A stretch of DNA of 64,000 nt, taken from NCBI GenBank assembly GCA_951406725.2, contig OX597822.1, forward strand, positions 93,930,001 to 93,994,000, given 5' to 3'. Of this stretch, positions 1 to 64,000 are shown piece after piece; positions within the stretch are counted from its first letter, which is position 1; every line of letters begins with the position of its first letter. Source of the stretch: Octopus vulgaris. Taxonomy: Eukaryota. A model generated the notes under the pieces. It made no database searches and was not told where the DNA came from. It was given only the letters and a program-made list of their open reading frames with translations. The translations under genes were made by a program, and so were the position numbers.

Positions 1-399
1 TTCGCAATGGGGTCGATATAATCGACTAAATCCCTTTGTCTGTCCTTGTTTGTCCCCTCTATGTTTAGCCCCTTGTGGGCAATAAAGAAATATATATTGT
101 TATCACACGAACCTATCCCCTTGTGTAAGGGCCAAATAGGCCCCGTAGAAAAATACACACGTCCAGAGTGCCCTGCAGTAAGACCGAACCTGATATCAAA
201 TAGTTGCAAAACGAACTTCTTAATTACAGGGCCACATATGCATCTGAACAACAATAGGTAAAATTTTCTGGAATTTTCTTGGGAGTTGCGGGTGGTGGTT
301 GTGTTGAAAAGACAATATTTTATTTCTATGCTACGTTATTACTTGCTCAATTTATATATTTTTTTATATGGAAGAATAATTTTCTTTAAAAAAAATGTT

Positions 400-815
400 G
401 GAACTTTACGGTTTGAACGGCAGTTTTTTCTTGCGGTGTCATATGAAATTGTCACCCATAATTATGACCCTAGAATCGATCTATTGCATTTCAATCTCTT
501 TTAGGGTCAGGGTTAGGGGTGGGGGGAAGGGTATCTTTTTTTCTTCACAAATGTAAATAAACCCAATCTGTTTCTTAAACGTGGGACATATTCATACGGC
601 ACAGAATGCTTTTTAACTCAATAGACGTCAGTGATTGGTTGAAATTGCAGAAATTGAAGAAAAAAACCCCAAATATCTTACAAACTATAGAATTTCCTCA
701 ATAAAGCCAAGAGAAAAAGATGTTTTATAAACACATTCTACCAGTATACGAAGTTTAAAATTTTTTAGTTACCTAGAAATTATGTTAAAAACTGCCGTTC
801 AAACCGAAAAGATCC
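400..815. mobile_element. MITE with GGATCTTTTCGGTTTGAACGGCAG TIRs and internal TTAGGG tract (Merlin-like family)
   Basis: Slightly degenerate left TIR at 400; right TIR ends at 815. Body nearly identical to the other copies. Confidence 0.85.
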
Positions 816-1662
816 AAACATTTTATCCAAATATAACTCGTACTTCCCAATTTGGTTATCTTAGTTATCTTATCAGAAGCAATCTCATCAAGTTATTTTT
901 GTGGCTTAAAGCCATCTTTGTTATTTTCTGCTTTCGCATGACCTACATTCTATTTTACGATATCGGTGAATGACCGATTCAAAGCAAGGCTGTTGTTAAG
1001 GAGATTGTGTTTTTCTTTTTTATCAGGACAATGACGTCATAATTAGGGACTCTATTGAATTATTTTTGTGTTATTCATGATCTAAATAATAATAGTTCCA
1101 TCTTTTTTTCTTTTTGTTTTTTTCACAAGAAAGCAAGATCAGTGGACATTATACGACTTGATAGAGTCGCTAGAACGTCGGATAAAATCTTGAGTTCGAA
1201 TCTCACCGGGGTCGTTTTTGCCTTTCATCCTTTCGGGGCCAATTAAAATGTACCTATCTAGGATGGAGGATTGGCGGAACTGCAAAACCATTAAATCGGA
1301 GGCCTAATGATATTTGTTCCCGCTCTTCGCGTCCCGTGTTCAAATCTCGCCATAGCGATCTCAAATGGCAAACATAATCGGTCGTCGAATTTAACACCAA
1401 CACCTGACACTTTGGGTGTTTTTAGTAGAATCCACTTTGTTACGAGAATTTGGGCCAAGTTTCTGGTTTGAGAATATCAGCTTCTATCCTTCGCTCCCTT
1501 CCTTTTTCATTCCCAGCAGTCACGGAGGCCCTATACGGAATCATTTACATTTGCTTCCCTCTTGTCTAGAAAATGATTCTTTTTTTAATTATTCAATATG
1601 GAAGCAAAACGAAGAATAATCTTTGGTTTATGTTCTTTTCATCGGTAATAAACATGAAATCA

Positions 1663-2215
1663 AAGGCGGCGAGCTGGTAGAAACGTTTGCACGCCGGGCA
1701 AAATGCTTTGCGGTATTTCGTCTGCCGCTACGTTCTTAGTTCAAATTTCGCCGAGGTCGACTTTGCCTTTCATCCTTTCGGGGTCGATAAATTAAGGACC
1801 AGTTACGCACTGGGATCGATATAATCGACTTAATCCGTTTGTCTGTCCTTGTTTGTTCCCTCTGTGTTTAGCCCCTTGTGGGTAGTAAAGAAATAGGTAT
1901 TTCGTCTGCCGCTACGTTCTGAGTTTAAATTCCGCCGAGGTCAACTTTGCCTTTCATCCTTTCGGGGTCGATAAATTAAGGACCAGTTACTGGGGTCGAT
2001 ATAATCGACTTAATCCATTTGTCTGTCCTTGTTTGTTCTCTCTGTGTTTAGCCCCTTGTGGGTAGTAAAGAAATAGGTATTTCGTCCCGCCGAGGTCGAC
2101 TTTACCTTAGATCCTTTCGGGGTCGATAAATTAAGAACCAGTTGCGTACTGGGGTCGATCTAATCGACTGGCCCCCTCCTCTAAAATTTCGGGCCTTGTA
2201 CCTAGAGAAGAAAAA
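1663..2215 (+). mobile_element. Trimeric tRNA-derived SINE with Meta-like domain and L1/Tx1-like tail
   Basis: Head aggcggcgagctgg... with B-box-like gttcaaat. Three tandem gtcgactttgcctttcatcctttcggggtcgataaa modules joined at aaata|ggtatttcgtc. Confidence 0.85.
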
Positions 2216-2414
2216 TAAAAAAAGAAAAAGAAAAAAGAAAAAAAAAAGAATAAACATGTAATAAGATTTGTGATGTGAATTGTAATATCATTTAATGTTG
2301 TATTGTTATAGACAAGTGTCGCTTCTACGGCATATTATGTCTATTTTCATTGAACTTTATTGCTGAAATGAGAAAGGCAAATCGAACTAGATAAATCTGG
2401 TTTTTTTTAAAAAT

Positions 2415-2767
2415 CTTTTTGCTTGTTTCAGTCATTAGACTGTGGCCATGCAGGTGTACCATTTTGAAGTGTTTTAGTCGAACGAATCGACTCCAAGACA
2501 CATTTTATTAAAGCACGGTACTTATTCTATCGTTCCTTTCACCGAACTGCTAGGTTATGGGGACGTAAACACACCAACACCAGTTGTCAAGTGGTGAGTG
2601 GTGGACAAACACATATACAAAGACACATACGCACACGCACGCTCGCATATTGAGTTAGGGCATAATTAACGATCGTTTTATTTTATTTTGGTGATGTAAT
2701 TTTTCGCGCAAATCCACCCAGCCGTTTGACTGTGAATCCCAAGATAAGAAAGAATCACCTATGTCGA

Positions 2768-2821
<54 letters not shown>

Positions 2822-3360
2822 CGTGGCACTCCGTCGTTTACGACGACGAGCGTTCCAGTTGATCCGATCAATGGAACAGCCTGCTCTTGAAATTAACGTG
2901 CAAGTGGCTGAGCACTCCACAGACACGTGTACCCTTAGCGTAGTTCTCGGGGAGACTCAGCGTGACACAGAGTGTGACAAGGCTGGCCCTCTGAAATACA
3001 GGTAGAACAGAAACAGAAAGAAAGAGTGAAAGTTGTAGCGAAAGAGTAAAGCAGGGTTCGCCACCACCCCCTGCTTTAGGTGTTTTTGCTCAATAAACAC
3101 TTACAACGCCCTGTCTAGGAATCGAAACTGCGATTCTACGACCGCGAGACCATTGCACCTCAATTCTCTCTCTCTTTATCTCACTCACACACACACACAC
3201 ACACACATATGGTTTCTTTCAGTTCCTATCTACCAAATCCACTCACAAGGCTTTGGTCGACCCGAGGCTATAGTAGAAGACACTTGCTGAAGGTGCCACA
3301 AAGTGTGACTGAACCCGGAACCGTGTGGTTGGAAAGCAAACTCCTTACTACAGAGCCACG
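2415..3360 (-). mobile_element. CORE-like tRNA SINE (gtggctgtgtggtaag family) interrupted by (TA)n and a second SINE (2822-3160)
   Basis: 3' part at 2415-2650 and head at 3180-3360 match the intact copy at 42322-42740. The inner piece matches the 6438-6766 family. Confidence 0.75.
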
Positions 3361-3656
3361 TATAATGATTATATGATATACTTCATTCTATTAAGCATAA
3401 ATCAAATCACCAACGAATAAAATAAATCAACCTTAGCAATACAGTTTCTTTCCTTTGAAATAAAAAGGAACAACCGATAAAAGAACAGTTTACAAAGCAA
3501 AATTATTTGTTGGAAAATAAGACAGTTTACAAAATTAAACGATAGGAAGAAAGAACATATATAAATATATAAATAAATATATAAAAATACCCGCACTCAA
3601 TTAAAAATCATATCAGAGACCACTGTTGTTTTCTTCTAAAAATTTTGAGGCAACTC

Positions 3657-4078
3657 GGATCTTTTCGGTTTGAACGGCAGTTTTTTCTAGCGGTGTCATA
3701 TGAAATTGTCACCCATAATTATGACCCTAGTATCGATCTATTGCATTTCAATCTGTTTTAGGGTTAAGGTTAGGGTTAGAGGTGGGGGGAAGGATATCTT
3801 TTTTTTCTTCACAAATGTAAATAAACCCAATCTGCTTCTTAAACGAGCGGCATATTCATACGGCACAGAATGTTGTTTACCTCAATGGACGTCAGTGATT
3901 GGTTGAAATTGCAGAAATTGAAGAAAAAACCACAGATATCTTACAAACTATAGAATTTCCTCAATAAAGCCAAGAGAAAAAGATGTTTTATAAACACATT
4001 CTACCAGTACACGAAGTTTAAAATTTTTTAGTTACCTAGAAATTATGTTAAAAATTGCCGTTCAAACCGAAAAGATCC
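3657..4078. mobile_element. Merlin-like telomeric-repeat MITE, complete
   Basis: TIRs GGATCTTTTCGGTTTGAACGGCA at both ends; 8-bp TSD GGCAACTC at 3649-3656 and 4079-4086. Confidence 0.92.
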
Positions 4079-4699
4079 GGCAACTCGAAACTTTGTATTA
4101 ACGTATGTGCTGATGAGACTAAGACGCTGAAGCAGCCAAACATCTCATAAACGTCACCTGATTATTCGGTAAGACGAGACTTCAATGATGTCAAAAACTT
4201 CATTGTCAACACTTCAGATACTTCGAACGACTTAAAAGCCACACGTTAAAACTACGGCATTTTATTGCTCTATTCTAACTGAAGATGCTGAACACTTCGA
4301 CATTACTTAAAGCATTAAAAAATGTGATTTGTTTCATCATACTGTCAATAGATAATTTTATTCTCAGAAGAGATTTGTTGTAGGAACATTTCTAAGTTAT
4401 TGCCCTTAGTTGGGGAAATATATGCGTACATCCATTAATGAGACAATTGATGATGACCGGCAATCAAATTGATTGAAATGAAGTGTGGGCATAATTATTG
4501 AAAATCTACAAATGAGAGATGAGCAGTTTGTCAGCTCAAAAGAAAACATTCACTTCCTCCTGTAAATATTAGTTTGGGAAGGAGGAATTATTTATGAAAG
4601 CTCAAACAGTGCCCTACTCATAGGCAGACTTATTCCTAAGAGCTCAACGTCATAAAGAAGGGAGATAAGCACTAACCCTTAACATTGTTTTTGATGTAG

Positions 4700-6233
4700 G
4701 TACAAAAGCAGTAATTCTTGGGGGTGGGGTCTGTTAGTAGATACTCACTTAACTGATACTTCATTTTATCATATACGGAGAAATGAAAGGAAAATCTGAA
4801 GTCGGTGGAATTTGAACTTAGAACGTAAAAAATCGAGACAAATTCCGTAAAGCATTTTCTCGATGCTAAGACGGTTCTGCTAACACTCCACCCTAATATG
4901 CCTTTAATATTCAGAATCGGGAGCATGCCGGGAATAATGCTTAACGGCATTTCGTTCGTTATCACGTTCTGAGTTCAAACTCCGTCGAAGTCAACTTTGC
5001 CTTTCATCCTTTCGGAGGTCGATAAATCAAATACCAGTTGAACACTGGGGTCAATGTAATCGACTTAGCCCCTCCCCTGAACTTGCTGGCCTTGTGCCTA
5101 TATTTGAAACCAATATTCTTTCTAATTATCTCCAGTTTTTTAGCACAAGGCCAGTAATTTTGAGGGGGGAAATTGATTACATTTACTTCAGTACTCAAAT
5201 CGTACTGTATTTTATAGATTCCCGAAGAACAAAAGGTTGGCATTGGCGGAGTTTGAACTCAGAACCTAATAGTATAAAGAATCGAAAGAAATGCTGCTAA
5301 ACCTTTTATCCAATGTGCTAACGATTCTGTCAGTTCCCCACCTTGTCCTGATTTTAAAACTGGTTCAAAATTTTGGCACAAGGCTAGTCATTTCTGGGAG
5401 GAGTAAGTCGACAACGTCGACCCCGGTCCTCAACTAATACTTATTTTATCAACCGCCGAAAGGATGCAAGGTAAAGTCGACTTCGGTGGAATTTGAACTC
5501 AGAACTTCAAGACGGACGACATGCCGCGAAGAATTTTACCCAGCTTGGTGACGATTCTGCCAGCTCACCGCCTTACCTTCCTTTAACACTAATTTCAAAT
5601 TTTGGAACAAGGCCAGCAATTCCGTGGAAAGGTGTAGGTCGATTACATCGATCCCAGTGCTCAACTGGTACTTATTTTATCCTTTCGGGATCGATAAAAT
5701 AGTACTAGGGGATCGATATAATCGACTTACCCTCCCCCGGCAGTGCTGTCTTTGTGCCAAAATTTGAAACCAATATTTACCAGTGACAAATATGTTTTCT
5801 TTACTGCTCAATAATTTCTAATTTCTTTGTTGCCCACAAGGGGCTAAACATAGAGGGGACAAACAAAGACAGACAAAGCGATTAAGTCGATTACATCGAC
5901 CCCAGTGCATAACTGATACTTAATTTATCGACCCCGCAAGGATAAAAGGTAAAGTCGACCTCGGCGGAATTTGGACTCAGAACGTAAAGACAGACGAAAT
6001 ATCTATTTCTTTACTACCCATAAGGGGCTAAACACAGAGAGGTCAAACAAGGACAGACAAACGGATTAAGTCGATTATATCGACCCCAGTGCGTAACTGG
6101 TACTTATTTAATCGACCCCGAAAGGATGAAAGGCAAAGTCGACCTTGGCGGAATTTGAACTCAGAACGTAGCTGCAGGCGAAGTACGGCAACGAATTTCG
6201 CCCGGCGTGCTAACGTTTCTGCCAGCTCACCAT
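4700..6233. mobile_element. Cluster of about six Meta-domain SINE copies in both orientations, including a minus-strand dimer at 5820-6233
   Basis: Repeated gaaaggatgaaaggcaaagtcgacc and gcctttcatcctttcgg motifs with tRNA-like heads. Confidence 0.8.
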
Positions 6234-6437
6234 TTTAAAAATTACGGCTCAATAATTTCTAATTAACTTTTTAATGTTCACGTGGTTAATTGAGTTAACT
6301 TTTGCAGTATAAAAAACATGGAACAAAGAAAGAACGGAAGATATGAATGGAAAAGGATGTGAAAAGGTCAGACAGAAAGAAAATGATAAAAATATTCTAA
6401 GAAATCAGTCAATTACATTTTATATTCTTTCTTATAA

Positions 6438-6766
6438 CAGCCTGCTCGTGAAATTAACGTGTAAGTGGCTGAGCACTCCACAGACACGTGTACCCTTAAC
6501 GTAGTTCTCGGGGATATTCAGCGTGACACAGAGAGTGACAAGGCCGGCCCCTTGAAATACAGGCACAACAGAAACAGGAAGTAAGAGTGCGAGAAAGTTG
6601 TGGTGAAAGAGTACAGCAGGGATCACCACCATCCCCTGCCTGAGCCTCGTGGAGCTTTTAGGTGTTTTCGCTCAATAAACACTCACAACGCCCGGTCTGG
6701 GAATCGAAACCGCGTTCCTATGACCGCGAGTCCGCTGCCCTAACCACTGGGCCATTGCGCCTCCAC
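6438..6766 (-). mobile_element. tRNA-derived SINE (gtggaggcgcaatggcccagtggttag head)
   Basis: A-box tggcccagtgg and B-box ggtttcgattccc on the minus strand; 16-bp TSD ATATTCTTTCTTATAA at 6422-6437 and 6767-6782. Confidence 0.9.
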
Positions 6767-7011
6767 ATATTCTTTCTTATAAACAGCAGTTGGTAGAATT
6801 GCCTGGAAATTATCCTAGTGGGGGGTTTGTAATAGTAGCATTCCAACTGTTGCTCTGCTATGTTACCTTCTCGACTGATGCTTTTTTAAAGAAGAATATT
6901 CTTCCTGATAAAAACATGTAGATCTTAATCCTACTTTCAAATTCGGTTAATTCATCAAAAGTAATTGAAGCACATCGCAGCTATTATTTTCGTGGGATGA
7001 AGCCATCTTTG

Positions 7012-7305
7012 TTCATCATCATCATTGTTCGACCGTGGTCGAGACAGTGGAAGTTACTATGCTACGCCAGACTTCACGGTCCATCATAGCATTACGGAGG
7101 TCCTGTTGCTGGATGCCTGTGTCCCTGGAGATTACATCAGGGTAGGAGTGTGTGCGCCCTCTGGTATCGCGAGTAGATGGCTTCCTGAGGAGAAGAGTAG
7201 AAATTGCCTCGTTTTCAGCTCTACAACAATATCCGGCAAACTGGACTCTCCTACCTTTCACAAGAGATGATACAGGTGGTAGTTTCCCATATATTTTGTA
7301 CTTTG
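7012..7305 (-). mobile_element. RTE-type LINE 3' fragment with (TGA)n tail
   Basis: ORF 7022..7315 KGRRVQFAGYCCR...AMMDREVWR is a typical RTE C-terminus. Near-identical shorter copies at 30505-30702 and 35140-35310. Confidence 0.8.
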
Positions 7306-8365
7306 TTAATTTCAAGGCTCTCGTGACCTATATATTTAATGTTAGGGGATCAAGGGATGTAGATGCTGTGTTGTTTCGAAAAGGTCTTGAAATGGACCAT
7401 CTTTGTGAACTCAGAAGGCAGGTTAGTGATGCCGGACGTATCCAACAACGAGGGCTATACCTTTATACTAGTAGTCTCTACGCTCCAAGAGGGGCTAGGT
7501 GGCAAGCTTTCTTTAGGTGTCAAAAGGTCCTCTATGGAATCTTACACCTTTTAGTACGAGTAGATGATTGGTATTCCATCTTAGATGCACGCTAGGATTG
7601 TGAGGGACTAGCTGACAGGAGAGGGGATGCTGGAACCGCCTAAACAGGCTCAGACATTTCCAACTAATAGGTACGGGCTTGATTTCTCGAATGTGGCATT
7701 GTGGATATGAAGAAACAACATCGGATCATTCAGACCTTATACAGATTGAGTATTCTGCAGGCCAGTAGATAGAAATATCGTAGATAATAAAAAAAATTCA
7801 AAGCTGTGGGCTTCGTAGGCAAGGCTCGGATTATTGGAAGTTGAACGCATTGTTTCCGGCATGCCAAGCATGCAGAGACTGGCTTAAGGAATTAGTTGAG
7901 CGGAGGTTGACGGGAGAAATCGTTAACAACAAAGAATGCTAAAAAGAATGATTAGCATAGAATCGATATGGTTTAGTAAGAAAGGAACAATAGATAAAAC
8001 TAGAGTAGAAGAAAACCTACTTATAAAAGGCAATTAGAAAAGACATCGCAACCGACATGCTTGCGGTGCGATTGGCTCTCAATTAATTCTTCAACACTTG
8101 GGTAAGCACGAAGATTGCGTTGTCAGAGCTTAGGTGCGTGCTCCAAGACGCGAAGGAATAACACCCATTTAATGAGCTCGAGTGGAAAGGTGCAACGTGT
8201 CAAATAAATAAAGAAAGAAAAAAAGAAGAAAGTCCGCTAGAGTCACACAATTCGGTGTTCTGCCGACTATAATGAGCGATGGCTACGGCCAGCAAGCAAC
8301 ACTTTGACTCGAGTGGTACTTAACGATAATAGCAGCAAACCTGAAGGTTTTTATGTATTCCAAAT
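7305..8365 (+). pseudogene. Degraded L1/Tx1-clade ORF2 N-terminus (APE endonuclease and linker)
   Basis: Frameshifted motifs in order: FNVRG, AVLFRKGL, EGRLVM.DV, SLYAP, DDWYSILD (GDWN), SDH, YWKLN, CVVRA.VRA. Confidence 0.7.
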
Positions 8366-8620
8366 CGTATGTAGGGACTCTTTGAATTGTTAGTCATTGG
8401 TAATTTAATTTATACTACTTAATCAGGTATCGTGTCATGACTAATTTCTGATTGATCGTCTTCAATGGCATCAGCATAATGTTATCACATGTTTTTTTTA
8501 CAGAGCTTGTATCATTTCATCAGTTCATGTCAACGATGATGTTCGCTGTTTAAACAACTTCAAATAACGGACTCTAGTCTTCACTAAGCAGTAAAGGACT
8601 ATAAAAGTCTTTGAATTACA

Positions 8621-8986
<366 letters not shown>

Positions 8987-9180
8987 TTCGTGCTAGCTAG
9001 CTGAGCACGAACAATTTAATTCTCAGTAGGAGCAGATGATATCAGCTTATGATTACATGAAGGCTTTTCTCACATTTTAAAACTGGTTTACAGTGACTCG
9101 TAGACTTCTTCTGAATCGACCTACGCCCTTCCCTGAAATTGCTGACCTACCGAAATTTGAAGTCATTATCATTACGAAGA

Positions 9181-9578
9181 AGGCGGCGAGCTGGCAGAAA
9201 CGTTAGCACGCCGGGCGAAATGCGTAGCCATATTTCGCGTGCCGTTACGTTCTGAGTTCAAATTTCGCCGAGGTCGACTTTGCCTTTCATCCTTTCGGGG
9301 TCGATTAAATAAGTACCAGTTACGCACTGGGGTCGATATAATCGACTTAATCCGTTTGTCTGTCCTTGTTTGTCCTCTCTGTGTTTATCCCCTTGTGGGT
9401 AGTAAAGAAATAGGTATTTCGTCCATCTTTACGTTCTGAGTTCAAATTCCGCCGAGGTCGACTTTGCCTTTCTTCCTTTCGGGGTCGATAAATTAGGTAC
9501 CAGTGGAACACTGAGGTCGAAATAATCGACTATCCCTCTCCCCAACACTTCAGGCCTTGTGCCTATAGTAGAAAGGAT
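9181..9578 (+). mobile_element. Dimeric Meta-domain SINE
   Basis: Same head and agtaaagaaata|ggtatttcgtc junction as 1663-2215. Confidence 0.85.
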
Positions 9579-10306
9579 TAATATTATTTGTTGTTATTAT
9601 TGCTGAAAGCATTTTCCTCTTATGTCATTTCTGTAATTAAAAAGTAATTTTCACAATTAACATCAAAGTTATCAGTTTTGAGATGATAATATTTTACTGC
9701 TTGCTTTATTGAATGAGTCGACCCGTTCGTAGCACCATTCAGTTTGAGATGATATTTTGGTGAGTCCAATTTAGTTAAAATTTTCTGAACTGGGACAGAC
9801 CCCAAACCATTTTTAGACCTTTGAACATTTTGGAAGTATTCTCTTTGCACTTTACCGCTTCAAGATTCATATCAAAACAATGGAGATCTTCAGCCTACAG
9901 GTAAAATGAATCAATAGTTATGGGAATGTTTTCCATATATTTTATACGTGACTAATCAAGGAAAATTATTTCCCAAGCTTTACTAACTGGACAGGTATTT
10001 TGACTTGTGGCTTCTGAAAATCTAAATTTTTGACAATCTGAGCAAACTTAGTATATTGTTCGAATGAATGCAATGAACCAGGCTACTATGAATAACTTCT
10101 TTATCATTTTTGCTTTTTACCTTCCCTGTTTCTATGTCCTAAGGGTTATCGTTTATTTCCCCAAGAATGTTGTCGCTGAATCCGGGATAAAACTACCTGT
10201 TTTTATGATAGATCACATTATTTTCAACAAGTTGTCTTACAGCAATATTTTTAAAACAAGAACACTCAGAGAGCGCAAACCTCTGCCAAAGCAACACCAA
10301 TGTCCT

Positions 10307-12005
10307 TAATTTTTTATTACTCACAAGGGGCTAAAAATAGAAGTTATACATTACAAAGACAAAACAAAGCACATAATCGGGGAATTAAAAGTACAGAAAA
10401 ATCGAGTAAGGAAGAAAAAATAAAAAGAACGAATGAAAATATGAAAATGAATAAAATGAAGCGCAATGCTCACTCGACCCCCGAAGTCGAGTGGTTACAT
10501 TTAGTAATTATTTTGGACAGATTTTTCCCTCTTTTTTCCATTTTTTTTTTTAATCAAAAAGTTCACATCTACATTTTTTTAATATTGTTCATATCAGATT
10601 TTATATTTTTTTCTAAAATTTTTCAACTCTTCATGTTCAACCTCGGGCGACAGGGTATCATACAACACCGGCCCGTCAACCATAGTCACCAATTCTCCAT
10701 ACGAATCCATGAACTCGTCGTATCTATCGTCAGTTAATAGAACACACCTTTCATCCTCCTTGAATTTCTCCATGGGCAGCTTTACCCTTACTAATCCCTT
10801 CCACTTGGATATTCGGATCTTTTCGGTTTGAACGGCAGTTTTTAACATAATTTCTAGGTAACTAAAAATTTTAAACTTCGTATACTGGTAGAATGTGTTT
10901 ATAAAACATCTTTTTTCTTGGCTTTATTGAGAAAATTCTATAGTTTGTAAGATATTTGTTGTTTTTTTAACTTCAATTTCTGCAATTTCAACCAATAAAT
11001 GACGTCCATTGAGGTAAAAAAAACATTCTGTGTCGTATGAATATGTCCCTCGTTTAAGAAACAGATTGGGTTTATTTACATTCGTGAAGAAAAAAAGATA
11101 CCCTACCCCAAGATGGCCCGCGCCGGGGCACTGCGTCCCCACACGGCCTCCCACTCGGCACTCGCAGCAATTCGGCCGACGATCCCCAACAACAACCTTG
11201 AGGGACCCCCCCCTGCAACCTCCCGGCAATCTCCAAAGCTCTCGAAAGTGGCAAAAAGTCACATCTCGACACCGTATCCCCACTGGTTTAACACGCTCAC
11301 TCCTCCCACGGTCCCAACTGGGGACCTTCCGCCTCGGCGGCAGCCAGAACAGCTGCCGTCAACCACTCCGTCTCAACATCTGGTGGCACTCCTCTGACCC
11401 GAACCCGAACACCCCGCCCGCCCCCACACGTGGGCAGCAGCGTACCCCGCCGTTCATAGAACATTGGCGGAATGCGAGGCCGCCCCATCCCCGGCAGCAA
11501 ACCCCACCTCCACCGCTCCAAACTTCCTCCCTAATCACGGATCCCAAGCACTCCTCCACATCGTCCTCCGACAGCATCTCAATCCCACCGGCGGCGACCG
11601 CCCGCGTGCGACATACCACCGTCCAACCGCTCCCACTGCTGACCGTCCCCTCTTGAGGGACCAGCCCCACTGCGCCTCATTCCTTGCACAAACCGCTTGC
11701 CTCCCACCACCTCTTCCATATTCACCCTTATCCGCCTCGGCCCCAACGGTGCAGCTGCTCCCACCGCAGAGGCCCCTGTACAGCCTTCCACAATGAAAAG
11801 CCAAACTTTTCACCCCCACAATGGGGAGAAAAACGGCAAAAACACAACAGAATAAAACAACTACGCGCGAGTTGCTTCAACAATAATTTTCAACAGCAAT
11901 AAAAAAAAAAACAATTTCAAAAATGGACAGTCTCAAAGAGAAAGCCCTCAACAATCCAACCGTGGTTTAAAATGGCGAGACTCAAACAAACAAGTTGCTA
12001 CTCTG
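10307..12005 (-). mobile_element. ORF1-only (HAL1-like) non-LTR retroelement A, A-to-G hypermutated and interrupted by a MITE
   Basis: Minus-strand pieces RKFGAVEVGF..LLPTCGG.RGVRVRVRGVPPDVETEWL, NQWGYGVE, knuckle C-x2-C-x4-R-x4-C, C-terminal RISKWKGLVRVKL..; 3' tail cccttgtgagtaataaaaaa. No RT seen. Confidence 0.75.
10815..11110. mobile_element. Merlin-like MITE, truncated just before its telomeric tract, inside element A
   Basis: TIR starts at 10815; similarity ends at aaagataccctacccc. Confidence 0.85.
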
Positions 12006-12020
12006 AAACAGCGACGTCCT

Positions 12021-13926
12021 TATTTTTTTAATTAAGCACAAGGCCTCAATAGAGAAGGGACAACACAAAAACAGACAAAGCAATACATTGGGGTACATAG
12101 AAACACATATCGAATGAATTATGGATATAATGAAAATGAGAATGAAATGGCTTACTATATTACCCGTGGAACGATCGTACTGACGAGCCCTACGGACGAG
12201 GGATTACGTAAGTGATTCATTCGTTAATAGGCGAAATCGCGGTCTGCGATTAATTCTTGTTTTTTATATATAATTTTCATCTGTCATGCCCGCATATTGT
12301 TCTGGTGTCCGCTGAATTCTTTTCTCTTGAGAACATTCTTTTCTTTGTAGTTTTATCGTAGGTGATTTACTTCTAGCATATGGCTGACCACATAGTGGTT
12401 CTTTAGCCCGCCCCCATAAGTAGGTAGCTCCATTTTACTGTTTTTAAATGAACACTTCATATCGGTCTTGTATCTGTTGGTTTATAACATATACTCTATT
12501 AACTCTTCGAAGGCCACTACGGGCAGCACTTCATGGTAACCAATTTGTATTCCTGTCATCTCTATTCTTTCACCAAACAACTCCTTCAATTTCTCTTCCC
12601 TTTCTTTTTCCAACAAAAAGGGCTTTAAAACCTTCGTTATACTCTTCGGCCGCTAATTTCACTCGGATAACGTTCTTCATCTTGGCAATTCTCTTCTCTA
12701 TCTCTACACTTTTTTGGGTATTGCACCATTGTTCTCAGGTTTCTCCCTTTTAGTGTCACTCTCCTCTCCTCACCAATCTCCCCCTCTACCGCTGGCATTT
12801 CTGTCTATGTCTGCCTCTCATTCTGTGTTGCAATCATCTCTCTTTCATTTTCCTTTCTCTTCTGTACTCTTTCCTCCTCGCTAGTTAATGGTATCTGCGT
12901 TCGTTCCTCACATTTGCTGTCTTTTCATTTTTTCTCTTCTCATTTGTACTCTCTTGTTTTTCACTCTGCTTCTCCTCCCCACTTGCCTTTCTTTTCTTCC
13001 TCGGACTTTTTGGTGGTGAGTCATTACTCTTCTTTCTTTTTACCACTGTGTATTGCTCCTCCATTTTCTCCTCCTCCACGGTTACACCCTCTTCTTCATG
13101 ATATTCCTTTCCTGTCTCCTCCTCTTCGTGTTTCTGGGGACACTTCGTCCGGCAGTATCTGTTCCTCCGCAATCTTGTGGAGGTCTGGCAAGCTTATATG
13201 GACCAACACCTCCAGTCCATACCCCCAGCAGTTCACCACCGTAGTTCTCGATATTTTTATTATCTATGTGTCCTCCTCTGTGTTGAAGAGGATGGCTGTC
13301 ACCAGCCACGCCTCATCAATTTCTGGGAGCACTCTACTTATTCTTACTCTGGCCGCACGTTTGCCACAGTAAGTCGGTAATATTGCCCACTCCGCTGATC
13401 TCAAAGGCACAGTAGAGTATTTCCTCGCTTCTTCTTCGTTCACAAAGCGTACCTCCACTGTGCCGTATTTCCTTCCTCTGGTGTAGAACGTCGTTACGTT
13501 CTTAATTTATCCGAAGCATTCCTCGACTTTTTTGTTTCAATTTTCAATGTTCTGTACACCATTGTTACTATATCCTTTTTATCTGTTACTTCTTTGTGGG
13601 GCGTCAACCTCAGGCTGTCTCCCTCTTTTTTCGATAACTCATTGAATTTCTAAAAATCCTTCTCCTGTAATTCAATTTCTGTAACTTGCAGTCCCTCCGC
13701 TGACAGGCGTTTGCCAGTCACCGCAGCGTAACTGCTCGCTTGCACTAGTGTATCTTCCATAATGTTCACAACTTCATCCACAAATGGAGAAGAAGACTGA
13801 AAACGGTAACAATAAGTTCAACAGGTAACAACAATCCAACAATTCAATGAATATCAGTTAAACAAAAGCGGTACTCACAAGGAGCCTGTACTTTTCCAAT
13901 TCACTAACTCAATAAAACACTAACGA
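12021..13926 (-). mobile_element. ORF1-only (HAL1-like) non-LTR retroelement B, degenerate ORF from ATG at 13760
   Basis: MEDTLVQASSYAAVT..RKYGTVEVRF..ILPTYCGKRAARVRISRVLPEIDEAWL..NCWGYGLE, K/E-rich linker, C-terminal RIAKMKNVIRVKL..; A-rich 3' tail at 12021. Flanked by target copies at 12006-12020 and 13927-13941. Confidence 0.78.
12173..12251 (+). ncRNA. Type I hammerhead ribozyme
   Basis: Stem I GATCGTA/TGCGATT; core CTGACGA at 12180-12186; long stem II GCC..GGC capped by GATTAC-GTAA-GTGATT; GAAA at 12233-12236; near-palindromic stem III ATCGCGGT; GTC triplet with predicted cleavage after 12244. Confidence 0.8.
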
Positions 13927-14150
13927 CAACACCAACGTCCTCTCAACGATTAGCTGGAGAGGATTTTTGAAATGAGAATATCTGAAATAAACTCGACTGT
14001 TCTCACAAACGGAAATACTAAAAATGAACCCGACCGCTCTCAAAAATTAAGTAAAAAACGAAAACTAATCCAGAATCCTTGTCCGGTATCGGATCGATCC
14101 CAAAATCTAATCAGTTCGTTCCAGTCACGAGGCCAAGCATTCCTGAAAGT

Positions 14151-14457
14151 ACGTGATTCCTGTTGTTTATTGAAAAGTATTGTGATTCGTTGGAAATAAA
14201 GAGACACAAAGGGGAATGTGAACTGTGGAAAGTAGACTTTAACGAAGAAAAACTACCACAGTTTATAGAATATAAAGAACTTTAAAAAAGGTGTGGGGTA
14301 GACATAATGGAGAACAGAAAAAAGGAAGCAAGTTATGTTACTCGATGGGGCAAGTTTTCATTTCACATTTTTTCATCTTTCATTATATCATACGTTTTAT
14401 GTCCCCCAATGTGATATATGTCCCTCTTTGTTGGCCCGTTATGGGTAATAAAAAAAT
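14151..14457 (+). mobile_element. 5'-truncated copy of the same L1/HAL1-like family (3' UTR and tail)
   Basis: 17-bp TSD CAAGCATTCCTGAAAGT / CAAGCATCCTTGAAAGT at 14134-14150 and 14458-14474. UTR ttcattatatcat..tatgtcccccaatgt matches the UTR of element B. Confidence 0.7.
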
Positions 14458-14958
14458 CAAGCATCCTTGAAAGTTTCATCTGAATCCATCCAGCGGTTCT
14501 TGAGATATCTTGTCCACAGACAAACAAACAAACACGACTGAAAACAATACCACCCGCCTTCTCTAAGGCGGAAGTTATAAAACTACAGTCGCTACTTGAA
14601 TTTTCGAACCTGGAACTGTTTTTTCCCCGTCATCGCGTACGTTATTCGAAATTTGAATCGCTAGTTCCACCAGCAGTTCGAATTTTATAGGTTAATACAA
14701 ATTACGCTTATGTTAGGCTTGTGAATTGCAGGGAAGGCACGGTTTCTACAAGACACTATGAACATTAATCTATACTAATATTTTTCACAATATGTGGCCA
14801 GTCCAAACTGAAGCGGGAAATAGATCAGATGGAAGCAGAAAAACTGCAGAATAGAATGAAACCACTGTTGAAACACCTCCCCTACATCTTGTAGCCCTAG
14901 ATTAACGTTAGAAAACGCCGAATAAGTATTTGGTAAATCAGATATATAGGCAATCTTT

Positions 14959-15397
14959 GGATCTTTTCGGTTTGAACGGCAGTTTTTAACATAATTTCTA
15001 GGTAACTAAAAAATTTTAAACTTCGTATACTGGTAGAATGTGTTTATAAAACATCTTTTTCTCTTGGCTTTCTTGAGAAAATTCTGTAGTTTGTAACATA
15101 TTTGTTGTTTAATTTCTTGCATTTCGGCAATTTCAACCAATCGATGACGTCCATTGAGGTAAAATACATTCTGTGCCGTATGAATATGTCTCTGGTTTAA
15201 GAAACAGATTGGGTTTATTTACATTTGTGAAGAAAAAAAGATACCCTTCCCCCCACCCCTAACCCTAACCCTAACCCTAACTAACCCTAACCCTAAAACA
15301 GATTGAAATGCAATAGATCAATACTAGAGTCATAATTATGGGTGACAATTTCATATGACACCGCTAGAAAAAACTGCCGTTCAAACCGAAAAGATCC
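14959..15397. mobile_element. Merlin-like telomeric-repeat MITE, complete
   Basis: TIRs at both ends; 8-bp TSD CAATCTTT at 14951-14958 and 15398-15405; (CCCTAA)n around 15257-15296. Confidence 0.92.
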
Positions 15398-16352
15398 CAA
15401 TCTTTTTTCGAGACGAGACTCATTTAATGTGCTTTAATAAAAATTACATTTTTTTTTACTGAAATTCCGGGAGAAGGGTCTAATTGATTACATCAACCAC
15501 CAGTGCTTGACTGGTACTTAATTTATCGACTCTGAAAGGATGAAAGGCAAAGTCGACCTCGGCAAAATTTGAGCTCAGAACGTAAAACCGGAAGAAATGC
15601 CAATAACCATTTTACTTGGCGTAATAACGATTTTGCTAGTTCGCCGCTTTGACCGAAATTATGACAAAAAGTAAACACGTTGTTGTTGTTGTTGTGATTG
15701 ATATTGCTTCACCGAAGTTATATCACAGTTCAATTAATTCTTACTGACTTCTAAATTTTCTTCGTGAATGCTCGCTTTCCTGTTAGCAAATGAAGCATCG
15801 GTGTTATATTGTTGCAGCTAATTATGTTAAGTTACCACATTCTGAACCTGGATGATTGCAAAGGAAATCCAACACTTTCATTTTCATATTTCATATTTCC
15901 AGAACACAATCCTGACATGGAGTCAGTTTAATTATATCTTGCTCGGGGTTTTCCGTTAATTAATTGAATTTAAAAGATGCTGCTTGCAAATTTATTCTTA
16001 AAATAATAGCATTTCATGACTCAATGTCACGTTGCTTGGTTTCCATTAATTTCAATTTATGTTGTTATTAATTTTTTGCAGCTATTATTGATTTTTCTAT
16101 TTGTATATGAAGTAGGCGGGAAAAGCATGTATTTGAATTTTCACAATGGCTTAAACATCACATGTGGACAAGAAGAGAGATTTCTTTCCTGTCCTTTTCT
16201 ATTTTCAGCTTCATCATCCATCCCAAATTAGTTTGGCTTCAAATTGCATTGACCATATGGCTTCTGTTTGACTATTCAAAATGGAAGGATTTTTCTGACA
16301 TCTTCGTTACTAGTTTACCGGGTTTTAAGTTCAAGCAGAGAGATCGTGTTTT

Positions 16353-16799
16353 GGATCTTTTCGGTTTGAACGGCAGTTTTTAACATAATTTCTAGGTAAT
16401 TTCTAGGTAACTAAAAAATTTTAAACTTCGTATACTGGTAGAATGTGTTTATAAAACATCTTTTTCTCTTGGCTTTATAAAAAAAATTCTATACTTTGTA
16501 AGATATTTGTTGTTTTTTTTTTCTTCAATTTCTGCAATTTCAACCAATCACTGACGTCTATTGAGGTAAAAAACATTGTGCCGTATGAATATGTCCCTCG
16601 TTTAAGAAACAGATTGGGTTTATTTACATTTGTGAAGAAAAAAAGATACCCTTCCTCCCACCCCTAACCCTAAGCCTAAGCCTAACCCTAACTAACCCTA
16701 ACCCTAAAACAGATTGAAATGCAATAGATCGATACTAGGGTCATAATTATGGGTGACAATTTCATATGACACCGCTAGAAAAAACTGCCGTTCAAACCG
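16353..16799. mobile_element. Merlin-like telomeric-repeat MITE, right TIR clipped
   Basis: Left TIR at 16353, (CCCTAA)n around 16662-16707, ends ttcaaaccg. Confidence 0.88.
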
Positions 16800-16894
16800 T
16801 TGTCAGAGGAGAGAGAGAGGGAGAATTATAGGTTTATAAAAGTTCGGAATTCGCAATGAGATTGCACTGAAAACAAACACAACTAATATTTTTT

Positions 16895-17748
16895 TATTTC
16901 TACTAGAAGTACAAGGCCCGAAATTTTATGGGTCGGAGGCTAGTCAATTACGTCAACCCCAGCACGCAACTGGTACTTACTTTATCGACTCTGAAAGAAT
17001 GAAAAGCAACGTCGACCTCGGTGGTATTTGAATCCAGAACGTAATGAGTCAAAACATCACAATCCATTTTTCCGGCGCTTCGACAATCCTGCCATCTCGT
17101 CGCCCTTGGTAACATTAATAATATTCTTTTCTACAATAGGCACAAGCCCTGAAATTTTAGGGGAGTGGGGCTAGTTGATTTCATTGATTCCAGTATTTGA
17201 TTGCTACTTATTTTATTTCGTCGACCCTGAAAGGATGTAAAGCAAAGTCGACCTCGGCGGAATTTGAACTTAGAACGAAATGCTGCGAAGTATCTTGTCC
17301 AACCATCAAAATTTCAGGCCTTGTGCCTACAGTAGAAATTATCATTATTATTAAGGCGACGGGCCGACAGAATCATTAGCACGCTGAATGAAATGCTTAG
17401 TGGTATTTCGTCTGTCGTTACGTTGTGAGTTCAAATTCCGCCGAGGTCGACTTTGCCTTTCATCCTTGCGGGGTCGATAAATTAAGTACCAGTTACGCAC
17501 AGAGGTCGATGTGATCGACTTAATACCTATGTCTGTCCTTGTTTGTTCACTCTATGTTTAGCCTCTTGTGGGTAGTAAAGAAATAGGTATTTCGTCTGCC
17601 GTTACGTTCTGAGTTCAAATTCCACCGAGGTCGACTTTGCCTTTCATCCTTTCGGGATCGATAAAGTAAGTACCAGTTGAGTACTGGGGTCGATGTAATC
17701 AACTAGTCCCCCTCCCACAAAATTTCAGGCCTTGTGCCTACTGTAGAA

Positions 17749-17809
<61 letters not shown>

Positions 17810-18185
17810 CGCCGAGGTCGACTTTGCCTTTCATCCTTTCGAGGTCGATAAAATAAGTACCAGTTACGCAGTGGAGTCGATGTAATCGACTTACCCCACC
17901 ACCCGCTGAATTGCTGCCCCCGTGCTAAAATTTGAAATCATCATTATTATTGTTGTTATAAATAAAAAGGTGATGAGCCGACGGAATCGTTAGCACGCCG
18001 GGCAAAATCCGCAGAGGCATTTCGTCCGTCTTCATGTTCTGAGTTCAAATTCCGCCGAGGTCGACTTTGCCATCCATCCTTTCGGGATCGATAAATTAAG
18101 TACCAGTTAAACACTTGGGATCGATGTAATCGATTTGTCTCCTCTCCCAAAATTTCAGATCATGTGCCTTTAGTAGGAAGGATTA
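16895..18185. mobile_element. Cluster of Meta-domain SINEs (two minus-strand copies, plus-strand dimer 17353-17750, further copies) with (ATT)n
   Basis: Same motifs as the other copies; (ATT)n at 17748-17808. Confidence 0.8.
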
Positions 18186-18194
18186 TTATAATAG

Positions 18195-18675
18195 TGGCGA
18201 AAGAGGTTGTATGGTGGACCCGTTTGAAAGGGCTAAAGTCAGACACTTTCCTCTTTGGTCAAGGCCTCATCAACTTTTTCGAGTTTCACTTGAAAAGGAA
18301 GATGAGGTTAGAGAGGAGAGTGCTGTCTGATAGCAAATTTTCTGAAAGGTGGGTGAATTGTGCAAGAATGGCCAGTATAAATGGACCAATTCTGAGGTTT
18401 CGCCTGTAATTGAAAAAGGTATTATAAAAGGAGAAAGGGACTCTCTACCCCACTTTTGACCAGGCTCCCGTTGGCTTTTATGGGGTTTTTTTTCCACCAG
18501 GAACCTTTCGTAACGCCTCCCCTATTGGGAGATTTTCGTTGTTATATTATTTGATTGTTACAATGTTTTTACACGATTTTTTCACAAACGGACAAAACCC
18601 TTTGTAACCTTCCGCCCTGTTTTGTCCCTTTATGTTTTCTAATCATGTGTGTCAGCCCTTGTGGCCAATAAAAAG
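18195..18675 (+). mobile_element. L1/Tx1-clade LINE 3' fragment (ORF2 C-terminus and 3' UTR)
   Basis: AKEVVWWTRLK..LINFFEFHLKRKMRLERRVL..FSERW, followed by the tail gcccttgtggccaataaaaa shared with the SINE and HAL1-like elements. Confidence 0.7.
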
Positions 18676-19340
18676 AATTAATTAATTATTATTATTATTA
18701 TTGTTGTTGTTGTTATTATTATTATTAAACATAAAAGGCGGTAGATGGCAGAATCCTTTGCTTTTCACTCTTCCGAGGGTTGATAAAATACGTACCAGTC
18801 GTGCGTTAGGGTCGATGTAATCGATTAGCGCCCTCCCACTAAATTTTAGATCCTTTGCCTATAGAAAAAAACCAGGCGAGTTTTAAGGATGGCAGCGTCT
18901 ACCTCGGCATGATTTGAACTCTGAACTTAAAGGACCGTAACTAAATACTGACTGGTGTTATTTCGTCCGGCACTCCTTCGTACAACGACGACAATCCTAA
19001 TTACAAAGATGATCGCTTTAAAAATATTATATTGTTGCCTGTAATGGCGAGAGATTAAGTCAAGCGGTCATCAACTTTTTTTAATGTCAAGACATAGAAA
19101 TAGAAATACGAAATCCTGCGCTGGTTGTCATGTGAAATGACAGCAAACTTTAAGACGAGCATGTGAGAAATGCTATGCGTGGCTCTCAACAAAAGTCGCC
19201 TGTACAGTTCACACGTGCTTCGTTAAAGCAGTGCTACGTCAGCTTTGCAAATTATCCGACATTTTTATGTTATTCAATACTTCGCGCGTGAATTCTGAGA
19301 ATATGGTAAATCTTACTGAGTATGGAAAATATCGAAGTAA

Positions 19341-19579
19341 TTTTTTTCTTTCTTTCTTCATTTCTTTCTTTCCTACTTAATTTCTTTCTTTCTTTCTTTC
19401 ATTCTTTCCCTCTTTCTTTCTTTCTTTCCTTTCCTTTCCTTCTTTCTTTCTTTCTTTCCTTTCTTTCTTTCTTTCCTTTCCTTTCTTCCTTCCTTCCTTC
19501 CTTTCCTTCCTTCCTTCCTTCCTTCCTTCCTTCCTTCCTTCCTTCCTTCCTTCCTTCCTTCCTTCCTTCCTTCCTTCCT

Positions 19580-19619
<40 letters not shown>

Positions 19620-20069
19620 TCCTTCCTTCCTTCCTTCTTTCCTTCTTTCTTTCTTTCCTTCCTTCCTTCTTTCCTTCCTTCTTTCTTTCTTTCTTTCCTT
19701 CTTTCTTTCTTTCCTTCTTTCTTTCCTTCTTTCTTTCCTTCTTTCTTTCCTTCCTCCTTTCCTTCCTTCTTTCCTTCTTTTTTCTTTCCTTCCTTCTTTC
19801 CTTCCTTCTTTCTTTCTTTCTTTCCTTCTTTCTTTCCCTCTTTCTTCTTTCCTTCTTTCTTTCCTTCTTTCCTTCCTCCTTTCCTTCCTTCTTTCCTTCC
19901 TTCCTTCCTTCCTTCCTTCCTTCCTTCCTTCCTTCCTTCCTTCCTTCCTTCCTTCTTTCTTTCCTTCCTTCTTTCCTTCCTTCCTTCCTTCCTTCTTTCT
20001 TTCCTTCCTTCTTTCTCCTTCCTTCCTTCCTTCCTTCCTTCCTTCCTTCCTTCCTTCCTTCCTTCCTTT
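19341..20069. repeat. Long (CTTT/CCTT)n polypyrimidine microsatellite
   Basis: Seen directly; it accounts for the spurious 231-286 aa ORFs. Confidence 0.97.
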
Positions 20070-20297
20070 CAAATAGGTTTGTAGTTCGAAACATGTCCAG
20101 GTGGACTTGTATTTGTATTCTTTTAGAATCAATAAAAGATATTCCAGAATTAGAGGGGCGAGGGATGGGAAGAAGAAGGTAAATGCAATCTTCTATATTT
20201 TCTACTCACCTTCCAAATATCCATACAGAGCAGTAGCCTGAAGCCCTTCGTAGCTCAGCGTTACCTTTCACCAAATGGCGTTTCACAATTATCCTCG

Positions 20298-20363
<66 letters not shown>

Positions 20364-20368
<5 letters not shown>

Positions 20369-20736
20369 TGCAAATAAGAAAATGGAGAAGCACAATAGTT
20401 GGTTCATCAACTTTAGGACATTAAAATGTTAATTTATTTATTTATTAAAATAATAATTATAACAACATACATACATATAGAACATTATTCTATGCATATA
20501 AAATAAGAATACAAGTAATTATTAAAAAACAAGAATATAAATTATTAAAATAACTTACAGCTGTTTCAGCCCATAGATAAAAGCATCTCATTATTCTGCG
20601 TATATTAGTCAAGTATATTGAGGTAATAGGCAGTTGAAAATGAGGTACTTGTATATATCTCTAGGCTTCGTCAGAGATTATAAAGTACAATTATAATAAA
20701 TAATAAATATAAATATAAAACAAAATACGCACACAT

Positions 20737-20740
<4 letters not shown>
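20364..20740 (-). mobile_element. AT-rich hammerhead-bearing repeat between (TA)n tracts, probably Penelope-related
   Basis: aataagaaaatggag..ggttcatcaacttt also occurs at 51269-51455. Flanked by (TA)n at 20299-20362 and 20741-20881. Confidence 0.6.
20550..20681 (-). ncRNA. Type I hammerhead ribozyme with long stem II
   Basis: Minus strand reads CTGACGA (20674-20668), stem II AGCCTAGAGATA/TATCTATGGGCT, GAAA (20567-20564), palindromic stem III ACAGCTGT, GTA triplet, stem I ATAA(T)CT/AGTTAT. Confidence 0.75.
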
Positions 20741-20798
<58 letters not shown>

Positions 20799-20815
20799 AT
20801 ATATATATATATTGG

Positions 20816-20860
<45 letters not shown>

Positions 20861-22021
20861 CATACATATATATATATATATGGTTATAGATAATTAATTA
20901 TATATACTGAAATATACATACACATCCATATCCATGAGTACATATATAATATTCAATTATTACTAATATTATTATTATTATTAATATTAGATTACGTGTC
21001 TTCTGCTATTCACAATACATAGTATATGAAATATAAAATATAGAATATAATATAATACATAAACAAATGTTTATGAAAGAAAGCATATATATATATATAT
21101 ATATTTAAAAATCAGATTATTTTAATCGAACGAAAGTTAATTTTGCTCAGTGGTTTATAATATTTCCCAATGGTATCCTATCGTTTAGCATATACCTCTT
21201 TCCAGTCATTTGCGTGGAGTAGTATCCTCTATGCAAAATGTTAACAGAAGGAAACGTCTATAGGTCTGATATAATCGTTTCAAATTTTGGCACAAGAATA
21301 ACAATTTCGGGGGAGGGGTAAATCGAATACATCGACCCAAGTGCTCAACTGGTACTTATTTTATCAACACCCAAAAGCATGAAAGGCAAAGTCGACCTCC
21401 ACTGAATTTGAACTCAGAGCGTGAAGATGGACGAACTGTAGCTAAGCATTTTGCCCAGCGTGCTAATGATTCTGCCAGCTCACCGCTTTCTAAAGGTCTT
21501 ACATAACACTGGGTAAAAAAACAAATTTTGTCTGGTGCCTGGAATATTTCAATGAATTCATAAGTGATTTTACAAAAGCAAAGTGTGAAGGGAATAGTAG
21601 TCATTTCCTTTGACTTCTAGATAGAAGCAAATAGGAAATAACACTTACTGACGAATAAAAAAGAAAAAAAATTACAGTGTTATTGTCTGAGAAATGCCTT
21701 AAGAGTATTCGCTCTTAAAGAAATAATTAAGTGCCTTTTGGGACATTCATAAAAATATTCAGCATCGACAAAAAATTTTGAAGTTTGTGACTACTGTATT
21801 TTTTTATCTCTTATCTGTTTCAGTTATTAGACTGCAGCCATACTGGGGCACCATCTTGAAAAATTTTCTGTCGAATGAATCCACCCCAGTACTAATTTTT
21901 AAAACTTGGTACTTATTCTATCAGTCTCTAAACACACCCACACCGGTTGTCAAGCAATGGTGGGGGACAAACACCGACAAACACATACATACATACATAC
22001 ACACATATACCTATATGTATG

Positions 22022-23368
<1,347 letters not shown>

Positions 23369-23374
23369 TATATA

Positions 23375-25077
23375 TCAGGTTGAATAAAAGGTAAGCAACG
23401 TTTTGAAACATGAAGAATTTGTACCGGATCATTACAGAGTTTTGAATTTTTTTAAAGCATTTTTTAAAAATTGCCTGATAATACAGACACAGACTTACCC
23501 AAATGCATCATTAAATTAACATTGATAGATTTTTAATCGTTGTTATTAGGTTGTTCCGAAAATAATGGCCGCTTTAAGTGTTGTGTTTTGAAACGAAATT
23601 TTATCATAGTATTTTAATTATATTTTAGGTGAATTTCGACAAACATAATAATTGATATGCTCTTTAATAATTTTATACTTGTTTCAGACAGAAAACATTC
23701 TTAAAGCACAGGCGCCCTTAATTATGAACATGACAAAAAAAGGACTTCCGCTTACTTTCCTTGCATGAGTTCAACCTTGGGCACAATGCCTCCCAAACTG
23801 CTGCCAATATCAACAGAGCATGGGGAGAGGCGTCCACAAGTGATCGCACAGTACGAAGGTGGTTTCAGAAATTCCGTAGTTGTGAAGAAAGCCTTGAAGG
23901 GAATTGTTAATTTTTCCGGAATAAAATCATGTTTCTGAAATCGGCCATTATTTTCGGAACAACCTTATTATACAATCATCTGAAATGGCACTGTCAAAGC
24001 GCGACATTCGAGCAATTTTGCTATTCAACTTCAAAAAAGACGTAAAGCAGCTGAAACTGCTCGCAGTATCAACGAAACGTTTTGTGAGGAAATGACCAGT
24101 GAGTGGTCAGCTTGAAAATGGTTTAAGCGATTTCGCAGTGCAGACCTGAGCCTTGAAGATCGTGAGCGTAGTGGAAGCCCATCTGTCATGTATGACGGTC
24201 AGTTAAAAACCGTTATTGAGAAAGATCCACGTAAAACAACTCGAGAACTGGCTAAAAAACTTCAAGTTAGCCAGAAAACTGCATGCAATCGTTTGCATGC
24301 GATCGGAAAATCAAAGAAGCTCGACAAATGGGTACCACACAATTTGAATGAAAATCAGAAAATGTGCAGGTATGAAATTTGCTCGTCGCTTCTTCTCTGT
24401 AACCAGACCGAATACCATTTCTCGATCGTATTGTAACTTGCGATGGAAAGTGGATTCTCTATAATAAAAAAAAAACCTTCTTCGCAGTAGTTGGACCAAA
24501 ATAAAGCACCGAAAACCTTCCTTAAACCTGAGCTCTTCAAAAAGAAGTTTATGGTGACTGTTTGGTGGTGTACAGCTGGACTCATCCACTATAACTTCTT
24601 AAAACCCGGAAAAACCATTACTGCAGAAACGTATTGCCATGAAGCTGCCAAAATGAACGAAAGACTGCTACTCCTTCGTCCCAGACTGGTCAACAGAAGA
24701 GGGTCAATCATTCTTCATGACAATACTCGATCACACGTTTTACTAATGACGATCCAGAAGTTGAGGGAATTTGGCTACGAAATTCTTTCCCACCCAGTTT
24801 ATTTCCCAGAACTTTCTGCTACCAACTACCACTTTTTCAAGACCTTGATGGTTTCCTGCAAGAGAAGGAGTTCAAAAATCAAACCGATGCTGAAAGTGCG
24901 TTCAAAGATTTCATCAGCTCCAGAACTCCAGATTTTTATATTACCGGAATAAACAAACTTGTAACTTGTTGGCAAAAGTGTTTTGATTGTAATGATACTT
25001 ACTTTGAAATATACTATTGAAATATATTGCGATGAATTTCATGTTTCAAAACGTTGCTTACATTTTACATAGCCTGA
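23375..25077 (+). mobile_element. mariner (Hsmar1/cecropia-like) transposon with degraded transposase from 23984
   Basis: Imperfect TIRs TCAGGTTG..GTAAGCAACGTTTTGAAACATGAA / TTCATGTTTCAAAACGTTGCTTAC..CCTGA with TA flanks. Motifs WVPH, HDN, YFPELSATNYHFF. Confidence 0.92.
23546..23967 (+). mobile_element. Internally deleted mariner nested in the 5' region of the other mariner
   Basis: 26-bp TIRs TTAGGTTGTTCCGAAAATAATGGCCG / CGGCCATTATTTTCGGAACAACCTTA. Retains the HTH part HEFNLGHNASQTAANINRAWG..TVRRWFQKFRS. Confidence 0.88.
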
Positions 25078-25085
25078 TATATATA

Positions 25086-25430
25086 GTTCAAATTTAGAGA
25101 AAAACAAAGACAAAGACAGGTGTAGGAACAGTGAGCAAATGTATTAGTTTGACGCTCAAGGAAAATGGAAAGGGTAGAAAATTTAGAAAATATATATATT
25201 ACGTATGTATGTATGTATGTATGTATGTATGTATGTATGTATGTATGTATGTATGTATGTATGTATGTGTATGCGTCTTTTTGTTTGTCTTTGTCCCCAC
25301 CACCGCATGTTGGTTTATTTACGTTCCTGTATACGTATATATATATAGTTGGAATTTACAAAAAAAAACAAAAGACGAAGATAGGTGTGTAAACAACGAA
25401 CGGGTGTATTAGTTTAACGCTCGGGAAGGT
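25086..25430 (-). mobile_element. Two short Penelope-type 3' tails, inverted relative to the adjacent element
   Basis: The reverse complements of 25345-25430 and 25086-25175 match 27640-27720 (gagcg..actaatac..cacct..cttcgtcttttgttt). Confidence 0.7.
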
Positions 25431-25445
25431 GTATATATATATATA

Positions 25446-27721
25446 GCCTCTATACTGTTATCCCTCACCACGAAGGACTGCAGGCCCTTCGACACTTTCT
25501 TGACCTCCGCTCTAACCCTGTACCTGACACCTCCACACTCATTCGTCTGGCCGAACTTGTCCTTACTCTGAACTGCTTCTCGTTCGCGGGCGAGTTCTAC
25601 CATCAGGTCTCGGGAGTGGCCATGGGAACGCGAATGGGCCCCAACTATGCGAACCTGTTCGTTGGTTATGTTGAGGCCCAAATATTCTCTAATTTCACTG
25701 GTCCCACTCCTGAACTATATGGTCGTTATATTGACGACATTATCGGTGCCACCTCACTCTCCCGCGAACATCTAGATTCCTTCCTCTCTTTCGTCCAATC
25801 TTTCCATCCAGCCCTCCACTTCACTTCCACTATCTCCAACACCTCTGTCTCCTTCCTCGACATTTCGGTTAGCATTCTTCACTCCACTCTTACCACCTCC
25901 ATTCACTACAAACACACAGACTCACACTCATACCTCAACTTCTCTTCCTCCCGCCCAGAACACACCAAGCTTTCCATCCCCTATTCCCAATTCCTCCGTC
26001 TACGTAGGCTCTGTAGTGACGACCATGACTTTGAGACTCAGTCTCAACGTATGGCTCACCACTTCACCCTACGTGGATACCCCCTCACCACTATCCACAC
26101 CGCCCTTGCCAGAGCACGGTCCGTGGACCGTGTATCTGCTCTCTCTCCCCGAACCCGCCCTGTAGTCTCCCGCCTCCCTTTTCCCCTCACTTACCACCCC
26201 ACGACTCTACGTCTCCAACGCACCATTCTTCGAGCTTTCCGTCATCTCCAGTCCGACCCGTCCACTTCACACCTCTTCCCTAACCGACCCCTCCCCTCTT
26301 TCAAACGAGCCCACAACCTTCGAGACCTTTTGGTCCATAGCTCCTTCCCTGACCCTACCTCCCAACCCGGCTCGTTCCCCTGCTCCCGCCCACGTTGCCG
26401 CACTTGCCTTTACCCCTCCAACACCACCCGCCTCACTAGCACCCACCATCGACCCTATCCCATCATCCACTCCTTCACCTGCACCTCCAGCAATATTATC
26501 TATTGCATCTCTTGCTCTCTCTGCAATTCCTTGTATATCGGACAAACGGGACGCCGCTTGGCTGACCGGTTCGCGGAACACCTTCGTGACATCCACCTTG
26601 CGAACGACACACCGGTCTCACGCCATTTCCGCTCCACCGGTCACTCCTTGCAACACCTATCTGTGTTCGGTTTGTCCTTACACAGAGGCCATCCGGATTC
26701 CCGTTTGCGCCGTGAACAGGAATTAATCTTCTCTCTTCGCTCTTATACGCCATTTGGTCTCAACTCTCCCCCCTCCTCATCTAACCCCCCTCTCCCCCCT
26801 CCTCACCTATCCTTTCTCCCCCCGACCCCTACTTCTACAGTCCTTCATCCTTTCACCCCTACTCCCCTTCCCTTCTTCCCTCTTTCTCCCTCCCTCTTCC
26901 CCTTCCCTCTGCTCCCTCACTCCCTCTCTCCCTCTTTCCTCCTTCATCCCCCTCCTCCCCTTCCTTCTCCCCCATCCTCTCCTCTTCCCCCTTCTCCTCC
27001 CCCTCTTCTTCCCCTCGCCTTCTCTCCCCCTCTTCTCCCCCTCCCCCTCTTCTCCTCACTACACCACATGACTTTACACATCACATCACATATGATGTGC
27101 CATACTAATACACACACCAACTAATACATACTAATACGTACTAATACATACCAGTACATACTAATATTTACACCAACCCTATACATACACACGTCCAGAC
27201 CCCGCATACGCACTTATACTCTCTCACACACACACACACACACCTATACATACCAATACGTACTAATACATACTAATACATACTAATACATACACCAACC
27301 CCATACATACGCACGTCCAGACCAATCTTACGCACTAATACTCTCTCATACACACACACACACACCCTTATACATACTAATACATACACCAACCCTATAC
27401 ATACACACATCCAGACCCCTCCCACGCACTTTTAGCTGGTCCCTCAACCCTTTTATCAACCCTATTATCTCCCCTTATTTCGCTCTCGCGTCTCATGTTT
27501 GATCTTTGACCTCTGGCCGAAATCAGATCGCCATGTTGATTCGTTAGCTACTGCACGCATTTTTTTTCTCTCCTTCTTTTTGTGTATCTTTCTGTTGAAG
27601 AGCGTAGGCTCGAAACGTTAAAGACTTGTTTTATTTATATTTCCTGAGCGCCATACTAATACAATTGTTCGTTTGTTTTCCACCTGCCTTCGTCTTTTGT
27701 TTATTTTCATAAAGCTTCCCG

Positions 27722-27722
<1 letters not shown>
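25446..27722 (+). mobile_element. 5'-truncated Penelope-like retroelement (RT plus GIY-YIG endonuclease), flanked by (TA)n
   Basis: ORF 25616..27124 has GVAMGTRMGPNYANLF, RYIDD, FLDI, C..PRC.TC, IIYCISC..C..LYIGQTGR..RFAEH, GLN. Upstream SLYTVIPH; tandem-repeat 3' UTR. Confidence 0.95.
27587..27624 (+). ncRNA. Minimal hammerhead-like motif with non-canonical core in the Penelope 3' region
   Basis: TCTTT CTGTTGA A GAGC-GTAG-GCTC GAAA CG TT AAAGA. Second copy at 51634-51671 has core CTGTCGA. Confidence 0.5.
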
Positions 27723-28050
<328 letters not shown>

Positions 28051-28419
28051 TAGTAATTTGTGGTAAATCATTTTACCTTTAGTAAATGAATTGATTGCAT
28101 CGCAATCATTAACATTTATGTATTAACTTTGTTGGGTACTTCACTAGCAGTATATTGGATATATGTTATCCCATGGAGGGTTGCATTTACAACCCCTATC
28201 TCAATTTGTGTGTGTATATATATATATATATATGGAGCAGATTTTGCTATGTCATTGCGCCTCTAAGCATATTCTATTGGTACCGGTGTGGGTACATCCC
28301 GATATAATGTGGTGTATAGTTTCAGAACTGTTAACCTTTGACATCTGGAAGCTGCACCAATAAAACCAAATGAACTTACTTGCATACTCACAATGCAATC
28401 AACATCGTTGCAGTAGAGG

Positions 28420-28949
28420 TGCAGCAACAGCAGCAGCCGCAGCAGCAGCAGGTGGCAGCAGGTGCTACAAACTATTACGTCAATCGCTTGCAAGTACGGT
28501 TACTATGCGTACCACTGTTCTTCTTCGCCATCATCGTCATCATCATCATCATCATCATCATCATCACGGTATTCATCTTCATCACCATCATACATTCATA
28601 GGTATGATACCTTCCGTTAGCACCATCACCACCATCACAACCATCACCACTACTACACCACCGTCGCCACCCACCACCACCACCACCATCACTGCCACCG
28701 TCGCCGCCGCCACCACCACTGCTACCACTGCAGCAGCAGCAGCAGCACCACCACCACCACCACTGTCACCACCATCACCACTGCCACCGCCGCCGCCGCC
28801 GTCACCACTATTACCATGACGATGATGAAGATGACGACGACGACCACCACCACCACCACTACCACCACCACTCAACAACAAGAGCAACAACACAACCACC
28901 ACCACCACCATCGTCACCAATGCAACTCTACCATCATCACACCACCACC

Positions 28950-28981
<32 letters not shown>

Positions 28982-29130
28982 CAGCAACAACAACGACAAA
29001 ATTAATAACAACAGCAACACAAACACAACTACAGCGCAACCACAACCGGCATAGCCACCACCTCCACAATAACAACAACAACAACAACCATAAGCACCAC
29101 CACCACCACCACCATAACAACAACAGCAAT
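28420..29130. repeat. Compound trinucleotide repeat field (CAG, CAT, CAC, CGC, GAC, CAA)
   Basis: Seen directly. Confidence 0.9.
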
Positions 29131-29359
29131 CTCCCCTCACTCCTCTATTGAATCTCAAACACATCTATTACTTTGGACATGAACTAAAAGTATAATCTCA
29201 CCAAACACGTGAACAGAAAACACGTTACATCTGGTTCTTGCATATTCCCACCTTCTTTTCTTTGTCTTTCATCTTGTTCTGTATCTCTCGAACCAAACAA
29301 GATTCTCTCTGCTGAGGCTGCTCCTACTACTGCAACTCTTTCCCAGATTCGATAGTTGG

Positions 29360-29465
29360 TTTGGTATTAAGCAAGAGTTTAACTTCTACATATATCAGAG
29401 AGTGATAGTGTGCGTGATGTAAGAATCTAGAGGGAGGAAGAGAGAGAGAGAGAGCAATAGAAAGA

Positions 29466-29500
<35 letters not shown>

Positions 29501-29635
29501 TGTGGTAAGGAGAGCAAGTCAGGTATATTCTTAATTCGTTGGTATTAAGCAAGAGTTTAATTTCTACATATATCAGAGAGTGATAGTGTGCGTGATGTAA
29601 GAATCTAGAGGGAGGAAGAGAGAGAGAGCGATAGA

Positions 29636-29696
<61 letters not shown>

Positions 29697-29733
29697 TAAG
29701 GAGAGCAAGTCAGGTATATTCTTAATTCGTTGG
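29360..29733. repeat. Two-copy tandem duplication of about 180 bp, each copy containing (AG)n
   Basis: ttggtattaagcaagagtttaa...caggtatattcttaattcgttgg occurs twice. Confidence 0.9.
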
Positions 29734-29978
29734 ATGCTATTCTTTATTCTGTTCGATATTGCTATTGACCAATCAAAATGACGAAACTGTTAATTTTGTT
29801 TTGCAAACCGAAATTGAAATACAGTTACTCTTACATAAGTTTATATACATGCATGCATATATGTATGCAGCGATGCATATATGCATATTGAATATATGCA
29901 AATATGCATATTGAATATATGCATACATGCATGCATATATACAGTATAAATCATAGACAGCCATTAGTAACATGTACC

Positions 29979-30212
29979 AGGCAGCGAGCTGGCAGAAACG
30001 TTAGCACGCCGGGCGAAATGCTTAGCAGTTTTTCGTCTGCCGTTACGTTCTGAGTTCAAATTCCGCCGAGGTCGACTTTGCCTTTCATCCTTTCAGGGTC
30101 GATAAACTAAGTATCAGTTACGCACTGGGGTCGATGTAATCGACTTAATCCGTTTCTCTGTCCTTGTTTGTCCACTCTATGTTTAGCCCCTTGTGGGTAA
30201 TAAAGAAATAAG
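29979..30212 (+). mobile_element. Monomeric Meta-domain SINE with L1/Tx1-like tail
   Basis: Head, Meta-like domain, ends gggtaataaagaaataag. Similar monomers at 41826-42036 (minus) and 49683-49918. Confidence 0.85.
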
Positions 30213-30315
30213 TAATATGTACCATGCTGTTACTAATAATTTTCGGTGCCTGTATAGTCGCTCTCAAGTCCACACCCTTGGTCCAGCGGAACATCTAGGA
30301 TGTGAAGGGAGAAAG

Positions 30316-30376
<61 letters not shown>

Positions 30377-30987
30377 TACCATTATTCATCTGGTACTCAT
30401 TTGCAGCTGTATAGACTGGAGTACCGTAAACTGAAGTTCTTTGCTCAAGGACACACCGTGCTGCCCTATATAGGAATTGAATTCACGACCTTATGATAGT
30501 GAACCGTCATCATCATCATCATTGTTCGACCGTGGTCGAGACAATGGAATTTACCATGCTACGCCAGACTTCACGGTCCATCATGGCATTACGGAGGTCC
30601 TGTTGCTGGATGCCTGTATCCCTGGAGATTACATCAGGGTAGGAGAGTGTGCGCCCTCTGGTATTGCGAGTAGATGACTTCCAGAGGAGAAGAGTAGAAA
30701 TTACTAGTTAACCACTATCCACTATCCACTAACCGCTGTCCTACCACCACTACCATCATAAAATAACAACTTCCTGCAAGAAATCTCAAGATCTATTAAC
30801 CATTTGGGAACAAGAGAGGGCGGAGTTTTCCGAAATGATTTGTGTAGGGTCTTGGAGTTTCAACTGATAGCCCAATCTCGTACATTAGTGATGAGACGAA
30901 CCCTTCTTTTTTTTTTATCTCCGTATGTTGAAAATTCAATTTTCTAATAATCCTAGTATTCGAATGCTACTTCTATACAAATAGTTT

Positions 30988-31653
30988 ACTTTTTAAAGTT
31001 ATCTCCACAGATTTTCTTCGGAAATAAGAGCCAGCACTGAAAATTACGTTTCGTATACCAAACACGTCTGAAGAAAGGCTGAAGACGCTCGACCTTTATT
31101 CTCATTCTTGCTCACAACATCATAAGCGGAAAGTGTAACCACTCGAAAAAGCTGTTCTTCACTCCTGCTCCAGAGCGTCGGCTGCGGGGATCATTCCGAA
31201 AAGCTCTATCTGCGACGATTTCATCTCAATCGAAGGAGAGGGGTTGCGGATCCGTGGAATAAGCTGTCGGACGAGATGGTGAAGATGCCGACGACCGCTC
31301 GGTTCAAAGTCTCCCTTGACCACAAGTGGCCTGAACTCTTTACATGAACACCACCCTGTACATAACTCCATGTCCCCCTACATGGCCTTGCTTTTTGCTT
31401 TTTGAGGCAAAAATTTAACGAAATAACTAACTAACGTCTGAGTAATCAATGCGATCGAAGATAAACAAATGGCAAAGGGTATATATGCATATTTCAGGAG
31501 ATATTGCTCCTACTTCGGCATCACATTCAACCCATTAACCGTCTCCGAACACATTGCTTAAATAGTCACTAAATTTAGCGGTGTAACACAATTGGGTATA
31601 CCAATTTTACATAATATTTTAATGGAAAATCTGTGGAGATAACTTTAAAAAGT
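30988..31653. mobile_element. MITE-like element with perfect 29-bp TIRs, hosting a CR1 fragment
   Basis: ACTTTTTAAAGTTATCTCCACAGATTTTC at 30988-31016 and its reverse complement at 31625-31653. Confidence 0.75.
31072..31433 (+). mobile_element. CR1/L2-type LINE 3' fragment
   Basis: EERLKTLDLYS..LILAHNII..RRLRG-HSEKLY..PWNKL..FKVSLDHKW, (AACT)n tail, 8-bp TSD ACGTCTGA at 31064-31071 and 31434-31441. Confidence 0.8.
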
Positions 31654-31920
31654 TTTTGAATCGCACTGCTAACACGGGCAGGACACAGTATTAACTTATA
31701 AGCCTTTAATATCTTTTGTAGCACATAATTGTTGCATAAGATACGGTGTCCCTACCAGCAATTAACAAGTAATTTAGTGTCAAATAATTAATATGGGTAA
31801 AACTTTTACAACATGATATTGGAAGATTTTTTAAAAGTCCATTGCATGTCACCTAAAAATATCAACGGTATGTCACTGCTTCCACGTGTGCCATAGAAAT
31901 GCCATTATTATTGCATCGTC

Positions 31921-32320
31921 AAGGCGGCGAGCTGGCAGAATCGTTAGCACGCCGGGCGAAATTCTTAGCAGTATTTCGTCTGTCTTTACGTTCCGAGTTC
32001 AAATTCCGCCGAGGTCAACTTTGCCTTTCATCCTTTAGGGGTCGATTAAATAAGTACCAGTTACGCACTGGGGTCGATATAATCGACTTAATCCGTTTGT
32101 CTGTCCTTGTTTGTCCTCTCTGTGTTTAGCCCCTTGTGGGTAGTGAAGAAACAGGTATTTTGCCCGCCGCTACGTTCTAAGTTCAAATTCGGCCGAGGTC
32201 GACTTTGCATTTCATGTTTTCGGGGTCGATGAAATAAGTATCAGTTACGTACGGTGGTCGATATAATCGACTAGCCCCCTTCGTCCAAAATGTTCAAGGC
32301 CTTGTGCCTAGAGTAGAAAT
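31921..32320 (+). mobile_element. Dimeric Meta-domain SINE
   Basis: Same structure as 9181-9578. Another dimer lies at 34709-35108. Confidence 0.85.
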
Positions 32321-32896
32321 AATTATTATTGCATCGTGCTAAATATGTCAACAGAAAAAAAAATACTCTGCAGTTCTTTCTTTGCTTAGTGCATAGCTAT
32401 TTTATTTGATAGTTAATCCAGCCATGCTTATAGCCAGTGGTCCAGAGGCATGCTGTTTCAACAATTTCCATTCCACGGTTACTACAACGGTTTCTATTTC
32501 TCTGAACCAGCTAGCTCCATACACCTTCCACTAGGCCCATCCAAAACATCAGACTCTTCTCTGTTTATCACCACTAATGTTCATCATTGTGAAGGCTCAG
32601 TACTAACCAAGTTGCTCAAACCATCAACGCCATACGTCAATTCTTTTGAATTTATCTTTCTGTAATTTTTCTTGCAAACTTTGACTCAGGCGGTGAAATG
32701 ACAAAATTGGTAGGTCCTACGTTATTTCATTGCAGTTCTTTACATTCTGAGTAGAATTTCCTGCCGAGACTAGTTGTGCATTTCATCCTCTTGGTGTCTA
32801 TAAATTAAAGTACCAATCGTGTACAGGAGTCGATTCGCTTACCTTTGATGTATCTTTGATGTAAATCGAATTATAATAGAATAAAGAGGAGGGGGA

Positions 32897-32927
<31 letters not shown>

Positions 32928-33299
32928 TTGAAAACTTATAAATGTTCAAGCTGAATATAAACCATATTAATCACTAACTTTTGGAAGTAATGTGCATAAA
33001 ATTATATATTACTTTAAAAGACACAAGATCAATGTTTTCATTAATCTTTCAAAATCAGACATCGGTACTGTAACTAGAATCTAAGATTACGCATCTATCA
33101 CCTGTATTCCTGTGGTACAATTCAACTTCCGTAATTAACTGATTTAATTCAATTCAAAATAAAAAAGAATTATTACTTTTTTCAATTTGATATACGCGAT
33201 TACTAGCCACCAATCACTAAATCTAACCTGAATAATGATATTCATTTTGCCAAACCATCTGATAGTGAAACAATATTTTAGGCTAGAAAGACCTTCCGT

Positions 33300-34600
33300 T
33301 GTTTTAAGAAGACTTTTTGGATAAAAAGCAAAATACTGAAACCTTGAAGTGAGCATAAGATGAAGGTAGAAGTGAAAACCCTGTGAGGATATTTATAAGA
33401 GCTATTACCCTTTAATATCTTATGGTTTAAACATAGATGATAGTTTTATTATTTTTCGAAATTTCAATTGACAATTAGCAGCTTCCTAAGCAATTTCAGT
33501 CTTGAAGTGTTAGGATTTAGTATTACAGTGAAAGCCCGCTAAAAAGTAATGAATTTCTTAGATGTCACCATTTATTTAGCTCGATACTCTGGCCCTATGA
33601 AAAAAGCATACTCGCACACATATGCACACACCAATTATCCAATCGCCAGTAAACATTGTTTACAACGCAATCAAAAGTATATTCCTAAAAATCCTAAAAA
33701 GTCATCTTTAAATGAAGAAATAATTCTGGAAAATTCGGAATACTACATCAAAGGATTCACTGAGAAATTACATTATTATCAAAATACTCAGAACCCTTCA
33801 GACAATCACAGGAAAAAAAAAAACAGAATGATGCAACCCACCACCAACTTATAAATCACAGCTCTTATCGCTAAAACCTATTTACTCTTTCATTCATATG
33901 CATTCGCCTAACCATAAATACCATTCATTTTCAACCAAGACACCTTTAAAATTGCTTTAGACCAGTGCTTTTCAAACGTTTTGCTGGAGCGGAACCCCAA
34001 GGAAACATTCCACTGGCTCGAGGAACCCCTGTGCAATAATTTAATAGTCTTATGCACACATATCTGCACAGGAGAATTAAAAATTACTGCCGATTTTAGC
34101 AGTTTTGTAACTTCTTGCGGAACCCCTGGACTGTACTGGCTGAACCCTAAGATTCCACGGAACCCTGGTTGAAAACCACTGCTTTAGACAAACGGTTATA
34201 AGGTTCATCCTATCCAAATTAAACATTCAGTGGGCCAACTAAAAGATACTTAATTACAAGTGAACTAATATAATTCTATGCTTATGACAAGAACTTGCTT
34301 AAATAAGGTACTACTATGTCGTGGAACCGTCGCAAATTCATCTGACCCTTCATAAATAGAATTAATGACCAATTTTTTCGATTTATCCATCACAAACAGT
34401 TTTTAAATAAGCCAAATAGAAAGACGTTTACAACTTTATTGCACAAAAATGAGATTTAAAATCTAACATCCCATACAACATACCCCAGAAAATCCAAACA
34501 TCACCACTGTATTATCCGTTTCATAATTAGTAAAATCATGTGATGCGAAATCTCTTATTATTCTCAAGTACAAATGCGTTTTTTTCCTTTTCCGTATAAA
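33300..34600 (+). pseudogene. Highly degraded Penelope-like RT remnant
   Basis: Broken motifs GL.IDDS (GLYRDDG-like), MNFLDVT, HTNYP; many stops. Confidence 0.4.
33963..34181. mobile_element. hAT (Charlie-like) MITE
   Basis: TIRs CAGTGCTTTTCAA / TTGAAAACCACTG; 8-bp TSD CTTTAGAC at 33955-33962 and 34182-34189. Confidence 0.9.
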
Positions 34601-35334
34601 AATATGTATTTTCAATGCCAGTATAAAATCTATAAAAAGATGAGTTTATGCCATCATATAATCTTTTAACCAGCTTTAACTCTATGAAATCTAATTATAT
34701 AATACAGCAAGGCCAAGAGTTGTCAGAATCGTTACCACGCCGGGCAAAATGCTTTGCGGTATTTCGTCTGTCTTTGTGCTCTGAGTACAAATTCCGCCGA
34801 GGTCGACTTTGCCTTTCATCCTTTCGGGGTCGATAAATTAAGTACCAGTTACGCACTGGGGTCGATGTAATCGACTTAATCCGTTTGTCTGTCCTTGTTT
34901 GTCCTCTCTATGTTTAGCCCCTTGTGGGTAGTAAAGAAATAGGTATTTCGTCTGTCTTTGTGCTCTGAGTACAAATTCCGCCAAGATCGACTTTGCCTTT
35001 CATCCTTTCGGGGTCGATAAAATAAGTACAAGTTAAGTACTGGGGTCGATGTAATCGACTATCCCCCTCCCCCAAATTTCAGGCCTTGTGCCTATAGTAG
35101 AAAGGATTATATAAAACAGTAAATAAAGAATATTGTACAATCATCATCATCATCATTGTTCGACTGTGGTCGAGACAATGGAATTTACCATGCTACGCCA
35201 GACTTCACGGTCCATCATGGCATTACGGAGGTCCTGTTGCAGGATGCCTGTATCCCTGGAGATTACATCAGGGTAGGAGAGTGTGCGCCCTCTGGTATTG
35301 CGAGTAGATGCATATCTAGTTTCTAACACGCACG

Positions 35335-35432
<98 letters not shown>

Positions 35433-36167
35433 TGTGCATAGGTATATATATATATATGAATAGATTGACAGAAAGATAAGCATGAGAGTCTCTATATGTA
35501 TATACCTGAAGGCGGCGAGCCGGCAGAAACATTAGCACGCCGGGCGAAATGTTTAGCAGTATTTTGTCTGTCTTTACGTTCTGAGTTCAAATTCCGCAGA
35601 GGTCGACTTTGCCTTTCATCTTTTCGGGGTCGATAAATTAAGTACAGATGTGTACTGGGTTCGATCTAATTGACTGGCCCCCTCCCTAAAAATTTCGGGC
35701 CTTGTGCCTAGAGTAGAAAAGTAAATGATTATACATGTATGTGTGTGTATGTGTGTATGAGTGAATGAATGTTCAGGTGCTCATTGATATATTAAGTTGC
35801 ATTTTATTCCTGTACTATCTATCTTCATATCAGCTGTGAGATCCTATTCAAGAATTTTATTCTTAAGACTTCGACTTTCAGTTTTGTTTATATTCTGTTT
35901 TGTTTATTGTATTTTAAGTTAAGAAAACAAAATTACGAATTTCTACAATTTGTATTGTTGTTTGTTCCTTCTCGAGCCACGCCTGGCTCATAAGACCGGT
36001 TTCCCAGTTTCCTTGGCGTATAGGTTCCCCCCACCTGGACGGGACGCCAGTCCGTCGCAGGTGAGCTGCAAGATGCAGAAGGAAAGAATGAGAGAAAGTT
36101 GTGGCGAAAGAGTCAGCAGAAGTTCGCCATTACCTTCTGCCGGAGCCGCGTGGAGCTTAGGTGTTTA

Positions 36168-36960
36168 GTGGACTCAAAAACGCCAGAACTGGCGACATCA
36201 GCAGTGGAGGACTGTAGTCTTCTCTGACGAAAGTCGATATTGCATTTCTGTGGCAGGTGGCAGAGTTAGGGTTTGGAGAAGGGCTGTGTGGTAGAGAGAG
36301 ACTCATGCGGAGGATAGAGCATGGATCTTTTCGATTTGAACGGCAATTTTTTCTAGCCGTGTCATATGAAATTGTCACCCATAATTATGACCCTAGTATC
36401 GATCTATTGCATTTCAATCTATTTTAGGATTAGGGTTAGTTGGGGTTAGTTAGGGTTAGGGTTAGGGGTGGGGGAAGGGTATCTTTTTTTCTTTACAAAT
36501 GTAAATAAACCCAATCTGTTTCTTAAACGAGGGACATATTCATACGGCACAGAATGTTCTTTTTACCTCAATACACGTGATTGATTGGTTGAAATTGCAG
36601 AAATTGAAGGAAAAAAAAACAACAAATATCTTACAAACTATAGAATTTTCTCAAGAAAGCCAAGAGAAAAAGATGTTTTATATACACATTCTACCAGTAT
36701 ACGAAGTTTAAAATTTTTTTAGTTACCTAGAAATTATGTTAAAAACTGCCGTTCAAACCACCGAAAAGATCCTAGAGCATCATGATATGGGGCGAGATTG
36801 CACTCAACCAGAAATCTGGCGGTAATCAACGCTAACGATGGTCACACGAGATATTGAGTTCATCTCTTTGAATCCAGGTCACTCCGTCGTCACGTGACAC
36901 CATGCAACGTCAAACATGTTTCGAGAACACATGTATCATTAGGAAAGAACGGTTTCTTAA
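36168..36960 (+). pseudogene. Tc1 transposase remnant split by a MITE
   Basis: WRTVVFSDESRY..GRVRVWRR before the MITE; SIMIWG continues across the TSD. Confidence 0.7.
36323..36772. mobile_element. Merlin-like telomeric-repeat MITE, complete
   Basis: TIRs at both ends; 8-bp TSD TAGAGCAT at 36315-36322 and 36773-36780. Confidence 0.92.
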
Positions 36961-37159
36961 TTAGCATTTTTCAGTCAATGCTATGGCAGCCTGTTAATAA
37001 ACCGGTTTCTATTTAGTGTGCGACATTTCTTTTGTGGTTCATTTTATGTATTCCACGCAAAGCAAGCCTGTTTCTCCTATGTTCATTGCACTGCCCGTGT
37101 GTATCTTTATAGTGAGTTAGTTACTGGTGGTTTGGGAAAGGTGGCTCCGATTATAGAAA

Positions 37160-37284
37160 GTAGTCATGATAAAACTCCGAGTTTCGGAAAAAAATGCTAT
37201 TTTTTCCGGTGGTCGGATAACTGAAGAGATGGCGGTGTGGATTTCCACCCCGACATCCGAAACTCGGAGTTTTATCATGACTAC
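37160..37284. mobile_element. 125-bp element with perfect 29-bp inverted repeats
   Basis: GTAGTCATGATAAAACTCCGAGTTTCGGA at 37160-37188 and its reverse complement at 37256-37284. No clear TSD. Confidence 0.7.
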
Positions 37285-38308
37285 CGAATAATTGTCACAT
37301 ATTACATTTACAGATAAATTCCTCTATTTACATAATATCAAGGTCTTTTTCATTCTTTTGTTGTCATACCATTTCTATCAATATATATATAAAATACAAA
37401 ATGGGACAAGAATGCAAAACATCCGGACAACTAGGTGATACAAAAAGGGGACAACAAAACATCCAGATAGACGATACAAAAAAACAAGGGTGGGTCATTC
37501 GAAGCCTTTTATCCTCAGTCAAGAACCGATCATCCTCGCAATTTCGGCTGATTAATGTATATATAATGTATACACACACGCGCGCGCGCGTGCGCATATA
37601 TATGGGGAGAGAGAGAAGGAGAGGAAGAGGCATAATAAGTAGATTACGCAGTACTGTGGCATGTAACGCAGCGCCAACGACCAGCCCAACTGAAGCAGCC
37701 ATGGAAAAAAAAGAAGAACGTGAAGAAGAAGTTGGTCCAGGTAGAGGTGGCGACCGAGATATATAATATCCACATTTCAGTCTTTTTCGACCATTACGTC
37801 CACATTAAGTCTCTGTATACCATTCCCCGCTCTTTTCGGTATTCTCTTTTCTATCAACGTGCCGCCATACTACTATCCTATTTCTCTCATCACATCACCT
37901 GTGAAGCAAGGTATGATATTGCATTAGATCTCTTCATATTCACCTTTTCTTTCCCATCTCTTATTACTGAAATATAAATGTTTATATTCTTGAATGTTAT
38001 AAAGCGTAGAATTAGATTATTATCCTGCTTCAGCTACAGTGTTGCTGTCAGGATTTGAAGAATACGGCAAATTTCACACCCACTTTATTTTGTAATTTGA
38101 GGGGATTTTTGAAAAACAAGGGAGAATTCGCGGCGGTGTTCAGTGAACAAATTAAAATACACTGCCCGGCAGTAGCTAAAACGCGGAATGATCAAGTTTA
38201 TGTATAGATTTTCTTTTTAAATGTTTGTTTTTACACAATATTAAAACAACGGTTAAAAATTTTCTGAAGCAGCACCCCTACTAATTTTATCTACGAGCCA
38301 CCACTGCA

Positions 38309-39005
38309 GATAACAAATACAGGTTGTGCAAAACTGAAATTGAAGATACGAATTACATTATTGCATGCCCGTCGCTAAGCGGGTGCACTAGATGGTACTG
38401 GCCCCTCACTATCCAATAATCCACCCTCAGATTTATTCCACTTTAGTGACTTCACTTCAGCATTATTACAAATTAGTGCCCACCCAGAATATTCTGAAGC
38501 ACTGCCAGGCACCAAAGTCTGGCGACGGGCCTGCATTGTTACCGACCACAAAAGAATACTTTCTAGATATTATCTTCCCATGAAGCATGATGCAGTGGCT
38601 AGAACAATCTATAACAGGATAAGAAAAAAGAAAACAGCAACAAACGAAGTTGTCTATATTGAGAGCAATGGGTCAAAAGAATATTATTGTGTAGGTCACA
38701 AGGAAAAATATGCTCTGTTGTTGAAACCAGCGGCCTTCTTGACACCAATGTGGTCAGAAGAGTACAGGAGAAAGAAAACGTCTATGGACCATTGATAAGG
38801 AGTTTGCAAATCCAGTATCTAAGATATACTTTCAGTTTTTTGCCCATTTTTATTGGAACAATAGGATACGTACCAACCCGCCCGAAGCAGAGTATAGCTG
38901 AAATTTAGGTTCTTGGGGATAGAATGCAGCTCCTTAATTCATACGCTATATACGACCTCAATATCTAGGGACATTAAAAATCTGCAAGACATTCTTCAGG
39001 AGTGG
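38309..39005 (+). pseudogene. R2/R4-superfamily (RLE) retrotransposon C-terminal remnant
   Basis: DNKYRLCKTEIED..II.ACP (CCHC relic), KHDAVARTI, ICSVVE....D.N....QEKE..YGPL..PIFIGTIGYVP. Confidence 0.7.
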
Positions 39006-39187
39006 TGAACAAGAAAAAACATCTTGTTCTTTCACAACGTTCACAACTAGTTACTAAGCAAGTGGTTGGTCAAAATTAACCATAAATTGATAAAAGAAAA
39101 AGAAAATATACATATTGTTATACTTGGGGATGGTCATATTTTACCAACTAAACACACGCACTGAATCTTGCAAATCAATTACAGAAA

Positions 39188-39587
39188 CTCTTTTACTCTT
39201 TTACTTGTTTCAGTCATTTGACTGTGGCCATGCTGGAATACCGCCTTTAGTCGAAAAAATCGACCCCAGGACTTATTCTTTGTAAACCTAGTACTTATTC
39301 TATCAGTCTCTTTTGCCGAACCGCTAAGTTACGGGGACGTAAACACACCAGCATCGGTTGTTGAGGGGACAAACAGACGTACAAACATATATACACACAC
39401 ACTTATACACATATATATACATATATAAGACGGGCTTCTTTCAGTTTCTGTCTACCAAATCCACTCACAAGGCTTTAGTTGGCCCGAGGCTATAGTAGAA
39501 GACACTTGCCCAAGGTGCCACGCAGTGGGACTGAACCCGGAGCCATGTGGTTGGGAAGCAAGCTACTTACCACACAGCCACTCCTAC
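39188..39587 (-). mobile_element. CORE-like tRNA SINE, near full length
   Basis: Reverse complement of the 42322-42740 family. Confidence 0.88.
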
Positions 39588-39638
39588 GTAAAAATATACA
39601 TACATACAAGTGTGCATGCATACATACATAAATATATA

Positions 39639-41015
39639 CAATGTGGTATTAAAAAGTCCCTGTACTTGTTACGTTTAATAAAAAAATAACTTGTTTACCT
39701 AAGTTTATTACATCATCTTTTTCGAAATAGTCACCTTGCGCAGTAATACACCGGTCCCAGCGTTCATGCTACTTTTGGAATCCGGCCGGGAAGTCGTTTT
39801 CCATAAGCGAGTAGAGGACCTTCTGCGATACGCTCTGTATCTCGACAAAGGTGTTAAAACGGTGATCTTTAAGTTGCAGCTTTTAGGGAAGAGATGGAAG
39901 TCCACAGGTACTAAATCTGGCGAATAGGGCGGATGCGGAAGCGAACCCTTTTTGCTTTCGGCGAGAACTCACGAATGAAGAGAGCTCGGTGACAGGGTAC
40001 ATTGTCGTCGTGAAAAATCCAATTCTTCGCGCTCTCCAGATCCAGTCGCTTTCGCCGAATGTCCTCCCTCAAACGCTTCGCAACGTCACAGTAGAGCTCT
40101 CGATTGACGGTCTGGCCCTAAGGGACGAATTCTCAATGCACAATACCGCGGATGTCAAAAAAAAAAAAAGAAAAAACGACGAGCATGCTCTTGATTGAGC
40201 TGCGCCTCTGTCGTGCCTTCTTCGGTCGTGGAGATGAAGAGCTCTTCCATTGTGACGACTACTGCTTCGTCTCAGTCCCCTCCGTGTTGGCCCCTTGTGG
40301 GCAATAAAAGAAAAAATCTGCTGCTTCGTCTCAATGTCGAGCCTGTAGACCCAACTCTCATCACCGGTTTTGATCCTCGATATGAAGGATGGGTCATCAG
40401 CGGCACGCTGACGGAGATCTTGACAGACTTCGACTCAACGTTCTTTCTGCTCAGTGGTCAACAGGCGGGGGAAAAAACTTGGCGGAAACACACTGCATGT
40501 TCTAGGATCGATGATGTACAGTCCCATGCGACAGACCATCAACATCAGCAATGTCAATGATTGTCCTCCGACGATCCTCATGCGCAAACTGATGCATTTT
40601 CACCACATTTCCGGGGGTTCCAGAGGGGGGTGACGCTCGTGGCAGGCCTTCCAGATCGCTCGTCGTCTTCCAGGGACGTTCTTCCGCTTTCGAAGCGCCC
40701 GTGCCACTCGAAACATTGTGTACAACCCATTGCCTCGTCGCCGTACGCTTCTCGAAGCTTATTCAATATCTCTGCAGCAGACTTCCCAAGTTTAACACAA
40801 AATTTCACGCTGCTCTCAGGAAGTTCCAACTTCCTGTCCTTGACAAAAATCGCACATTTCAGTATACACGTGATAACAAAAACACAAATTTCACAACTTG
40901 GGAAGTAGGCGCAGTGACGTCACTCATTACACTGCCTCGTGAAGGTCACTGCTTCTCACTGTGCACGCAACTGACTGCTGCCATCTGTTGGTGCACTACA
41001 GAACTAGTCCAGGAA
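39639..41015 (-). mobile_element. Degraded mariner transposon
   Basis: ORF 40578..40829 VKFCVKLGKSAAE..AYGDEAM..FEWHGRF..EDDERSGRP. Partial inverted ends gtccctgtacttgtt / aactagtccaggaac. Confidence 0.85.
40275..40320 (+). mobile_element. 46-bp L1/Tx1-type 3' tail insertion
   Basis: gtcccctccgtgttggccccttgtgggcaataaaagaaaaaat, with 13-bp TSD CTGCTTCGTCTCA at 40262-40274 and 40321-40333. Confidence 0.85.
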
Positions 41016-41060
41016 CATACATACATACATACATACATACACACACACACATACATACAT

Positions 41061-41095
<35 letters not shown>

Positions 41096-41132
41096 TACAT
41101 ACATACATACATACATACACACACACATACAT

Positions 41133-41193
<61 letters not shown>

Positions 41194-41250
41194 TACATAC
41201 ACACACACACACACATACATACATACATACATACATACACACACACACAT

Positions 41251-41283
<33 letters not shown>

Positions 41284-41292
41284 TACATACAT

Positions 41293-41325
<33 letters not shown>

Positions 41326-41465
41326 TACATACACACACACACACACATACACACATACATACACACACACACACACATACATACACACACACACACATAC
41401 ATACACACACACACACACATACATACACACACACACACACATACATACATACATACATACATACA
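41016..41465. repeat. (CATA)n/(CA)n compound microsatellite
   Basis: Seen directly. Confidence 0.97.
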
Positions 41466-42321
41466 TGAATTCGTTAACCCCGCTTTCAAACCGGTGTTGT
41501 TTACGTCTTATATTCGACATATAGAGACCGATGAAATAATTGTCAATTTGAAAACAGCTATTTGAACAATATTATCGACTTTTTTTGCGTGCCACGAGAC
41601 TATACGGTCCCGTGTATCTTCTGCTTGATAAACTCAGCTAGTTATAATTAGATATGCATTGTAACAATGTCTAAAAAGGAATCGCCAATTTTATGCTCAC
41701 CGAAGCAGAAGTATCTTGACATTAAATATTCTTTCTTAATCCAAATAAATTTATAAAACAATATAGCATCAAAAAATGTAATATAATAAAAGTTATAATT
41801 TAATATAATATATATATGATATATGTTCCTTTATTACCCACAAGGGGCTAAACATAGAGGGGACAAACAAGGACAGACAAACGAATTAAGTGCGTAACTG
41901 GTACTTATTTTATCGACCCCGAATGGATGAAAGGCAAAGTCGACCTCGGCGGAATTTGAACTCAGAACGTAACGGCAGACGAAATACGGCTAGGCATTTC
42001 GCCCGGCGTGCTGACGGTTCTGCCAGCTCGCTGCCTTTTTTTATATATAATATAAACAATATGATACGTTCATATATACAAGTAATTATTTGATCGGGCG
42101 GGAAAAAAAGTACCAGTCATGTACGGAGGTCGATGGTGTCGCTACTCCACTTCCCTCAAATTTGCCGGGCATATGCCTAAAAAGTGTGTGTATATATACA
42201 CATTAATGTCGTATAAAGATATCTATATGTATAAAATTGTTTAACATATTAGCGTGTGTGTGCGTGTCTGTCTGTGTGTCTGTGTGTGTGTGTACGCATA
42301 CACATATATTTATTTATTTGT

Positions 42322-42482
42322 TGGCTGTGTGGTAAGTAGCTTGCTAGCCAACCACATGGTTCCGGGTTCAGTCCCACTGCGTGGCATCTTGGGCAAGTGT
42401 CTTCTGCTATAGCCCCGGGCCGACCAATGCCTTGTGAGTGGATTTGGTAGACGGAAACTGAAAGAAGCCTGTCGTATATATG

Positions 42483-42517
<35 letters not shown>

Positions 42518-42740
42518 TTGTATGTCTGTGTTTGTCCCCCTAGCATTGCTTGACAACCGATGCTGGTGTGTTTACGTCCCCGTCACTTAGCGGTTCGGCA
42601 AAAAAAAGAGAACGATAGAATAAGTACTGGGCTTAGAAAAAGAATAAGTCCCGGGGTCGATTTGCTCGACTAAAGGGCGGTGCTCCAGCATGGCCGCAGT
42701 CAAATGACTGAAACAAGTAAAAAGAATAAAAGAATAAAAG
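42322..42740 (+). mobile_element. CORE-like tRNA SINE with internal (TA)/(TG) microsatellite
   Basis: tggctgtgtggtaag..gggttcagtccc..cttgggcaagtgtc..., tail (taaaagaa)n. Further copies near 21805, 45960, 47025, 48300, 49158, 50425, 53335, 57560, 61810 and 63480. Confidence 0.88.
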
Positions 42741-43282
42741 AAAGAATATTATAATATAATACTTTCCCCCCCCCCGTCTCCATTCATGATTATCAGCAGT
42801 GACAACAACTGCTACCTCCCCTTCACTCCCTCTTCACCTACGTCACCATTATCGTTCCCCCTCCCTCAGCCTACTCCTCTTGTACCTCCTCTTGCAATCA
42901 TTCTCTCATCATAACGTTACTAGCTGTTCGCCGATATACATGTCTAATGCGCTTCTTGCGCCAACTCACAACATTTGTACTTTTATTCGGATCATCATTA
43001 CTTTCAAAACAGAATGCAACTATACGGACATACACAATTTAACGATATAAATATAAAAACTCTATGTTTTCTTAATTTGAACTGATCTTTTTATAATTCC
43101 TGCTTTTTCTTACTGGGTTTATACCATTACGCTCCCCGGATACTTTCACGTAAGTAAACTTTTAAATTATATAAACAAATGTGTTGGTATGATTGCAATG
43201 ATCCGTCACAATGGAGATATCGTCAATAAATCATAAATCCGAAAGAGAAGCACACTCTAAGTTATAGAACAGTAGAGTTTTG

Positions 43283-43500
43283 GGATCTTTTTCCTTTTGA
43301 AGGCCAGATTTCAACACAATTTCTAGTTAACTAAACACTTTAAAACTTCGTATACTGGTAGAATGTGGCAAAAGAAAACATTATTTTCACTTGGCTTTCT
43401 TGATAAATTTGTAATTCGTTTGTTTAACGTAGTTTAATTTTTCGAATTTTAACCAATCCTATGCTCTCTTTTGAGCTAAAATCATTTGCTCTTTTTTAGA
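43283..43500. mobile_element. Old diverged relative of the Merlin-like MITE
   Basis: ggatctttttccttttgaaggccagatt..taaaacttcgtatactggtagaatgtg matches one arm of the MITE. Confidence 0.65.
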
Positions 43501-44116
43501 TAAAAAATAGTTGTGGCCGGTCTATGAGGGTTGCTCTCGGTTGCGTGTCCATAAAGCGCTTAGCTGTAGAGTTAAGCGCTTTATGGACGATGATTTTCAA
43601 ATATGTGTATACCTTTTATATATCTACACACACATACACAATCAGTTGTCCGTAAGTCAGCAAAGCATACGATATCTGAGCGCACGTATTTTTATTTATA
43701 TTGTCATGCAATATGCGTGCGCGTGTGTTTATCTTATATAATATCGTAGCGTACCATATACTTCCTAAAATATAATATAATATATACATGTGGCGAAATG
43801 TATCATTAATAGATTTATGTTGGTAAATTCTCATTTCTCATACCCTCTGTTCGATTTCCAGTTACATTTAATAAAACCGGTACGAGGGTAGATCGTGGAA
43901 TCTCCCTACCTACCTATAATTCCATCACACATCGGTTCATGCTGCATCAATCCGAAGAATACATATAAGCTACAAGTGTCTCTAAAGCACTCATCTATTA
44001 CACTTATGATGCAATCAGTAGCAATTCTACATATCGAACATCTAGAATATTTGTTATTCATACAATTTTGTTTTAATATATGAAACCCGTGTATATATAT
44101 TATATATATATATACA

Positions 44117-44452
44117 AGTGAAGGCGCATGGCTCAGTGGTTAGAGCGTCGAGCTTACGATCGTGAGGTTGTGAGCTCGAATCCCGGACGGGGCTGCGTGT
44201 TGTGTTCTTGAGCAAGGCACTTTATTTCACGTTGCTCCAGTTCACTCAGCTGTAGAAATGAGTTGCGACGTCACAGGTGCCAAGCTGTATCGGCCCTTGC
44301 CTTTCCCTTGGACAACATCGGTGACGTGGAGAGGGGAGGCCGGTATGCATGGGCGACTGCTGGTCTTCCATAAAACAACCTTGCCCAGACTTGTGCCTCA
44401 GAGGGTATCTCTCTAGGTGCAAACCCATGGTCAGTGCCTGACCGAAGGGTGT
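44117..44452 (+). mobile_element. tRNA-derived SINE between (TA)n tracts
   Basis: A-box tggctcagtgg, B-box-like gagctcgaatcc, then cttgagcaaggcacttt..cactcagctgtagaaatgag. Diverged copies at 62265-62530 and 30375-30500. Confidence 0.85.
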
Positions 44453-44488
<36 letters not shown>

Positions 44489-46083
44489 GGTGCGACAGTA
44501 ATGTTTTTAATAATAATATTCTTTTAAAAACAAATTTCTCCTCGATATTATTTTTCATTGTCATTTATAATTCAATTCCACTTTTCCAGTAATATAATTT
44601 ATTTGTATATAGGTACATGTAATCCTGCATATTCGTTCTTATTGATTACGAGACGTATTTGTATTCGTGTATGCGCCTATTAAACCCTCGGTTCCTCATC
44701 CCTGATCTGTCAAACCTTATAATCTAACACATTCAGCTGTGGTTATTTATCTACACGTGTATTCCTGCTAGAACCGAATAGGTGCTTCCTTTTTCCTTTT
44801 TTTTTTTTTTCATTTGAAAGAAATTTGGTTGCTATTTCTAGCATACAGTCTCTTTCGGCAGCTGAATTACTTATGTATATGTGTGCATCTTGACATTTCT
44901 CTACTGCATATACTTCGTCTAAATATAAACATGCGTGTGTTTTTGTGTGTTTGAAAGAAATTGACAGGTAAATTACTAGAGAGAAAGGTGATCAAAGCTA
45001 TATATATATATGGGGAGGGAGCATTCTTTCGAGTAAAAATTAGTTTAATTTTATTTTTTATCCTCATCTTGTCTCTTTGTTTTCTCTCTGTGTTGATATA
45101 TGGACAATTAAGGTGGTTTTAGAGTCAGATCATGGCTGCTATTTTCAGCATGGTGGTATCTCGTAGATACCCTAATTTATAATTTTAATAATTATTACCT
45201 TTGAAGGTTATTTTTTTCCTTCCAAGCTGACCACTTGATAAAATCGTTGTTTTATTTTTAAATTAACTATCTTATCCTTATTTATATAAATACATATATA
45301 TATATATATATAATATAGCCAAATGGAATAATTTTGTGAGATATGTATATACAATAACCAAAGCTAGAATCGTTGTTTTTTATTCTTAAAATTGTCTGCA
45401 ATATTTACTGCAGTCAACCATCCCTCCATCTCCACCTTCATAATTATATCATCTCAACTCAATCGACCTATTTTACTCAACACGTGTTTTCGCCGCACGT
45501 TTTTAGTCGGTAGCTACTTGCGGTTTTATACTCTCTTCTCACTCTTACGTCATATTCCGTCTCCTCCTTCTCTCCCTCCCCTTCCTCTCCCATTTACTCA
45601 CTATTTCTTCTCTTTCCATTCTTCTCACAGCCACCTAGTCACTCTCTCTCTCTTTGATTACATACATTTTCTCTTTTGCTCTTCCTTTTCCCCCCTCTCC
45701 TATATTCTCTTATTCATTTCCATACCTCTACACTGGAAGCCGCTTTGTTTGTAATCACTAGGACGAGGTCTTTTAGTTAACAATAATCTGCTTTGTCAAT
45801 ATCTCATTAAGAGTATGTATGGCTGACTGTGTGTTTACGTGTGTATATATACATGTGTCTGTCTATGCACGTGTGCGTGTGTATAGACATATCTGTGTGT
45901 ACATATGTGTGTGTATACACATATCTGTGTGCGCGCGCGCATATCCATACCTACACGCACATCTTCTATCTAACTTGCTCCAGTCATTTAACTGCGGTCA
46001 TGTTGGAGCACCGCCCTGTATGGTTTAGTCGAACAAATCGGCCCCAGTACTTCTTTTTTTTTTTTAAGCTTGGTATCTCCTTG

Positions 46084-46497
46084 GGATCTTTTCGGTTTGA
46101 ACGGCAGTTTTTCTAGCGGTGTCATATGAAATTGTCACCCATAATTATGACTCTAGTATCGATCTATTATATTTCAATCTGTTTTAGGGTTAGGGGTGGG
46201 GGGAAGGGTATCTTTTTTTCTTCACAAATGTAAATAAACCCAATCTGTTTCTTAAACGAGGGACATATTCATACAGCCCACAATGTTTTTTTTTACCTCA
46301 ATAGACGTCAGTGATTGGATGAAATTGCAGAAATTAAAAAAAACAAAACAACAAATATCTTACAAACTATAGAATTTTCTCAATAAAACCAAGAGAAAAA
46401 GATGTTTTATAAACACATTCTACCAGTATACGAAGTTTAAAATTTTTTAGTTACCTAGAAATTATGTTAAAAACTGCCGTTCAAACCGAAAAGATCC
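46084..46497. mobile_element. Merlin-like telomeric-repeat MITE inside a SINE, with an adjacent deletion and no TSD
   Basis: Both TIRs present; the host SINE is missing its middle section. Confidence 0.88.
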
Positions 46498-47649
46498 GGC
46501 TTTGGTTGGCCCTGAGGCTATAGTAGAAGTAAAGGTGACATGTGGTGGGACTGAACCTAAAAACATGTGGTTGGGAAGCAAACTTATCACACAACCATAC
46601 ACACACACACACGTGTATGTGTGTGTGTGTGTGTATTTGTGTGCTGTAGTCCATCAGTTTATAAAGTAGATTAGTTCTACTATTCACCAATCAAATCGAA
46701 ATCTTTACCTTTTGAGTTCAAATTTTGCCAAGGTGGACTTTGCCTTTCATCCCTTTTGAGGGAGTGATAAAATAAGAGCCAGTTGAGCACTGCGATCAAT
46801 GTACTCGACTTCCCCCTCCCCTCAAAATCGCTGACCTTGTTCCAAAATCAGAAAGAATATTAATAAACACACACATATATATACGCACAAAGAATACTTA
46901 AACAATTGTTTTATCTTTTATCTAGAATAATAGAAATGTTACCCTTTACTTCTATAATATTGCTAAACATATCTATGATGTATGTTTTTAAACTTATTGA
47001 AAATCTATCGATTATTTTTAATCTTTTAGTTGTTTCAGAAATTAGACTAAGGCAATGCTGGGGATCTTTTAGTTAAATAAATCGACCCCAGTACTTATGT
47101 GTTTTTAAGTCTGGTACTTATTCTGTTGGTCTCTTATACTGAACTGCTAAGTTATGGGGATGTAAACAAACCAGCACCGGTTGTTAAGCAGTGATGGGGG
47201 GACAAACACAGACACATGTATACATGACAGGCTTCTTTCAGTTTCCATCTACCAAATCCACTAACAAGGCCCAAAGCTGTATTAGAAGACACTTGCCCAA
47301 AGGTGCCATGCAGTGGGACTGAACCTGGAACCATACGGTTGGGAAGCAAATATCTTACCACACATTCTTTTTCTTCTTCAATTGTTTTTAAAGTTCTGAT
47401 AGTTGTCTCATTTAAACTTGTTTCGCCATTCCTGTAGAATCTTGTTCCATTCTATCTTTGAAGCTGATTTGGTACATTAATTTTCATTTCAAAGACATTT
47501 GAAAAAATCTATTATGCTATCTAGATAATAATTGAGAAAATATTAAAAAAAACCCAACTCAAATAGCATAAGTATATATATATATATATATATATATAGT
47601 TGAACTCGAGCTTCAGAAATGAAATACATATATATATATATATAAGTAA

Positions 47650-48070
47650 TGATCTACATATGGAAAACCCTAGAAGAGCTAGTATCCAATTTTGGCATTG
47701 AATCTAATACAAATGCCAGAACTAGATGCCATTTAAATTCAGGACCAGGTACTGCATTAACCTGGGGTTCAAAGGCATACAAGCTCTTCAATGCCCTGCC
47801 ATAAAAATTAAGAATTCTACATAATGTTGACAAAGATGTCTTGAAAATGGAACTGGACATCCACCTCTCCACAATTCTGGATGAACCAATGGCCCAGCAT
47901 GAGGTACGGATGAGGGCAGCAGAATCAAATTCCCTCATACACCAAATGACCCAACATCTGGGACAAAGACACATACAGAAGTGATGATGTGAGACCCTTC
48001 CACCCTGAGGAAATTAGGGTTAGCAAAACCATTGTGGTGCCCACATGACTGCAGCTGCTTGGCTGAAATG
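47650..48070 (+). pseudogene. CR1-like LINE 3' fragment
   Basis: IYIWKTLEELVSNFG..LFNALP..MELD.HLSTILDEP..RAAESNSLIHQ. Confidence 0.7.
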
Positions 48071-49115
48071 AATAAAAGAATCCATTTCCATGGGTCAAAT
48101 GCTATTCCTATCACCAATCCTCACATATTTCCCAGTTAGGTAATGTTTTCCATTAACCAAACATGTTTCCATGTAAAACTGGAAATGAACAGTGTTTCTT
48201 GTACGATGGTGGCACTTGCTTGCAATTGTCATATGATATCAAGACAAAGTGGTACATGCACACTCATGCATACACATGTGCATACTTATACACATATATA
48301 TTATGACAGGCTTCTCTTAGTTTCCATTTATCAAATCCACTTACAAGGCTTTGGTTGACCGTAGGCTGTGGCAGAAAGCTTTTGCTATGTAGTGGAACTG
48401 AACCTGAAACCATGGGTTGCGAAGCAAACTTCTTAACTACATAGCCATGCCTGTGCCTGTGTATATAGAAACACACACATGCTTGCACGTGAATGTATAC
48501 AAGTGTATGTATTTGTGCACACAGCCACATACATACATGTATGTATGAACAGATGTGCATTGGTTCCACACAGTGTTGGCATTTAGAAAAGGAATGCAGC
48601 TGTAGAAACCAACCTAAAATGCACACCAATATGATCTGTCCAACCCATGCCTGAATGAAAAAGGTGGAACTGCCATTCTTAGTTACATTGACATCATAGT
48701 ACAGTGGATAGAAGAGAGGGTGACTAATCGAAGGTCACTTTTTCGTATTTTATTACATGAAAAGCAAGAAAATTATGGTTGAGCACTGACTTAATTGTAA
48801 GTTAAAGCTTCATATTTTAAGTAGCTTTAAGCACCTCAACACATGAAATTGAACATTAAAATAAATGCATATATGCAATTTCTTATATTTATTTATAGAT
48901 ATACCATATTTTCTGGCATATTTGTTACCTGTTGGCAACAAATATTAACAACTATTTTACCTGGCAGACTTATGCTCAATTGGTTTCCATGACCTCAATA
49001 CTCATTCTCCCACTTGTAATACTTCTCGATTAGATGCAAGGCAATTTTTGGATACATTTAAAAATGAAAAAAAGTGTCTTATATGCTGGCAAATATAGTT
49101 CATTCACAAGCATAT

Positions 49116-49162
<47 letters not shown>

Positions 49163-51177
49163 TTAGGGAGCTTGCTTCCTAGCTACATGGTTTCGGGTTC
49201 AGTCCCACTGCCTGGCACTTTGGTCAGGTGTCTTCCACTATAGCCCCGAGTCGACCGAAGCTTTGTGATTGAATTCGGTAGGTGGAAGTTACTGCCGTGT
49301 GTGTATATGTGCGTGTAGGTGCTCAGTGCCTCTCCGAAAGAGAGAGAGGGGATATCTTTCTATACATACACACACACACACACACACATACATGTATATT
49401 CTTCTTTCATAGGCAGCCTTCAACATTTTCTATCCAAAGGTTTTTTTAAACCAAATATTTACTTGCTATTATCTATAGCTTTATCTACTTCAAGTCCCTG
49501 CTGTACTCTTTCGCCACAACTTTCTCTCACTCTTTCTTCTGTTGGCCTGCTCGCTTAGCCAGCGGGGTAGCGTCATTTGAAGGCTAAAACAATGCGAAGC
49601 GCATTGTGACCAGTGATGCGTAGCAACATCTGATAGCCTGGTTGCTCATGATGATCACGGTGATATATATATATATTTACATAGGCGGCGAGCTGGCAGA
49701 CACGTTAGCGCGCCAGGCGAAATGCTTAGCGGTATTTCGTCTGTCGTTACGTTCTGAGTTCAAATTCCGCCAAGGTCGACTTTGCCTTTCATCCTTTCAG
49801 GGTCAATAAATAAAGTACCAGTTTCGTATTGGGGTCGATGCAATCGACTTAATCACTTTGTCTGTCCTTGTTTGTCCCCTCTATGTTTAGCCCCTTGTGG
49901 GCAATAAAGAAATAAGAATAAATAAAATATATTTATAGAATAAATGTGAATGCCTTTTTTTAAATTTGTATATACACCTTTATAATTATATGTATGATTT
50001 CCCACAGTCGATATTTGATTTGTTCAATTCACTGACAAGCCCGAAATATTTATTCCACGCTCACCAGTAAGTGCAAAATAACTAATGTCAACTATACAAA
50101 GCATTTTCCCTTTGAATAAGTAACCCAAATTTCTTAACTGCATAGTTGATCATACCGGATTTTGCACGTTTAAACCTGGTACAGGTGTGTCTGTGAAGTA
50201 GCTTTAAGTTTCCCATAGAAAGGATGCAACACAATCATGGTCATTTGAACATACTTATACAACCAAACTTTTACATGTGTATGTGTGTGAATATACTTAT
50301 ATATGTATATATACACTATATACACATAGAGGTATGTACCACGTGTATGTAGTACACATGTTGTATGATTACAATAAGTAACAAAATTTCAGAGGATAGA
50401 ATGAAATAAAATTTACCCAAATAGGTGTAGGAGTGGCTGTGTGGTAAGCAGCTTGCTTACCAACCACATGGTTCCCGGTTCAGTCCCACTGCGTGGCACC
50501 TTGGGCAAGTATCTTCTACTATAGCCTCGGGCCGACCAAAGCCTTGTGAGAAACTGAAAGAAGCCCATTGTATATATGTATGTATATATGCATTTGTGTC
50601 TGTGTTTGTTCCCCCAACATCGCATGACAACCGATGCTGGTGTGTTTATGTCCCCGTAAAGAGACCGATAGAATAAGTACTAGTCTTACAAAGAATAAGT
50701 CCTGGGGTCGATTTTCTCGACTAAAGGCGGTGCTCCAGCATGGCCACAGTCAAATGACTGAAACAAGTAAAAAAAGTAAAAGAGTAAATATTGTGGAGAT
50801 TTAAATAGAAAAAATTGATTACACTGATTGTTTAAGGAAGGGAAATATATATAATTTCCGTCCTTATTAACGGCTGTTTTTATTACTTTAGAGATATTAT
50901 AAGTGAGTTACTGCAAATAAAAAATAAAATATTTTCAATACATTTTACCTCTATATTTAGAACCAGCAAATACAGGAATAGCTACTGAACGGTTTTGTGT
51001 TTCTCATAGACAACTGTATGATTTAAAAAGAGATGTGTGAAACAGTTGAGAGAATGTTGTTGCTAACAGTCAACTGATAAACATCAGCTTTTGCCACAAA
51101 CAGTTGTTGTAATTTGAAAGGTTTTTTTTTCCCATACTGTACTTATATGATTGTAGGCATGTGTAGAAACATGTGTG

Positions 51178-51269
<92 letters not shown>

Positions 51270-51450
51270 AATAAGAAAATGGAGGGGATCAATAAGTGGT
51301 TCATCAACTTTTAGACATTATATTATGTTAACTTATTTCTTTATTTACTAAACTGACAATTACAAGAATGTACATACATGTATAACGTTATGCTTTACAT
51401 ATACGATATAAAATATATTAATATATAAAGATACCACTAATTATTACATA

Positions 51451-51517
<67 letters not shown>

Positions 51518-51569
51518 TATTTATATATGCATATTTATATATGCATATTTATATGCATATATGTATCAG

Positions 51570-51765
51570 GACGCCATGATAGATCGTTAGCTCCTACACG
51601 CATTTTTTTCTCTCCTTGTTTTTTTTCTGTGTATCTTTCTGTCGAAGAGCATAGGCTCGAAATGTAAAAGACTTTTTCTATTCCTGAGCGCTATACTAAT
51701 ACATTTATTTGTTTGTACTCCACCTGCCTTCGTCTTTTGTTTATTTTCGTAAACTTTCCCTTTTA
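51570..51765 (+). mobile_element. Penelope 3'-end fragment with hammerhead-like motif, in (TA)n
   Basis: Aligns by eye to 27528-27722. Confidence 0.85.
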
Positions 51766-51915
51766 TATATATATATATCCACTAATTATCTTTTTTTAAT
51801 AATTTTGATATATATTTAAAATAATATAAATTAATTAATCTTATATATTGGCTTAAGTTTTTCATTGTATGATTTGCCTAATAGTGGTTTTATCTCTAAT
51901 TTAATATAATATATA

Positions 51916-52473
<558 letters not shown>

Positions 52474-53535
52474 TGTATCGCTATATATAAATCAATGGGG
52501 ACTGCTTATCTTTAAGTGTGTCTATTATCTACTGTAAACAGCTGTCTGAGTGGGCCCATAGGTGAAACTACACAGCTATCAGTCCACATTGATAACATGT
52601 TATTTTGACTGTATTATTATTATCATCGGTATGAAGTACTTCACACAGTGCATGTATGTCTGATGTACTTTAAGAAAGTACACAAGGCCCTATAAAAAAA
52701 AAACGTAATCATTCGATCATCTATATATGTATGTATGTTTTACGAATGCTGGAAAATTTCGCATTCGATTCTTGATATTTTCTACAAGTCCCACTGCGAT
52801 CCACCGTCCCTTCCACCCACTCATTATATATCCACCGCTCCGCTCAATCGACCTATTTTTACTCAACACGCTTTCTCGATTCACGTTTTCGGTCTGCCAT
52901 TACTGACGTCTGTACTTTTCCCGATTTTACTCTCACTGCTTCTCACACTTACGTCATCTACGCTCTATTTTCCCCCCTCCACCCCTCAGCCAGTCTTATT
53001 TCTTTCCTCCCCTTCACTCTTTGTCTGTTTCATCTTAATTCTTCCCTAATCTTATTACATCTCTTACGTCATTTAATCTTCCTTTTTTTTTCCTTTCTCT
53101 CTTTCTCCTACCTCTGCTGTTTTCTACTATTTCTTTTACCTCTTTTTTTTAGCCTTTTCTGGGGTTTTTTTTTTTTTTTGGATTGCACTAATATTTTACA
53201 CGTCAGTACTTACCTCTCCTAAGTTATTATATACATACATGATATATAGATACATACACGTACACACATGTACGTATATCTGTATATATGTCTATATGCA
53301 TGAGTATGTATTATGGGTGGGTGTATAGTTCTTTTATTCTTTCTTTTACCTGTTTGTCATTTGTTTGCGGCCATGCTGGAGCACCGCCTTTACTGGGTTT
53401 TAGTCGAAGAAATCGACCCCAGGGCTTATACACTTTGTAAGCCTAGTCCTTATTCTATCGGTTTCTTTTGCCGAACCGCTAAGTTACGAGGACATAAACA
53501 CACCGGTATTGGTTGCCAAGCGACAAATACACACA

Positions 53536-53567
<32 letters not shown>

Positions 53568-53667
53568 TACATTACGCCTCCACACACACACACACACACA
53601 CACACACATGCAAGCATACATTACGCCTCCACACACACACACGCACACACACACACACATATATATG

Positions 53668-54240
53668 CGGACTCGCGTTGGAGGATCGCGGTTTCGATTC
53701 CCAGACCGGGCGTTGAGCAAAAACACCTAAAGCTTTCGCAAGGCTCCGGCAGGGTGTGGTGGCGACTCCTGTTGTACTCTTTCGCCCCAACTTACTCTCA
53801 CTGTTTCTTCCTGTTTCTTGTGTAACGCTGCGATGGATTGGCGTCCCGTCCAGCTGGGGGGGGGGGACACATACGCCATAGAAACCGGTAAACCGAGACC
53901 ATGAGCCTGGCTAGGCTTGAAAAGGGTGCATAAATAAATAAAAATATATATAAATATGTGGAGGCGCAATGGCCCAGTGGTCGTAGGATCGCGGTTTCGA
54001 TTCCCAGACCGGGCGGTGTGAGTGTTTATTGAGCGAAAACACCTAAAATCTCCACGAGGCTCCGGCAGGGTGGTGGTGGCGATCCCTGCTGTACTCTTTC
54101 GCCACAACTTTCTCTCACTCTTTCTACTGTTGGCCTGCTCGCTTAGCCAGTGGGGTGGCGTCATTTGAAGGCTAAAACAATGCGAAGCGCATTGTGACCA
54201 GCGATGTGTAACAACATCTGATAACCTGGTCGGTCACGGT
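53668..54240 (+). mobile_element. Two tandem tRNA SINEs with the same head and different tails
   Basis: Head ggatcgcggtttcgattcccagaccgggcg as in 6438-6766. Tails match 35958-36060 (minus) and 49535-49662 respectively. Confidence 0.85.
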
Positions 54241-54242
54241 GA

Positions 54243-54495
54243 TATCATCATCATCCTCGTTTAGCGTCCGTTTTCCATGCTAGCATGGGTTGGACGGTTC
54301 TACTGGGGTCTGTGAAAACACCAGAAGGCTTCATCAGGCCCAGTCAAAACTGGCAGTGTTTCTACGGCTGGATGCCCTTCCTAACGCCAACCACTCCGTG
54401 AGTGTAGTGGGTGCTTTTTACGTGCCACCCGCACTGGTGTCAGACAGAGCTGGCAAACGGCCACGAACGGATGGTGCTTTTTATGTGCCACCGGG
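54243..54495 (-). mobile_element. (TGA)n-tailed SINE-like repeat
   Basis: catcatc..cgtccgttttccatgctagcatgggttggacgg. Copies at 55008-55206 (opposite strand) and 60316-60702 (with internal tandem units of about 60 bp). Confidence 0.75.
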
Positions 54496-54616
54496 TGATA
54501 TATAAATATATGCACACACATACACACACACGTATACATATGTATGTATTTGTGTGTGTCTGAGGCCAGGATCTTATGCTGCTTTTGAAAAGGTTGTAAT
54601 ACATATCACCACTTAA

Positions 54617-57016
54617 TCCTTCGTGGCCTGGCGAGGGCAACTGGATTCCATTGGCCTTCTGTGAAATTATTTTTTTTTGTTCTTTTTTTTTTTCAGATAT
54701 TCTATGAAATCATATTTTTCTAATCTTTTTTCAGATATTCTGTGAAATTATATTTTTCTACTCTTTTTTCAGATAGTCTGAATGCAAATTGATATATTTC
54801 AAATGTCTATCCCTGAATCAATGTTCTATGGCAAAAGAGGCACCGTAGATGCACCATATGAAGTTTCAGCACCAGATTGGGATTCCAATGGTGACATACC
54901 CGATATAATAGTAAATGAAGATGTTGAAGAATCCAGTGATGATTTTAGTGATGGTTATAGTACTGAAAACAGCAAAACTGATTATGTGATCAATGCCGGA
55001 GCCCCCCCCTGGCACCTGTGCAGGTGGCACGTAAAAAGCACCCACTACACTCAAGGAGTGGTTGGCGTTAGGAAGGGCATCCAGCCGTAGAAACTCTGCC
55101 AGATCAGACTGGAGCCTGGAGCAGCCCCTGGCTTCCCAGACCCCGGTCGAACCGTCCAACCCGTGCTAGCGTGGAAAATGGACGTTAAACGATGATGATG
55201 ATGATGAAGATGGCAATACGGTGGTTGGTAAAGATAAATGCACTGTATGACTCACTGAACCTCCCAGATGCAGATGAAATGTTCACCAAAATATGCTTCA
55301 TAAAAGTGCAGGCATTCATGTAGCTGCACCTTCCCATGCTGTTTCTGCTACATTAAGTTTTTTTTTCTCATGGATGAAGTAATGGAACTTCTAATTGAAG
55401 CAATGAATCAAAAAGGGAAAGTTCTCTATGCTGAAAATTGGAAAGATGTAGATTATATTGAAATAATCGCATGGATAGGTCTCCATCTCAGAGCTGGGTT
55501 GGATAATGATGTCTTTAGTACAAAGACAGGTCAACTAATTTATTATGCTTGTGTGTGACGTCATTTGTTCAAAGAACTGAAAAATGCATAAGATTTGATG
55601 ACATGTCTACACGGTAAGCTCGGAAAAATGGTGATTATGAGAAGTTGGCACCTATATATGAAGTTTGGCAGGGGTTTATTGAGTCATTCCAAATAAATTA
55701 CAAAGCTGGCCCTTATGTAACTATTGATGAATCTCTGTTGTCCTTCAGAGGAAAATGCTCATTCAAAGTGTACATACCATCAAAACCAAGTAAATGTGGG
55801 ATAAAAGTTTGGTCTATGGTTGATGCTAGTAACACCTACCTTCTAAATGTGCAGATACACATAGGGAAAGGCCCCCGAAGGTCCATAATGACAGTGGTCT
55901 AAAAAATTTGTTCGAGATCTCAGCAAGACTATTCTAAACTCTGGTAGAAATATTACATGTGGCAACTGTTTTACTGATGTTGGTCTTGCTTTAGAACTAC
56001 TCACAAAAAGTGTGACGATCTTAGGAACCATCAGAAAGAATAAAGGTGAAATACTTCCATCATTCCAAGCCTCTTAGGGCCGTTGATTGTTTTCAACAAA
56101 GTTTGGCTTCAGCCAAGAGCATCATATTATGATGTGCAGTTATGTTCCAAAAGTAAATAAGGCAAATATCTTACTGAGCACTATGCATTATGACAACAAA
56201 ATACAAGAAAGCGAACCTTTTAAACTAGATATGATTGCAGACCATAATGCAACTAAAGGTGGTGTAGATACATTAGACCAATTAGTCGATTACTCATGTA
56301 AACTCATAACGAATAGATGGCCTTTAGTTATTTTCTACTGGATGCTTGATGTCACAGCACATAATTCTGCTGTTTGTTTCATGGAAAAAGAACCTGATGC
56401 ATACAGAGGACACCAAAAGCGTTGGCACTTCCTTTCTGACTTGTCTGAACAACCTTGTAAAACTGCAAATCCAATGGCGTTTCTTGGCAGAACACACAAA
56501 ACTACCAAAGCATGTTGTAGTGTGCATGGAAGCCTTTGAGAGTGGTGAAACAGCAGGACCATCCCAACACCAACCCCAAGAAAACTGAAAAAGATGTAAA
56601 ATGTATTCAAGAAAGCTTGACAAGAAAACAAAGAAATCATATACAGTAGGTAGTGAGCCTATTTGTGAAGCCCATTCTAACTTTGCTTGCAATGATTGTG
56701 TCACACATTCTGATGAACTATTAATTAATTTTCTTTGTATTTGTACTAAATATACTAAATTTTGTTTTATTTTATATTTAGTGTTATATATATAGTTTAT
56801 AAAACTATAAAAAATGTTGATTTCTTTCAATAAAGGTTTTACAAATATATACCTAGAAGGTGCAAAATTTCTTGTTCTGTATCATGGATTCACACATATA
56901 TACAAGATTAAACAAATATTACTTTATGGATAGTGCTGAAATCCGCAAAAATAAAAGGTGTCTCTTGGACGCCAATGACCTTTTGTGTAATTCCAACCCC
57001 GCCATCCCACGAAGGG
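54617..57016 (+). mobile_element. piggyBac transposon with degraded PGBD4-like transposase
   Basis: TTAA at 54613-54616 and 57017-57020; termini TCCTTCGTGG / CCACGAAGGG. Motifs VTIDESLLSFRGKC.F.VYIPSKP.K.GIK, LLSTMH, NATKGGVDTLDQ, RWP. Confidence 0.92.
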
Positions 57017-57212
57017 TTAAAATTGTTTAAATGTTTTTTGTGATTATAGTGCATGTCACTTTATACATGCATACATACATGTACGTGTGTATGTTTGTAA
57101 CTCCCCTCCAACACACAGACAAATACCGGACTTAGTCCCAAATCAGTGACTTAAAAGGAAAAAACCTCCGATCATTGAAAAAAAAAATGATTTGTAAATG
57201 TCTAATCATTAA

Positions 57213-57389
57213 CCCTTTAGTATTTACATCAGCCATATCCAGCTTCTCACACCTACCCTACAATCTTAATCAAAAAATAAACAATTACATCCCCAAAATC
57301 TCAAAGCTACTGGATAATATATGGTTAATTTTTTTTAAAGGTGAATCAATAAACATCACATTTGACAGAATTATCTGAATGATAAAGGG
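57213..57389. mobile_element. piggyBac-type MITE
   Basis: TTAA|CCCTTTA...TAAAGGG|TTAA. Confidence 0.75.
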
Positions 57390-57455
57390 TTAAAATAGAA
57401 AATAATTATCAGAAAAGTTATTCTTTACTTCTGTAACAAGGATCTTTCTGATTCT

Positions 57456-57492
<37 letters not shown>

Positions 57493-57855
57493 AAAGGTTG
57501 ACAGTGACTGAAAATTTTTGACAAGCACAGGCACAAGGACATGCACACATAGATATATACATATATACGACAGGCTTCTTTTCAGTTTCCATCTACCAAA
57601 TTTACTCGTAAAACTTTGGTCAGCCCAAGGCTATAGTAGAAAACACTTGCCCTAGGTACCATGCAGTGGGACTGAACCTTGAACCGTGTGGTTGGGAAGC
57701 AAGCTTCTAACCTCACAGCTATGCCTACATGCTCGTGCATGTGCTTATGTATATCAAAATGAAATTTCAATTGTTATATATGTTGGTCATGTGATATGGA
57801 ACCTTTTTAGATTTGAATAAGAGTGCTCACATGCTCACTGCCTCTAAGCATTGAT

Positions 57856-57894
<39 letters not shown>

Positions 57895-58748
57895 TCAGTC
57901 TCTGTCTATCTATCTGTCTATCTGTCTGTGTTTTCATCTCCTCCTCTCTAGGTATGTTGCCCTCAACTTCCCCTCCTTTTATTTTTTTATTCAGGTTTTT
58001 AACAAGCTCTACAGTGTCCTTGTATAATTTTTGTCCAATTGTAAATTTATACAGCTTTAGTTATATATGAACATGTGTGTGTGTATGGACATACATATGT
58101 ATGTATATATGTCTGTATGTGCTGTATGTATTTGCCTGTTGTAAAATTAATCAGTGCAAAAATTAGTAAAAGAGTTTGTTGCCAACCCACTGTCCCTGAT
58201 GTTGCTTTTTTACTTAGATTCAAAGTTTTAAATTTTGGGAGAAGAGAACTGTTAATTATATTGATCCTCCTATCACAGTACTTGATTGATGTTTTATTTT
58301 ATTGGCCCTGAGAGGATGAAAAGACTTTGGTAGGATTTGAACTCAGAGTGCAGAGAACCAGAAAAAATACTGCAAAACAGTATGTCTGATGATGTAACAA
58401 TTCTGCCAAATCACTGCCTTTAGAATAATAATGATTATGATTATGATATCTACCATCAGTACAGTAGCATGAATTTATAAAGTGCACCCAATTGATCCCA
58501 GTTTATTACAGTAACATATGTTATTTGATAGATAGATATAGTGGCTTACAGTTTGTAGCTTTAGCCAGCCTCTTCTGAGGTTGCGTTCCAGATTTATATT
58601 TTGATCCATGTTAATAAGAAGTTTCTGGAGTGGTTTTATATCAATCCACATATTCTTATCCCTATGGTCTGTTGTTGTTGTTGTTTCTAATCTTGTTACT
58701 GTTATTTTGTATTTCAGATATTAACTCAAGAAATAAAATCTTACTACC

Positions 58749-58848
58749 ATGGAGTGGAATTTAATGAATGTTGATGGAATACGCAACATCCATTCAGGGT
58801 TGGGCTGTTTGCTGGACAATGAATATATCATTGCTGATGAGTGTGAAG
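58749..58848 (+). CDS. tim: timeless (Drosophila-type TIM1), first coding exon (exon starts 58718, ATG at 58749)
   Basis: Acceptor tattttgtatttcag ends at 58717 and donor GAAG|gtaagt starts at 58849. Translates MEWNLMNVDGIRNIHSGLGCLLDNEYIIADECE plus 1 nt, resembling the TIM N-terminus (Drosophila [27 protein letters not shown], from memory). Confidence 0.9.
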
Positions 58849-58899
58849 GTAAGTCAGGTGTTATTGCATTATATTTTATTTTATTTATTATTTGTGTGT

Positions 58900-59158
58900 A
58901 GACTCGGACACGTTTTCCCTTCGACGCCAAATATAACGCCATCTTCTCCCTCTTCCCGTCGATGACGACCCTCGCCCTTACCAGACGATGATCGCTGCCG
59001 GTGTTGAATGGCGTCACGACGGAGACGTCATGCAATATGCATCGCTTATCAACCAGGATGTAGTCGATCTCGCTTCGGTGCTTAGAGTTCGGCGATATCC
59101 AGGTCCATCTCTTCCTCTCCCTCTTCCTGAATAGGCTGTTTCCGATGTAGAGTCCATA
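58900..59158 (-). mobile_element. RTE-type LINE endonuclease fragment in a timeless intron
   Basis: YGLYIGNSLFRKR..KRWTWISPN..RSEIDYIL..GSDHRLVRA. Confidence 0.85.
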
Positions 59159-61686
59159 ATTAAACACACCAGTGATATCTTGCTAAATGCATGCATCTCT
59201 ATCCCTTAAATGATATCAGTGATTGCAAGAATACCACCATACTGCCTCTGTCTGATCTCATTATGAAAATCTAGAGAAATTTGGAAAATAGGATTTGGTT
59301 CCTGCATTTGCAGATTCCTATGACCTCTCTGTCACCACCATTCAATTCCATTATTATGAATCTGAATTGGGAGCTCAAGTCACAATGAGTCTTTCATTTG
59401 CTGATTACCTGACCATGGATGCTGTCCCTATGGATACATTGATAGAACTTGGTGATCCTGACCATTGATCTTCTAGAGTTCCTCCATTCAGCATCAATGT
59501 AAGACGCACAATTGATTTAGAGAGTATATATGGAAAATATATTGTTAAAAAATTTACTTATTTTTAATATATAGCATTAAAGATGTTTATGAGGTTGAAG
59601 AAATGGCAGTCATGGATTTTTATTTTATTTTTGTTTTGAATAATGGAGAAATTATCTGATGATCTTACATGTAAAAGGAGAACAAAACAAAGACAGAAAG
59701 AAAGAAACATTGTAGAGCTGTGTTTGGTTATTTATTGACTAATGCAAAGGGAAAAACAGGAAATAGTTGCTGTTGGAGAATGCAGTTTGTTGTTAACCTG
59801 ATTTTTAAGTGACCTTCAATTGATAATAATGAAGTAGAAGTGTGGGTGGGTGCCTTTGAGTTTATTTCCTGCTGGCTTTGTGCATTTGTGTTACTGAGAA
59901 ATTTTCTCTATTTTTGTCAACATAAAGAGCTAAAAATGGAAACGCGGAAATATAAATAAGGCAAAAGCAAAAGAGACATAACTGAAAAATAAAAAGGGTA
60001 CAAAGAATTATTGAATAGTTAAAGAAATGAGATGAAAAAGATCTGAATTTTTTACATTTGTAGTCAGCAGGTACAATAAAAAAAAATAAAGAGTATGAAG
60101 TTTCTAAAAAAAGATTTAGTTCAACACTGTCTCTTTTAATAGTTTCAAGGAGAAAGAGAGGAAAATGGGTGTTTTAATATATCAAAGGACAAAGCCTGTT
60201 TTGCTGCTGTTGCTATTGTTTAGTCCAGTTTAGTTCTCTGATGGGGCAGGGCTATGAAGGACTCTATCTATAGCCTTCCCTGCTTTATTTATTTATTTAT
60301 TTCAAGCACTGTATATCATCATCATCATCATCGTTTAACGTCCGTTCTCCATGCTAGCATGGGTTGGACGGTTCGACCAGGGATCTGGGAAGCCAGAAGG
60401 CTGCACCAGGCTCCAGTCTGATCTGGCAGTGTTTCTACAGCTGGATGCCCTTCCTAACATCAACCACTCCATGAGTGTAGTGGGTGCTTTTTATGTGCCA
60501 CCTGCACAGGTGCCAGGCAAGGCTGGCAATGGCCATGATCGGATTGGTGCATTTTACGTGCCACCGGCACGGAAGCCAGTCATGGTGGCACTGGCATCGG
60601 CCACAATTTGGATGGTGCATTTTACGTGCCATCGGCATGGAAGCCAGTCAAGGCGGCGCTGGCATCGGCCACGATTCGGATGGTGCTTTTTACGTGCCAC
60701 CAGGACTATAATATTCAATCAGTTATGTGGAGGTTTTTTTGTTAAGAAGGCACAGTGTGATTTGGCTACTAGTTGTAATAAGTGAAGAAGATACACAAAT
60801 GTTATCTTACTGGCTGGTCATTTCTAAATCTGACTGGTGAAAAAAGGGGTCAGTTTTGTAAAGGCTAGCGGTTATGATCTTTATTATGATAACAATAAAG
60901 GTGGGCATATTTAATGGGATCAGTTCCATATTATTCCCTACTGTTATTTTATGGATCATAGGGAAACAAAAACAAAAATAAAGCAAAAAAATGAGTCCAA
61001 TGGAATATGAATCTGAACTGTAGAAAGAACTAATGAGATCTGTATGAAATTAGATGAGTGGTTAATTAATTAGTTATCATTACTTTTAAATAAAGAGTAG
61101 TAATCCATTTTGAAAAAAAAAATAAAACAAAACAAAAAACATTGGATAGTATGCAGAGAGACTAGATATGTTGCAATTATGTAGGTAAATTTCTTTATTT
61201 TCCCACCTGTTGTGTATAGACCGGTTTTGAGCCAAGTGGTAGGAAGTGAACTGTTGGGTTAAATGTATAATAGAAGTGATAATAAGTAATTCAAATTAGT
61301 GAGCAGCAGTTCAAGTGACCAATATAAAACAGTTATTGAATAGAAATGGTTAAGTGTAGGTTTGAATTTTACCTGGCCATTAAACTAGTTTTATGCGTGA
61401 CATTGACAGTGAAAACGAGTTTTCAATGTCACATGGCTGGAGTGCATTATTTCACTTGGTGAACTGGCAGATTTGTTCAGCCAATTATGTGCCTCTGCTT
61501 TGTTGTTAAGGACAGGCCTAGCTGTGTAGTTATGTTTTCCACAGAAGTTAAACGATTTCTTCACCAGGTAACAGTGCAGTTTGTGTTGCTTATTTTTCAA
61601 GACTTGTAAAGAACTAAAAAAGACCAAATGAGATACAGTTAAAATATTTCCACTGACTGTATTTTCTTTTAAATATCTATTTTCAG

Positions 61687-61781
61687 AAACTTTACAGGAA
61701 ATCATTTCAAAACTGAAAAGTGAAGATTCGCACATTAGATCATTCCGGCGCCAGAAAAGTATCTATAACATGATAAGCACT
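61687..61781 (+). CDS. tim: timeless coding exon 2
   Basis: ctattttcag acceptor and ACT|gtaagt donor. 95 nt, phase-compatible with exon 1, giving ETLQEIISKLKSEDSHIRSFRRQKSIYNMIST (TIM1 pattern EI..KL..ED...R.FRR). Confidence 0.9.
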
Positions 61782-62015
61782 GTAAGTTATTTGACTTCTT
61801 TTACCGTTTGCTTTTTACTTGTTTTTTAGCTATTGGAATGCGGCCATGCTTGGACACCACCTTGGAAAGTTTAGTTTAAAAAATAGACCTCAAAACTTCT
61901 TTCTTTTAAAGTCTGTTACTTATCCTATCAGTCTCTTTTGCTGAACTGCTAAGTTACAAGGACTTAAACAAACCAACACTGGTTGTCAAGTGGTGGTGGG
62001 AAGACAGATACAAAG

Positions 62016-62079
<64 letters not shown>

Positions 62080-62853
62080 CCCCCCCCCACACACACACAC
62101 ACATGATAGGTTTCTTTTGGTTTCTCTCTACCAAACCTACTCACAAGGTTTGGTCAGTCCAGGACTATAGTAGAAGACTATAGATACCATGCAGTGGGAC
62201 TGAACCTGGAACCATGTGGTTGGGAAGCAACATATTTAGTAATAGGTTTATTGTAAAGGTACTTGGTCAAGTAGTTAGTGTTAGGCTATAATACATTTAT
62301 CTAATTGTTTGATCGTAGGTTTCATTCTCTTACTGGGTGGTGCTTTACATTCTTGAGCAAGGCACTTCATTTCATATTGCTTCAGTCCACTCGGCTGAAA
62401 AAAAGTACCAGTGACAGCTTATGTGGATTAATTCTGTGACAAACTGGCATCTGGTCCAAAGAAGAGTTTTATACTTTCATTTACCTGAATTCTTTGGAAA
62501 CCCAGATAAGCCCCAAATTCATGAACTCTGTAGTGAATAGTAGCCATTTCCTTTGATTTCTAGATAGAAGCAAATAGAAACTAACACTAACTGACCAAAA
62601 ACAAATAAACTTTTTGTTACACAGGGTTATTAGCCTCAATTAACAAGTTATTTTTTTAATCCACTTATACAGATATCCAAAAAAATGAATTATAGAGAAT
62701 GATATTGCTTTTACTAAATCCACAATATAAAAGGTCTTGACCTAAAACATCTTATTTTAATAGGTGTATTTGGTTTATTTATTTTAATGCATGAACTTAA
62801 GATGTTAGTTGACATCTTTGTTATAACTATATTTTTTCCCCCTGTTTTTACAG

Positions 62854-62915
62854 GATATAATCCCAATTTTGAAGAGCTCAGATCTAACAGATGACCTATT
62901 TGTCTTAATTGTCAA
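62854..62915 (+). CDS. tim: timeless coding exon 3
   Basis: ttttttccccctgtttttacag acceptor and CAA|gtaagt donor. Phase 0, reads DIIPILKSSDLTDDLFVLIV, continuing the TIM DLIPLL motif. The gene continues beyond the window. Confidence 0.88.
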
Positions 62916-63118
62916 GTAAGTATTTTGCTGTCATTTCTTTCTATGAGAGACTTGTCTAAGACTGTAATTTTATAGTTGTCCAGCAAATTCCTCGAACATT
63001 TATTCATTTGTGCAGGTCGTTCACGAAACGCAGACTAGATGAAAAAGGGACAACTGAAGAAGGGGGAATATTCCTTGTGTTGTATATCTTGTTTCTCTGG
63101 GGGTTTTTTTGTTGTTTG

Positions 63119-63430
63119 AAAAAAAGTTTGTTTCTATGTTTTTGTTTTTATGTTTTCGTTTCTCATTGTGTTCAACGTTTTTCTTTTGTTGTCCTATACC
63201 CATATAGGCATGTATATATACATATATATGTAGGTATGTACATATATGCATATATTTATACATTATTTTTGTTGTTTCAAAAAAAGTTTGTTTCTATGTT
63301 TTTGTTTTTATGTTTTCGTTTCTCATTGTGTTCAACGTTTTTTTGATGTCCTGTACCCATATAGGCATGTATATATACATATATATATGTAGGTATGTAC
63401 ATATATGTATGTATATATGCATATATTTAT
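63119..63430. repeat. Two-copy tandem duplication of about 160 bp
   Basis: aaaaaagtttgtttctatgttttt...cccatataggcatgtatatatac occurs twice. Confidence 0.85.
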
Positions 63431-64000
63431 ATATTATTTATATTATACATATACATATATATATAGGTATGGGTATAGATGCAGGCATGGCTGAATGGTT
63501 GAGAAATTCACTTCCCAACTACATAGCTTTCAGTTCAGTCCTGCTGCATGCTACGTTGGGCAAATGTCTTTTACTATAGCCCGAGGCAACTATAGTATTG
63601 TGAATGGATTTTGTAGACAGAGACTATGAGAGCCTGTCATATGTGTGTTTATGTGGATTTGTGTTTGTGTTTCTCTGTCTTTTGACTTTGTGTGATTGTT
63701 ATACACAAATGTTAATGCCACATGAGTGATGACGTTCATCTTCAATTTTCCATGGAAACATGTCTGGCTGTGGAAGAATATCACCTTGCTTGGAAACACG
63801 TGAGGATCGGCAACAAGAACGACACTTTACTGTTGGAAATCTACTCCAACAAATTCCATCTGACTCAATGCAAGCATGGAAATTTGGACATTGAAAATGA
63901 TGATGATGATGATGATGATGATGATATACGCAAACATACACATACCACATCTACCCATGCATGCCCATATGTAATAATGCACACACCAATTATCAGTACT

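Follow-up and report, generated by a model that had tools for sequence, protein, structure and literature searches.

The window, a 64,000-nucleotide stretch of Octopus vulgaris DNA, contains two head-to-tail retroposon units, one of type A and one of the sister type B, inserted in a host repeat. Counts of A>G give the family A positions that read G on the sense (minus) strand, and copies carrying a tract of such changes are termed edited. From the 5′ to the 3′ side of the units, the features are as follows.

13942–14600, minus strand: host repeat with the fixed insertion site, unedited (A>G 0/47 and 1/25)
13927–13941, minus strand: duplicated target site, 5′ copy (AGGACG TTGGTGTTG), junction motif
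12021–13926, minus strand: type-B unit of the sister subfamily, in tandem upstream, unedited (A>G 11/529)
12006–12020, minus strand: target-site copy at the B-to-A junction, junction motif
11801–12005, minus strand: 5′ UTR of the type-A unit, rich in T and with little editing (A>G 4/35 including the junction)
11789–11791, minus strand: ORF1 start position, GTG, placed by comparison with sister copies
11105–11800, minus strand: tract of A>G hyperediting within the type-A unit's ORF1 body, where roughly half of the family's A positions are converted
11128–11169, minus strand: zinc knuckle (CX2CX4HX4C) in which Arg (CGT) stands in place of His, from the translation (zf-CCHC in sister copies)
10815–11104, no strand assigned: unrelated high-copy repeat, unedited (A>G 2/112)
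10307–10814, minus strand: ORF1 3′ end of the type-A unit (stop near 10594) and 3′ tail, unedited (A>G 1/126)
10292–10306, minus strand: duplicated target site, 3′ copy, junction motif

Type-A units measure about 1.75 kb and type-B units about 1.9 kb; their sole coding content is an ORF1 with a CCHC knuckle, and ORF2 is absent between the two target-site copies. An identical 15-base motif lies on both sides of most copies, which also form head-to-tail tandems of mixed A and B units. Both types occupy a single fixed site in the host repeat, and empty sites were seen at L067 and L098. The insertion site corresponds to 15 bases a short way in from the 3′ end of this Helentron-like host (13942–14600 and 10255–10306 in the window). 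This repeat has short sub-terminal inverted repeats, and from its appearance we take it to be Helentron/HINE-like, probably a non-autonomous Helentron. An LTR element or endogenous retrovirus was rejected, as the units have no LTRs and no pol or integrase, and their A-rich tail abuts the target duplication. A Pfam search of the window's own reading frames gave no significant match, and a protein homologue search with ORF1 gave no scoring match among 624 candidates.

The ORF1 is related to that of a LINE (tblastn E value 8e-26, 33% identity) whose ORF2 is a 1138-amino-acid endonuclease-reverse transcriptase (RT). This related LINE has endonuclease, RT and zf-RVT domains, and its 3′ end lies at (TC)n repeats. 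A young and abundant LINE ending at (TC)n, with intact 1138-amino-acid ORF2 copies that are 97–99% identical, was observed (L143–L162); we presume that it is Kibi-like. In alignments, the tails of A and B units resemble the tail layout of this young LINE and of the window's common SINE; despite this similar layout, blastn detected no match between the element tail and 19 LINE loci. A partner LINE with the same target site was not found. HAL1 elements are ORF1-only derivatives of L1. Judged from its sequence, the element is HAL1-like and derives from a LINE of the Tx1 type, a label taken from the related LINE; it is not a virus. Work on Tx1-clade LINEs describes target-specific elements, one of which inserts into a DNA transposon (PMC4494074). 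The octopus element resembles HAL1 in being ORF1-only, its ORF1 is homologous to that of a LINE with endonuclease and RT, and its fixed target lies inside another transposon, as that of Xenopus Tx1 does (PMC4494074). In contrast to the Tx1-clade LINEs, the relative that we found sits at (TC)n repeats and the element itself is without RT.

The sense strand of the type-A unit at 11106–11830 contains 16% A and 44% G by base count. The initial annotation had recognized this composition from hand counts of minus-strand A, which were exact (6/60 at 11101–11160, 19/60 at 13321–13380, and 14/60 at 10621–10680). However, its comparator, the neighboring B unit, belongs to a distant subfamily (about 57% DNA and 40% protein identity), and A-family copies elsewhere are the right reference. 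With unedited sister copies as the family state, A>G changes affect 86/178 sites of the window copy in the larger copy set, while the other transitions stay at 3–7% (G>A 12/175, T>C 7/123, C>T 3/102). A smaller copy set gave A>G at 88/186 versus T>C at 8/152 (Fisher p = 2e-19). A DNA search with the stretch returned 46 matches besides itself, at 63–84% identity, and from most of these the window copy differs by about 80–120 A>G, 10–20 G>A and 10–27 T>C. Across 11100–11799, in an alignment lenient to A/G, the A>G rates per 100 nucleotides range from 10/21 to 16/20. The family is A-rich and not G-rich, and the substitutions are strand-specific and not symmetric, contrary to the two outcomes that the annotation had named as refuting its view. 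The tract it had placed at 11106–11830 is real but runs from about 11800 to 11105, the 5′ UTR being nearly unedited (4/35). An insert at 10815–11104 replaces about 300 nucleotides of ORF1 and cuts the tract short; the surroundings (host repeat, inserted repeat, B neighbor and 3′ part of the copy) are unedited. The very high-copy short repeat that interrupts the type-A unit has several copies in the window, including 10815–11104 and 14952–15274.

The ORF1 start is ATG in 21/29 unedited copies, and GTG is found there in 3/8 edited and 0/29 unedited copies. Translation of 11169–11128 reads CCECRVGGRVGTQC, exactly as first annotated, with CGT as the His codon (11145–11143); the family residue is His (CAT/CAC in 24 of the 26 unedited copies for which the codon is available), and 4/10 edited copies have Arg instead. 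Over 113 codons of the window copy, 41 amino acids are changed, 24 of them by A>G alone. A proposed reversion of E to K was in error, since unedited copies have E at that position and K in only 1/26. Read from the sequence, the start codon, the knuckle His and the other A>G amino-acid changes suggest that ORF1 function was lost in this copy.

Contigs from DNA runs of four studies, under three organism labels, matched the tract with 1–8 differences per 0.5–1 kb. These were 1 difference in 988 nucleotides of the tract region (contig X1), 8 in 1003 under another organism label (X2), 3 in 841 (X5), and 1 in 523, restricted to the upper part, under the third label (X7). One of the four matching runs may be the source sample, the four coming from four studies. 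Because contigs from four studies carry it, the tract is genomic and shared and not an assembly error, and the doubt raised at the outset about read support for the G alleles was dispelled. Among the listed sequencing runs that contain the stretch, none was an RNA run. In run X2, 12 bases are duplicated at 11143 and some bases differ (11316–11695), changes that postdate the editing.

The tract had been described for the window copy only; it was confirmed there, yet this copy is not unique. A two-state scan, from which the identity and length filters removed L026, L202, L205 and the L049 unit lying upstream, detected edited tracts in 15/52 A and 8/57 B copies, that is at least 23/109 over the two subfamilies. 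Four further edited A fragments were found outside the scan (A>G 45/117, 16/37, 53/153 and 82/182). These fractions are inflated, as three of the queries were themselves edited copies; among the 40 candidates scored per unedited query, 4–5 (A) and 2 (B) were edited, which is a deflated share. In a strand count of 102 copies, from which L009 and L018 were dropped by identity and length filters, 21 copies were A>G-shifted and 0 were T>C-shifted.

The independence of these tracts was evaluated on a tree built with all A-bearing columns dropped (L018 and L027 were left out by the identity and length filters). The 11 edited copies among its 38 rows need 10 changes, with a minimum of 5 set by the starred branches, and a single edited clade is rejected (p-AU 1.7e-17). 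Edited pairs share about as many sites as predicted from site-wise rates (1778 versus 1689, and 582 versus 528). Two pairs share above expectation (L010/L027, 16/18; L007/L091, 21/26), and these also share sub-lineage bases. At non-A sites, edited and unedited copies are similarly diverged (medians.107 versus.109, p =.54;.080 versus.099, p =.08). This equal divergence of about 8–11% indicates that the editing events were contemporary with the spread of the family. No descendants of edited copies were seen among the copies compared; this does not discriminate on restriction, since source lineages are few in the tree in any case.

The nucleotide 5′ of the converted sites carries a strong signature. 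When 21 edited copies were pooled, conversion was.61 after T (181/295),.47 after A (494/1048),.26 after C (138/533) and.13 after G (134/1009; p = 9e-85), and the 5′-G rate lay below that of the other three pooled in 21/21 edited copies. Unedited copies have a nearly flat 5′ context (.04–.06). The depletion of a 5′ G that the initial annotation had predicted was thus found in the pooled copies and also in the window copy taken by itself (10/12 after T, 31/49 after A, 13/27 after C and 15/51 after G; p = 4e-4). The triplet with the highest conversion was TAG (42/55), and slippage in A runs cannot account for conversion at TAN sites. CpG decay may lower the 5′-C class; it cannot explain the 5′-G class. 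Conversion is blind to the reading frame (.33 at first,.28 at second and.39 at synonymous third codon positions), whereas variation in unedited copies is greatest at third positions. APOBEC-type DNA editing was discarded, sense-strand G>A being only 12/175 in the window copy. About 20–66% of sites are converted within tracts, and conversion at this level fits a long duplex edited towards completion.

Metazoan editing sites favor a 5′ U or A and disfavor G according to three papers (PMC9989829, PMC5625713, PMC8586724). One of these also reports that a 3′ T is disfavored in most species (PMC9989829), which the octopus tracts do not show, and another that the 3′-G preference is reduced in invertebrate hyperediting (PMC5625713). 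In the pooled tracts, conversion varied little with the 3′ neighbor (G.37, T.36, C.33, A.28). This 3′ side is weak and gives no choice between ADAR2 and ADAR1, both of which are present. A_deamin matches occurred at four loci and included an ADAR2-like gene with CHAE and PCGD motifs and ADAR1-like exons; the ADAR1-like gene (L219:2966 and 8923) has Gly where ADAR2 has Ser486. Published work ties this Gly/Ser486 position to 3′ preference and reports the ADAR1 Gly for octopus (PMC5625713).

The ends of the tracts vary from copy to copy, for instance anchor positions 1057–1407 in L006 and 19–605 in L100, and no tract extends beyond about anchor position 1460, near the ORF1 stop. In the tails of edited copies, A>G was found at 27/467 sites versus 196 expected (A) and at 7/90 versus 40 expected (B). 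As a guess, the tail is spared either because recognition by the RT needs an unedited tail or because the antisense partner would begin close to the stop codon.

A source for a duplex was sought within the element, and no long inverted repeat was found in either subfamily, the best being 33 nucleotides. At L138 (2943–7669), inverted B copies that are unedited lie at a distance of 2 kb from an edited one. This inverted pair was rejected as a duplex formed in place, as one arm is edited while T>C in the other arm is.02. The related autonomous LINE showed no A>G excess at 39 loci, some of them overlapping, bar one fragment; the loci had been picked by protein score from 16092 candidates, which biases them toward intact copies. 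A diverged 420-nucleotide LINE fragment, possibly edited, was noted at L047:2543–2968 (A>G 28/100, G>A 18/137, T>C 9/78 versus one reference). A generic scan of 14760 alignments produced 13 flag groups, of which three were family units (L049, L027), and L100/L118 matched an AT microsatellite; the L102-linked and L080/L122 groups were discarded on inspection as microsatellite artefacts. A masked scan of 1245 windows outside the family flagged 9 and yielded no new A>G tract: two flags were one family unit and seven were G>A/C>T. Among these, the LINE copy L167 shows marked CpG decay with G>A at 58/168 after C, exceeding its sister copies, and windows with G>A or C>T excess were also observed at L113:3101–3400, L219:7401–7600 and L131:3601–3800. 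In these small or biased samples, the LINE and other repeats are without tracts, an absence that general octopus hyperediting alone would not account for, so the effect may be family-specific.

These data very probably reflect hyperediting of the sense RNA by a germline ADAR in a long duplex, after which a LINE RT wrote inosine as G. We infer that the enzyme was ADAR, the substrate RNA and the timing germline. The sense-only polarity and the confinement to single units point to RNA as the substrate; had first-strand cDNA been edited, the changes would read T>C, and edits made once the copy was inserted would extend into the flanks, which also favors RNA. An old ORF1-only retroposon would have been moved in trans by a LINE RT/endonuclease cutting the fixed site of the host repeat. 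The retroposon's sense RNA would at times have been paired in germ cells, over hundreds of bases, with a complementary RNA. Since there is no internal hairpin, the partner was probably antisense RNA, and our guess is that it was most likely transcribed from the same copies or from their sisters. In some invertebrates, paired sense and antisense RNAs are a known target of ADAR, and coleoids edit repeats in non-neural tissues too (PMC9068888). ADAR would deaminate 20–66% of the adenosines in the duplex, and RNAs with an unedited 3′ tail could still be used in target-primed reverse transcription, where inosine would be read as G and the edits fixed. The retrotransposition of a hyperedited transcript, proposed in the initial annotation, is thus supported; the ADAR-based restriction attached to it is a conjecture, as edited RNAs inserted successfully, and often.

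Four other accounts of the tracts were weighed. Edits of ADAR-edited RNA might have entered after insertion, by cDNA recombination or conversion or by RT switching between edited and unedited templates. Segmental tracts with ends that differ by copy and tails that are always clean would agree with this, but partial duplexes yield the same picture, and the equal divergence of edited and unedited copies at non-A sites is what edits made at insertion predict; we consider this course improbable. Hypermutation by the RT in single insertion events, with C placed opposite template A from a skewed dNTP pool, would likewise affect one strand, stay within a single unit and be indifferent to codon position. 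Slippage models favor changes beside G, however, and the strong 5′-G avoidance with TAN highest is the ADAR rule. Moreover, the tails, the first part to be copied, are clean; U>C, which a skewed pool would produce more readily, does not occur; and the related LINE is without tracts. This origin is rated slightly lower still.

The chance is similarly slim for an adenine deaminase (TadA/ADAT-like) acting on the sense DNA of the new copy, or for ADAR acting on DNA in an RNA:DNA hybrid. The observations are of DNA, which leaves room for its deamination, but editing of first-strand cDNA would appear as sense T>C, found in 0/102 copies, and R-loop editing after insertion would be expected to spill into the flanks, which are clean, and to show both polarities. 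Finally, a G-rich sub-lineage, a reverse G>A direction, GC-biased conversion or an assembly error has a negligible probability. The two pairs that share excess sites (L010/L027 and L007/L091) would suit a sub-lineage, yet a single edited clade is rejected, the A-rich copies keep ATG and His, T/C is unchanged, and independent DNA runs carry the G alleles.

Hyperediting of sense RNA by ADAR before insertion, the reading that we prefer, has partial parallels in known systems. G-to-A edited LTR elements are attributed to APOBEC in vertebrate genomes (Knisbacher and Levanon, PMC4866542; also PMC2873906). Like these, the octopus tracts are strand-biased, clustered, motif-bearing deaminase scars fixed in the genome, many of them in ORFs; unlike these, they are A>G, with an ADAR-type motif, in non-LTR elements of an invertebrate and with RNA as the probable substrate (PMC4866542). 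The APOBEC screen covered LTR elements only, and its 19 invertebrates were at noise level (PMC4866542). ADAR A-to-G hypermutated retroviral sequences are reviewed for RAV-1, ALV and HTLV-2/STLV-3 and share with the octopus tracts the A>G clusters and the reverse transcription of edited RNA to DNA (PMC8586724). The retroviral cases are rare and come from infected cells or culture, whereas the octopus tracts are inherited, non-viral and present under three organism labels and in dozens of copies (PMC8586724). Repeat-directed A-to-I hyperediting in coleoids, described as widespread beyond neurons, has in common the animal group, the repeat substrate and the 5′ motif, but its edits are described in RNA only, whereas those of the octopus retroposon are in DNA (PMC9068888, PMC5625713). 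Human L1 RNA is reported to be unedited and its restriction by ADAR1 to be editing-independent (PMC5224506); the common point is ADAR acting on a LINE RNP, while the octopus copies show massive editing and restriction is only hypothetical. Selection for G at edited sites has also been described (PMC7186786).

Our search of the full-text literature, mostly outside subscription journals, returned no earlier report of inherited ADAR-type hypermutated retrotransposon copies, and inherited ADAR-scarred retroposon copies are likely to be novel. The known genomic deaminase scars in retroelements are the APOBEC G>A changes of vertebrate LTR elements, and to our knowledge A-to-I edits have been regarded as non-heritable. 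The dozens of independent scarred copies imply that an animal germline can reverse transcribe hyperedited RNA that has escaped decay. Edited copies fall under the thresholds of repeat annotation (about 70% identity) and can mimic an editing signal in RNA mapping. Possible editing-based ADAR restriction of retroposons, past germline ADAR specificity and possible retrocopies of edited host mRNAs are now open to computational tests. Tentatively, and with somewhat less than even confidence, we propose that ADAR is a heritable germ-cell mutator of octopus retroposons, rewriting a tenth to a third of the new insertions of some families with loss of ORF1. If this is true, it would be the RNA-level counterpart of APOBEC, and cephalopod genomes would preserve a fossil record of ADAR specificity that could be dated, together with a working route from RNA edits to DNA.

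Follow-up and report, generated by a model that had tools for sequence, protein, structure and literature searches.

A hammerhead motif of Octopus vulgaris within a 254-bp fragment of a 550-bp repeat, inserted into one copy of element B

Non-LTR retrozymes of metazoans, as described in PMC7229834 and 10.64898/2026.07.22.740005, are non-coding units of low GC content with one type I hammerhead, occur both as tandem arrays and as dispersed monomers, lack LTRs and share their genomes with Penelope-like elements (PLEs). The same combination is found for the 550-bp repeat of Octopus vulgaris reported here, a 254-bp fragment of which interrupts one copy of another element, termed B. The unit length of 550 nt exceeds the 170-400 nt given for invertebrate retrozymes in PMC7229834 but lies within the 51-972 bp range of the 2026 survey (10.64898/2026.07.22.740005). 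A criterion for retrozymes is that two or more adjacent units of a tandem repeat each bear a type I hammerhead, an arrangement present in an array of 18.7 units. Unlike described retrozymes, the 550-bp unit has a helix II much longer than 4 bp, showed no homology to PLE pseudo-LTRs, and is known here from genome sequence.

Hammerheads are also harbored by the pseudo-LTRs of PLEs (PMC4209133); there, as in the octopus repeat, helix III is short and palindromic and lends itself to dimer formation. Contrary to these, no ORF is attached to the 550-bp unit in the copies sampled, and the helix I of 4-5 pairs of the minimal hammerheads contrasts with 5-7 pairs plus a further extension in the octopus repeat. 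Hammerheads with a weak helix III need a dimer (PMC4209133), and of nine Xenopus retrozyme dimers assayed in 10.64898/2026.07.22.740005, a single one cleaved. PLE insertions, as described in 10.1101/2021.04.23.441226, resemble the dispersed octopus copies in 5′ truncation, partial tandems, an inverted 5′ arm, microsatellite targets and no clear target duplication. From cephalopods, 235 Rfam hammerhead matches are on record for the giant squid (PMC6962438); a retrozyme description was not found in literature searches for this lineage, with the supplements of PMC7229834 and bioRxiv outside this scope. The 550-bp repeat family is new, the class of retrozymes already known.

The hammerhead motif and the fragment that carries it

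In the window, i.e. the complete 64-kb stretch of DNA analyzed, scanning of both strands with a type I descriptor gave a single match, the hammerhead at 12168-12257. The locus is organized as follows.

12007-12155, minus strand: 3′ part of the 3′ UTR of B, left of the insert.
12156-12409, plus strand: 254-bp fragment of the 550-bp hammerhead repeat (unit positions 1-254 as numbered here) in one B copy; 29 loci match, junctions unique.
12168-12257, plus strand: type I hammerhead motif with extended helix I (12168-12171 with 12254-12257; 12173-12179 with 12245-12251).
12180-12186, plus strand: catalytic core CUGACGA, read from the sequence; its six fixed positions are 98-100% conserved.
12187-12232, plus strand: helix II, long and irregular, with the distal loop GUAA at 12208-12211 (AUAA in many copies).
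12233-12244, plus strand: GAAA (12233-12236), weak self-complementary helix III (12236-12243) and predicted cut after C12244.
12410-14150, minus strand: rest of B, comprising 3′ UTR and a decayed ORF1-like frame with a CCHC zinc knuckle; 5′ limit approximate.

The motif combines the CUGANGA, GAAA and NUH elements of type I with a G10.1-C11.1 pair (12187-12232) and an open helix I; U16.1 corresponds to 12243 and C17 to 12244. The coordinates and the intact core (CUGACGA, GAAA) of the preliminary description agree with the sequence, and so do its 7-bp stem I, two pairs of which are G-U, and its near-palindromic stem III, the segment AUCGCGGU (12236-12243) being self-complementary as a dimer with -8.9 kcal/mol. 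Helix III itself amounts to 2 pairs, A-U and U-G only. The term canonical, which had been used for the motif, is generous with respect to helix II, where a bulged C is followed by a long irregular stem, to the missing Rfam match and to the GNRA loop, which the family does not conserve. Internal loops are present in helices I and II. The covariance search that had been proposed gave 0 matches to the Rfam hammerhead models at the gathering score in the 64-kb window, and no hammerhead is among the 9 weak Rfam matches in 9000-15000, probably because of the long helix II.

In the minimum-energy fold predicted for the window copy, the core is paired with the helix III strand (-29.9 kcal/mol, vs -18.9 kcal/mol for the hammerhead fold), and the predicted pairing probability of helix III is at most 0.07 in every variant folded. 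Such a core-sequestering fold is also favored in most family variants, so that folding alone does not set the window copy apart. As the window holds this one hammerhead only, a nearby partner for a dimer is missing. With its predicted misfold, its isolation and its weak helix III, the window copy is probably a poorly active fossil; being alone and having a helix III of two pairs, it probably would cut poorly and be of no effect for B.

Searching the genome (2.8 Gb) with 12100-12330 yielded 737 candidates, 40 of which were scored, and all of the 43 resulting matches except the window begin at about 12156. In twenty-nine other loci, similarity at 87-94% identity sets in at 12156 and ends near 12409, the flanks being unrelated. 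Of 29 B loci examined for the insertion site two do not reach it, and each of the 27 other copies spanning it displays the empty site (insert in 0/27). With the covariance model R1, built from 79 copies, the window reaches 116 bits, and no match in 48 partly overlapping B loci has an E value below 0.06. Patterns for the left and the right junction, with up to 2 mismatches allowed, have one genome match each. The empty joined form, leading from about 12153-12156 straight to 12411-12433, is found in contigs of three other runs; contigs bridging the window junctions are not among the matches listed. A weak match to the insert (68%) in locus L047 is located about 1.3 kb away from the insertion site. 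Eleven of the 254 positions of the window copy depart from the column majority, and the copy closest to it shares 93% identity. The hammerhead is a passenger in a one-off fragment of a separate repeat and not a part of B.

The suggestion of an inserted PLE or retrozyme fragment, one of two made beforehand, was correct as to the kind of insert but not as to its size, 254 bp instead of roughly 100 bp, or its site: the TATAT presumed to be the target lies inside the 550-bp repeat unit and is ruled out as an insertion target. The window junctions lack both a target duplication and a microsatellite, and microhomology extends over 2-3 bases (TA common on the left, CCC on the right); compared with a close allele, B is short of about 6 bases. 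The junctions do not display the footprint of PLEs, and this atypical set of features suggests capture at a break in B. Capture through B's own reverse transcription, which would need antisense retrozyme RNA as template, is not favored.

Array, conservation and dispersed copies of the 550-bp repeat

The repeat forms an array of 18.7 copies with a period of 550 at G000:C2:212.109-212.119 Mb, which contains the 550-bp unit alone; its units are about 83% alike, and consecutive ones carry an intact hammerhead core. The unit has a GC content of 33-36%, no LTR and no coding frame of at least 150 aa. A 17-mer from the ribozyme has 94 exact genome matches (control: 0), so that at least 94 copies bear the hammerhead. 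As 40 of the 79 copies aligned contain this 17-mer, their number is suggested to be about 185, probably about 200, and more when diverged ones are included; a 28-mer pattern, being too tight, retrieved just 20 matches. Hammerhead-like descriptor matches in the flanks of three loci (L108:596, L115:441, L111:537) are unrelated to the 550-bp family and may represent further families or chance.

Of 80 family copies, 64 retain an intact core and 16 have a broken one. Conservation amounts to 97.5% at core positions and to 93.9% elsewhere in the insert, over 87 alignments in which some loci figure twice. Helices I-III hold in 93% of cells across copies, and 16 copies show a clear two-sided exchange between G-C and A-U in helix I. 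Five pairs show two-sided change, which among these related copies is not above shuffles (287/500). In four variants helix III is self-complementary throughout, with dimers predicted at -8 to -14 kcal/mol and no stable hairpin predicted; a central GC/UA swap fits a dimer but traces to one subfamily event with a chance of about one third of keeping self-complementarity. The distal loop of the intact copies is GUAA in 28 and AUAA in 18 of 64, so the GNRA tetraloop of the preliminary description, present as GUAA in the window, is not a fixed feature of the family and is ruled out as a functional signature. Four of 13 array units, folded as circles, gave predicted z values of -1.8 to -4.7 (20 shuffles each). 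Parts of the unit are covered by contigs of runs whose RNA nature is a guess, which speaks neither for nor against expression; their dip in depth 5′ of the cut site is likewise found in probable DNA runs.

Outside the array, 52 distinct dispersed loci were compared, which are the best matches to two queries and hence biased in lengths and end classes. Their 3′ ends are at fixed points in 49/52, namely at unit position 255-272 in 31 and at 360-392 in 18 loci, and a TA or CA microsatellite follows within 34 nt in 50/52, compared to a background of 761/2600 (29%). The 5′ ends vary, and 27 of the 52 copies extend beyond a single unit, crossing the cut site. An inverted arm is present in 22/52 loci, in all 22 on the 5′ side. 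In the 14 inverted-arm loci with both ends fixed, the two arms end at opposite end points in 14/14, where an independent choice of end point would give opposite points in about half per locus.

Taken as a whole, these data very probably mean that 254 bp of a non-coding 550-bp repeat distinct from B entered the B copy of the window once, with the repeat itself likely being a non-LTR retrozyme copied by a PLE enzyme. That the 550-bp unit instead belongs, as pseudo-LTR or 3′ UTR, to an autonomous PLE outside the sample, the copies being truncated ends of this PLE, is improbable. The insertion anatomy of the dispersed copies is indeed that of PLEs (compared with 10.1101/2021.04.23.441226), and of 57 retrozyme families of Xenopus 24 correspond to known repeats, almost all of them PLEs (10.64898/2026.07.22.740005). 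However, no RT plus GIY-YIG ORF flanks the unit in the dispersed loci or the array sampled; upstream of the unit, the loci examined contain the unit again or unrelated flank, with a longest arm of 825 nt, and the array lacks any other sequence. The one PLE fragment adjoining a copy is located 3′ of it, beyond the microsatellite, and does not match the copy. Less probable still is a plain satellite now spread at the DNA level, with the ribozyme a dead relic family-wide. The predicted misfold, the broken cores and the divergence of the array units would agree with it, but the combination of fixed 3′ ends with variable 5′ ends, together with the inverted arms, speaks for an RNA intermediate, the core is better kept than its surroundings, and helix III remains self-complementary in the four variants.

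Element B, its neighbor A and RNA editing

Minus-sense open frames and a CCHC knuckle in other B copies (best E 0.0006, just under the Pfam cut-off) place B on the minus strand, and its frame ends near 12470; the hammerhead hence lies antisense in the 3′ UTR of B, as the preliminary description had it. B seems to encode an ORF1-like zinc-knuckle protein alone and forms head-to-tail tandems (window 12007-14150; L135, L137, L140). It shares its 3′ end with A, and the end of B resembles by eye that of a short repeat whose tail is at window 5845-5885. An A-like element just 3′ of a B copy is also found at L054:1934-3357, in the same arrangement as in the window (A at 10250-11850). Several copies of a 450-bp repeat are scattered over the window (at 10809-11109, at 14952-15408 and at five further places), one of which interrupts A; the copy at 14952 includes a (TAACCC)n-like run at about 15256-15296.

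The earlier contrast between A and B opposed the ribozyme of B to a mere hairpin of A at the equivalent position (10471-10493). Folding of 21 of the 25 empty-site B segments showed that 19/21 form a hairpin of their own where A has its one, which removes this contrast and means that the insert broke the native hairpin of B. Moreover, A aligns with B solely at the 3′ end, so that the two are not a matched pair. Compared to a distant relative of 68% identity, A is skewed towards A-to-G (77 vs 28 G-to-A).

Among B copies without the ribozyme, an A-to-G excess is seen in 0/19 for the 5′ part and in 3/28 for the 3′ part. In these three hyperedited copies of the B family (L049, L058, L061), 25/35, 24/44 and 27/45 changes on the sense strand are A-to-G, the pattern to be expected when RNA edited by ADAR is reverse-transcribed into the genome. 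The B copy of the window has no A-to-G excess, like most B copies.

It had also been speculated that the hammerhead is integral to B, where it would cut antisense RNA and so limit ADAR editing; the antisense position, the unedited window copy, the existence of some B-family editing and the skew of A agree with this idea, be the motif integral or co-opted, but with the motif in the window alone among 48 B loci and absent from all 27 other copies spanning the site, an outcome named beforehand as refuting, with unique junctions, with most ribozyme-free copies unedited, with a broken B frame in the window, and with both pieces of an antisense RNA cut once near its end presumably still able to pair, it has almost no probability left.

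A Penelope-like element as candidate helper

The PLE fragment next to one repeat copy led to an abundant resident PLE family, which is young (7703 candidates, open frames up to 1312 aa). The frame has RT, helix-turn-helix and GIY-YIG look-alikes at 0.96-0.97; Pfam gave no match on the whole frame, and RVT_1 remained below the cut-off (E 0.0016). From its DKSG, YVDD and linker cysteine motifs we take the element to be of Neptune type (compare 10.1101/2021.04.23.441226). Members are located at L127:2942-7612 (G000:C15:42.99 Mb) and at L096-L131, inserted at TA repeats. The 3′ UTR contains a minimal hammerhead-like motif in sense orientation, in which core A9 is replaced by C in 40/40 matches (CUGAUGC in 36), 127 and 186 nt before the two fixed ends of the PLE.

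No DNA similarity was detectable between this PLE and the 550-bp repeat, and with one PLE family compared it is a candidate helper only. Nevertheless, the PLE has two fixed ends at TA repeats as well, which are opposite ends in 16/17 two-armed loci, and the identical two-end footprint makes this PLE or a relative the likely helper.

By analogy to known retrozymes, the tandem copies of the likely retrozyme would be transcribed, the multimer would be cut by its hammerheads into 550-nt units, probably via a helix III formed by two ribozymes, and the units would be circularized. The ends of the copies further suggest that the reverse transcriptase and endonuclease of the PLE would nick TA/CA microsatellites and that cDNA synthesis would start from two set positions on the RNA, roughly 175 and 290 nt beyond the cut, with each target strand using its own. 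It is conceivable, if somewhat short of an even chance, that a retrozyme dissimilar in sequence to its seeming PLE mover is twin-primed just as the latter is. The two strands of a nicked TA microsatellite would then always take different ones of the two fixed priming sites that one circular or multimeric RNA offers downstream of its hammerhead cut. A literature search for twin priming with Penelope-like elements and microsatellites found nothing on this subject.

The locus itself is an ordinary nested insertion, and the repeat family adds a likely retrozyme from the cephalopod lineage. The two-end footprint shared with a resident PLE renders the proposed, unproven partnership between PLEs and retrozymes testable. 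If true, twin priming would provide a sequence-level rule for template choice and integration by the PLE enzyme.

What the first reader, a model, noticed from the sequence alone, without database searches (positions are those of the whole stretch)
12021..13926. HAL1-like (half-L1) family with an unrecognised conserved C-terminal domain
Seen: B is a 1.9-kb unit between target duplications with a 5' UTR, one ORF1-like frame and an L1/Tx1-type tail, and no room for endonuclease or RT. After a K/E-rich linker, both elements encode a similar domain of about 70 aa. A reads RISKWKGLVRVKLPMEKFKEDERCVLLTDDRYDEFMDSYGELVTMVDGPVLYDTLSPEVEHEEL. B, across one frameshift, reads RIAKMKNVIRVKLAAEEYNEGFKAL/LLEKEREEKLKELFGERIEMTGIQIGYHEVLPVVAFEEL. 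Known: HAL1 elements encode only ORF1 and borrow L1 ORF2. Inference: the domain was under selection, and I do not recognise it. Candidate autonomous partners lie in the same window (7305-8365, 18195-18675).
Basis: partly seen in the sequence, partly recalled or inferred. Interest (0 to 1): 0.7.

Follow-up and report, generated by a model that had tools for sequence, protein, structure and literature searches.

The report
Octopus half-retrotransposons with inherited extra domain
Two decayed jumping genes that encode only an RNA-packaging protein sit head to tail at one exact spot inside a small DNA transposon of an octopus genome, and their unnamed end domain is a conserved module, predicted to have a ferredoxin-like fold, that full-length relatives likely also carry, so it is probably inherited rather than a new invention.

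Summary
B (12021-13926, minus strand) belongs to an ORF1-only family: 10 of 10 copies with both ends are 1.4-2.2 kb, and 0 of 30 B-type tails have ORF2 upstream. A (10307-12005) is a second family stacked behind B. Both sit at one site near the 3' end of a HINE-like (non-autonomous Helentron) repeat, with 15-bp duplications. The C-terminal domain (about 85 aa) is real and under purifying selection (dN/dS 0.15-0.40). It has no credible Pfam match and is predicted to fold beta-alpha-beta-beta-alpha-beta (pLDDT 83). It is not special to half elements. A homologous segment ends ORF1 in autonomous Tx1 elements, 45-79 nt before the endonuclease ORF (reciprocal HMM E 3e-7 and 4e-6; profile-profile E 1e-4). 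The ORF1-only families fall on one side of the ORF1 tree (98/96) yet use different targets. The partner for this site was not found. This scan reported the stacking and targeting before on other DNA of this genome. Verdict: a Tx1-derived variant of ORF1-present non-autonomous LINEs, with an unannotated but ancestral domain.

The parts
13942..14578 (-). 5' part of the host repeat: HINE-like, with a 5' hairpin holding the subterminal inverted repeat near 14575; carries an extra insert at about 14148-14458
   Evidence: matches empty copy L398 at 79-87%
13927..13941 (-). target-site duplication, copy 1 (15 bp)
   Evidence: single copy in empty hosts
12021..13926 (-). element B, ORF1-only Tx1-type retrotransposon, decayed copy
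13761..13926 (-). B 5' UTR
   Evidence: same 5' end in sibling copies
12482..13760 (-). B ORF1 relic with stops and frameshifts: RRM-like pair (to about 13144), CCHC knuckle deleted, K/E linker, C-terminal domain
12485..12750 (-). B C-terminal domain, two frameshifts
12157..12409 (.). unrelated insert in B 3' UTR, absent from siblings
   Evidence: (93% match elsewhere in the genome)
12021..12155 (-). B 3' tail ending in an A-rich AATAAA-type motif, similar to tails of A, autonomous Tx1 and the tRNA-type SINE
12006..12020 (-). target-site duplication, copy 2 (12 of 15 identical to copy 1)
10307..12005 (-). element A, second ORF1-only family, decayed copy
10812..11104 (.). unrelated insert replacing knuckle and linker in A
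   Evidence: 93.6% to a stretch of L047
10597..10818 (-). A C-terminal domain (its first strand lost)
10292..10306 (-). target-site duplication, copy 3
10255..10291 (-). 3' end of the host repeat: subterminal inverted repeat and stem-loop

Best explanation
A and B are dead copies of two Tx1-type retrotransposon families that encode only ORF1, sit at one fixed site of a HINE-like repeat, and likely borrow endonuclease and reverse transcriptase from a full-length Tx1; their end domain is a predicted ferredoxin-like module that was likely inherited with ORF1 from the full-length ancestor. Shown: ORF1-only anatomy, fixed site, 15-bp duplication, stacking, purifying selection on the domain. Inferred: the element's RNA is coated by its own ORF1 protein (RRM-RRM-CCHC); a Tx1 ORF2 protein recognises the shared 3' tail in trans, nicks the site and reverse-transcribes there; the duplication rebuilds the site, so later copies stack. 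The domain most likely helps build the ribonucleoprotein, by binding nucleic acid or another ORF1 copy through a conserved basic patch. It is unlikely to be an enzyme.
For: ORF1-only: 10 of 10 B-family copies with both ends are 1390-2215 nt; 27 of 30 B-type tails have the domain upstream and 0 of 30 have ORF2; 1 of 138 domain-bearing places has an ORF2 start within 600 nt, and that one follows a tail and a new 5' UTR. Target: 17 of 19 distinct 5' junctions are at this site or stacked on it, 2 are in a SINE head (counted by eye); about 95 of the first 100 listed of 1096 site matches are empty (counted by eye). Selection: dN/dS 0.15-0.40 for the domain (5 of 6 pairs, one saturated), 0.09-0.17 for the core, 0.33-0.82 for the linker. 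Fold: pLDDT 83, strand-helix order E-H-E-E-H-E-E-H; the top matches are mostly ferredoxin-like folds, best Z 5.6, rmsd 3.2, 78 aligned (fold class of the hits from my own knowledge). Basic columns K17, K/R23-24, K29, R33, K35, K/R46 at 85-97%; no invariant column and no conserved Cys/His. Inheritance: 17 of 20 divergent relatives of the autonomous segment have the endonuclease ORF 45-79 nt downstream; profile-profile probability 56.8, E 1.1e-4, 73 columns, score 28.3 against a maximum of 19.3 in 100 column shuffles; reciprocal HMM hits to E 2.9e-7 and 4.4e-6; 0 of 2000 shuffles reach the score in L379. Shared target with an ORF2-coding element is seen for sister families L094 and L091.
Against: No ORF2-coding element was found at the A/B site: 0 of 109 ORF2 ends examined, 0 of 30 tail-plus-site loci. 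Homology of the domain to autonomous ORF1 is of moderate strength: the narrow profile A1 gives probability 1.25 and no HMM hit; the F2 autonomous group is not significantly linked. The model of the ATT-family segment is poor (pLDDT 59) and agrees only in one strand-helix pair. No structural match stands out (Z under 6; Foldseek best E 8e-3). Strand 3 lacks the aromatic residues of a canonical RRM. 10 of 30 B-type tails are not followed by the site motif.
Confidence: 0.75

Rival explanations
1. The domain was captured or newly made in the ORF1-only lineage, and its likeness to autonomous ORF1 ends is chance or convergence.
For: The narrow profile does not detect autonomous segments; within the ORF1-only lineage the domain is easily found at 27-80% identity; those families form one side of the tree.
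Against: Same position after the knuckle and linker; colinear match over 73 columns; reciprocal hits; shuffles exceeded. The ATT and F3 autonomous groups also match each other there (probability 91.9).
Confidence: 0.12
2. The domain is an adaptor that recruits ORF2 protein or the partner's ORF1, so it decides which autonomous family and which target each half family uses.
For: One ORF1-only lineage uses several targets. The domain evolves faster than the core yet stays constrained. Hetero-multimerisation is proposed for HeT-A, HAL1 and Ag-Sponge (PMC5786205, passage read).
Against: Tails shared with autonomous Tx1 and the SINE suffice to explain trans-mobilisation. No interaction data. Autonomous ORF1 likely has the same domain.
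Confidence: 0.2
3. The system is a split LINE: ORF1-only and ORF2-only elements complement each other.
For: One degraded element has a short 5' UTR directly before an endonuclease start (L300/L341).
Against: Intact two-ORF Tx1 elements are abundant. The 3.68-kb tandem I suspected is a segmental duplicate. L341 is a single truncated copy.
Confidence: 0.04
4. A and B are one-off deletions of autonomous elements.
For: L344 joins a related ORF1 to ORF2 pieces.
Against: L344 starts at the HINE site but ends in the SINE target, and its ORF1 nests among ORF1-only families, so it is best read as a chimera. Family-wide counts show no ORF2. Intact ORF1s end in a stop, a 3' UTR and a tail.
Confidence: 0.02

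Closest known systems
HAL1 (half-L1), and the ORF1-present non-autonomous LINEs HeT-A and Ag-Sponge (PMC5753468, PMC5786205; passages read)
   Same: Encodes only ORF1p, keeps the 5' and 3' ends of a LINE, and depends on an autonomous partner (inferred here).
   Different: Parent is the Tx1 clade, not L1, Jockey or CR1. ORF1 is RRM-RRM-CCHC type, not Transposase_22. Site-specific. One deep lineage rather than several independent origins.
Tx1L in Tx1D of Xenopus; Tx1-Mar and SINEU-3 in Mariner-N4_AMi of crocodilians (PMC4494074; passages read)
   Same: Tx1-clade targeting of another transposon, a duplication of about 15 bp, and tandem insertions sandwiching a duplication.
   Different: The dependants here are protein-coding, and the host is a HINE-like repeat.
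Type I ORF1p (RRM plus CCHC; PMC5203782, passages read) and ZCCHC3-like RBD-RBD-CCHC proteins
   Same: N-terminal architecture; ESM Atlas score 0.90 to a PF23057/PF23058/PF00098 cluster (a lead only).
   Different: An extra globular domain follows a charged linker, and no Pfam family describes it.
HINE / DINE-1 non-autonomous Helentrons (PMC4067079; passages read), for the host repeat
   Same: Subterminal inverted repeats, a 5' hairpin that includes the repeat, a 3' stem-loop, T-rich flanks, no coding capacity.
   Different: No autonomous Helentron was sought, and the inverted repeat is about 10 bp.

Membership tests
ORF1-present non-autonomous LINE (HAL1-like class) | Encodes ORF1 only, family-wide | tested here: met
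ORF1-present non-autonomous LINE (HAL1-like class) | LINE-type 5' end, 3' tail and target duplication shared by many copies | tested here: met
ORF1-present non-autonomous LINE (HAL1-like class) | ORF1 kept by selection after loss of ORF2 | tested here: met
   intact frames of 436-483 aa in sister families
ORF1-present non-autonomous LINE (HAL1-like class) | Mobilised in trans by an identified autonomous partner | tested here: inconclusive
   shared site seen for sister families; none found at the A/B site
HAL1 in the strict sense | Derived from L1-clade elements with Transposase_22-type ORF1 | tested here: not met
   no Transposase_22 hit; ORF1 core is 27-37% identical to Tx1-type ORF1
Tx1 clade | ORF1 homologous to ORF1 of elements with endonuclease-RT-zinc ORF2 | tested here: met
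   blastp E 8e-41 to 6e-29; partner-type ORF2 has PF03372, PF00078, PF13966
Tx1 clade | RT phylogeny places the ORF2 relatives in Tx1 rather than L1 | not tested
   no reference RTs on hand; the label Tx1 rests on recalled ORF2 features, target specificity and PMC4494074
RRM | beta-alpha-beta-beta-alpha-beta fold | tested here: met
   (predicted; RRMs at Z 4.2-4.7)
RRM | RNP1/RNP2 aromatic residues, or a sequence match to an RRM family | tested here: not met
   strand 3 has no aromatic column; no RRM family among 40 members
HINE (host repeat) | Subterminal inverted repeats, 5' hairpin, 3' stem-loop | tested here: met
   five loci plus the window
HINE (host repeat) | Shares ends with an autonomous Helentron | not tested
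   not searched
Repbase/Dfam octopus entries | Identity to a deposited consensus | not testable with these tools
   libraries not held

The most novel reading that the evidence does not exclude
One ancient ORF1-only lineage has lived as a satellite of octopus Tx1 elements since before its synonymous sites saturated, hopping between autonomous families with different target sites. It keeps its own ORF1 because the ferredoxin-like end domain is the docking module that couples an ORF1 coat to a partner's enzyme, a role not yet assigned to any LINE ORF1 domain.
Probability: 0.17. Interest if true: 0.72.

Novelty: new variant of a known kind. Interest (0 to 1): 0.4.

Why it matters
It adds a Tx1-derived, site-specific member to the short list of ORF1-present non-autonomous LINEs, and defines an unannotated ORF1 domain shared by half and, likely, full-length elements. 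Why such elements keep ORF1 is an open question. This genome holds intact half-element ORF1s, intact two-ORF Tx1 elements and defined target sites, so tail, domain and partner can be swapped in a standard retrotransposition assay. The domain itself is probably ordinary for octopus Tx1, which lowers the surprise.

Tried and rejected
Domain identity: Pfam on 40 members gave only scattered weak hits, best E 0.006 in 2 of 40. PDB sequence search: best E 0.02 over 29 positions to a copper-ATPase metal-binding domain, rejected because there is no conserved Cys. ESM Atlas: Rep_trans clusters at 0.85 with low recognition, a lead only. Foldseek: nothing at E 0.001 or better. A listed or unlisted fold family is not excluded by these searches. 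Idea that the domain is the C-terminus of ORF2: the ORF2 ends seen look unrelated by eye, and the homologous segment lies before the ORF2 start. Protein database searches found little: 4 hits for the N-terminal part, none for the domain of L095, 2 longer proteins, 43 in the representative library. Of those 43 I looked up 20: 8 named Octopus, 11 unnamed Logan proteins, 1 unrelated false hit, so the range outside Octopus is unknown. Rfam: no credible RNA family in 9500-15500. Sequencing runs: no RNA holder listed; no reads were laid. My first reading of 7305-8365 as RTE was wrong; it is a Tx1 endonuclease relic on the plus strand. The ORF2-only idea was dropped. A dimer prediction was not obtained. 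Bao and Jurka 2010 is not held. Eight paper searches listed no paper describing Tx1-derived ORF1-only families in octopus or this domain; PMC13282606 (passages) has no mention of ORF1 or non-autonomous elements in its main text, and its supplements were not read.

Full report
Setting. The window lies in a 2.8-Gb genome. Named homologous proteins are from Octopus, so I call it octopus-type.

Observation. Both peptides are present at the stated places on the minus strand. A's domain and that of B's sibling L003 share 39% over 64 aa. B runs from 13926 to 12021 between two copies of a 15-bp sequence, and a third copy closes A at 10292-10306. B has lost about 75 nt that hold a CCHC knuckle in siblings and carries an insert of about 250 nt in its 3' UTR. 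In A an insert of about 290 nt replaces knuckle and linker; an uninterrupted A-type copy (L396) has both.

ORF1-only is a family trait. Ten of 10 B-family copies with both ends in the held loci measure 1390-2215 nt. Of 30 B-type tails, 27 have the domain upstream and none has ORF2. Of 141 places with the domain, 138 had 600 nt or more downstream; one has an ORF2 start within 600 nt, and there a tail and a new 5' UTR lie between. Sister families have intact ORF1 frames of 436-483 aa followed by a 3' UTR and tail. These searches score only the best candidates, so the counts are samples.

Target. Seventeen of 19 distinct 5' junctions lie at one site or on a copy stacked there; two lie in a SINE head (counted by eye). 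The left half of the site matches 1096 places, and about 95 of the first 100 listed continue as the empty host with one copy of the 15-mer. The host is about 350 nt long, with a 5' hairpin, a subterminal inverted repeat and a 3' stem-loop, the features given for HINEs in PMC4067079 (passages). Specificity is not absolute: 20 of 30 tails are followed by the site motif. Other ORF1-only families use other repeats, and two of them share a duplication with an adjacent ORF2-coding element (L094, L091). I found no ORF2-coding element at the A/B site (0 of 109 ORF2 ends; 0 of 30 loci).

The domain. Forty natural, stop-free copies (of 44 found; 5 left out for broken flanks or short length, and A re-cut) align over about 85 aa with no invariant column. 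AlphaFold2 gives pLDDT 83 and the order strand, helix, strand, strand, helix, strand, then a short strand and helix. Among 48,161 chains the best Z is 5.6; the top rows are, by my knowledge, mostly ferredoxin-like folds, with RRMs at Z 4.2-4.7. Nothing stands out, so this gives a fold class and no function. Conserved columns are hydrophobic core positions and a basic set (K17, K/R23-24, K29, R33, K35, K/R46); strand 3 lacks RNP aromatics and there is no conserved Cys or His. Between four intact ORF1s, dN/dS is 0.15-0.40 for the domain (one pair saturated), 0.09-0.17 for the core and 0.33-0.82 for the linker. Across deeper families most synonymous sites are saturated; measurable ratios are 0.23-0.74. 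These are single copies that also carry neutral changes made after insertion.

Is it special to half elements? At first the narrow profile missed autonomous ORF1s. With divergent members added, it matched the same position in an intact two-ORF element, L379 (12.6 bits, model positions 3-77, 0 of 2000 shuffles) and weakly in the (ATT)n family (1-9 per 1000-2000 shuffles). Searching back with the L379 segment gave divergent relatives. I fetched 20 of 150, chosen for low identity and few stops; 17 have the endonuclease ORF 45-79 nt downstream. Their profile matches the half-element profile over 73 columns (probability 56.8, E 1.1e-4; 0 of 100 column shuffles reach it), with reciprocal HMM hits to E 2.9e-7 and 4.4e-6. 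Against this: the narrow profile still gives probability 1.25, the F2 group is not linked, and the model of the (ATT)n segment is poor. I put homology at about 85%.

Tree. On the RRM-RRM-CCHC core, 12 ORF1-only rows fall on one side of a branch against 6 autonomous rows, support 98/96. Three rows were skipped by the script (L101, L103, L117). One row (P0026) is assumed ORF1-only, one (L344) is a chimera, the tree is unrooted, and the autonomous families were not included. One origin is therefore likely but not shown.

Mechanism. Most likely the element's RNA is coated by its own ORF1p, its 3' tail (similar in A, B, autonomous Tx1 and the SINE) is recognised by a Tx1 ORF2p in trans, and target-primed reverse transcription at the endonuclease's site leaves a 15-bp duplication that rebuilds the site. 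That the endonuclease sets the target is stated in PMC4494074 (passage). The domain is most likely a structural or nucleic-acid-binding part of the particle. These steps are inferred.

Known systems. The class is ORF1-present non-autonomous LINEs: HeT-A from Jockey, HAL1 from L1, Ag-Sponge from CR1 (PMC5786205, passage; PMC5753468, passages). Tx1 targeting of other transposons, with tandem dependants, is described for Xenopus and crocodilians (PMC4494074, passages). PMC5203782, PMC11203168 and PMC13282606 were read as passages only. Eight searches listed no description of this lineage or domain, but Repbase and Dfam could not be checked. Earlier notes of this scan report stacking of ORF1-only families in Helitron-type repeats and SINEs of this genome; none listed deals with the domain.

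Verdict. Real, a new variant of a known kind. The domain is unannotated but likely ancestral. Interest 0.4.

Noticed in passing
L401:880-3100 (G000:C1:29159365 onward): A B-family copy with 133 A-to-G against 33 G-to-A and 25 T-to-C differences from L003, whereas B itself shows 42, 30 and 31. This looks like ADAR hyper-editing fixed by reverse transcription; the scan noted the like before.
   Followed up: partly
L341 (G000:C14:73698000-73706500), locus 6990-7440, minus strand: A short 5' UTR directly followed by a Tx1 endonuclease start, stacked behind an ORF1-only copy; a single truncated copy, possibly ORF2-only or a deletion.
   Followed up: partly
window 12157-12409: Insert in B's 3' UTR with a 93% match elsewhere in the genome; nature not worked out, no Rfam hit.
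   Followed up: no
L102:5741-8333, L107, L343: Another ORF1-only family inserts about 16 nt downstream of the A/B site in the same host, and a 340-nt internally deleted unit of it also moves or stacks there.
   Followed up: partly
L092-L099, L110 flanks; L189 3' flank: Sister ORF1-only families and an autonomous Tx1 insert in other repeats, one of which resembles a Penelope terminal repeat (recalled, not tested).
   Followed up: no
window 1663-1962, 9180-9479, 34709-35008 and others: The abundant SINE has a 3' tail nearly the same as that of element A and of the SINE-targeting autonomous Tx1.
   Followed up: partly
G000:C50:5788-58819, C4:93804915-93834475, C47: Long head-to-tail arrays of near-identical Tx1 elements, many with an intact ORF2 (unit about 5.87 kb), so the clade is probably still active.
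   Followed up: no
window 7022-7327, minus strand: A 101-aa frame that resembles the C-terminus of an RTE-type ORF (recalled; no Pfam hit).
   Followed up: no
P0014: An Octopus bimaculoides gene model fuses part of this ORF1, with the domain, into what looks like an RGS protein; probably a gene-prediction error.
   Followed up: no
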